This document shows, piece after piece, positions 1-24,000 of a stretch of DNA of 24,000 nucleotides; position 1 is the stretch's first letter, and every line of letters starts with the position of its first letter. The notes under the pieces were generated by a model. That model was not told the origin of the DNA and did no database searches. It was given only the letters and a program-made list of their open reading frames with translations. The translations under genes and the position numbers were made by a program. The stretch is from contig JBHJNL010000051.1 in NCBI GenBank assembly GCA_050330855.1, positions 1-24,000 of the forward strand. The letters run 5' to 3'. Source of the DNA: Thermosynechococcaceae cyanobacterium (GTDB taxonomy: Bacteria > Cyanobacteriota > Cyanobacteriia > Thermosynechococcales > Thermosynechococcaceae).

Positions 1-517
1 GAGCGACAGCCCTACGAACCGGTAATGCAAATAGAATCAGAGCCGACCAGTCCACTAAAGTTCCGGCGATAAAGATTTTTAGATCCACTCCATTCTGAAG
101 CACGGCCCGAGAGGCGAGAAAACAGTAGGCCACAATAGCAAGACCAATGATCAGCCAGTGCCGTTGCTTTTTACCCATGAGGCCAGCAGCTAGACTTGCG
201 ATAGCAGCCCCTCCCACCGTCACCGGCAACACCCCCGCCGTATAGGGCGCTAAAAACGCCCCAATAAAAACCCCAATACTGCAGGCCACCGCCCCCGCTA
301 CCGGCCCCAACAAAAAACCAAGTAGCGGTAAAATACCGCCGCTTAACGGAACCGCACTAGCTGAAGTCCCCAGCGTGATTGAGATCGGAATAAAGGATAG
401 CGCCGTCACCACCGCCGCCAAAACAATAATGTAGGCGATGGGGGTGCCATCAATAGAGGCACTGCCTAAAAAGCGAACCTCGCGCTCCTGGGCCTCTGCA
501 GGAATTTTGATCGTCAT
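1..517 (-). CDS. Integral membrane protein, 3'-truncated by the window edge; family not recognised (permease or ECF S-component-like)
   Basis: Absent from the ORF track because it runs off the left edge. The minus-strand ATG is at 517-515. I hand-translated 172 codons down to position 2 with no stop: MTIKIPAEAQEREVRFLGSASIDGTPIAYIIVLAAVVTALSFIPISITLGTSASAVPLSGGILPLLGFLLGPVAGAVACSIGVFIGAFLAPYTAGVLPVTVGGAAIASLAAGLMGKKQRHWLIIGLAIVAYCFL... The Gly/Ala/Leu/Ile-rich segments look like several transmembrane helices. Confidence 0.55.
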   Translation of the reverse strand, partial: MTIKIPAEAQEREVRFLGSASIDGTPIAYIIVLAAVVTALSFIPISITLGTSASAVPLSGGILPLLGFLLGPVAGAVACSIGVFIGAFLAPYTAGVLPVTVGGAAIASLAAGLMGKKQRHWLIIGLAIVAYCFLASRAVLQNGVDLKIFIAGTLVDWSALILFALPVRRAVA

Positions 518-577
518 CGCGCTCCAGTTTTCCGTTAACCTTTTGGGAAGCGTAACACTATTATTCTTGGCTCCACC

Positions 578-1459
578 GTGCAACTTTGTCAGCGACCGGC
601 CCCCCTACAGCCTGGAGATCGTCTTTGGGTCACTCTCCCTAGCGGCCCTCTCCGCAATCGAGAGTCATTCGATAACGGCATCGAAGTGTGGCGGCAGCGC
701 GGCTACCACGTTGACCTTGCCCCCTGCCACCCGCCTCAATGGGGGTATCTAGCCGGGACCGATACCGACCGTCGTTTATCCCTTGAGCAGGGTCTTAAGG
801 ATAAGCAGTATCGTGCCGTTCTTTGTGGTCGAGGGGGGTACGGTGGGGCTAGATTACTAGAACAATGGCAGTGGCCCCCCGTCTCAAAATGGCTGGTGGG
901 CTTTTCTGATGTCACCAGTTTGTTATGGAGCCTCGCCCAAACCGGAGTCTCCGGGGTGCATGGCCCCGTTCTCACCACCCTCGCTGATGAGCCAGACTGG
1001 TCAGTGCAGCGTTTGTTTGACTGGGTAGAGGGGCGTGCGATAGCTCCCCTAAAGGGCACAGGTTGGAGCAGTGGCACAGTCACAGGAAAACTTTTACCTG
1101 CCAATCTAACGGTCGCCACTCATTTACTTGGTACCGCAGCACAGCCCGATCTATCGGACGTGATTTTGGCTTTTGAAGACGTAGGAGAAGCCCCCTATCG
1201 CATTGACCGCATGTTAACTCAGTGGCGAATGCAAGGACTCCTTCAGTCAGTTTGTGGCATTGCGTTAGGGCGATTCAGTGATTGCGATAGTTCTGGCAAT
1301 GTGTCAGTGGAAGAGGTTTTGCGCGATCGCATCGGCGACCTAGGGGTGCCAGTTGTAGCAGATCTGCCCTTTGGTCATCAGGGGGTTAATGCCGCGCTCC
1401 CTGTGGGTATGTTGGCCTGTCTCGATAGTGATCAGGGTAGCCTGACAGTCCTGCCGTAA
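578..1459 (+). CDS. ldcA: LD-carboxypeptidase (peptidase S66, muramoyltetrapeptide carboxypeptidase)
   Basis: 293-aa ORF with a GTG start. It has the N-terminal PLQPGDRLWV..PSG, the nucleophile motif VGFSDVTSLL, and the C-terminal DLPFGH typical of the S66 Ser-His-Glu family. Confidence 0.85.
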   Translation: MQLCQRPAPLQPGDRLWVTLPSGPLRNRESFDNGIEVWRQRGYHVDLAPCHPPQWGYLAGTDTDRRLSLEQGLKDKQYRAVLCGRGGYGGARLLEQWQWPPVSKWLVGFSDVTSLLWSLAQTGVSGVHGPVLTTLADEPDWSVQRLFDWVEGRAIAPLKGTGWSSGTVTGKLLPANLTVATHLLGTAAQPDLSDVILAFEDVGEAPYRIDRMLTQWRMQGLLQSVCGIALGRFSDCDSSGNVSVEEVLRDRIGDLGVPVVADLPFGHQGVNAALPVGMLACLDSDQGSLTVLP

Positions 1460-1484
1460 TGTCACAGTCTGCAGGAATCGCCCA

Positions 1485-2093
1485 CTACCCAATCCACTGC
1501 ACTTCAGAACTATCATCCGGTTGGATCAGAGTTGTTTTGGCTTGAGATAAGGTTGCTTTGGTATCCAAACCACGATCTTGGTGAGTGCTCGACTCCTCAA
1601 TGCCCGAAATTTCAGGACGTTTTTTCATCAACGCTCCCTCTAGTTTTTCTTGGGGGTATAGATAAGTGAGCAGAAAGTCTAACGTGGGCTGCTTAATGAC
1701 TCCTAACAAAACCGCTGCTGAACCAAAGCGTAGACCGGTTTGCCACTGCTCATGACAAACGGTATCAATTTGCGCTTGATCAACGAGCGCTGCTGCTTTT
1801 AGATAGTCACCGATACGTAGCTTCGCTGGCTCACAGATAGCCTTAATCCACTGTTCTGCAAAGAAGTCAGCCGTCTCTTGCTTCAGCCATCCCCGCAGTG
1901 CCAAGACTTCTCCCAATCGCATATCTGTATACAGCTCCTGATCATGGGCTGCGACAGAGATCTGAGCTGCAGAAATCAAACCAGCCTGCCGCAGAACCTC
2001 CCCAAGACGCTGCTGAGGAGACACTAGTCCCAGCGTCAGATCCTTTGATCGATAGGTTGTCGTGTGCATGGCAAGCGACTCTCTCAAGGACAA
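1485..2093 (-). CDS. Hypothetical protein with four 24-residue MshEN/T2SSE_N-like repeats arranged as two pairs
   Basis: 202-aa ORF. The repeats are RLGEVLRQAGLISAAQISVAAHDQ (aa 29-52), RLGEVLALRGWLKQETADFFAEQW (59-82), RIGDYLKAAALVDQAQIDTVCHEQ (93-116) and RFGSAAVLLGVIKQPTLDFLLTYL (122-145). The C-terminal third is polar and low in complexity. The start could instead be Met9 (2069). Confidence 0.7.
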   Translation of the reverse strand: MSLRESLAMHTTTYRSKDLTLGLVSPQQRLGEVLRQAGLISAAQISVAAHDQELYTDMRLGEVLALRGWLKQETADFFAEQWIKAICEPAKLRIGDYLKAAALVDQAQIDTVCHEQWQTGLRFGSAAVLLGVIKQPTLDFLLTYLYPQEKLEGALMKKRPEISGIEESSTHQDRGLDTKATLSQAKTTLIQPDDSSEVQWIG

Positions 2094-2257
2094 CTGGGAG
2101 CCTAGGGTTGTTAAGTTAGCGAAAAACGTTTAATCAACTAGACTGCCCGTAATTTGAACCAATATAACAAATAAGCTTGAGATCTCTACGTTTCTTAATA
2201 ATATACTGGGCTTTGATGCAAAAACTTGGCTCAGCGATGGAATCAGACGAACGATGG

Positions 2258-2809
2258 TTATCTTAGGGTGGGTGAACTCGCTCTCACTGGCTGCACCAGT
2301 GGCTCTACAGGCATGCCATTAAGACTGGTTTGGTAGACTTGCCATACGGCGGTACCCCCCAATGCGGTCATCGAACAAACCAACAACCCCGCCAAAATTT
2401 TGACTTGGCCCCGAAGTTGCTTGAGTTCTTGAAGCTGCGCCTCTGAGACAATACGTTTGTCTAGTGAAGGGACTGCGGTGGTCATAACGGCGGGCGCTTT
2501 GGGCTTAAACGACACCTTAGAACGCAGCCAGTTAACAATCAATTGTGGACAGTTTTTCTTGAACCAGCGTAGCGCAAAGATTTGGGCGACTGGCTTTGAC
2601 ATGCCGGCAAGGGTCCGCACCAACCGATTGGCCTGCTTTTTGGTCACGCGCTGGTTAATCAGGTTAACTGAACCGACTTCATAGAGACAACCAATGATTA
2701 GCTTGAGCGTAGTCTCTTCATTTTCAATCAAATGATTGAGCAGCAGCAGCACATTTTGCATTTGCTCTGCTTCTTTTTGCTTGTCCTCAGATGTTTTTTC
2801 GACTGACAT
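2258..2809 (-). CDS. Hypothetical protein with a C-terminal membrane anchor
   Basis: 183-aa ORF. It has an acidic N-terminus (SEDKQKEAEQ), a basic middle region, and one hydrophobic helix, ILAGLLVCSMTALGGTAVWQV, near the C-terminus. I recognise no family. The antisense ORF 2457-2684 is treated as a shadow. Confidence 0.55.
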   Translation of the reverse strand: MSVEKTSEDKQKEAEQMQNVLLLLNHLIENEETTLKLIIGCLYEVGSVNLINQRVTKKQANRLVRTLAGMSKPVAQIFALRWFKKNCPQLIVNWLRSKVSFKPKAPAVMTTAVPSLDKRIVSEAQLQELKQLRGQVKILAGLLVCSMTALGGTAVWQVYQTSLNGMPVEPLVQPVRASSPTLR

Positions 2810-3007
2810 GATTGTGTCAAAGGCCGCTCTTTTCCACAGTTTACCCCCGACCTAAGACGGGCATCTCTTACACCGCCAATTTCTGAATTGGAACATCGAT
2901 GCCCTTTACCATAGATTTTAAGGGGTGCTTGTCGATTTGTATGCCTGACGTATCGCCAGCAATCAATAAGCAGCCCAGCATTCTAGTTTATAAACCGAGG
3001 CTCTGAA

Positions 3008-3310
3008 ATGTCTGCACAATTACTTGACTCAGCCACAATCTCAGATCGAATGCTCACCCTACCTAACTGGACGACGGATGGTAAAGCTCTGTATATGACC
3101 GAGAAATTTAGCGATTTTGTCGAGGCGATTGCATTCGTCAATCAGCTTGTTTCACCGGCAGAGGCACTAGGACACCACCCCGACATCAACATCAGCTACA
3201 ACAAGGTATCCATCACAATGACAACCCATGATGCCGGGGGACTCACTGACTTAGACTTTCAGCTTGCCCAAACCATCTCAAACCTGGGTCGCAACGATCA
3301 AAGGTCATAA
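3008..3310 (+). CDS. phhB: Pterin-4-alpha-carbinolamine dehydratase (PCD/DCoH)
   Basis: 100-aa ORF with the hallmark ...FVNQLVSPAEALGHHPDINISYNKVSITMTTHDAGGLTDLDFQLA... (HHP motif). The size is typical of PCD. Confidence 0.85.
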   Translation: MSAQLLDSATISDRMLTLPNWTTDGKALYMTEKFSDFVEAIAFVNQLVSPAEALGHHPDINISYNKVSITMTTHDAGGLTDLDFQLAQTISNLGRNDQRS

Positions 3311-3319
3311 ACCTTTCAC

Positions 3320-3481
3320 CTAAGAGCAGGCCAGCACTGTAAACAAAACCGTAAAAAAGCCCACCATTGCCAGTCGGCCATTCCATATCTCTGCCTCACG
3401 TGTCCACCCCCACTCCCAGCGAACAGAAGGTTCGACTGTCTCAGGCGATGGGTTCGACTCGGCGGAAGAAGTTGTGTACAT
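3320..3481 (-). CDS. hli: High-light-inducible protein (HLIP/Scp, one-helix CAB-family protein)
   Basis: Below the ORF-track size cutoff. Hand translation of the minus strand gives MYTTSSAESNPSPETVEPSVRWEWGWTREAEIWNGRLAMVGFFTVLFTVLACS* (53 aa). It carries the chlorophyll-binding HLIP signature W-G-W-T-x-x-A-E-x-W-N-G-R-x-A-M-x-G-F followed by a single transmembrane helix. ATG at 3481-3479, TAG at 3322-3320. Confidence 0.8.
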   Translation of the reverse strand: MYTTSSAESNPSPETVEPSVRWEWGWTREAEIWNGRLAMVGFFTVLFTVLACS

Positions 3482-3546
3482 CAGAAAAATCCCAGAGCAA
3501 CTGCAGATAATAGCTTCGAAACAGATTTAAAATCTTGCCTTTGAGC

Positions 3547-3564
3547 TACTTAAACTATCTTAAC
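3547..3564 (-). promoter_or_regulatory. HLR1-like direct repeat (possible RpaB-type site) in the hli promoter
   Basis: The minus strand reads GTTAAGAT-AG-TTTAAGTA, two 8-mers with a 10-bp period. This fits the HLR1 layout (G/T)TTACA(T/A)(T/A)-nn-(G/T)TTACA(T/A)(T/A) except that the core is AAG rather than ACA. The proximal repeat lies 17 nt upstream of a candidate -10, TAAATC (3529-3524), about 40 nt before the hli ATG. Confidence 0.3.
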
Positions 3565-3684
3565 AATACTTCCATTATTTTAGTACGAAGTGTTTATTAA
3601 GGCTAGAGTCTTCAGTCTTGGGCTTTGCGATCGCCCATCTCGGCAAGGGGATTTCTCTGTTCATGGAGTCCCAAGCCTCGCAGC

Positions 3685-3767
3685 AAAAAAATAAACCTTT
3701 GGCCATCTGCGCGGCCAAAGGTTTGGGTGGGGTTGCTTAGCCGTGGGGGTACACTGCCAAGCGCTAT
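3685..3767 (-). ncRNA. Candidate small RNA, copy 1 (5' stem-loop, C-rich single strand, intrinsic terminator)
   Basis: Minus-strand reading: (AUA)GCGCUUGGC-A-GUG[UACCCCC]CAC-G-GCUAAGC AACCCCACCCAAA CCUUUGGCC[GCGCAGAU]GGCCAAAGG UUUAUUUUUUUG. The terminator stem is 3696-3704/3713-3721 and the T-tract is the complement of 3685-3695. The 46-nt core 3722-3767 is 45/46 identical to 3862-3907. The 5' end is approximate and no transcript data are available. Confidence 0.5.
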
Positions 3768-3789
3768 GTGAATAATCTATCTCTTATTT

Positions 3790-3808
3790 GTGAAGAACTA
3801 GAGAAATC
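3790..3808 (-). promoter_or_regulatory. Conserved box upstream of sRNA candidate copy 1 (possible promoter element)
   Basis: Plus-strand GTGAAGAAcTaGAGAA matches 14 of 16 positions of the equivalent box at 3929-3944. Both boxes sit the same distance (22-23 nt) from the conserved core. Candidate -10 hexamers lie between box and core (minus-strand TAGATT or TATTCA). Confidence 0.25.
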
Positions 3809-3822
3809 TATTGTGATGGCCT

Positions 3823-3907
3823 AAAAATGATCAAACCCCTAGCCGTCTGCTTGGCTAGGGGTTTGGGTGGGGTTGCTTAGCCGTGGGGGTACACTGCTAA
3901 GCGCTAT
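3823..3907 (-). ncRNA. Candidate small RNA, copy 2 (paralogue of copy 1)
   Basis: Minus-strand reading: (AUA)GCGCUUAGC-A-GUG[UACCCCC]CAC-G-GCUAAGC AACCCCACCCAAA CCCCUAGCC[AAGCAGAC]GGCUAGGGG UUUGAUCAUUUUU. The terminator stem is 3836-3844/3853-3861. It differs from copy 1 at three base pairs, and all three changes are compensatory. Confidence 0.5.
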
Positions 3908-3928
3908 ATCTAAAGGTAGGGCCAGACC

Positions 3929-3950
3929 GTGAAGAAGTCGAGAAGAATGC
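3929..3950 (-). promoter_or_regulatory. Conserved box upstream of sRNA candidate copy 2 (possible promoter element)
   Basis: Plus-strand GTGAAGAAgTcGAGAAgaatgc. See the box at 3790-3808. Minus-strand TAGATA (complement of 3907-3912) is a candidate -10. Confidence 0.25.
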
Positions 3951-4110
3951 AGCATCCTGCCGATCTTTCTGGGTACACAATCATGACCAACACTGAAATC
4001 GCCATCTGTACAGCTTTTGATCAGTAGAGTTTTGCTATTGATAGAAAGGTTTTCAGCTTCTTCACTAACGAAGATCTAGGCAAAGATTTTGGTATTTTGG
4101 TGAAAATGAC

Positions 4111-4116
4111 TATAAT
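4111..4116 (+). promoter_or_regulatory. Candidate -10 hexamer for nadA
   Basis: A perfect TATAAT in an AT-rich stretch, 46 nt upstream of the nadA GTG start. TTGGTA, 16 nt further upstream, is a weak -35. GGAAAGG (4146-4152) lies just before the start and could serve as a ribosome-binding site. Confidence 0.3.
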
Positions 4117-4161
4117 TAGAATAGTTAAGAATAAAGTAATGCCAAGGAAAGGTGCTGAGAC

Positions 4162-5121
4162 GTGTTTACTGTCCTTCCTCCATCCGAGACTGCACTTCCT
4201 CTAGATCTCAACGCTGCCGTCGACGATCTCAAGCGAGATCTCAATGCAGTTGTTTTGGCTCACTACTATCAAGAGCCTGGAATTCAGGATGCTGCTGATT
4301 ATATTGGTGATTCATTAGGTCTGTCGCGGCAGGCCGCCAGTACCAGCGCCGATGTTATCGTTTTTGCCGGAGTTCATTTCATGGCAGAGACGGCGAAAAT
4401 TCTCAATCCTAACAAGCTCGTGTTGCTGCCGGATCTAGAGGCGGGCTGCTCCTTAGCCGATAGCTGCCCACCGGAGCAGTTTGCTGCCTTCAAGTCGGCT
4501 TACCCCAATCATTTGGTGATTTCTTATATCAACTGCTCAGCGGCGATCAAGGCCATGAGCGATATTATTTGTACCAGTTCTAATGCAGTGCATATCGTGC
4601 AGCAGATTCCTGCCGATCAATCCATCATTTTTGCACCGGATAAGAACTTAGGGCGCTACGTCATGGAGCAAACTGGGCGGGAGATGGTCCTCTGGGACGG
4701 AAGCTGCATTGTTCACGAAACGTTTTCTGAGCGGAAGTTGATTGAGTTAAAGGTGCAGCATCCTCAGGCAAAGGTGATCGCCCATCCTGAATGCGAGTCA
4801 TCCGTTTTAAGACATGCTGATTTTGTGGGGTCTACAACGGCGTTGCTTAGCTATGCTCAAGGGAGCGACGTTGATACCTTTATCGTGGTAACTGAATCCG
4901 GGATTTTGCACCAAATGCAGAAGCAGCATCCTGGTAAGACCTATATTCCGGCACCGCCAATGGAAAACTGTGCCTGTAATGAGTGCCCTTATATGCGTCT
5001 TAATACTCTAGAGAAGCTATACCTTGCGATGAAGGAGCGTGGCCCTGATATTACGCTGTCAGAAGAGATTCGGGTAGCGGCCCTGAAGCCCATTCAGCGA
5101 ATGCTGGAGATGAGCGCATAG
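4162..5121 (+). CDS. nadA: Quinolinate synthase A
   Basis: 319-aa ORF with a GTG start. It shows the characteristic NadA blocks: AHYYQ, Dxx[47 protein letters not shown] and [11 protein letters not shown] (the [4Fe-4S] cysteines). Confidence 0.95.
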
Positions 5122-5171
5122 CAAAGTTCCCGCAAACGTTCTCCTTCAGTCTCGTTGCTAGAAATGATCAC

Positions 5172-5205
5172 AAAAAAGCCCCCGCAGCTCTGCAGAGGCT
5201 TTTTT
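5172..5205. terminator. Bidirectional intrinsic terminator shared by nadA (+) and tRNA-Leu (-)
   Basis: A6-GCCCCCGCAG-CT-CTGCAGAGGC-T6. This is a GC-rich imperfect hairpin with two mismatches, flanked by a 6-nt A run (5172-5177) and a 6-nt T run (5200-5205). Either strand therefore reads as a hairpin followed by a U-tract. It lies 50 nt after the nadA stop and 3 nt after the tRNA 3' end. Confidence 0.7.
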
Positions 5206-5207
5206 GA

Positions 5208-5289
5208 TGCGGATGGCGAGAATCGAACTCGCAAGGCTTACGCCACACGCCCCTCAAGCGTGCGTGTCTACCAATTCCACCACATCCGC
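5208..5289 (-). tRNA. tRNA-Leu (anticodon GAG), type II with long variable arm; CCA not encoded
   Basis: Minus strand: GCGGATG TG GTG GAATTGGTAGA CAC G CACGC TTGAGGG GCGTG TGGCGTAAGCCTT GCGAG TTCGATT CTCGC CATCCGC A. The acceptor, anticodon and T stems pair perfectly. The T-loop is TTCGATT and the anticodon loop is U-U-GAG-G-G. The variable arm is GGC-GTAA-GCC. Confidence 0.95.
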
Positions 5290-5523
5290 TTATTAATAAG
5301 CTGACAGTGAGGATGAAAGCTAAATTAGTATACCAACATATTCCCGATGCTGACCGTCATTTTTAGTGGCATTGATGGCTGGGCTGCGAAATATACGGAG
5401 GGCAAGGCACTGGAGCGATCATTTAAGCGTAAAAGTTCGGTATTTTCCCCTTCGTCAATCGGGTTTGCAGTGGCGATAGTAGTGGACAGACCGGTGTTTT
5501 GAGTCTGAGCTTGCTTTGGCGAG

Positions 5524-5754
5524 ATGACTGTCCCTTTACTGTTGGCCCCTTCCATGTCCGTTTCTCTGCAGCAGCGATTTATTGAATATTTGAAAACCGA
5601 GCTGGCGATTCCTGAAGCGTCCATTGCGGTGGTGCTGCGCCGGACGGGGTACCATCCGGGACAGCTTCATATTGTGCTTTGGCAGTATGGGCTGATTACG
5701 CTGCAGCAGCTTGAAAAAATTTTTGATTGGCTAGAAACCGCTCCGGTACTCTAA
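5524..5754 (+). CDS. DUF2949-family small cyanobacterial protein
   Basis: The 76-aa ORF ends ...LQQRFIEYLKTELAIPEASIAVVLRRTGYHPGQLHIVLWQYGLITLQQLEKIFDWLETAPVL. This matches my recollection of the cyanobacteria-restricted DUF2949 pattern (LWQYGLITLxQLDxIFDWL). The true start may be the internal ATG at 5554 (MSVSLQQ..., 66 aa). Confidence 0.7.
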   Translation: MTVPLLLAPSMSVSLQQRFIEYLKTELAIPEASIAVVLRRTGYHPGQLHIVLWQYGLITLQQLEKIFDWLETAPVL

Positions 5755-6000
5755 GCCCTAACGACAGGTTGCGGCTGGAGCAGATCGCCCCAATAGTGTT
5801 TTGACGATAAATGGCTCTTTTGCAGCAGACTGTACCGTGATTTCAGTGGCATCAGCAGGGATCTGGAAATCGCCCCAGGCATTGAGTCGCCACAGGTTAG
5901 GAGCTGTCTCTCCGCCGAAGGTTCGATCTAGACATATAGATAGCCATTATCAACGTCCACGCTACACTGATGACGACTGAAGTGAGATGAATAAGTAGTC

Positions 6001-7266
6001 ATGGCACGGTTCCTTCACCTTGCAGATGTTCATTTGGGGTACAGCAAATACGACAGCCCTGAGCGGACTCTTGATTTTTTCCGCGCCTTTCAGGATGCCC
6101 TCGATCGCTATGCCATCCAGGAAGCGGTAGATTTTGTCCTGATTGCGGGGGACTTGTTTGAGCAGCGCCAGATTTTACCCGCCGTCCTCAATCAGGCTCA
6201 GATTTGCCTAGAGCAGTTAGCGGCAGCCAATATCCCTGTGCTCGCCATCGAAGGCAACCACGACTATGAACCCTACGGTTCTGCCACCAGTTGGCTACGC
6301 TACCTTTCGGGCTGGGGCAAGCTGATTTTGCTGAAGCCAGAGAATGAAGAAGCGCTAGAACCCTGGGATTTTGACCGTAAACAAGGTAGCTATATTGATC
6401 TCGACTGCGGTGTGCGGGTGATTGGCTCCCGCTGGTATGGGGCGACGGCACCGCTTGCTATAGCAAAACTAGCTGCCAGTATCGAGCAGCTTCCCCCCGG
6501 CCCTGAAGCGACGGTGATGATGTTTCACCACGGCTTAGAAAACTATGTGGCTCGCTACAAAGGCTCGCTCAGATATCAAGACTTTATCCCCCTCAAAGAG
6601 GCGGGAGTGGACTACCTTGCCCTGGGGCATATTCACCAGAACTATGCCGTTGAGGGCTGGATTTTCAATCCTGGCTCCACCGAAGCCAACAGCGTCATCG
6701 AGAATCAAGCGCAAAATCCGCGCGGCGTTTATCTCGTTAACCTTTCTACTAAAGGCATTCAGGCTGATTTAAAACGAGACTATCTTCAGCGCCCCATTAT
6801 TCGACTTACCTGCAAGGTCAAACCGGACCAAACCCCCGACGAAGTGATGCAGGCCGCCACGGCGGTCGTGACCCAAGCGGCCAAACAGGGCCAAACACTG
6901 AACAGCATTACAGAGCTGCGGCTGCAAGGCTCCATTGGCTTTAACCGCTCAGACATCGACATTCGAGACCTACGGACCCAGCTCCAAGACATCAGTGAAG
7001 CTCTGGTCTTTTTGCTAAAGTACGACGTCACCGGGCGGGAATTTCATGCCCTATCCATTGACGAAGAACAGCCCCCCTCTCGGAAAGAGATTGAGCGTAG
7101 TATTTTTGCCGACATGCTCTCTGAAAACGTTCACTATCGAGATCAGGCTGACGAGCTTTCAGAGGCACTCATGGATCTTAAAGATCGAGTCCTGCAGCAG
7201 CAGCCAGAGCTGGATCTGTATACCTTTATGTCACAACTCGTTGAACCTAAAGAACGGAACAATTGA
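6001..7266 (+). CDS. SbcD/Mre11-like metallophosphoesterase (DNA repair exonuclease family)
   Basis: 421 aa. The calcineurin-like phosphoesterase motifs appear in order: LHLADVHLG, IAGDLFE, EGNHD, MFHHG, GHIH. The C-terminal ~150 aa are not recognised. No SbcC/Rad50-like ATPase gene is adjacent. Confidence 0.85.
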   Translation: MARFLHLADVHLGYSKYDSPERTLDFFRAFQDALDRYAIQEAVDFVLIAGDLFEQRQILPAVLNQAQICLEQLAAANIPVLAIEGNHDYEPYGSATSWLRYLSGWGKLILLKPENEEALEPWDFDRKQGSYIDLDCGVRVIGSRWYGATAPLAIAKLAASIEQLPPGPEATVMMFHHGLENYVARYKGSLRYQDFIPLKEAGVDYLALGHIHQNYAVEGWIFNPGSTEANSVIENQAQNPRGVYLVNLSTKGIQADLKRDYLQRPIIRLTCKVKPDQTPDEVMQAATAVVTQAAKQGQTLNSITELRLQGSIGFNRSDIDIRDLRTQLQDISEALVFLLKYDVTGREFHALSIDEEQPPSRKEIERSIFADMLSENVHYRDQADELSEALMDLKDRVLQQQPELDLYTFMSQLVEPKERNN

Positions 7267-7418
7267 GACCAGACCCAGCGTCAGCAGATACAGCAGTTAT
7301 CACTGAGCGGATGTCAGCATAATTCTTTATGGGGTTTTACGACGAATTATGGTAACCTATGCACCGCTTACCATCAGTCATATCTGTTCATATTCGTAAC
7401 GCATTACCAGATACAACT

Positions 7419-8570
7419 ATGAAATTATCGACGTCTCCCTTTTGGGGTGTTTTAGCGACGACAGCAGTCGTCGCGGCCGCTGTTCCCGGTGTACACGCAG
7501 CCACTTTTGGCGAAGCAGAAATTAATCAGAATGAGTACATCGCGGTGGCCGCTCCCTTTGGGCAGGGAGAGCACCAATTACTGATCATTGGGCAAGTTCC
7601 GGGCAAACAAGCCTGCTGGAGCGAAAGCGGCAGCAATCCAGTCATTATTGATCCGCTGCTTGTGAAATTTGACTTTACTGGCATTTGCGATCGCAAAACC
7701 GATGCCAACGGCTACTCCATTCGCATTGATGGCGAAGATCAAGCTCTCAACTACAGTTTGCGAATTCGCCGCCGCAACGGAGATTTGGTGCTCGTTGGCT
7801 CTCCACCGCCCAATAGTCAAGGGCAAGAGATTGAAATTGGACGAGCCGGTGGCGTCACAGACGGCTTTGCCAAAATAAACCTAGACTCGGAGTGGCGATT
7901 TACAAAACGGACTTTCGAGAAAAAGGCATTGGGCCATATTTACCTCACTAAGGGTATCTCCCAGATTCCATTCCCAGACGTCGCCAATGACATCTACCTC
8001 AAAGAAATTCGAGCGGCAGTGTCACAGAAGTTTATCTCTGGCTTCGCAGAAGATAATACGTTTCGGCCGCTGGCTTCGCTGACGCGGGAGCAGCTTGTCT
8101 CCATTGTTTTAGGCGCATTACCGAATGTGCCCGGCGTCACCCTAGATGTGCCAACTCAGACCAGCGCAAACCCCTATCCAGACGTACTTGCGTCTCGCTG
8201 GAGTGCGGCCAAGATCGCCTTTGCTAAAGAGAAAAACATTGTCCAAGGTTATCCCGAGGGTGATTTTCGGCCCACTCGCACCGTCTCGCGAGCCGAAATG
8301 ATGGCCGTTCTGAAAAAGGCTGCAGAGTACGCCCGCACATTGCGGGGCTTTGAGCCGACCCTAAAACCAACCCAGGCAGCCGTCACCTTTAGCGATACAT
8401 CAACGCATTGGGCCACCGCCGTCATTAGCGAAATGTCGGGTTACTGCGGGGTTGCTTCGCCCTTGAATGAGCGCGGACAGGCGTTTATGCCCAACGAAGC
8501 CTCTCAGAGAAATTATGCGGCAGCGGCAACCGTGAGAATGCTAACCTGCGCGAGGGATGAGAAGTCCTAA
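7419..8570 (+). CDS. Secreted envelope protein: N-terminal DUF3747-like domain plus three SLH (S-layer homology) repeats
   Basis: I prefer the ATG at 7419, which gives a signal peptide MKLSTSPFWGVLATTAVVAAAVPGVHA. The ORF track starts 20 codons earlier, at 7359. The N-domain reads FGEAEINQNEYIAVAAPFG...LLIIGQVPGKQACWSE...FDFTGICDRKTDANGYSIRIDGED. The SLH repeats are FPDVANDIY...ISGFAEDNTFRPLASLTREQLVSIVL, YPDVLASRWSAAKIAFAKEKNIVQGYPEGDFRPTRTVSRAEMMAVL and FSDTSTHWA... Confidence 0.85.
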   Translation: MKLSTSPFWGVLATTAVVAAAVPGVHAATFGEAEINQNEYIAVAAPFGQGEHQLLIIGQVPGKQACWSESGSNPVIIDPLLVKFDFTGICDRKTDANGYSIRIDGEDQALNYSLRIRRRNGDLVLVGSPPPNSQGQEIEIGRAGGVTDGFAKINLDSEWRFTKRTFEKKALGHIYLTKGISQIPFPDVANDIYLKEIRAAVSQKFISGFAEDNTFRPLASLTREQLVSIVLGALPNVPGVTLDVPTQTSANPYPDVLASRWSAAKIAFAKEKNIVQGYPEGDFRPTRTVSRAEMMAVLKKAAEYARTLRGFEPTLKPTQAAVTFSDTSTHWATAVISEMSGYCGVASPLNERGQAFMPNEASQRNYAAAATVRMLTCARDEKS

Positions 8571-8614
8571 CGGTTTGTTAAATTCTGAGAGATGCGATCG
8601 CATCTTCACCAGCT

Positions 8615-8659
8615 CCCATAGGGGTAGAGGCACTTTAGCTAATGCTCCTATGGGTTTTT
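8615..8659 (+). terminator. Candidate intrinsic terminator after the SLH gene
   Basis: CCCATAGG(ggta)...(tgct)CCTATGGG followed by TTTTT (8655-8659). The stem is 8 bp, extendable to about 12 bp with wobble pairs, and starts 45 nt after the stop codon. The HIP1-centred palindrome AGATGCGATCGCATCT lies just upstream (8590-8605). Confidence 0.55.
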
Positions 8660-8676
8660 CTAGGTTTATCATCGCC

Positions 8677-9546
8677 CTAGTGAGCAAATAAGGGCAACAG
8701 CAGCGTCACAAAGTAATAGACCAGCGGTGCCGTAAACACATAACTATCGGCGCGATCTAAAATGCCACCGTGTCCCGGAATGAGCTGCCCTGAATCCTTG
8801 ACGCCTGCATCGCGCTTCATCATCGATTCGGTGAGGTCTCCCAGTAAGCTGGTGGCCCCAATCAATAGCCCCAGTGCAACCCCCGTAATAGGCCAAGCGG
8901 GCCAGTTGAGCGACCAAGCCCCCAGCAGCGCCACCCCCACACTTCCGGCAACCCCAAAGGCTGCGCCCTCAACGGTTTTTTTGGGGCTGATATCAGATAA
9001 ACGGGTGCGACCAAAGAGTCGGCCCATCGTATAGGCACCGATATCAGCGGCCCAGATGCAGCCAAAGGCGATCAGCGTCAGGGCCAAGCCCTCCGGCAAT
9101 CCTTTGATGCTGGCCCAATCCGTGGGCCAAAAACCATTGAACATTAAGTTGCTGGTGTCGGCACTGTTAATTGACCGAATTCTAATCCAGTAGCTGGGCA
9201 GATAGCCGCCATAGAATAGACCTAAAATGGAGGTAGAAATATCGGCAATAGTAGAGAGCTTGGGCTGAAACAGGAGATAAAAGCAAATGGCGGTTCCGGC
9301 CAGCGGCAACACGACATCAGCGAGGTCGTTGGATAGGGTTGAAAGAACGAGCAGAACCTGGCTGACGATAATTGTTGTTTTACCAGCAGGTAAGATATCC
9401 TTAGCGCGAACCAGTTGGAAATATTCAAGGTGGGCCAGGTAGATCAACACCGCCAGTCCAGCCGTGAAATACCAGCCCCCCAGAATGGTTGCCCCCAAGG
9501 CCAAGATAATGGCAATGATTCCGCTGACAATCCGAGTCCAAGGCAT
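8677..9546 (-). CDS. cdsA: Phosphatidate cytidylyltransferase (CDP-diglyceride synthase)
   Basis: 289-aa polytopic membrane protein with the CdsA signature SxxKRDAGVKDSGxLIPGHGGILDRADS near the C-terminus. Confidence 0.9.
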   Translation of the reverse strand: MPWTRIVSGIIAIILALGATILGGWYFTAGLAVLIYLAHLEYFQLVRAKDILPAGKTTIIVSQVLLVLSTLSNDLADVVLPLAGTAICFYLLFQPKLSTIADISTSILGLFYGGYLPSYWIRIRSINSADTSNLMFNGFWPTDWASIKGLPEGLALTLIAFGCIWAADIGAYTMGRLFGRTRLSDISPKKTVEGAAFGVAGSVGVALLGAWSLNWPAWPITGVALGLLIGATSLLGDLTESMMKRDAGVKDSGQLIPGHGGILDRADSYVFTAPLVYYFVTLLLPLFAH

Positions 9547-9671
9547 ACGATCTACTTATTCTGAACCCAAGGGCATTATCCTATGTTGGAACCACCCTAA
9601 TGTGTATCTAAGAGACATTGACGTGAAAACGCTCACTGTTCATTCTAAGTTCAATTCTTGACTCAGATGCC

Positions 9672-9995
9672 ATGAACTCTAATGTGCAAATCATACAGCC
9701 TACTGAGATTTTGGATGGTACGACCACTGAAAACTTACAGAAGGCCATCGACCAAGCATTAGCGGCTGAGGCTGACTTTATTCTGGTGGACTGCGAACGT
9801 TTGACCTTCATGGACAGCTCTGGCTTAGGAGCACTGGTGCTGGCGCTTAAAAAGTCGAGATCGCAGGGATGTCGTTTCTGCCTATGTAGTATCAACAAAC
9901 AGGTTGATATGTTATTCAGTCTCACCGACACCCATCAAGTATTTGAGATTTATGCCGATCGGCCCGCCTTTGAAGCTGCGATCGCAACGGTATAA
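9672..9995 (+). CDS. STAS-domain anti-sigma-factor antagonist (SpoIIAA/RsbV-like)
   Basis: 107 aa. It has LVDCERLTFMDSSGLGALV with the conserved phosphorylatable Ser in DSSG. The size and layout are typical of SpoIIAA. Confidence 0.85.
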   Translation: MNSNVQIIQPTEILDGTTTENLQKAIDQALAAEADFILVDCERLTFMDSSGLGALVLALKKSRSQGCRFCLCSINKQVDMLFSLTDTHQVFEIYADRPAFEAAIATV

Positions 9996-9996
9996 T

Positions 9997-11136
9997 CTAA
10001 GGCTCCGTCTCAAAATGGATCTGCAGTAGGGAGAGATCATCACTAAAGGTGTCTGCTTCGCAGTGTGATTTGACTTGGTTTACGATGTCGTCTAGACAGG
10101 GTTTTCCAAGGGTATGGGCGGCTTGCAGTGATGCCGTGAAGGCCGGGAACCCCCACATTTCACCATTGGTTTGCAGCACTTCGTAGATGCCATCGCTAAA
10201 GAGATAGAGGGTGCTGTTGAGAGGAATGGAGATGCGATCGCACATATAGTTCGTCTTTTCAAACATACCAATGGGTAATCCCTTGGTTTTCAAATACTGA
10301 ATCTCAATTTCTGTCTGAGTCTGAGTTAGCAATAATGCTGGCGGATGCCCTGCACTGCCGTAGACCAGCTCTTGGTGGGCTTGGTCATAGACGCCATACC
10401 AAAGGGTGAAGTACTGATAGTCATGGGCTTCCATGGCAAACTGACGATTGAGGGCTTCTAGCACAGCTTGCGGATCTTGATAATCAACGCCAAGACCGCG
10501 AGATCGCAAGACCTGCAGAATTTGAACAGAAGATAACGCTGACTTTAGACCATGCCCTGACACATCGAGCAAATAGATGACCAGCAGTGTTGGCGCGATC
10601 CAAAAATAGTCAAAACAATCGCCGCCCAGTTGTCTAGAGGGCACAAACCGTGAGCGAATCTGCGGCGATTCCAGGGGGGCAGGCAAGATTGACTGCACAT
10701 AGGCGGCTCCCTCGGCCCGTTCTTTTTCAAGCTGCTGTTTCTCCTGCTGCAGATCTCGATTGAGCTGATACAGCCGCAGTCCGGCTCGGACTCGTGCCTT
10801 CAATTCATTGGGATCAATGGGCTTGCTTAAAAACTCATCGGCTCCAGCATCAAGCCCTTCAATCCGATCTTCGAGTTCGGTGCGTGAGGTCAAGAGAATA
10901 AAAAAGGTGGTGGCGAGGTCGGGATCGGCCTTGAGGCAGCGACAGACCTCAATGCCGTTCATCACCGGCATCATCCAATCACAGATAATGAGCGCGGGCT
11001 GGGCCTGGGCTAATTCAATGCCAGCTTGACCATTGGATGCAATCGTCACCGCATATCCCTGCTGCTCTAGCACCCGGCGCAGGACCAAACAGGTGACGGG
11101 GTCGTCGTCAATGATTAAAATATCCAGCATGGGCAT
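9997..11136 (-). CDS. Response-regulator receiver fused to a PP2C/SpoIIE-type serine phosphatase (RsbU-like)
   Basis: 379 aa. The N-terminal receiver reads ILIIDDDP...LIICDWMMPVMNG...LTSR...K. A coiled linker follows, then PP2C motifs GGDCFDYF, DVSGHG and LFSDGIYE. Confidence 0.9.
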   Translation of the reverse strand: MPMLDILIIDDDPVTCLVLRRVLEQQGYAVTIASNGQAGIELAQAQPALIICDWMMPVMNGIEVCRCLKADPDLATTFFILLTSRTELEDRIEGLDAGADEFLSKPIDPNELKARVRAGLRLYQLNRDLQQEKQQLEKERAEGAAYVQSILPAPLESPQIRSRFVPSRQLGGDCFDYFWIAPTLLVIYLLDVSGHGLKSALSSVQILQVLRSRGLGVDYQDPQAVLEALNRQFAMEAHDYQYFTLWYGVYDQAHQELVYGSAGHPPALLLTQTQTEIEIQYLKTKGLPIGMFEKTNYMCDRISIPLNSTLYLFSDGIYEVLQTNGEMWGFPAFTASLQAAHTLGKPCLDDIVNQVKSHCEADTFSDDLSLLQIHFETEP

Positions 11137-11190
11137 GGAAGAGGTTCGAGTGGCCTACAGGGCCAAGGACTGACTCTATCCTAGTGAGAA

Positions 11191-11646
11191 ATGAGTCCAT
11201 TCCGTTGTGTGTCACCCCGCGTGCTCAAACGAAATCACCTTCAAGTGAATAGTGACCTGAGAAATCTCAGCGGCATCCTGGACTGGCTCAATCAGATTGA
11301 TCATGTATCGTTATCTGAGCTTCAGTGGCTACGCTGCCAGATTGCCCTAGCCGAAGGGTTTACCAATGCCGTTCGCCATGCCCATCAAGACTTGCCTGCA
11401 GAAACCCCCATTGAGATTGAAATCAAAATCGCTCCAGATTACGTCGAAATGTACATTTGGGATCAAGGGCCACCCTTTGACTTGGAGCAAAAACTAGCAA
11501 GCCTGCCGCAGTATGCCGATCAAGAATCAGAACGCGGACGGGGAATTTTGATCATGAATCAGGTGGCCGATCACCTTAGCTATCAGCGGTTTGAGGGGAT
11601 TAAAAACTTTTTACTGATGGTGAAATATGTTGCCGGTCAAGCCTGA
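11191..11646 (+). CDS. Anti-sigma regulatory factor / serine-protein kinase (RsbW/SpoIIAB-like, HATPase_c)
   Basis: 151 aa. The N-box-like motif is ALAEGFTNAVRHAH, and the G-boxes are WDQGPPFD and ERGRGILIMNQVAD. It diverges from the receiver-PP2C gene across a 54-bp gap. Confidence 0.8.
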   Translation: MSPFRCVSPRVLKRNHLQVNSDLRNLSGILDWLNQIDHVSLSELQWLRCQIALAEGFTNAVRHAHQDLPAETPIEIEIKIAPDYVEMYIWDQGPPFDLEQKLASLPQYADQESERGRGILIMNQVADHLSYQRFEGIKNFLLMVKYVAGQA

Positions 11647-11653
11647 AGGGGTC

Positions 11654-12502
11654 ATGGATCGCTGGTGCGCCCTGATTGCCGGTAATTCGCGGCTGCACTG
11701 GGCCATGTTTTTAGGGGAAACGCTGCAGCAGACCTGGGATTGCTCCTATGCGAAGGATGCTGCCCCCTTTCAGCAGCCTGATTGGGAACGCCACTCTCCG
11801 GCACTGGCAAAGATCGCACCATCAACAGGACCAATGCCTCCCCTCTGGATGCTTTCTGTGGTGCCGAGTCAAACTGCGTTTTGGCAAGCCTATCCTAATC
11901 TGCATTCGGTGACGCTGGCCGATATTCCCCTAGGGAACGTGTATCCATCATTGGGTTGCGATCGCGCCCTTGCCCTCTGGAGCGCCGGACAACGCTATGG
12001 GTTCCCGGCGCTGGTCATTGATGGGGGAACCGCTCTAACGTTGACGGGGGCCGATGCCAACGGCAACTTAGTGGGGGGTGCTATTTTGCCGGGGGTAGGC
12101 TTGCAGTTGCGATCGCTCTCCGCCGCAGCCTCACTGCCCACCCCTAGCCTCACTGAATCCCTGCCACCCCGCTGGGCTAGGAACACAACCGGCGCCATTG
12201 CCAGCGGGGTGCTCTACACGCTCAGAGCTGGACTTTTTGATTTTCTACAACACTGGTGCCAAGACGTTGCTGTGGGCACCATTGTGATCACAGGAGGCGA
12301 TGCTTCCCTGCTGTACCAAAATCTACAGAGCGCCTGTAACGAGAAAGAAACCATCGCACCTGTCCCCTGGCAAAATCGGTTAATCTGTGATGAAACACTA
12401 CTTTTCCAAGGGATTCGCCGCCTGCGGATCAAGAGCTTAGAATCTCAGGGGAGCGAACTTAGCATTGAATCAATGGGGAGATTGGGGGACGGTCATGGGT
12501 AA
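11654..12502 (+). CDS. coaX: Type III pantothenate kinase
   Basis: The N-terminal ALIAGNSRLHWAMF is the cyanobacterial version of the CoaX xDxGNTxxK motif. VIDGGTALT is the phosphate-2 motif, and ITGGDA lies near the C-terminus. I prefer the ATG at 11654, 7 nt after the rsbW-like stop. The ORF-track start at 11627 would overlap that gene by 20 nt. Confidence 0.8.
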   Translation: MDRWCALIAGNSRLHWAMFLGETLQQTWDCSYAKDAAPFQQPDWERHSPALAKIAPSTGPMPPLWMLSVVPSQTAFWQAYPNLHSVTLADIPLGNVYPSLGCDRALALWSAGQRYGFPALVIDGGTALTLTGADANGNLVGGAILPGVGLQLRSLSAAASLPTPSLTESLPPRWARNTTGAIASGVLYTLRAGLFDFLQHWCQDVAVGTIVITGGDASLLYQNLQSACNEKETIAPVPWQNRLICDETLLFQGIRRLRIKSLESQGSELSIESMGRLGDGHG

Positions 12503-12542
12503 CCTTCTTTACCATGAAGCGCATAGGTCAGGGCAATCGTAA

Positions 12543-14384
12543 ATGGAAGGAAGCCTAGACATTACCCTACTGATGGTGATCACAGTGGTGGCCGGGATTG
12601 GGGCGCAGGTGATTGCCGATTACCTCAAAGTGCCCAGCATCGTTTTTTTGCTGTCCTTCGGTATTTTGCTCGGCCCCAGTGGCTTGGGGGTTTTACATCC
12701 TTCGCTGTTGGGCAGTGGTTTAGAGGTGATGGTGTCCCTCTCCGTTGCCTTAATTCTGTTTGAAGGCGGACTCAATCTACAGCTTCGAGAGGTCGAAGAA
12801 GTCTCCAGTAGCCTCCGTAACCTCGTCACCATCGGCTCACTGATTACGTTGCTGGGGGGCGGTATGGCGGCTCACTGGCTCAGTGAGTTTCCTTGGCAGA
12901 TTGCCTTTTTGTATGCAGCCTTGGTCGTCGTGACGGGTCCCACCGTCATTGCCCCCCTGTTGAAACAGGTCAGTGCCGACCGTCAGGTCTCAACGCTGCT
13001 CGAAGGTGAAGGCGTCCTCATTGATCCTGTCGGTGCCATTCTGGCGGTGGTCGTCTTAAACATCGTCCTGCGGGGCAACGCTGACCCCTTTACCATCATC
13101 AGCGGCCTGACCTTGCGCTTGGGCATTGGCGGAGCCATTGGTATCGGAGGAGGCTGGCTGCTCGGCCTACTGCTCAAGAAAGCTGAATTTTTATCAGAGG
13201 ACTTAAAGAACCTATCGGTTTTAGCTGGACTATGGGGACTCTTTGGGCTTGCCCAGACGCTCCAGAACGAATCAGGCTTAATGACGGCTGTAACGGCGGG
13301 AATTATGCTCCGGGTTGCGTCTGTGCCTGAAGAACGGCTGTTGCGCCGGTTCAAAAACCAACTCAGCATTCTCGCCATCTCAGTGCTGTTTATCCTTCTA
13401 TCCGCCGATTTATCCGTTGCCAGTATCTTTGCCCTGGGACCTGGAGGCTTCTTAACCGTGATCACCCTCATGGTGGTGGTGCGTCCCATCAATATTATTG
13501 TGTCCACCTGGAATAGTGACCTGAACTGGCGGCAAAAGGCTTTTCTCTCTTGGGTTGCACCACGGGGCATCGTGGCCGCCTCAGTGGCATCGCTATTCTC
13601 TATTTCGTTGACTCAGCAGGGCATTAATGGGGGAGATGCCATCAAAGCATTGGTTTTTCTAACTATTATTTTGACGGTTTTTGTTCAAGGGCTGACCGCT
13701 CGATGGGTGGCTGATTGGCTAGGCGTCCGTTCCGATCAGGCCAGCGGGGCGATGATTGTGGGCTGCAATGCCTTTGGACGCCAGTTGGCTCACCTGCTTA
13801 AAAATCGGGGCGAAGATGTGGTCATGATCGATGCGAACCCTGATTACTGCCAACAGGCCCGTGCGGAGAACTTTCAAGTCTTTCAAACCAGTGCCTTAGA
13901 TATGGAGGCGCTGAACAGTGCTGGCGTTTCTTCCTTTGGTACCTTTTTAACGGTGACCAGTAATCTAGAGGTCAATTCTGTGCTGGCAGAGCGGGTAAAT
14001 GAAGAATTTCATCCACCACGGGTGTTAGCGGCATTTCCATCGACGACTGCGCCAACGCCAGGGGCTGACAATATGCCGACCAGTCCTGAGATTAAGCGAG
14101 CTTTTTCACCAAAGCTCTCCATCAAAAAATGGAACAAATATTTGGCTGATGGCGAAGTCAAAGTGAATGAAATGGTGTTAGACGAAGATGATGGCAAGTG
14201 CCAGCGTCAGCGTGACCATCTTAGGGCGCTCGCCAAGGCGGGAACATTAATTCCGATGATCGTAGAGCGGCAGGAGCAAGTGCGGGTTGCCAAGGCCTCT
14301 GAAGATTGGCAACCGGGAGATCGCATTATCTATCTCCTGCACATCCCAAAGCTAGGAAGGTCAGTCCAAGCAAACGCGGCCTAG
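12543..14384 (+). CDS. Cation:proton antiporter (NhaP/CPA1-type) with C-terminal RCK/TrkA-N and extra regulatory domain
   Basis: 613 aa. About 12 hydrophobic helices carry LGPSGLGVL and LFEGGLNL motifs. A Rossmann-type segment follows (MIVGCNAFGRQLAHLLKNRGEDVVMIDANPD), then a soluble tail. The long antisense ORF 12983-13570 is a shadow. Confidence 0.85.
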   Translation: MEGSLDITLLMVITVVAGIGAQVIADYLKVPSIVFLLSFGILLGPSGLGVLHPSLLGSGLEVMVSLSVALILFEGGLNLQLREVEEVSSSLRNLVTIGSLITLLGGGMAAHWLSEFPWQIAFLYAALVVVTGPTVIAPLLKQVSADRQVSTLLEGEGVLIDPVGAILAVVVLNIVLRGNADPFTIISGLTLRLGIGGAIGIGGGWLLGLLLKKAEFLSEDLKNLSVLAGLWGLFGLAQTLQNESGLMTAVTAGIMLRVASVPEERLLRRFKNQLSILAISVLFILLSADLSVASIFALGPGGFLTVITLMVVVRPINIIVSTWNSDLNWRQKAFLSWVAPRGIVAASVASLFSISLTQQGINGGDAIKALVFLTIILTVFVQGLTARWVADWLGVRSDQASGAMIVGCNAFGRQLAHLLKNRGEDVVMIDANPDYCQQARAENFQVFQTSALDMEALNSAGVSSFGTFLTVTSNLEVNSVLAERVNEEFHPPRVLAAFPSTTAPTPGADNMPTSPEIKRAFSPKLSIKKWNKYLADGEVKVNEMVLDEDDGKCQRQRDHLRALAKAGTLIPMIVERQEQVRVAKASEDWQPGDRIIYLLHIPKLGRSVQANAA

Positions 14385-14416
14385 ACAGACAAGGCTGGGG
14401 AGCGCAAGCGACGGAT

Positions 14417-14644
14417 CTAAGCAGGCGTTTTTTGAAGATCGGCACGTTCTTCTGCCAAGATTGCCCCTTCCACCGGGCAAACCTGAAGACAGATGCCACA
14501 GTCAATGCAGGTGGCAAAGTCAATCCAGTACCAGTCGGTGCCCTTTGTATTTTTGCCGGGGCCATCATGGATGCAGGCTACGGGGCAAGCATCGACGCAA
14601 TCTGCAACACCTTCACAAACATCGGTGACAATGGTATGGGCCAT
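14417..14644 (-). CDS. Small dicluster ferredoxin (probably 7Fe: [3Fe-4S][4Fe-4S])
   Basis: 75 aa: MAHTIVTDVCEGVADCVDACPVACIH...CIDCGICLQVCP. The second motif is the canonical CxxCxxCxxxCP. The first is Cx5Cx3CP and lacks the middle Cys. Three other track ORFs overlapping this locus are shadows. Confidence 0.85.
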   Translation of the reverse strand: MAHTIVTDVCEGVADCVDACPVACIHDGPGKNTKGTDWYWIDFATCIDCGICLQVCPVEGAILAEERADLQKTPA

Positions 14645-14881
14645 TCTTCTTCTCTCCAGCGGGAATGCAGTTTGCTCTGTTCACAGTAACAGGATAACGA
14701 AAAAAGGTTGATGGATATCGCGCCCTGATCGGCTTTTCTCCATCCTCCTTCAGCGATTCTCCATACCCTTCTGGAACTCTACAAACGGCTTCAAGCTCTA
14801 GGGTCTTGGCCCAAACTATCGCGCCCAAGGATCATTCAATGGTCTAATAAAAAGCAGTTTCAAAGAATGCGGTAGAACCGA

Positions 14882-15823
14882 ATGCTTAGTTCAGCCACCA
14901 TTGAAGTCCAGGTTCCTGCGACAACGGCTAATATTGGTCCTGGGTTTGACTGTCTAGGAGCAGCGTTAACCCGTTATAATCGCTTCCGTTTTACGATACT
15001 CGCAGAGGAGTCTTCAGTCTTTTCTCCTCATATTCAGGTCGTCGGTGCCGAGGCGTCAGGGGTAACAACGGATAAAGACAATCTGGTGTACAAGGCGTTT
15101 GCTTCTTATTTTCAGCAGCGTCAGCAGGCCGTTCCTAGCATTAAGATTCAGATTCAGTTAGGGGTGCCCCTTGCCCGTGGACTCGGAAGTTCTGCAACTG
15201 CAATTGTGGCCGGTTTGATGGGGGCTAATCAGCTATCGGGTACTCCGCTGAGCAGGTCAGAGCTTCTTTTGCAGGCGATCGCACTAGAGGGGCACCCCGA
15301 TAATGTCGCACCAGCCCTGCTGGGGGGTTGTCAGCTCGCCGCTCAAGATCAAAGCACACAGGAATGGACCCTTTGCGCTGTGAACTGGGTACCCGAAATT
15401 GTGCCCATTGTGGCGATTCCTAATTTTGAGCTTTCGACCCAGGCGGCTCGTCAGGTTTTGCCGGTTGATTGTAGCTATGCGATCGCAATTTTCAATACTG
15501 CTCACCTGGGCCTGTTGATTAAGGGGCTAGAGACGGGGCGTGCTGACTGGTTACGGGTGGCCCTTCAAGATCAGCTCCATCAACCCCATCGCCTAGCCTT
15601 GATTCCAGGGTATGCGGCGGTGACTGAGGCGGCTTCTGAGGCCGGAGCCTATGGTGTCGTGATTAGTGGGGCCGGACCGACGCTGTTGGCGTTGGGCCGT
15701 GCTGAACAGGGAGATGCGATCGCAACCGCCATGAAAACAGCATGGTCGCAGGAACTAGACGTTGAAACGACAACCTTAGCAATTGATCTCAATGGAGCCA
15801 CCGCCATCACGCTTGATTCTTAG
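14882..15823 (+). CDS. thrB: Homoserine kinase
   Basis: 313 aa. It has the N-terminal VPATTANIGPGFDCLG and the GHMP-kinase motif PLARGLGSSATAIVAG, followed by HPDNVAPALLGG and SGAGPT. Confidence 0.92.
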   Translation: MLSSATIEVQVPATTANIGPGFDCLGAALTRYNRFRFTILAEESSVFSPHIQVVGAEASGVTTDKDNLVYKAFASYFQQRQQAVPSIKIQIQLGVPLARGLGSSATAIVAGLMGANQLSGTPLSRSELLLQAIALEGHPDNVAPALLGGCQLAAQDQSTQEWTLCAVNWVPEIVPIVAIPNFELSTQAARQVLPVDCSYAIAIFNTAHLGLLIKGLETGRADWLRVALQDQLHQPHRLALIPGYAAVTEAASEAGAYGVVISGAGPTLLALGRAEQGDAIATAMKTAWSQELDVETTTLAIDLNGATAITLDS

Positions 15824-15981
15824 GTCGCTGTGAGGTTTAGAAAAGTTAACGTAACATCTAATTTACAGAGAATTTACAACGAATTGTTAGAGTTGAGACC
15901 GAAAAAGCCAACACTAGCTAAAAGCTTCGTGGGTCTTTGAAGGGCCAACGAAGTGCATCCGTCGCACGCGAGATCTAACAG

Positions 15982-18720
15982 TTGGTCGATACAGAACGAA
16001 CGGGACATGGACAACGGCTAGTCGCACTGCAAGCCGTTTTAGAGCAGCTTCGCCTTCAAGAGCAGGTGGAGCCACTGGTTGGTATTGCCCTAGATTTTAT
16101 TGAGAACGTCTTTGAGTATCCTTTAGTGTGGATTGCCACCTGTCAACCGGGGCAGCGTAACCTGCAGGGTGTTCTGGGCGCGATGCCCAATCCAGATCAA
16201 AGTGCCTGGGCACGTCAAGAACTGAAGGCGTTGCCTGGGGATCATTTTGATCACGTGTTATTGACGGGACAGCCTGCTGTGGTCGCCAACTTGCAGACCG
16301 ATCAGCGGGCCGGTCAATGGCAAGCCGTGGCCCAACGCACCAATATTGAAGGGGCCTTAATTTATCCCCTGCGCCATCAGCAAACTTCCTATGGCCTCAT
16401 GATCCTCGGCTCTCACCATTGGGGGGGCACCCCTCGGCCTGAAGACATGACCCATTTATCGATTCTGAGCAGTGCCTTGGGGGCGGCGCTCCATGCACTC
16501 CAGCCACAGCAGCAATCCTCTGAGCAGTTCTATCTCTCTCTACAGGCCACCCTCAGTGAACTCACCCTGTTGACGGGGCTTGACGAGCGGCTAACGGTGG
16601 TGATACGGCACCTCCATCAGAGCTTAATGCCCACCCAAACGAGCCTCTACTGGCTAGATTCGCAGACACAATGTTTTTGGCAGCGACTGGTTCATGGGGG
16701 AGATCAAAAGCGATCGGCTCGGGGTAAAAAGGTTATTCCCCTTGAGGTGCCCCTCTCTGAAGTGCAGCCCTTTTATCAGGCACTCAACAAACATCAGGTG
16801 GTAGCGGTCAGTGAGATTCAGGGCGTTGTGCATACCCAGGCTCCGACGCGGCTCATGCATCAGCTCAAGCGCCGTTCGCTGCTGTGTGCGCCCATCCTTT
16901 GCCAGCAGCAGCTCTGTGGCTTCTTGGCGGTCGAGGGTGCTGATCCCCGCGTCTGGAAAGATCAAGAAAAATATCTAATTCAAGCCTTTGCCCAGCTTGC
17001 GGCTTTGGCGTCCCCAACCGTGGTTGATGAAGATCAGCCCGTTGGTAAGAGTGGTCCAGCGGCATCAATATTGCAGTCTGTACTGCAGTCTGATCATTGG
17101 CCTTCAACCCAGCAGCAAATTATGGAGCGGGTCTGTCTACAGCTTCAGGCCCAGTGGATGGCGGTTCTCGAACATGATCCTGCCACAAACCGCTTTTGGA
17201 TTGTCAATCAAATTCATACTCCCAAACTGAAGCCCAGCACAGCACCCTTCCCGCCTCTCAGTGAGATTGATCGCAATATGATCCGGCGCAGTGAGGGTGC
17301 GATCGCAATGAATAATCTTGATGACGATTTGCGGTTATTGACCTGGCGACCCGCCATTGATGCCTTAGGAATTCAATCGCTCTTGGTGGCTACTACGCCA
17401 GCACAGTCCCTTGAACAGGTTCTTTTGATCGGCAGTACCCAGTCTCATCCCTGGACCTCAGCCGAAGGTAATCTGCTGCACTGTGTCGGTCAAGCCCTTC
17501 AGGCCGGTCGCCAACGATATCAGCTCCAGAGCGAACACCAGCAGCAGCAAGTATTACAGACGTTAATTCAGCAGAGCTTGAACCGGCAAACCCAAGCAAC
17601 GGACCCAGGCCAATTGATTTCAGAATCGTTGCCCAGTCTATTGGAGGTCCTCCCCGCCCCTGCCGCTGCCATTGTGCTCTGGGAATCGGGGGGTGATGAG
17701 CTAGCGGCCTGCATTGCCTTGGCCCCTCAATATGTGATTACTCCCCCTCTCGATATCGATCAAGATCCTTTACTACAGAGTCTTGCTGGTTTGGAGACGC
17801 CCCAAGTGATTGAGGGCAACTTTGTGAATATCCTCCAGAGGTCTGCAACAGAGCTGGCGACCGAAACGAGTCAGTGGCTGAGTGGCCAAAAGCTAGGGCA
17901 GGTTTTAGCGATGCCCCTCCTGGATCAAAACTCAAAGCAAAGTATCGGAGCCGTTATTTTCTGCGATAGCTGCGATCGCAAGTGGGAGCCGCTCCAGGTT
18001 GAAGTTGTGGCTCTATTAGTGCGTCATCTAGCTGAACGCTATCGGTCGATGGTGACCCTTGAATCCTATCAACAGCAACAGGCCACACTAGAGTGTCTCA
18101 ATTGGTACCAAATGCGGCAAGTCGAGCAGCACTGTGCTGTACTGCGCGATCACCATCAAGCCTTGAAAGATGCCGTGGAGCCAAACCTGCTGCCGCTCAC
18201 GAAAAGTCAAGCTACCCTTGAGCAAATCCAGCAATTATTTCAGGCCGAAGGCTGGCAGCTCCAGCTCGAAGGAGCCTCCCTGCCGGTAGCAAAACTGCTG
18301 CGCCAGTCCCTCGCTCGGATTGAAGATCTTGCCAATCAGCGTCAGCTCTGGACCCAAGTCCACAACCTCACCTCGAACTCCACCGCGACGGGCGTTCATC
18401 CCAAAGTAGGAATGGTACTCGACGAGCTGTTACTCGCTGCCTGCTATCGTTCTCAGGCAGGGCAACGGATTGATATCTGGTGTCGATTGGCAAACCCTCA
18501 ATGGCTAGAGCTGTCCATCACCGATCAAGGCCGTATCAATCCTCAACTGGTTACCGATCTGGCTCTCCTTGATGATGCTCACTCTGCGACCCTTGACTCG
18601 CCACCGGGGAAACATCTGAAAGCGTGTCAGACATTAATGCGGCTCTTGGGGGGACGATTTGAACTCTCTCAGCTTGAAGATGGACGTGTGCTGAGCCGTT
18701 TAATGTTGCCGCTTCAGTAG
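15982..18720 (+). CDS. Large multi-GAF sensor protein with a degenerate histidine-kinase-like C-terminus
   Basis: 912-aa ORF. The track start is TTG and the true start is uncertain. Several GAF-like blocks recur (e.g. ...NIEGALIYPLRHQQTSYGLMILGS..., ...RSLLCAPILCQQQLCGFLAVEG..., ...LGQVLAMPLLDQNSKQSIGAVIFCD...). The C-terminal ~130 aa resemble HATPase_c (ELSITDQGRI...LMRLLGGRFELSQLEDGRVLSRLMLPL), but the N-box Asn and the G2 box appear to be missing. Confidence 0.75.
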   Translation: MVDTERTGHGQRLVALQAVLEQLRLQEQVEPLVGIALDFIENVFEYPLVWIATCQPGQRNLQGVLGAMPNPDQSAWARQELKALPGDHFDHVLLTGQPAVVANLQTDQRAGQWQAVAQRTNIEGALIYPLRHQQTSYGLMILGSHHWGGTPRPEDMTHLSILSSALGAALHALQPQQQSSEQFYLSLQATLSELTLLTGLDERLTVVIRHLHQSLMPTQTSLYWLDSQTQCFWQRLVHGGDQKRSARGKKVIPLEVPLSEVQPFYQALNKHQVVAVSEIQGVVHTQAPTRLMHQLKRRSLLCAPILCQQQLCGFLAVEGADPRVWKDQEKYLIQAFAQLAALASPTVVDEDQPVGKSGPAASILQSVLQSDHWPSTQQQIMERVCLQLQAQWMAVLEHDPATNRFWIVNQIHTPKLKPSTAPFPPLSEIDRNMIRRSEGAIAMNNLDDDLRLLTWRPAIDALGIQSLLVATTPAQSLEQVLLIGSTQSHPWTSAEGNLLHCVGQALQAGRQRYQLQSEHQQQQVLQTLIQQSLNRQTQATDPGQLISESLPSLLEVLPAPAAAIVLWESGGDELAACIALAPQYVITPPLDIDQDPLLQSLAGLETPQVIEGNFVNILQRSATELATETSQWLSGQKLGQVLAMPLLDQNSKQSIGAVIFCDSCDRKWEPLQVEVVALLVRHLAERYRSMVTLESYQQQQATLECLNWYQMRQVEQHCAVLRDHHQALKDAVEPNLLPLTKSQATLEQIQQLFQAEGWQLQLEGASLPVAKLLRQSLARIEDLANQRQLWTQVHNLTSNSTATGVHPKVGMVLDELLLAACYRSQAGQRIDIWCRLANPQWLELSITDQGRINPQLVTDLALLDDAHSATLDSPPGKHLKACQTLMRLLGGRFELSQLEDGRVLSRLMLPLQ

Positions 18721-18728
18721 CTGAACGG

Positions 18729-19898
18729 TCACCGATTTTTTCCTTGGCTCCGCAGTGTCGTCACCGCCTCAATGATTCGCTGCGCCACCTGATTGATCTC
18801 GTCCAGCGTATTGGAGCGACCAATGCCAAACCGGAGTGAAGCCCTTGCAAGTTGAGGGTCTCGTCCCAGAGCGGTCAGGACATGGGATGGGGTTAGCTTT
18901 GCTGAGGCACAGGCTGAGCCAGAGGAGAGCGCGACATAGGGCTGCAGCGATCTCACCAATCGAGTGCCGTCTACCCCAGAGATACTGACATTTAAGCAGC
19001 CCGGTAGATGCTCAGTAGGATGTCCATTGAGATAAATGCCCTCTAGCCTCTGAAGCTGTTGCCAGAGCTGATCTCTCAAGTGAGATAGGTGTTGGCTTTC
19101 TGTTTCGAGATCAGCGAGGGCCACCTCAACCGCCTTACCAAAGCCCACAATCAGAGGGGTTGCCAGCGTCCCTGATCGCCAACCTTGCTCTTGACCGCCA
19201 CCATGAAGCTGGGGTGAGATTCTTTGCCCACGGCGGATGTAGAGCGCCCCTATTCCCTTGGGGCCGTAGAGCTTGTGAGCGGTGAGGGACATTAAATCAA
19301 CGGGATTAGACTGGACATCTAGCGGTATTTTGCCAAGGGCTTGGGCCGCATCGGTGTGCAAGATAACCTGGTGGCGGTGGCAGAGATCGCTGATGGCGGC
19401 AAGGGGCTGGAGGACTCCAATTTCATTGTTGGCCGCCATGACTGAGACTAAACTCGTATCGGGGCGTAGGGAGGTCCCTAGCTGCTGTAAGTCAATGAGT
19501 CCCTGCTCCTGGATGGGCAAATAGGTGACTTCAAATCCTAGTTTTTCTAAATAACGACAGGGTTCTATGACGGCGTTATGCTCTGTCTGTACCGTGACCA
19601 GATGACGCCCCTTCTGTAGGTAGGTTTCAGCAGTCCCCTTAATCGCGAGATTGTTCGCTTCGGTGGCACCACTAGTAAAAATAATTTCATCAGGGTTAGC
19701 ATTGATAGCCTCGGCAAGGGTCTGCCGCGCCTGCTTAACGGCAGCTTCTGCCTCCCAGCCGTAGAGGTGACTGGTGCTAGAGGGGTTGCCGGGATGCTCT
19801 GTAAAGTAGGGCAACATTGCCCCCAGCACCAGCGGATCAACCGGAGTGGTGGCTTGGTGATCTAGATAGATAGGGCGCTGGCGGTCCGGGCTTGGCAT
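18729..19898 (-). CDS. iscS: Cysteine desulfurase, class I (IscS/NifS-type, PLP-dependent)
   Basis: The motifs are IYLDHQATTPVDP, the PLP-lysine motif SLTAHKLYGPKGIGALY, and the active-site loop SSGSACAS. I prefer the ATG at 19898 (389 aa), which lies 10 nt after the upstream gene's stop and follows GGGA. The track start at 19973 would overlap that gene by 65 nt. Confidence 0.9.
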   Translation of the reverse strand: MPSPDRQRPIYLDHQATTPVDPLVLGAMLPYFTEHPGNPSSTSHLYGWEAEAAVKQARQTLAEAINANPDEIIFTSGATEANNLAIKGTAETYLQKGRHLVTVQTEHNAVIEPCRYLEKLGFEVTYLPIQEQGLIDLQQLGTSLRPDTSLVSVMAANNEIGVLQPLAAISDLCHRHQVILHTDAAQALGKIPLDVQSNPVDLMSLTAHKLYGPKGIGALYIRRGQRISPQLHGGGQEQGWRSGTLATPLIVGFGKAVEVALADLETESQHLSHLRDQLWQQLQRLEGIYLNGHPTEHLPGCLNVSISGVDGTRLVRSLQPYVALSSGSACASAKLTPSHVLTALGRDPQLARASLRFGIGRSNTLDEINQVAQRIIEAVTTLRSQGKNR

Positions 19899-19908
19899 TC
19901 CCTGAGTC

Positions 19909-22173
19909 TCAATCCCTGGCATATACCACCACTGGCACTCGCTTATAGGCAGGGGTGCCACAGCGGGGATCAATTCTGGCTTTGAATAAGATATTGGCCT
20001 CTGGGTAAAACATCAGGGCCGCTCCCGATCTGACTTTACCAAAGATAATTTCCACCTGCTCTAGCTGACCGGCATCACCCTGCACCGTTACGGGCTGATG
20101 ATTACTAAACCCTGCATTCTCTGCATCAGAGGGATTCAGCAAAATGCAGTTGCGATGGGGCATACCCCGATAGCGATCGCCCTCTCGATACACGACGGTA
20201 TTGTGTTGGCTGTAGCTGCGCCCCGTCATCAGAGCCACCACGAGACTCGGTATCGTTTCAGGAATCCCAAAGGAAGATGCCGTCGGCAAGTTTAGCGCTG
20301 GCAAGGGTGTCACCTGCATCTGAGCTTTGCCCGAAGCGGTTGCAAACTGGGGTTGGGTGAACACTCGCCCACCAATCGTAAACTCAGTCTTAGTCTGGTC
20401 AATCTCGCCAATTTTTTCATATCCAGGAATCGTCTGGGCGATCAACTGCCGGACATACTGGGTATTCTGCAACCGTCGCCAATCGACGGGACGATCGTCC
20501 AGCAGTCGATGGGCCAGCTCGGTTAAAAACGTCACTTCAGCAATTAAATCCCCCTGCTTGAGGTGAGTTTTGCCGGGATCGTTGAGACGCACAAAATTAT
20601 TCCCCGACTCCGTTGTGTTGAGATGGGGCGTCTCAAAGCGATTAAAGACCGGGATAATGATGGTGTTTCGGTTCGCCAAACCATGAAAATGTCCGAGATT
20701 TGGCTTCGTCGCCAGATAAATAACGGTTTTAATCTTCCCTAACGCGCGTTTCGCCTGGGTTAGATCTGGATTCGCTGCATAGAGATTACCACCGACACAA
20801 AGGAGTGCATCCACTTTGCCTGTAGCTGCGGCTTCGATTAATGCCCTGGCGTCATAGCCCGGAACGCGACTCAGGGATTTGCCGAGCAATGCCTCTAAGG
20901 CTTGCTGAATCTCTTTTTTCAGTTTTGTGGTGACCCCCATTGACCCAAATCCCTGCACATTAGAATGCCCTCGAATGGGCATTGTCCCGGCTCCTTCTTT
21001 TCCAGCGTTTCCGGTCATGAGGGCGGTGTTGGCAATGCTCAACACGTTATCAACGCCGTTGGCCTGCTGGGTAATGCCCATGGCCCAAGCGAATACCACA
21101 CCCTTAGCCTGTCCGATAATTTGAGCCGCAGCTTCAATGTCAGCCTGAGATACACCACAGGTTTGAGTAATTTCGTTCCAGGATGTTGTATGGACTTTGT
21201 CTATGACGGCTTCCCAGCCTTCAGTGTGGGCCTTTAAGAAGTCAAACTCCACCAGATCCATCGCCAGCAATGCCTTTTGGATGCCGGTGAACAGCGCCAC
21301 ATCACTTCCGGGGATGGGCTGCAGATAGAGCGAGGCAATATCAGAGCCGGTCAGCAAAGACTTGATGGGATAGGCAGGAGAGGCGAATTTGACCAGCCCG
21401 ATCTCTTCGACGGGGTTAATGACGATAATGTGGCCGTTGCGATCGCGAATCCTAATCAGTTCATTCAGCAAACGCGGATGGTTAGCTGGCGCATTCGATC
21501 CCACCAGCACCACACAATCTGATTTTTTAAGACTGTCTAAACTCACCATGGAGGTGCCAGAGCCAAACACCTGTTTGAGCCCTACCGTCGAGGGCGCGTG
21601 GCATAGATCAGAGCAGTCTGCGAGGTTATTAGACCCCAGCGCCCGCATCATCAACTGCAGCAAATAGGCTGCTTCATTAGAAGATCGCCCTGAGCTATAG
21701 GACGCCACGCGCTCCGGCGCATGCCGAAAGGCTTGAGTTGCGATCCCATACAGTTCGTCCCACCCTAGTCGTTCATAATGGGTCTGCCCTGCGCGAAAAA
21801 TCACCGGGAAGCTCCAGCGTCCCAAGCGATCAGCCTCTTGGGACGTAAGCTGCTGCAGCTCAGTGAGTGAATGATGCTCGAAAAACTGTTCGGTTACCGC
21901 TGGCATTAGCTCAGCAGTGATGGCTTCAACGCTCTTCATGCAGCGCTGCAGCGATTCTCCCGCCTCGTTGGTAAAGCCACCCTGCTGTCCCCCTGCACCC
22001 CAAGCACAGGAAAGACAGGCGCTTTTATGACTGAGGGTCTGCCATAGCTTTAGTCCCTTTGGAGAAAGGGTCTTAGCGGCCCAATAGTGAATAACGGGCA
22101 TACCGCCACCCACCGTGGGGAGTTGAGAACGTTCGTCTGCCATCTCACAAATACCCGCATCCAATAGCTCCAT
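19909..22173 (-). CDS. Molybdopterin oxidoreductase, FdhF/YdeP-like (formate-dehydrogenase-alpha-like, Cys-type)
   Basis: 754 aa. The N-terminal Cys cluster is KSACLSCAWG...C. DLCHAPSTVGL (Cys191-His192, codons 21603-21598) aligns by eye with the Sec/Cys-His ligand motif of FdhH (U/C-H-G-P-S). MGD-binding blocks such as VVLVGSNAPANHP are present, and the C-terminal region looks like a beta-barrel domain. The start may be the ATG at 22143 (MADERSQ...). Confidence 0.85.
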   Translation of the reverse strand: MELLDAGICEMADERSQLPTVGGGMPVIHYWAAKTLSPKGLKLWQTLSHKSACLSCAWGAGGQQGGFTNEAGESLQRCMKSVEAITAELMPAVTEQFFEHHSLTELQQLTSQEADRLGRWSFPVIFRAGQTHYERLGWDELYGIATQAFRHAPERVASYSSGRSSNEAAYLLQLMMRALGSNNLADCSDLCHAPSTVGLKQVFGSGTSMVSLDSLKKSDCVVLVGSNAPANHPRLLNELIRIRDRNGHIIVINPVEEIGLVKFASPAYPIKSLLTGSDIASLYLQPIPGSDVALFTGIQKALLAMDLVEFDFLKAHTEGWEAVIDKVHTTSWNEITQTCGVSQADIEAAAQIIGQAKGVVFAWAMGITQQANGVDNVLSIANTALMTGNAGKEGAGTMPIRGHSNVQGFGSMGVTTKLKKEIQQALEALLGKSLSRVPGYDARALIEAAATGKVDALLCVGGNLYAANPDLTQAKRALGKIKTVIYLATKPNLGHFHGLANRNTIIIPVFNRFETPHLNTTESGNNFVRLNDPGKTHLKQGDLIAEVTFLTELAHRLLDDRPVDWRRLQNTQYVRQLIAQTIPGYEKIGEIDQTKTEFTIGGRVFTQPQFATASGKAQMQVTPLPALNLPTASSFGIPETIPSLVVALMTGRSYSQHNTVVYREGDRYRGMPHRNCILLNPSDAENAGFSNHQPVTVQGDAGQLEQVEIIFGKVRSGAALMFYPEANILFKARIDPRCGTPAYKRVPVVVYARD

Positions 22174-22379
22174 TGTAATGGCAGGCTTGAGGAGGTATAA
22201 ACACCAATAAAGCCCTCGGTAATACCAAAGGCCTTATAGATAGGTGCGACCCCCCGCACGCTCAGCGAAGTCTTATGTATATTAGATTACAAATAAAAAG
22301 TGAATATATGGTGAAGATATTTTTTCTGCACAGAAAAACATAACGTCGCTCTTGCCCTGAGTGACATCATTAATGAGAC

Positions 22380-22409
22380 AAAAAAGGGCTAGCTTCAGAT
22401 CGCTAGCCC
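22380..22409 (-). terminator. Intrinsic terminator after ycf35
   Basis: The minus strand reads GGGCTAGC-gatctgaa-GCTAGCCC followed by TTTTTT (complement of 22380-22385). The stem is a perfect 8 bp and starts 25 nt after the ycf35 stop. Confidence 0.7.
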
Positions 22410-22433
22410 AATCGTCGGGAACATGAAGAAGTG

Positions 22434-22787
22434 CTAACTATGAACCAGCAACTTCACGTTTGCATTCTGCAGGCCGGGACGCTTCACCTCTGCCAGCGTT
22501 TTATTAATGGCGTACTTTTGATTAATAGAGTTGATTAACTCAGTTTGATTATGCTTTTTGGCAACGCCCCAAAGATCGGCGATGAGATCGTAGGAGCCAT
22601 CTGTATTGCGAGACCAGCCCAGATCGTACTCGCCTTCTAACATTGCAACTAGATCAGCGCGGACGCGTTGGCCGTTGTAGCCTCGCACATCGGCTTCTGT
22701 TTTAGTTGAAATGCCCAGATCGGCTAACGATGACTGCAGCACAGCAACATCGGTGATTTTGGTGCGAAGCGTACTGAAATGAGACAT
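22434..22787 (-). CDS. ycf35: Ycf35 (DUF1257) protein
   Basis: 117 aa from the ATG at 22787, which is preceded by GGAGGAAAG. The sequence MSHFSTLRTKITDVAVLQSSLADLGISTKTEADVRGYNGQRVRADLV...WSRNTDGSYDLIADLWG matches my recollection of the Ycf35/DUF1257 family. The ORF-track start at 22859 adds 24 unsupported residues. Confidence 0.8.
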   Translation of the reverse strand: MSHFSTLRTKITDVAVLQSSLADLGISTKTEADVRGYNGQRVRADLVAMLEGEYDLGWSRNTDGSYDLIADLWGVAKKHNQTELINSINQKYAINKTLAEVKRPGLQNANVKLLVHS

Positions 22788-22861
22788 TAGACTTTCCTCC
22801 GAAAATTTGAGATCGTAAACGTAACTGATTGAAAAATGAGATGAACCAATACGAGACATCT

Positions 22862-22912
22862 CTGGTGGGAATGGTGAGCGCAGCTCACCGTTTCTCCTGG
22901 TGGGAACAGGAG
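22862..22912 (-). other. Intercistronic repeat and hairpin pair between ycf46-like and ycf35
   Basis: The 10-mer CTGGTGGGAA occurs twice, 35 nt apart (22862-22871 and 22897-22906). Two perfect hairpins lie here: GGTGAGC-gca-GCTCACC (22873-22889) and CTCCTG-gtgggaa-CAGGAG (22894-22912). Neither has a U-tract on the coding (minus) strand, so they are not obvious terminators. Confidence 0.3.
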
Positions 22913-22918
22913 AAAGCC

Positions 22919-24000
22919 TTAGAACTCCAGTCGCTGATACTCGGCGACGGAAGCTGCAGCCGGTCTAGCCCGTTGGCTGGCCCAGTCTCTGAGGGCCGAA
23001 ACCTGCTCTGTCATGGTCTTTGAGAGCGGCAGAGTGGCTCGACTGGCTGCAATAATATCGAGTTGGGTAAATTCGCGGTCTTGGGCAAAGGCTTCATACA
23101 TAGCGGCCACAATAGCCTGTTCAATTTCTGCGCCGGAGAAGCCATCGCAGACGTTTGCCAACTGGGAAATATCAAACCGCTCAATATCTTGGCGGCGTTT
23201 CGATAGATGAATGCTAAAAATCTCTTGGCGCTCTTCTGGGGTGGGCAAATCGACGAAGAAAATCTCGTCAAATCGTCCCTTTCGTAAGAACTCGCCGGGA
23301 AGGCGGTCCACTCGGTTAGCAGTTGCCATCACAAAGACCGGAGAGCTTTTCTCCTGCATCCAGGTCAGGAAGGAGCCAAAAATTCGACTGGAAGTGCCGC
23401 CATCGGAGTCGGCGGAGCCAGCACCGCCAGCGAAAGCTTTGTCCATTTCGTCAATAAACAGAATCACGGGGGAAATAGACTCGGCTGTTTTCAACGCGCT
23501 GCGTAGATTGGCCTCTGATCGCCCTACCGTAGAGCCGTCATAGACGCGCCCCATATCGAGTCGCAGCAGCGGCAGACCCCACAGGCGGGAGGTGGTTTTT
23601 GCAATCAGTGACTTGCCGCAGCCAGGAACACCTAAAATCAGCATCCCTTTAGGCTGGGGCAGGCCATATTCTCGTGCTCTTTCGGTGAAGGCGTTGGAGC
23701 GTTGTTGTAGCCAATGCTTAAGCTCGTCTAGGCCACCAATAGACTCAAGGGATTCATCAAAGTCGATGTATTCTAGAATGCCGTTGCGTCGGATTAACTG
23801 TTTCTTTTCGGTCAGGACAATATCAACTTCTGTTTCGGTGAGCTGTCCGGCAGTGACGGTGGCTTTGCGATAGACCTTTTCGGCTTCGTCTCTGGTCAGT
23901 CCTAGGGCTGCTTTTAAGAGTTTTTCGCGGGTATCAGTAGAAATTTTAGAACCCTTTAAACCCTCGGTGAGAATATCGTCAATCTCTGGCATCGTGGGCA
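22919..24000 (-). CDS. ycf46: Ycf46-like AAA+ ATPase, probably N-terminally truncated by the window edge
   Basis: Walker A is GVPGCGKSLIAKT and Walker B is ILFIDEMDK. The second region of homology, ATANRVDRLPGEFLRKGRFDEIFFVDLP, and the C-terminal lid are present. The frame stays open beyond the ATG at 23992 to position 24000, and family members are longer (about 500 aa). Confidence 0.85.
   Translation of the reverse strand, partial: PTMPEIDDILTEGLKGSKISTDTREKLLKAALGLTRDEAEKVYRKATVTAGQLTETEVDIVLTEKKQLIRRNGILEYIDFDESLESIGGLDELKHWLQQRSNAFTERAREYGLPQPKGMLILGVPGCGKSLIAKTTSRLWGLPLLRLDMGRVYDGSTVGRSEANLRSALKTAESISPVILFIDEMDKAFAGGAGSADSDGGTSSRIFGSFLTWMQEKSSPVFVMATANRVDRLPGEFLRKGRFDEIFFVDLPTPEERQEIFSIHLSKRRQDIERFDISQLANVCDGFSGAEIEQAIVAAMYEAFAQDREFTQLDIIAASRATLPLSKTMTEQVSALRDWASQRARPAAASVAEYQRLEF

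Follow-up and report, generated by a model that had tools for sequence, protein, structure and literature searches.

A tandem array of predicted small RNA genes with exposed C-rich motifs between hli and nadA in relatives of the cyanobacterium Acaryochloris thomasi

The window analysed here, a stretch of DNA of 24,000 nucleotides, contains a 680-bp intergenic gap that houses two head-to-tail copies of a predicted small RNA gene between an hli-like gene and nadA. The hli-like gene (3320-3481, minus strand) encodes a 53-aa protein of the single-helix chlorophyll a/b-binding family (Pfam PF00504, Chloroa_b-bind, 25.7 bits with a cut-off of 22.3). It is located downstream of the array, is co-oriented with it and is a neighbour, the membership of which in the sRNA system is putative at most. 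The quinolinate synthase gene nadA (4162-5121, plus strand; NadA match with E 7e-121) is a divergent neighbour only and carries a conserved promoter of its own at about 4089-4116. The Pfam domain matches agree with the flanking genes and the gap size given in an earlier note on this DNA. Among the genomic neighbours, Pfam revealed no RNA-binding domain match, and two neighbours were without any Pfam family.

A repeat search identified a direct repeat of 75 nt at 3693-3767 and 3833-3907, of which the copies are 87% identical and 140 nt apart. It ends in a core of 47 nt (3721-3767 and 3861-3907) with a C at 3758 versus a T at 3898 as the sole difference, which is in line with the near-identical 46-nt core that the earlier note had seen recurring 140 bp downstream. 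A 37-nt core pattern had exactly two occurrences in the window and none in 100 shuffles. Only when folded as the minus strand does each copy consist of a hairpin at its 5' end, a linker, AACCCCACCCAAA, that stays unpaired, a terminator hairpin of 12-13 bp, and a T-run. Copy 1 ("type A"), which adjoins hli, is predicted to give an RNA of about 82 nt running from A 3767 to the end of the U-run (3686-3767, minus strand); it scores 105.6 bits with covariance model R1 and folds with -33.5 kcal/mol (z = -4.9). Copy 2 ("type B"), far from hli, would likewise yield about 82 nt from A 3907 (3826-3907, minus strand), with 111.3 bits and -39.8 kcal/mol (z = -7.6).

The 5' hairpin of copy 1, GCUUGGC-A-GUG[UACCCC]CAC-G-GCUAAGC (3735-3762; loop 3746-3751), corresponds to columns 8-35 of the 16-copy alignment A1, and that of copy 2, seen in both fold and alignment, reads GCUUAGC-A-GUG[UACCCC]CAC-G-GCUAAGC (3875-3902; loop 3886-3891). 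The exposed run of C residues proposed in the earlier note was thus retrieved, although the loop is UACCCC, of 6 nt with four C, and not UACCCCC, because the fifth C pairs with a G in the GUG/CAC stem. The C-rich linker AACCCCACCC (3725-3734 and 3865-3874), the continuation of which in copy 1, AAA, enters the terminator stem at its base, is predicted to be unpaired; the unpaired probability is at least 0.9 both for the linker and for the loop (segment GUACCCCCAC). The C-rich segments do not vary among the 16 copies, the linker being AACCCCA.CC in 16/16. The intrinsic terminators, which were called by a terminator scan on the minus strand only, contain the hairpins CCTTTGGCC/GGCCAAAGG in copy 1 and CCCCTAGCC/GGCTAGGGG in copy 2. 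The 9-bp stems originally noticed beside each core extend to 12-13 bp (AAACC.../...GGTTT): in copy 1 (3685-3724) a stem of 12-13 bp at 3693-3724 is followed by AUUUUUUU, and in copy 2 (3825-3865) a 13-bp stem at 3832-3865 is followed by AUCAUUUUU. The terminator loop is rmGCAGAy, in which GCAGA is invariant among the 16 copies, and in hairpin 1 conservation is stronger in the 5' arm than in the 3' arm. Neither the invariant terminator loop nor the better-conserved 5' arm is explained by a simple two-seed model. The only ORF within the RNA, as read by eye, is GUG-UAC-CCC-CAC-GGC-UAA, a stretch of 5 codons inside the hairpin that lacks a Shine-Dalgarno sequence.

The strand assignment is based on the pattern of substitutions in alignment A1. 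Read as minus-strand RNA, 99.7% of 330 stem cells pair; the plus-strand reading gives 95.2%. All cells of the 5' hairpin pair, with one pair changing from G-C via G·U to A-U; the difference between 3758 and 3898 lies in column 12-31, where the minus strand has G·U in one window copy and A-U in the other. Compensatory changes occur in four pairs, and the three differences between the terminator stems of the window copies are all compensated (pairs 51-72, 52-71, and 54-69). The covariation of the terminators described from these two copies held up in the alignment. One-sided changes invariably give G·U on the minus strand, i.e., A·C on the plus strand (15/15), and none is of the opposite kind. 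This polarity, the difference in pairing, and the T-runs on the minus strand only uphold the earlier minus-strand reading. The covariation score of 0.215 (0.146 in shuffles) was reached in 0/500 shuffles and dropped to 0.01-0.11 once the 3' partners were slid by 1-3 columns. RNAalifold independently recovered the same structure. With an effective sequence number of only 1.26 in the covariance model, the covariation rests on roughly 10 independent events.

Each copy is preceded by a conserved element with the consensus TTCyCnAsTTCTTCAC, 10 nt, TAnnTT, the end of which lies 5-6 nt ahead of the RNA. In copy 1 (3774-3805, minus strand) the box TTCTCTAGTTCTTCAC (3805->3790) is separated by 10 nt from the -10 element TAGATT (3779->3774), with its end 6 nt ahead of the predicted start site (3767). 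In copy 2 (3913-3944, minus strand) the box TTCTCGACTTCTTCAC (3944->3929) is followed after 10 nt by TACCTT (3918->3913), with its end 5 nt ahead of the predicted start site (3907). Read on the plus strand, the shared box is GTGAAGAAnTnGAGAA (3790-3805 and 3929-3944); its equal distance to both copies had been recognized before, and it now turns out to be part of a predicted promoter. Alignment A2 revealed that box and TAnnTT are invariant and their spacing fixed in 16/16 copies, among them the outermost one in each array, whereas the sequences preceding the box cannot be aligned. A sigma-70 consensus scan did not call the array promoters because their -35 region is unconventional. The non-canonical promoter would drive transcription from about A3767 and A3907, the box spanning roughly -38 to -23. 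Its invariance suggests that one regulator or sigma factor may be common to all copies. A box-like sequence upstream of nadA (4050-4065) was dropped, as other genomes do not conserve it. The units have the features of generic terminator-ended bacterial sRNA genes, namely a promoter of their own, a conserved structure, a terminator, an intergenic location, and no coding potential, whereas their transcription and RNA ends are predictions.

The element was found as 16 complete copies in six genomes, in arrays of 2-4, and as one truncated copy in a seventh genome. All seven carriers are relatives of A. thomasi, and the locus order is pterin-4a, hli, array, nadA. The array adjoins nadA in six genomes, and in 6/7 it is located immediately upstream of and co-oriented with hli; L005 has kept a 3-copy array in the absence of hli. 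The RNA core is most probably under strong purifying selection. Over columns 5-50, identity to the window copies amounts to 89-98%, compared with 45-82% at the third codon positions of nadA, where the three most distant genomes have about 46%. Over the whole unit, copy 1 of the window is 93 and 87% identical to its orthologues in L003 and L004 (L003_c1 and L004_c1), and copy 2 is 94 and 91% identical to L003_c2 and L004_c2. Across these three genomes, identities are 87-93% between first copies and 89-94% between second copies, and 73-77% between copy 1 and copy 2 inside one genome. By sequence comparison, the window copies are old paralogues, with a duplication older than the split of the three sampled genomes, and the arrays of 3 or 4 in other relatives are a recent amplification. 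In A. thomasi (L006) and L005, the U-tracts of several internal copies are poor (UUUAACUUU, UUUUACAAUG), so that some transcripts may read through into the next unit.

Outside these carriers, A. marina-type nadA loci (L007, L008) and L009 differ in synteny, and the element was not found there. The route via hli homologues led to one further genome (L032). Scanning a genome collection with GTACCCCCAC-N6-10-AACCCCACC gave one genuine match, in the same MAG as L003 and with two occurrences, both at the array locus, next to 18 chance matches in unrelated phyla; a metagenome scan gave two chance matches only. The silence of both collections is weak evidence for a narrow distribution because A. thomasi and the JGI sample containing L031 were missing from them. 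The element was also not found in the viral contigs, plasmids, and phages searched, and model R1 detected no copies beyond those described, either in the window or in a total of 68.6 kb. A dispersed REP/MITE-like repeat, the outcome that had been named as speaking against the proposal, was thus not seen within the sequence searched, the copies being confined to one locus.

We consider it probable that the array represents a new family of regulatory sRNAs, restricted to one clade and transcribed independently of each other, with an NsiR1-like arrangement and C-rich seeds like those of RsaE or cuckoo/CcsR. Each 140-nt unit would be a self-contained minus-strand gene, its product being a non-coding RNA (about 82 nt) that presents UACCCC in the loop of its 5' hairpin, continues in the unpaired AACCCCACC(C)AAA linker and ends in a strong intrinsic terminator. 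Such RNAs would regulate in trans: the two invariant accessible C-rich segments would most likely pair with G-rich sites, candidates being GUGGGG or GGGUGGGG in mRNAs, with an effect on translation or stability. The presence of several copies would raise the RNA dosage. Classical sRNA chaperones are not known to act in cyanobacteria, a situation that G-C-rich seeds would fit. Given its location immediately upstream of hli, the array may have a role connected with light or stress. No target site conserved across genomes was detected in hli, nadA, pterin-4a, DUF2949, or the ORFs of the window. Over 8 nt, the loop ACCCCCAC matches the W-G-W codons GUGGGGGU of hli; this match is perfect in the window and L031 and broken at the third position of Gly in L003, L004, and L006. 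These codons were rejected as a target: the match is explained by protein coding, and the Gly wobble position is not maintained.

Instead of pairing with mRNAs, the RNA arrays could act as decoys for a G-rich RNA or for a binding protein, in the manner of a CsrB/RsmZ-type sponge or of the interplay between Yfr2 and Yfr1. The many identical motifs per locus (2 per RNA, in 2-4 genes) would suit such a role, as would the conservation of the whole hairpin beyond the needs of pairing (invariant 5' arm, GUG/CAC inner stem, GCAGA loop) and the lack of a target in the neighbouring genes, but two motifs per RNA are few for a sponge. Furthermore, no candidate partner emerged, the neighbours are without RNA-binding match, and we know of no C-rich-RNA-binding regulator in cyanobacteria. 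Crosstalk between sRNAs does exist in cyanobacteria (PMC6778093); on balance, a decoy function seems rather unlikely. The conserved AGCAG elements might also titrate, beside the two C-rich motifs. As a cis-acting leader or "actuaton", the units would control transcription entering hli via regulated terminator read-through and not act mainly in trans; the actuaton concept is documented for Yfr2c in Synechocystis (PMC6596454). The position of the array directly upstream of and co-oriented with hli and the weak U-tracts at some internal terminators are consistent with it. However, the 3-copy array of L005 exists without hli, hli owns an upstream region of about 200 nt with a conserved HLR1-like direct repeat, and the best terminator (13-bp stem, seven U) belongs to the copy nearest hli. 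A conserved antiterminator pairing was not seen in alignment A1 by eye, where the linker could pair with the 3' arm of type B, not with that of type A. Control of hli by read-through is, with this, a clearly unlikely alternative.

Both hairpins double as DNA palindromes, and the units could in principle be tandem operators or REP/MITE-like repeats acting at the DNA level. The CIRCE operator, TTAGCACTC-N9-GAGTGCTAA, is usually located just downstream of a start site, and so is the palindrome of hairpin 1 relative to the predicted start, TTAGCAGTG-N6-CACGGCTAA, the outer half of which resembles CIRCE. Its spacer is 6 nt and not 9, though, and its inner arms are unlike CIRCE. DNA palindromes would also lack the polarity of the 15/15 single-sided substitutions that keep RNA pairing on one strand, and a CIRCE-like operator was rejected on strand polarity and spacing. 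In addition, conservation is highest in the C-rich loop and linker, which are not palindromic. The copies all face the same way at a single syntenic locus, strictly head-to-tail, and the sequence searched contained no further one; terminal inverted repeats or target-site duplications were not seen around the units; we give a DNA-level element very little credence. Hardly credible at all is a relationship to the NAD+-I (nadA motif) riboswitch. It would account for tandem structured domains by nadA, which the array adjoins in six genomes, and for the CAACCCC they contain, which is similar to the ACANCCCC bulge of that riboswitch; GCAACCCC in the linker fits CANCCCC. The nadA motif consists of two tandem bulged stem-loops with a ACANCCCC bulge between P1 and P1a and a GYG internal loop 7 bp away, and is located on the sense strand in the nadA 5' UTR (PMC7297122). 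The array RNA is on the opposite strand and its predicted transcription leads away from nadA, the own promoter of which lies downstream of the array. Rfam holds the riboswitch as RF03013 and gave no match on either strand even at E <= 10. Membership was rejected on the opposite strand, on this lack of a match, and on structure: the C-run here follows a closed hairpin and precedes another, the following helix having no internal loop, and a GYG loop being absent. Moreover, there are 2-4 copies with a promoter and terminator each, and A. marina nadA is without such an element. Very improbable, too, is the idea that the RNAs, in place of ordinary pairing with mRNAs, work in trans as sensors or decoys connected with the neighbouring genes, either as a rearranged free-standing relative of the NAD+-I ADP-binding module (CANCCCC between coaxial helices, beside nadA) or as a multi-copy decoy for a G-rich RNA or a C-rich-RNA-binding protein controlling hli-family photoprotection genes.

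Functions are known for few cyanobacterial sRNAs, almost all from a handful of model strains. The predicted new sRNA family is well supported, with a clear promoter, structure, and terminator, apparently strong purifying selection, and a copy number of 2-4. As the clade includes the culturable strain A. thomasi RCC1774, the family is open to direct testing. The promoter box defines a probable regulon under a putative common regulator. The family would be a sound entry to submit to Rfam and would usefully illustrate how sRNA genes amplify in tandem; it overturns no concept and by itself opens no long-standing question.

No known family was recognized in the array, as the earlier note had stated. 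At the gathering threshold, Rfam 15 (4227 models) detected only tRNA in the window, and at E <= 10 it gave four chance-level matches in 3480-4165, to unrelated families and with scores far below their thresholds. The cyanobacterial sRNAs IsaR1 and PmgR1 are reported as not in Rfam and hence lie outside this null. A full-text search of the literature with core strings gave no cyanobacterial paper among the matches listed. RF01116 (Yfr1) and Cyano-1 are Rfam families, and we take the latter to be the Yfr2 family. Yfr1 has the same general layout as the window RNAs, with an unpaired conserved motif between two hairpins. The full Yfr1 motif, ACUCCUCACAC, is present in neither of them nor, as expected from the earlier note, in any of the 16 copies, and RF01116 gave no match; UCCU, contained in the conserved motif of Yfr1 and Yfr10, is likewise absent from all 16. 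Yfr2 genes, with 1-9 copies per genome (PMC6596454), are recognized by a 5' motif nearly complementary to that of Yfr1 (PMC6778093). Neither this type of motif in the 16 copies nor a Cyano-1 match in Rfam was found.

The tandem array architecture is common to NsiR1, in which each repeat has its own promoter and terminator, and the window locus. NsiR1 forms an array upstream of hetF (Ionescu et al. 2010, as summarised in PMC6596454). It is controlled by NtcA/HetR and confined to heterocyst formers, whereas the window array has another box (TTCyCnAsTTCTTCAC) and occurs in relatives of A. thomasi, its neighbours are hli or nadA, and its promoters show no GTA-N8-TAC site. A match to NsiR1 in sequence or structure was not seen, and the Rfam results for the array contain no cyanobacterial sRNA family, a null that may not cover NsiR1. 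CcsR1-4 are processed from a transcript shared with a DUF1127 gene; each window unit, in contrast, has its own predicted promoter and terminator. The cuckoo or CcsR1-4 (RSs0680) RNAs of alphaproteobacteria form clusters of homologous sRNAs of up to 9 copies, some of them induced by heat or salt stress (PMC4615179, PMC8034643), and their 2-4 adjacent hairpins all display the anti-Shine-Dalgarno-like motif CCUCCUCCC in the loop (PMC4615179). Clustered homologues, a conserved C-rich motif on covarying stems, and conserved neighbourhoods are shared with the array, which belongs to another phylum. The cuckoo motif is nowhere in the 16 copies, the loops being UACCCC and rmGCAGAy and the window motifs UACCCC in the loop and AACCCCACCC in the linker. 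The RsaE/RoxS-type sRNAs of Firmicutes are short, end in a terminator, and could pair exposed C-runs with G-rich sites without a classical chaperone. They are without homology to the window RNAs (no Rfam match) and do not occur in tandem arrays, and their targets are Shine-Dalgarno regions, for which the CCCCAC motif of the window RNAs is not an obvious complement. The comparisons with RsaE/RoxS and with PrrF/OmrAB are analogies and not a matter of membership.

The gap between an hli-family gene, encoding a 53-aa chlorophyll a/b-binding protein (3320-3481, minus strand), and nadA, encoding the NadA protein (4162-5121, plus strand), holds two predicted minus-strand sRNA genes, copy 1 (3686-3767), the nearer to hli, and copy 2 (3826-3907). 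The flanking genes are those named in the earlier note; directly downstream of nadA lies a tRNA-Leu gene with anticodon GAG (5208-5289, minus strand). A repeat search of the window returned a direct repeat of 75 nt (3693-3767 and 3833-3907) with 87 % identity and a spacing of 140 nt. It found again the nearly identical core described earlier, now 47 nt long with a single difference (C at 3758, T at 3898), and located the second shared box next to each copy, GTGAAGAAnTnGAGAA, at 3790-3805 and 3929-3944. The 24 kb contain exactly two matches to a 37-nt core pattern, and 100 shuffles contain none. Each copy contains a perfect inverted repeat of 12-13 bp. A terminator scan called both, and only on the minus strand, with the T-runs ATTTTTTT and ATCATTTTT behind them, just as the hairpins had been read from the sequence. 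An imperfect 19-nt inverted repeat (3529-3547 and 4072-4090, 74 % complementary) flanks the entire array region and may be due to chance.

The window NadA is identical to that of MAG GCA_964435315.1, and its closest named relatives are from a Thermosynechococcaceae MAG (94 %) and Acaryochloris thomasi RCC1774 (83 %). The order pterin-4a (plus), small hli (minus), long gap, nadA (plus) is kept in close relatives, with the element in the gap. Two copies are present in the window, in the Thermosynechococcaceae MAG (L003) and in a Logan assembly (L004), three in MAG GCA_020357715.1 (L005) and in A. thomasi RCC1774 (L006), and four, with a period of 138 nt, in a JGI metagenome locus (L031). A second Logan assembly (L032), reached via its hli homologue, has at least one copy, which likewise precedes hli and is co-oriented with it. 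The neighbourhood is different in A. marina-type loci (L007, L008) and in L009, and no element was found there. Since the contigs of L032 and of a further locus, L002, both begin at position 1 within a copy, the tandem array seems to interrupt assemblies, and copy numbers from draft assemblies may be too low. Over whole units, identity of copy 1 of the window is 93 % to its counterpart in L003 and 87 % to that in L004; for copy 2, the values are 94 and 91 %, whereas the two copies within each of these three genomes share only 73-77 %; the duplication is therefore older than the split of the three. In L005, L006, and L031, each copy has its best match, of up to 100 %, in another copy of the same genome, which indicates that these arrays were amplified or homogenised recently. 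Between copies 1 and 2 of A. thomasi (1997-2092, minus strand), some 100 extra nt carry a degenerate box (AGTTCTTCAT) but nothing that matches the RNA; they may be what is left of a former unit.

The minus-strand RNA of both window copies adopts one common structure in minimum-energy and centroid folds, with energies of -33.5 and -39.8 kcal/mol (z = -4.9 and -7.6); on the plus strand, folding is less consistent (z = -1.8 for copy 1). In the 5' hairpin, a 1x1 A/G internal loop separates an outer stem of 7 bp from an inner stem of 3 bp, which closes a loop of 6 nt. The stem-loop with a C-rich loop proposed in the earlier note stands, but its loop is UACCCC instead of UACCCCC, as the fifth C closes the GUG/CAC stem. 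Between this hairpin and that of the terminator, 9-10 nt, AACCCCACC(C), are unpaired.

In an alignment of 16 complete copies, 99.7 % of 330 cells form the 22 proposed pairs on the minus strand, so that the homologues preserve the pairing. The compensatory changes reported for the window copies extend across all 16, with both-sided changes at four pairs: one in the 5' hairpin passing from G-C via G·U to A-U, and three exchanges in the terminator stem, from C-G to U-A or from A-U to G-C. The covariation score of 0.215 was reached by none of 500 shuffles (0.146 ± 0.011); in absolute terms covariation is modest, given the close kinship of the copies (the covariance model has an effective sequence number of only 1.26). 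Pairing fell to 24-49 % of cells when the 3' partners were shifted by 1-3 columns, and RNAalifold returned the same structure without being supplied with it. The preference for minus-strand transcription expressed earlier is strengthened by the single-sided changes, all 15 of which leave a G·U wobble on the minus strand where the plus strand would have A·C, with none the reverse, and by pairing of 99.7 versus 95.2 % on the two strands. By our count, about nine or ten independent events underlie these changes; were pairing on both strands equally affected by transitions, the chance of such a one-strand pattern would be roughly one in a thousand. This polarity contradicts a DNA operator or REP-like element, which is very improbable.

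Upstream of every copy, including the outermost of each array, the same layout was observed: TTCyCnAsTTCTTCAC, exactly 10 nt, TAnnTT, 5-6 nt, and the conserved A of AUAGCGC, AUAACGC, or ACAUCGC. The shared upstream box at a fixed distance seen in the window belongs to this layout; one copy deviates in it (TTCTTTAC). Since sequences beyond the box cannot be aligned between copies, the unit extends from box to terminator, as an autonomous gene. Transcription is predicted to start at A3767 and A3907; the RNAs would then be about 82 nt long, within the 80-85 nt expected earlier. A generic sigma-70 scan did not call the two promoters, because their -35 region is unconventional. The NtcA site is GTA-N8-TAC; inspection by eye of the sRNA promoters for this site, an HLR1 repeat, or a clear Fur box revealed none.

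Loop and inner stem of the 5' hairpin (GUGUACCCCCAC) and the linker core (GCAACCCCA.CC) are invariant in all 16 copies, and both loop and linker are predicted to be unpaired with a probability of at least 0.9, in agreement with the exposed C-rich motifs originally proposed. RNA columns 5-50 are 89-98 % identical to the window; for third codon positions of nadA, identity is 82 % in L003, 61 % in L004, and 45-47 % in L005, L006, and L031. Unexpectedly, GCAGA in the terminator loop (alignment columns 60-64; window 3706-3710 and 3846-3850, minus strand) is also invariant in 16 of 16 copies while the stem beneath it covaries, and may be a third functional site. AGCAG is also present in the 5' arm of the 5' hairpin.

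With the covariance model, the 16 copies scored 98-111 bits. No other hit exceeded 20 bits, and most of these were matches to the terminator palindromes on the opposite strand; neither the 24-kb window nor the 45 kb from related loci yielded a further copy. A pattern scan of a genome collection gave one genuine match, with two occurrences at this same locus, and 18 chance matches in unrelated phyla; a dispersed REP/MITE-like repeat, raised earlier as an objection, was not seen in the sequences searched. A metagenome scan yielded chance matches only. Both scans missed A. thomasi PQWO01000003 and JGI 3300078836, the source of L031, which fit the patterns, and their negatives therefore reveal little about how widely the family occurs. 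No match came from plasmids, phages, or viral contigs. Rfam 15 gave none at the gathering threshold or at E ≤ 10, in line with the first impression that no known family is involved; Rfam reportedly includes Yfr1, Cyano-1, NsiR9, and PsrR1, and reportedly lacks IsaR1 and PmgR1. Among the 15 of 383 matches listed by a full-text literature search for the core strings, there was no cyanobacterial paper.

Judged from these sequence features, the copies are very probably independently transcribed minus-strand sRNA genes. Their own promoter, stable 5' hairpin, accessible invariant segments, and intrinsic terminator make up the anatomy of a trans-acting regulatory sRNA. Action by base pairing through the C-rich segments is on balance plausible: most likely, loop and linker would pair with G-rich sites in target mRNAs, and several gene copies would supply dosage. 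The overall reading, with gene status and pairing mode weighed jointly, is considered moderately likely. No conserved target site was found in translation-initiation regions of the window or in neighbouring genes of six genomes. In the window and L031, the W-G-W codons of hli read GUGGGGGU, a perfect complement of ACCCCCAC in the loop. This is only a lead, as protein coding explains the match; the third position of the Gly codon varies in L003, L004, and L006. The RNAs might instead act as decoys or sponges that capture a protein or a G-rich RNA; although rather unlikely, this would explain the extra conservation of the 5' arm of the first hairpin and of GCAGA.

A cis-acting leader or actuaton for hli is less likely still: the copy nearest to hli has a strong terminator, and L005 carries its three-copy array (1500-1923) without hli between it and pterin-4a, so the linkage is not obligatory. 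Moreover, hli has a promoter region of its own with an HLR1-like direct repeat (GTTTACATAAATTTGTTAAGATAGTTTAAG in A. thomasi, L006 ~1765-1795, minus strand; TTGTTAAGATAGTTTAAG in the window, ~3549-3570, minus strand; also L032 ~120-150, plus strand), which suggests an RpaB-type high-light promoter separate from those of the sRNAs. The hli-like protein and its orthologues form a very narrow subfamily, with W-x-W-G-W-T before the ExxNGRxAM helix, where F-G-F-T is usual; the A. thomasi orthologue retrieved only two cluster representatives among 5.8 billion proteins, itself and the L032 protein. The least credible reading is kinship with the NAD+-I (nadA motif) riboswitch, to which adjacency to nadA, tandem domains, and the likeness of CAACCCC to the riboswitch's ACANCCCC bulge would point; it is opposed by the wrong strand, a different topology, variable copy number, and the lack of a match to RF03013. 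The nadA promoter and 5' UTR are themselves strikingly conserved (4089-4164, plus strand; L003-L006, L031, and L007-L009), with TTTTGGTGAAAAyrACTATAATT and then AAGGTnyTGAGAC before the GTG start, even where the neighbouring genes differ, as in A. marina-type loci, and may contain an operator, e.g., for a NAD regulator, overlapping the -10 element.

In conclusion, the two copies represent an sRNA family that is real, well supported, and not described before. As far as seen, it is confined to the A. thomasi-related clade, and it deserves an Rfam entry. It is of a known general kind, its architecture and likely mechanism being not unusual for bacterial sRNAs. It belongs to none of the systems compared, cuckoo/CcsR and RsaE/RoxS included; none of the defining sequence features tested was found in it. 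In motif logic, these two are the closest: the C-rich RsaE/RoxS class, and the alphaproteobacterial cuckoo/CcsR RNAs, clustered homologous sRNAs with CCUCCUCCC in their loops.
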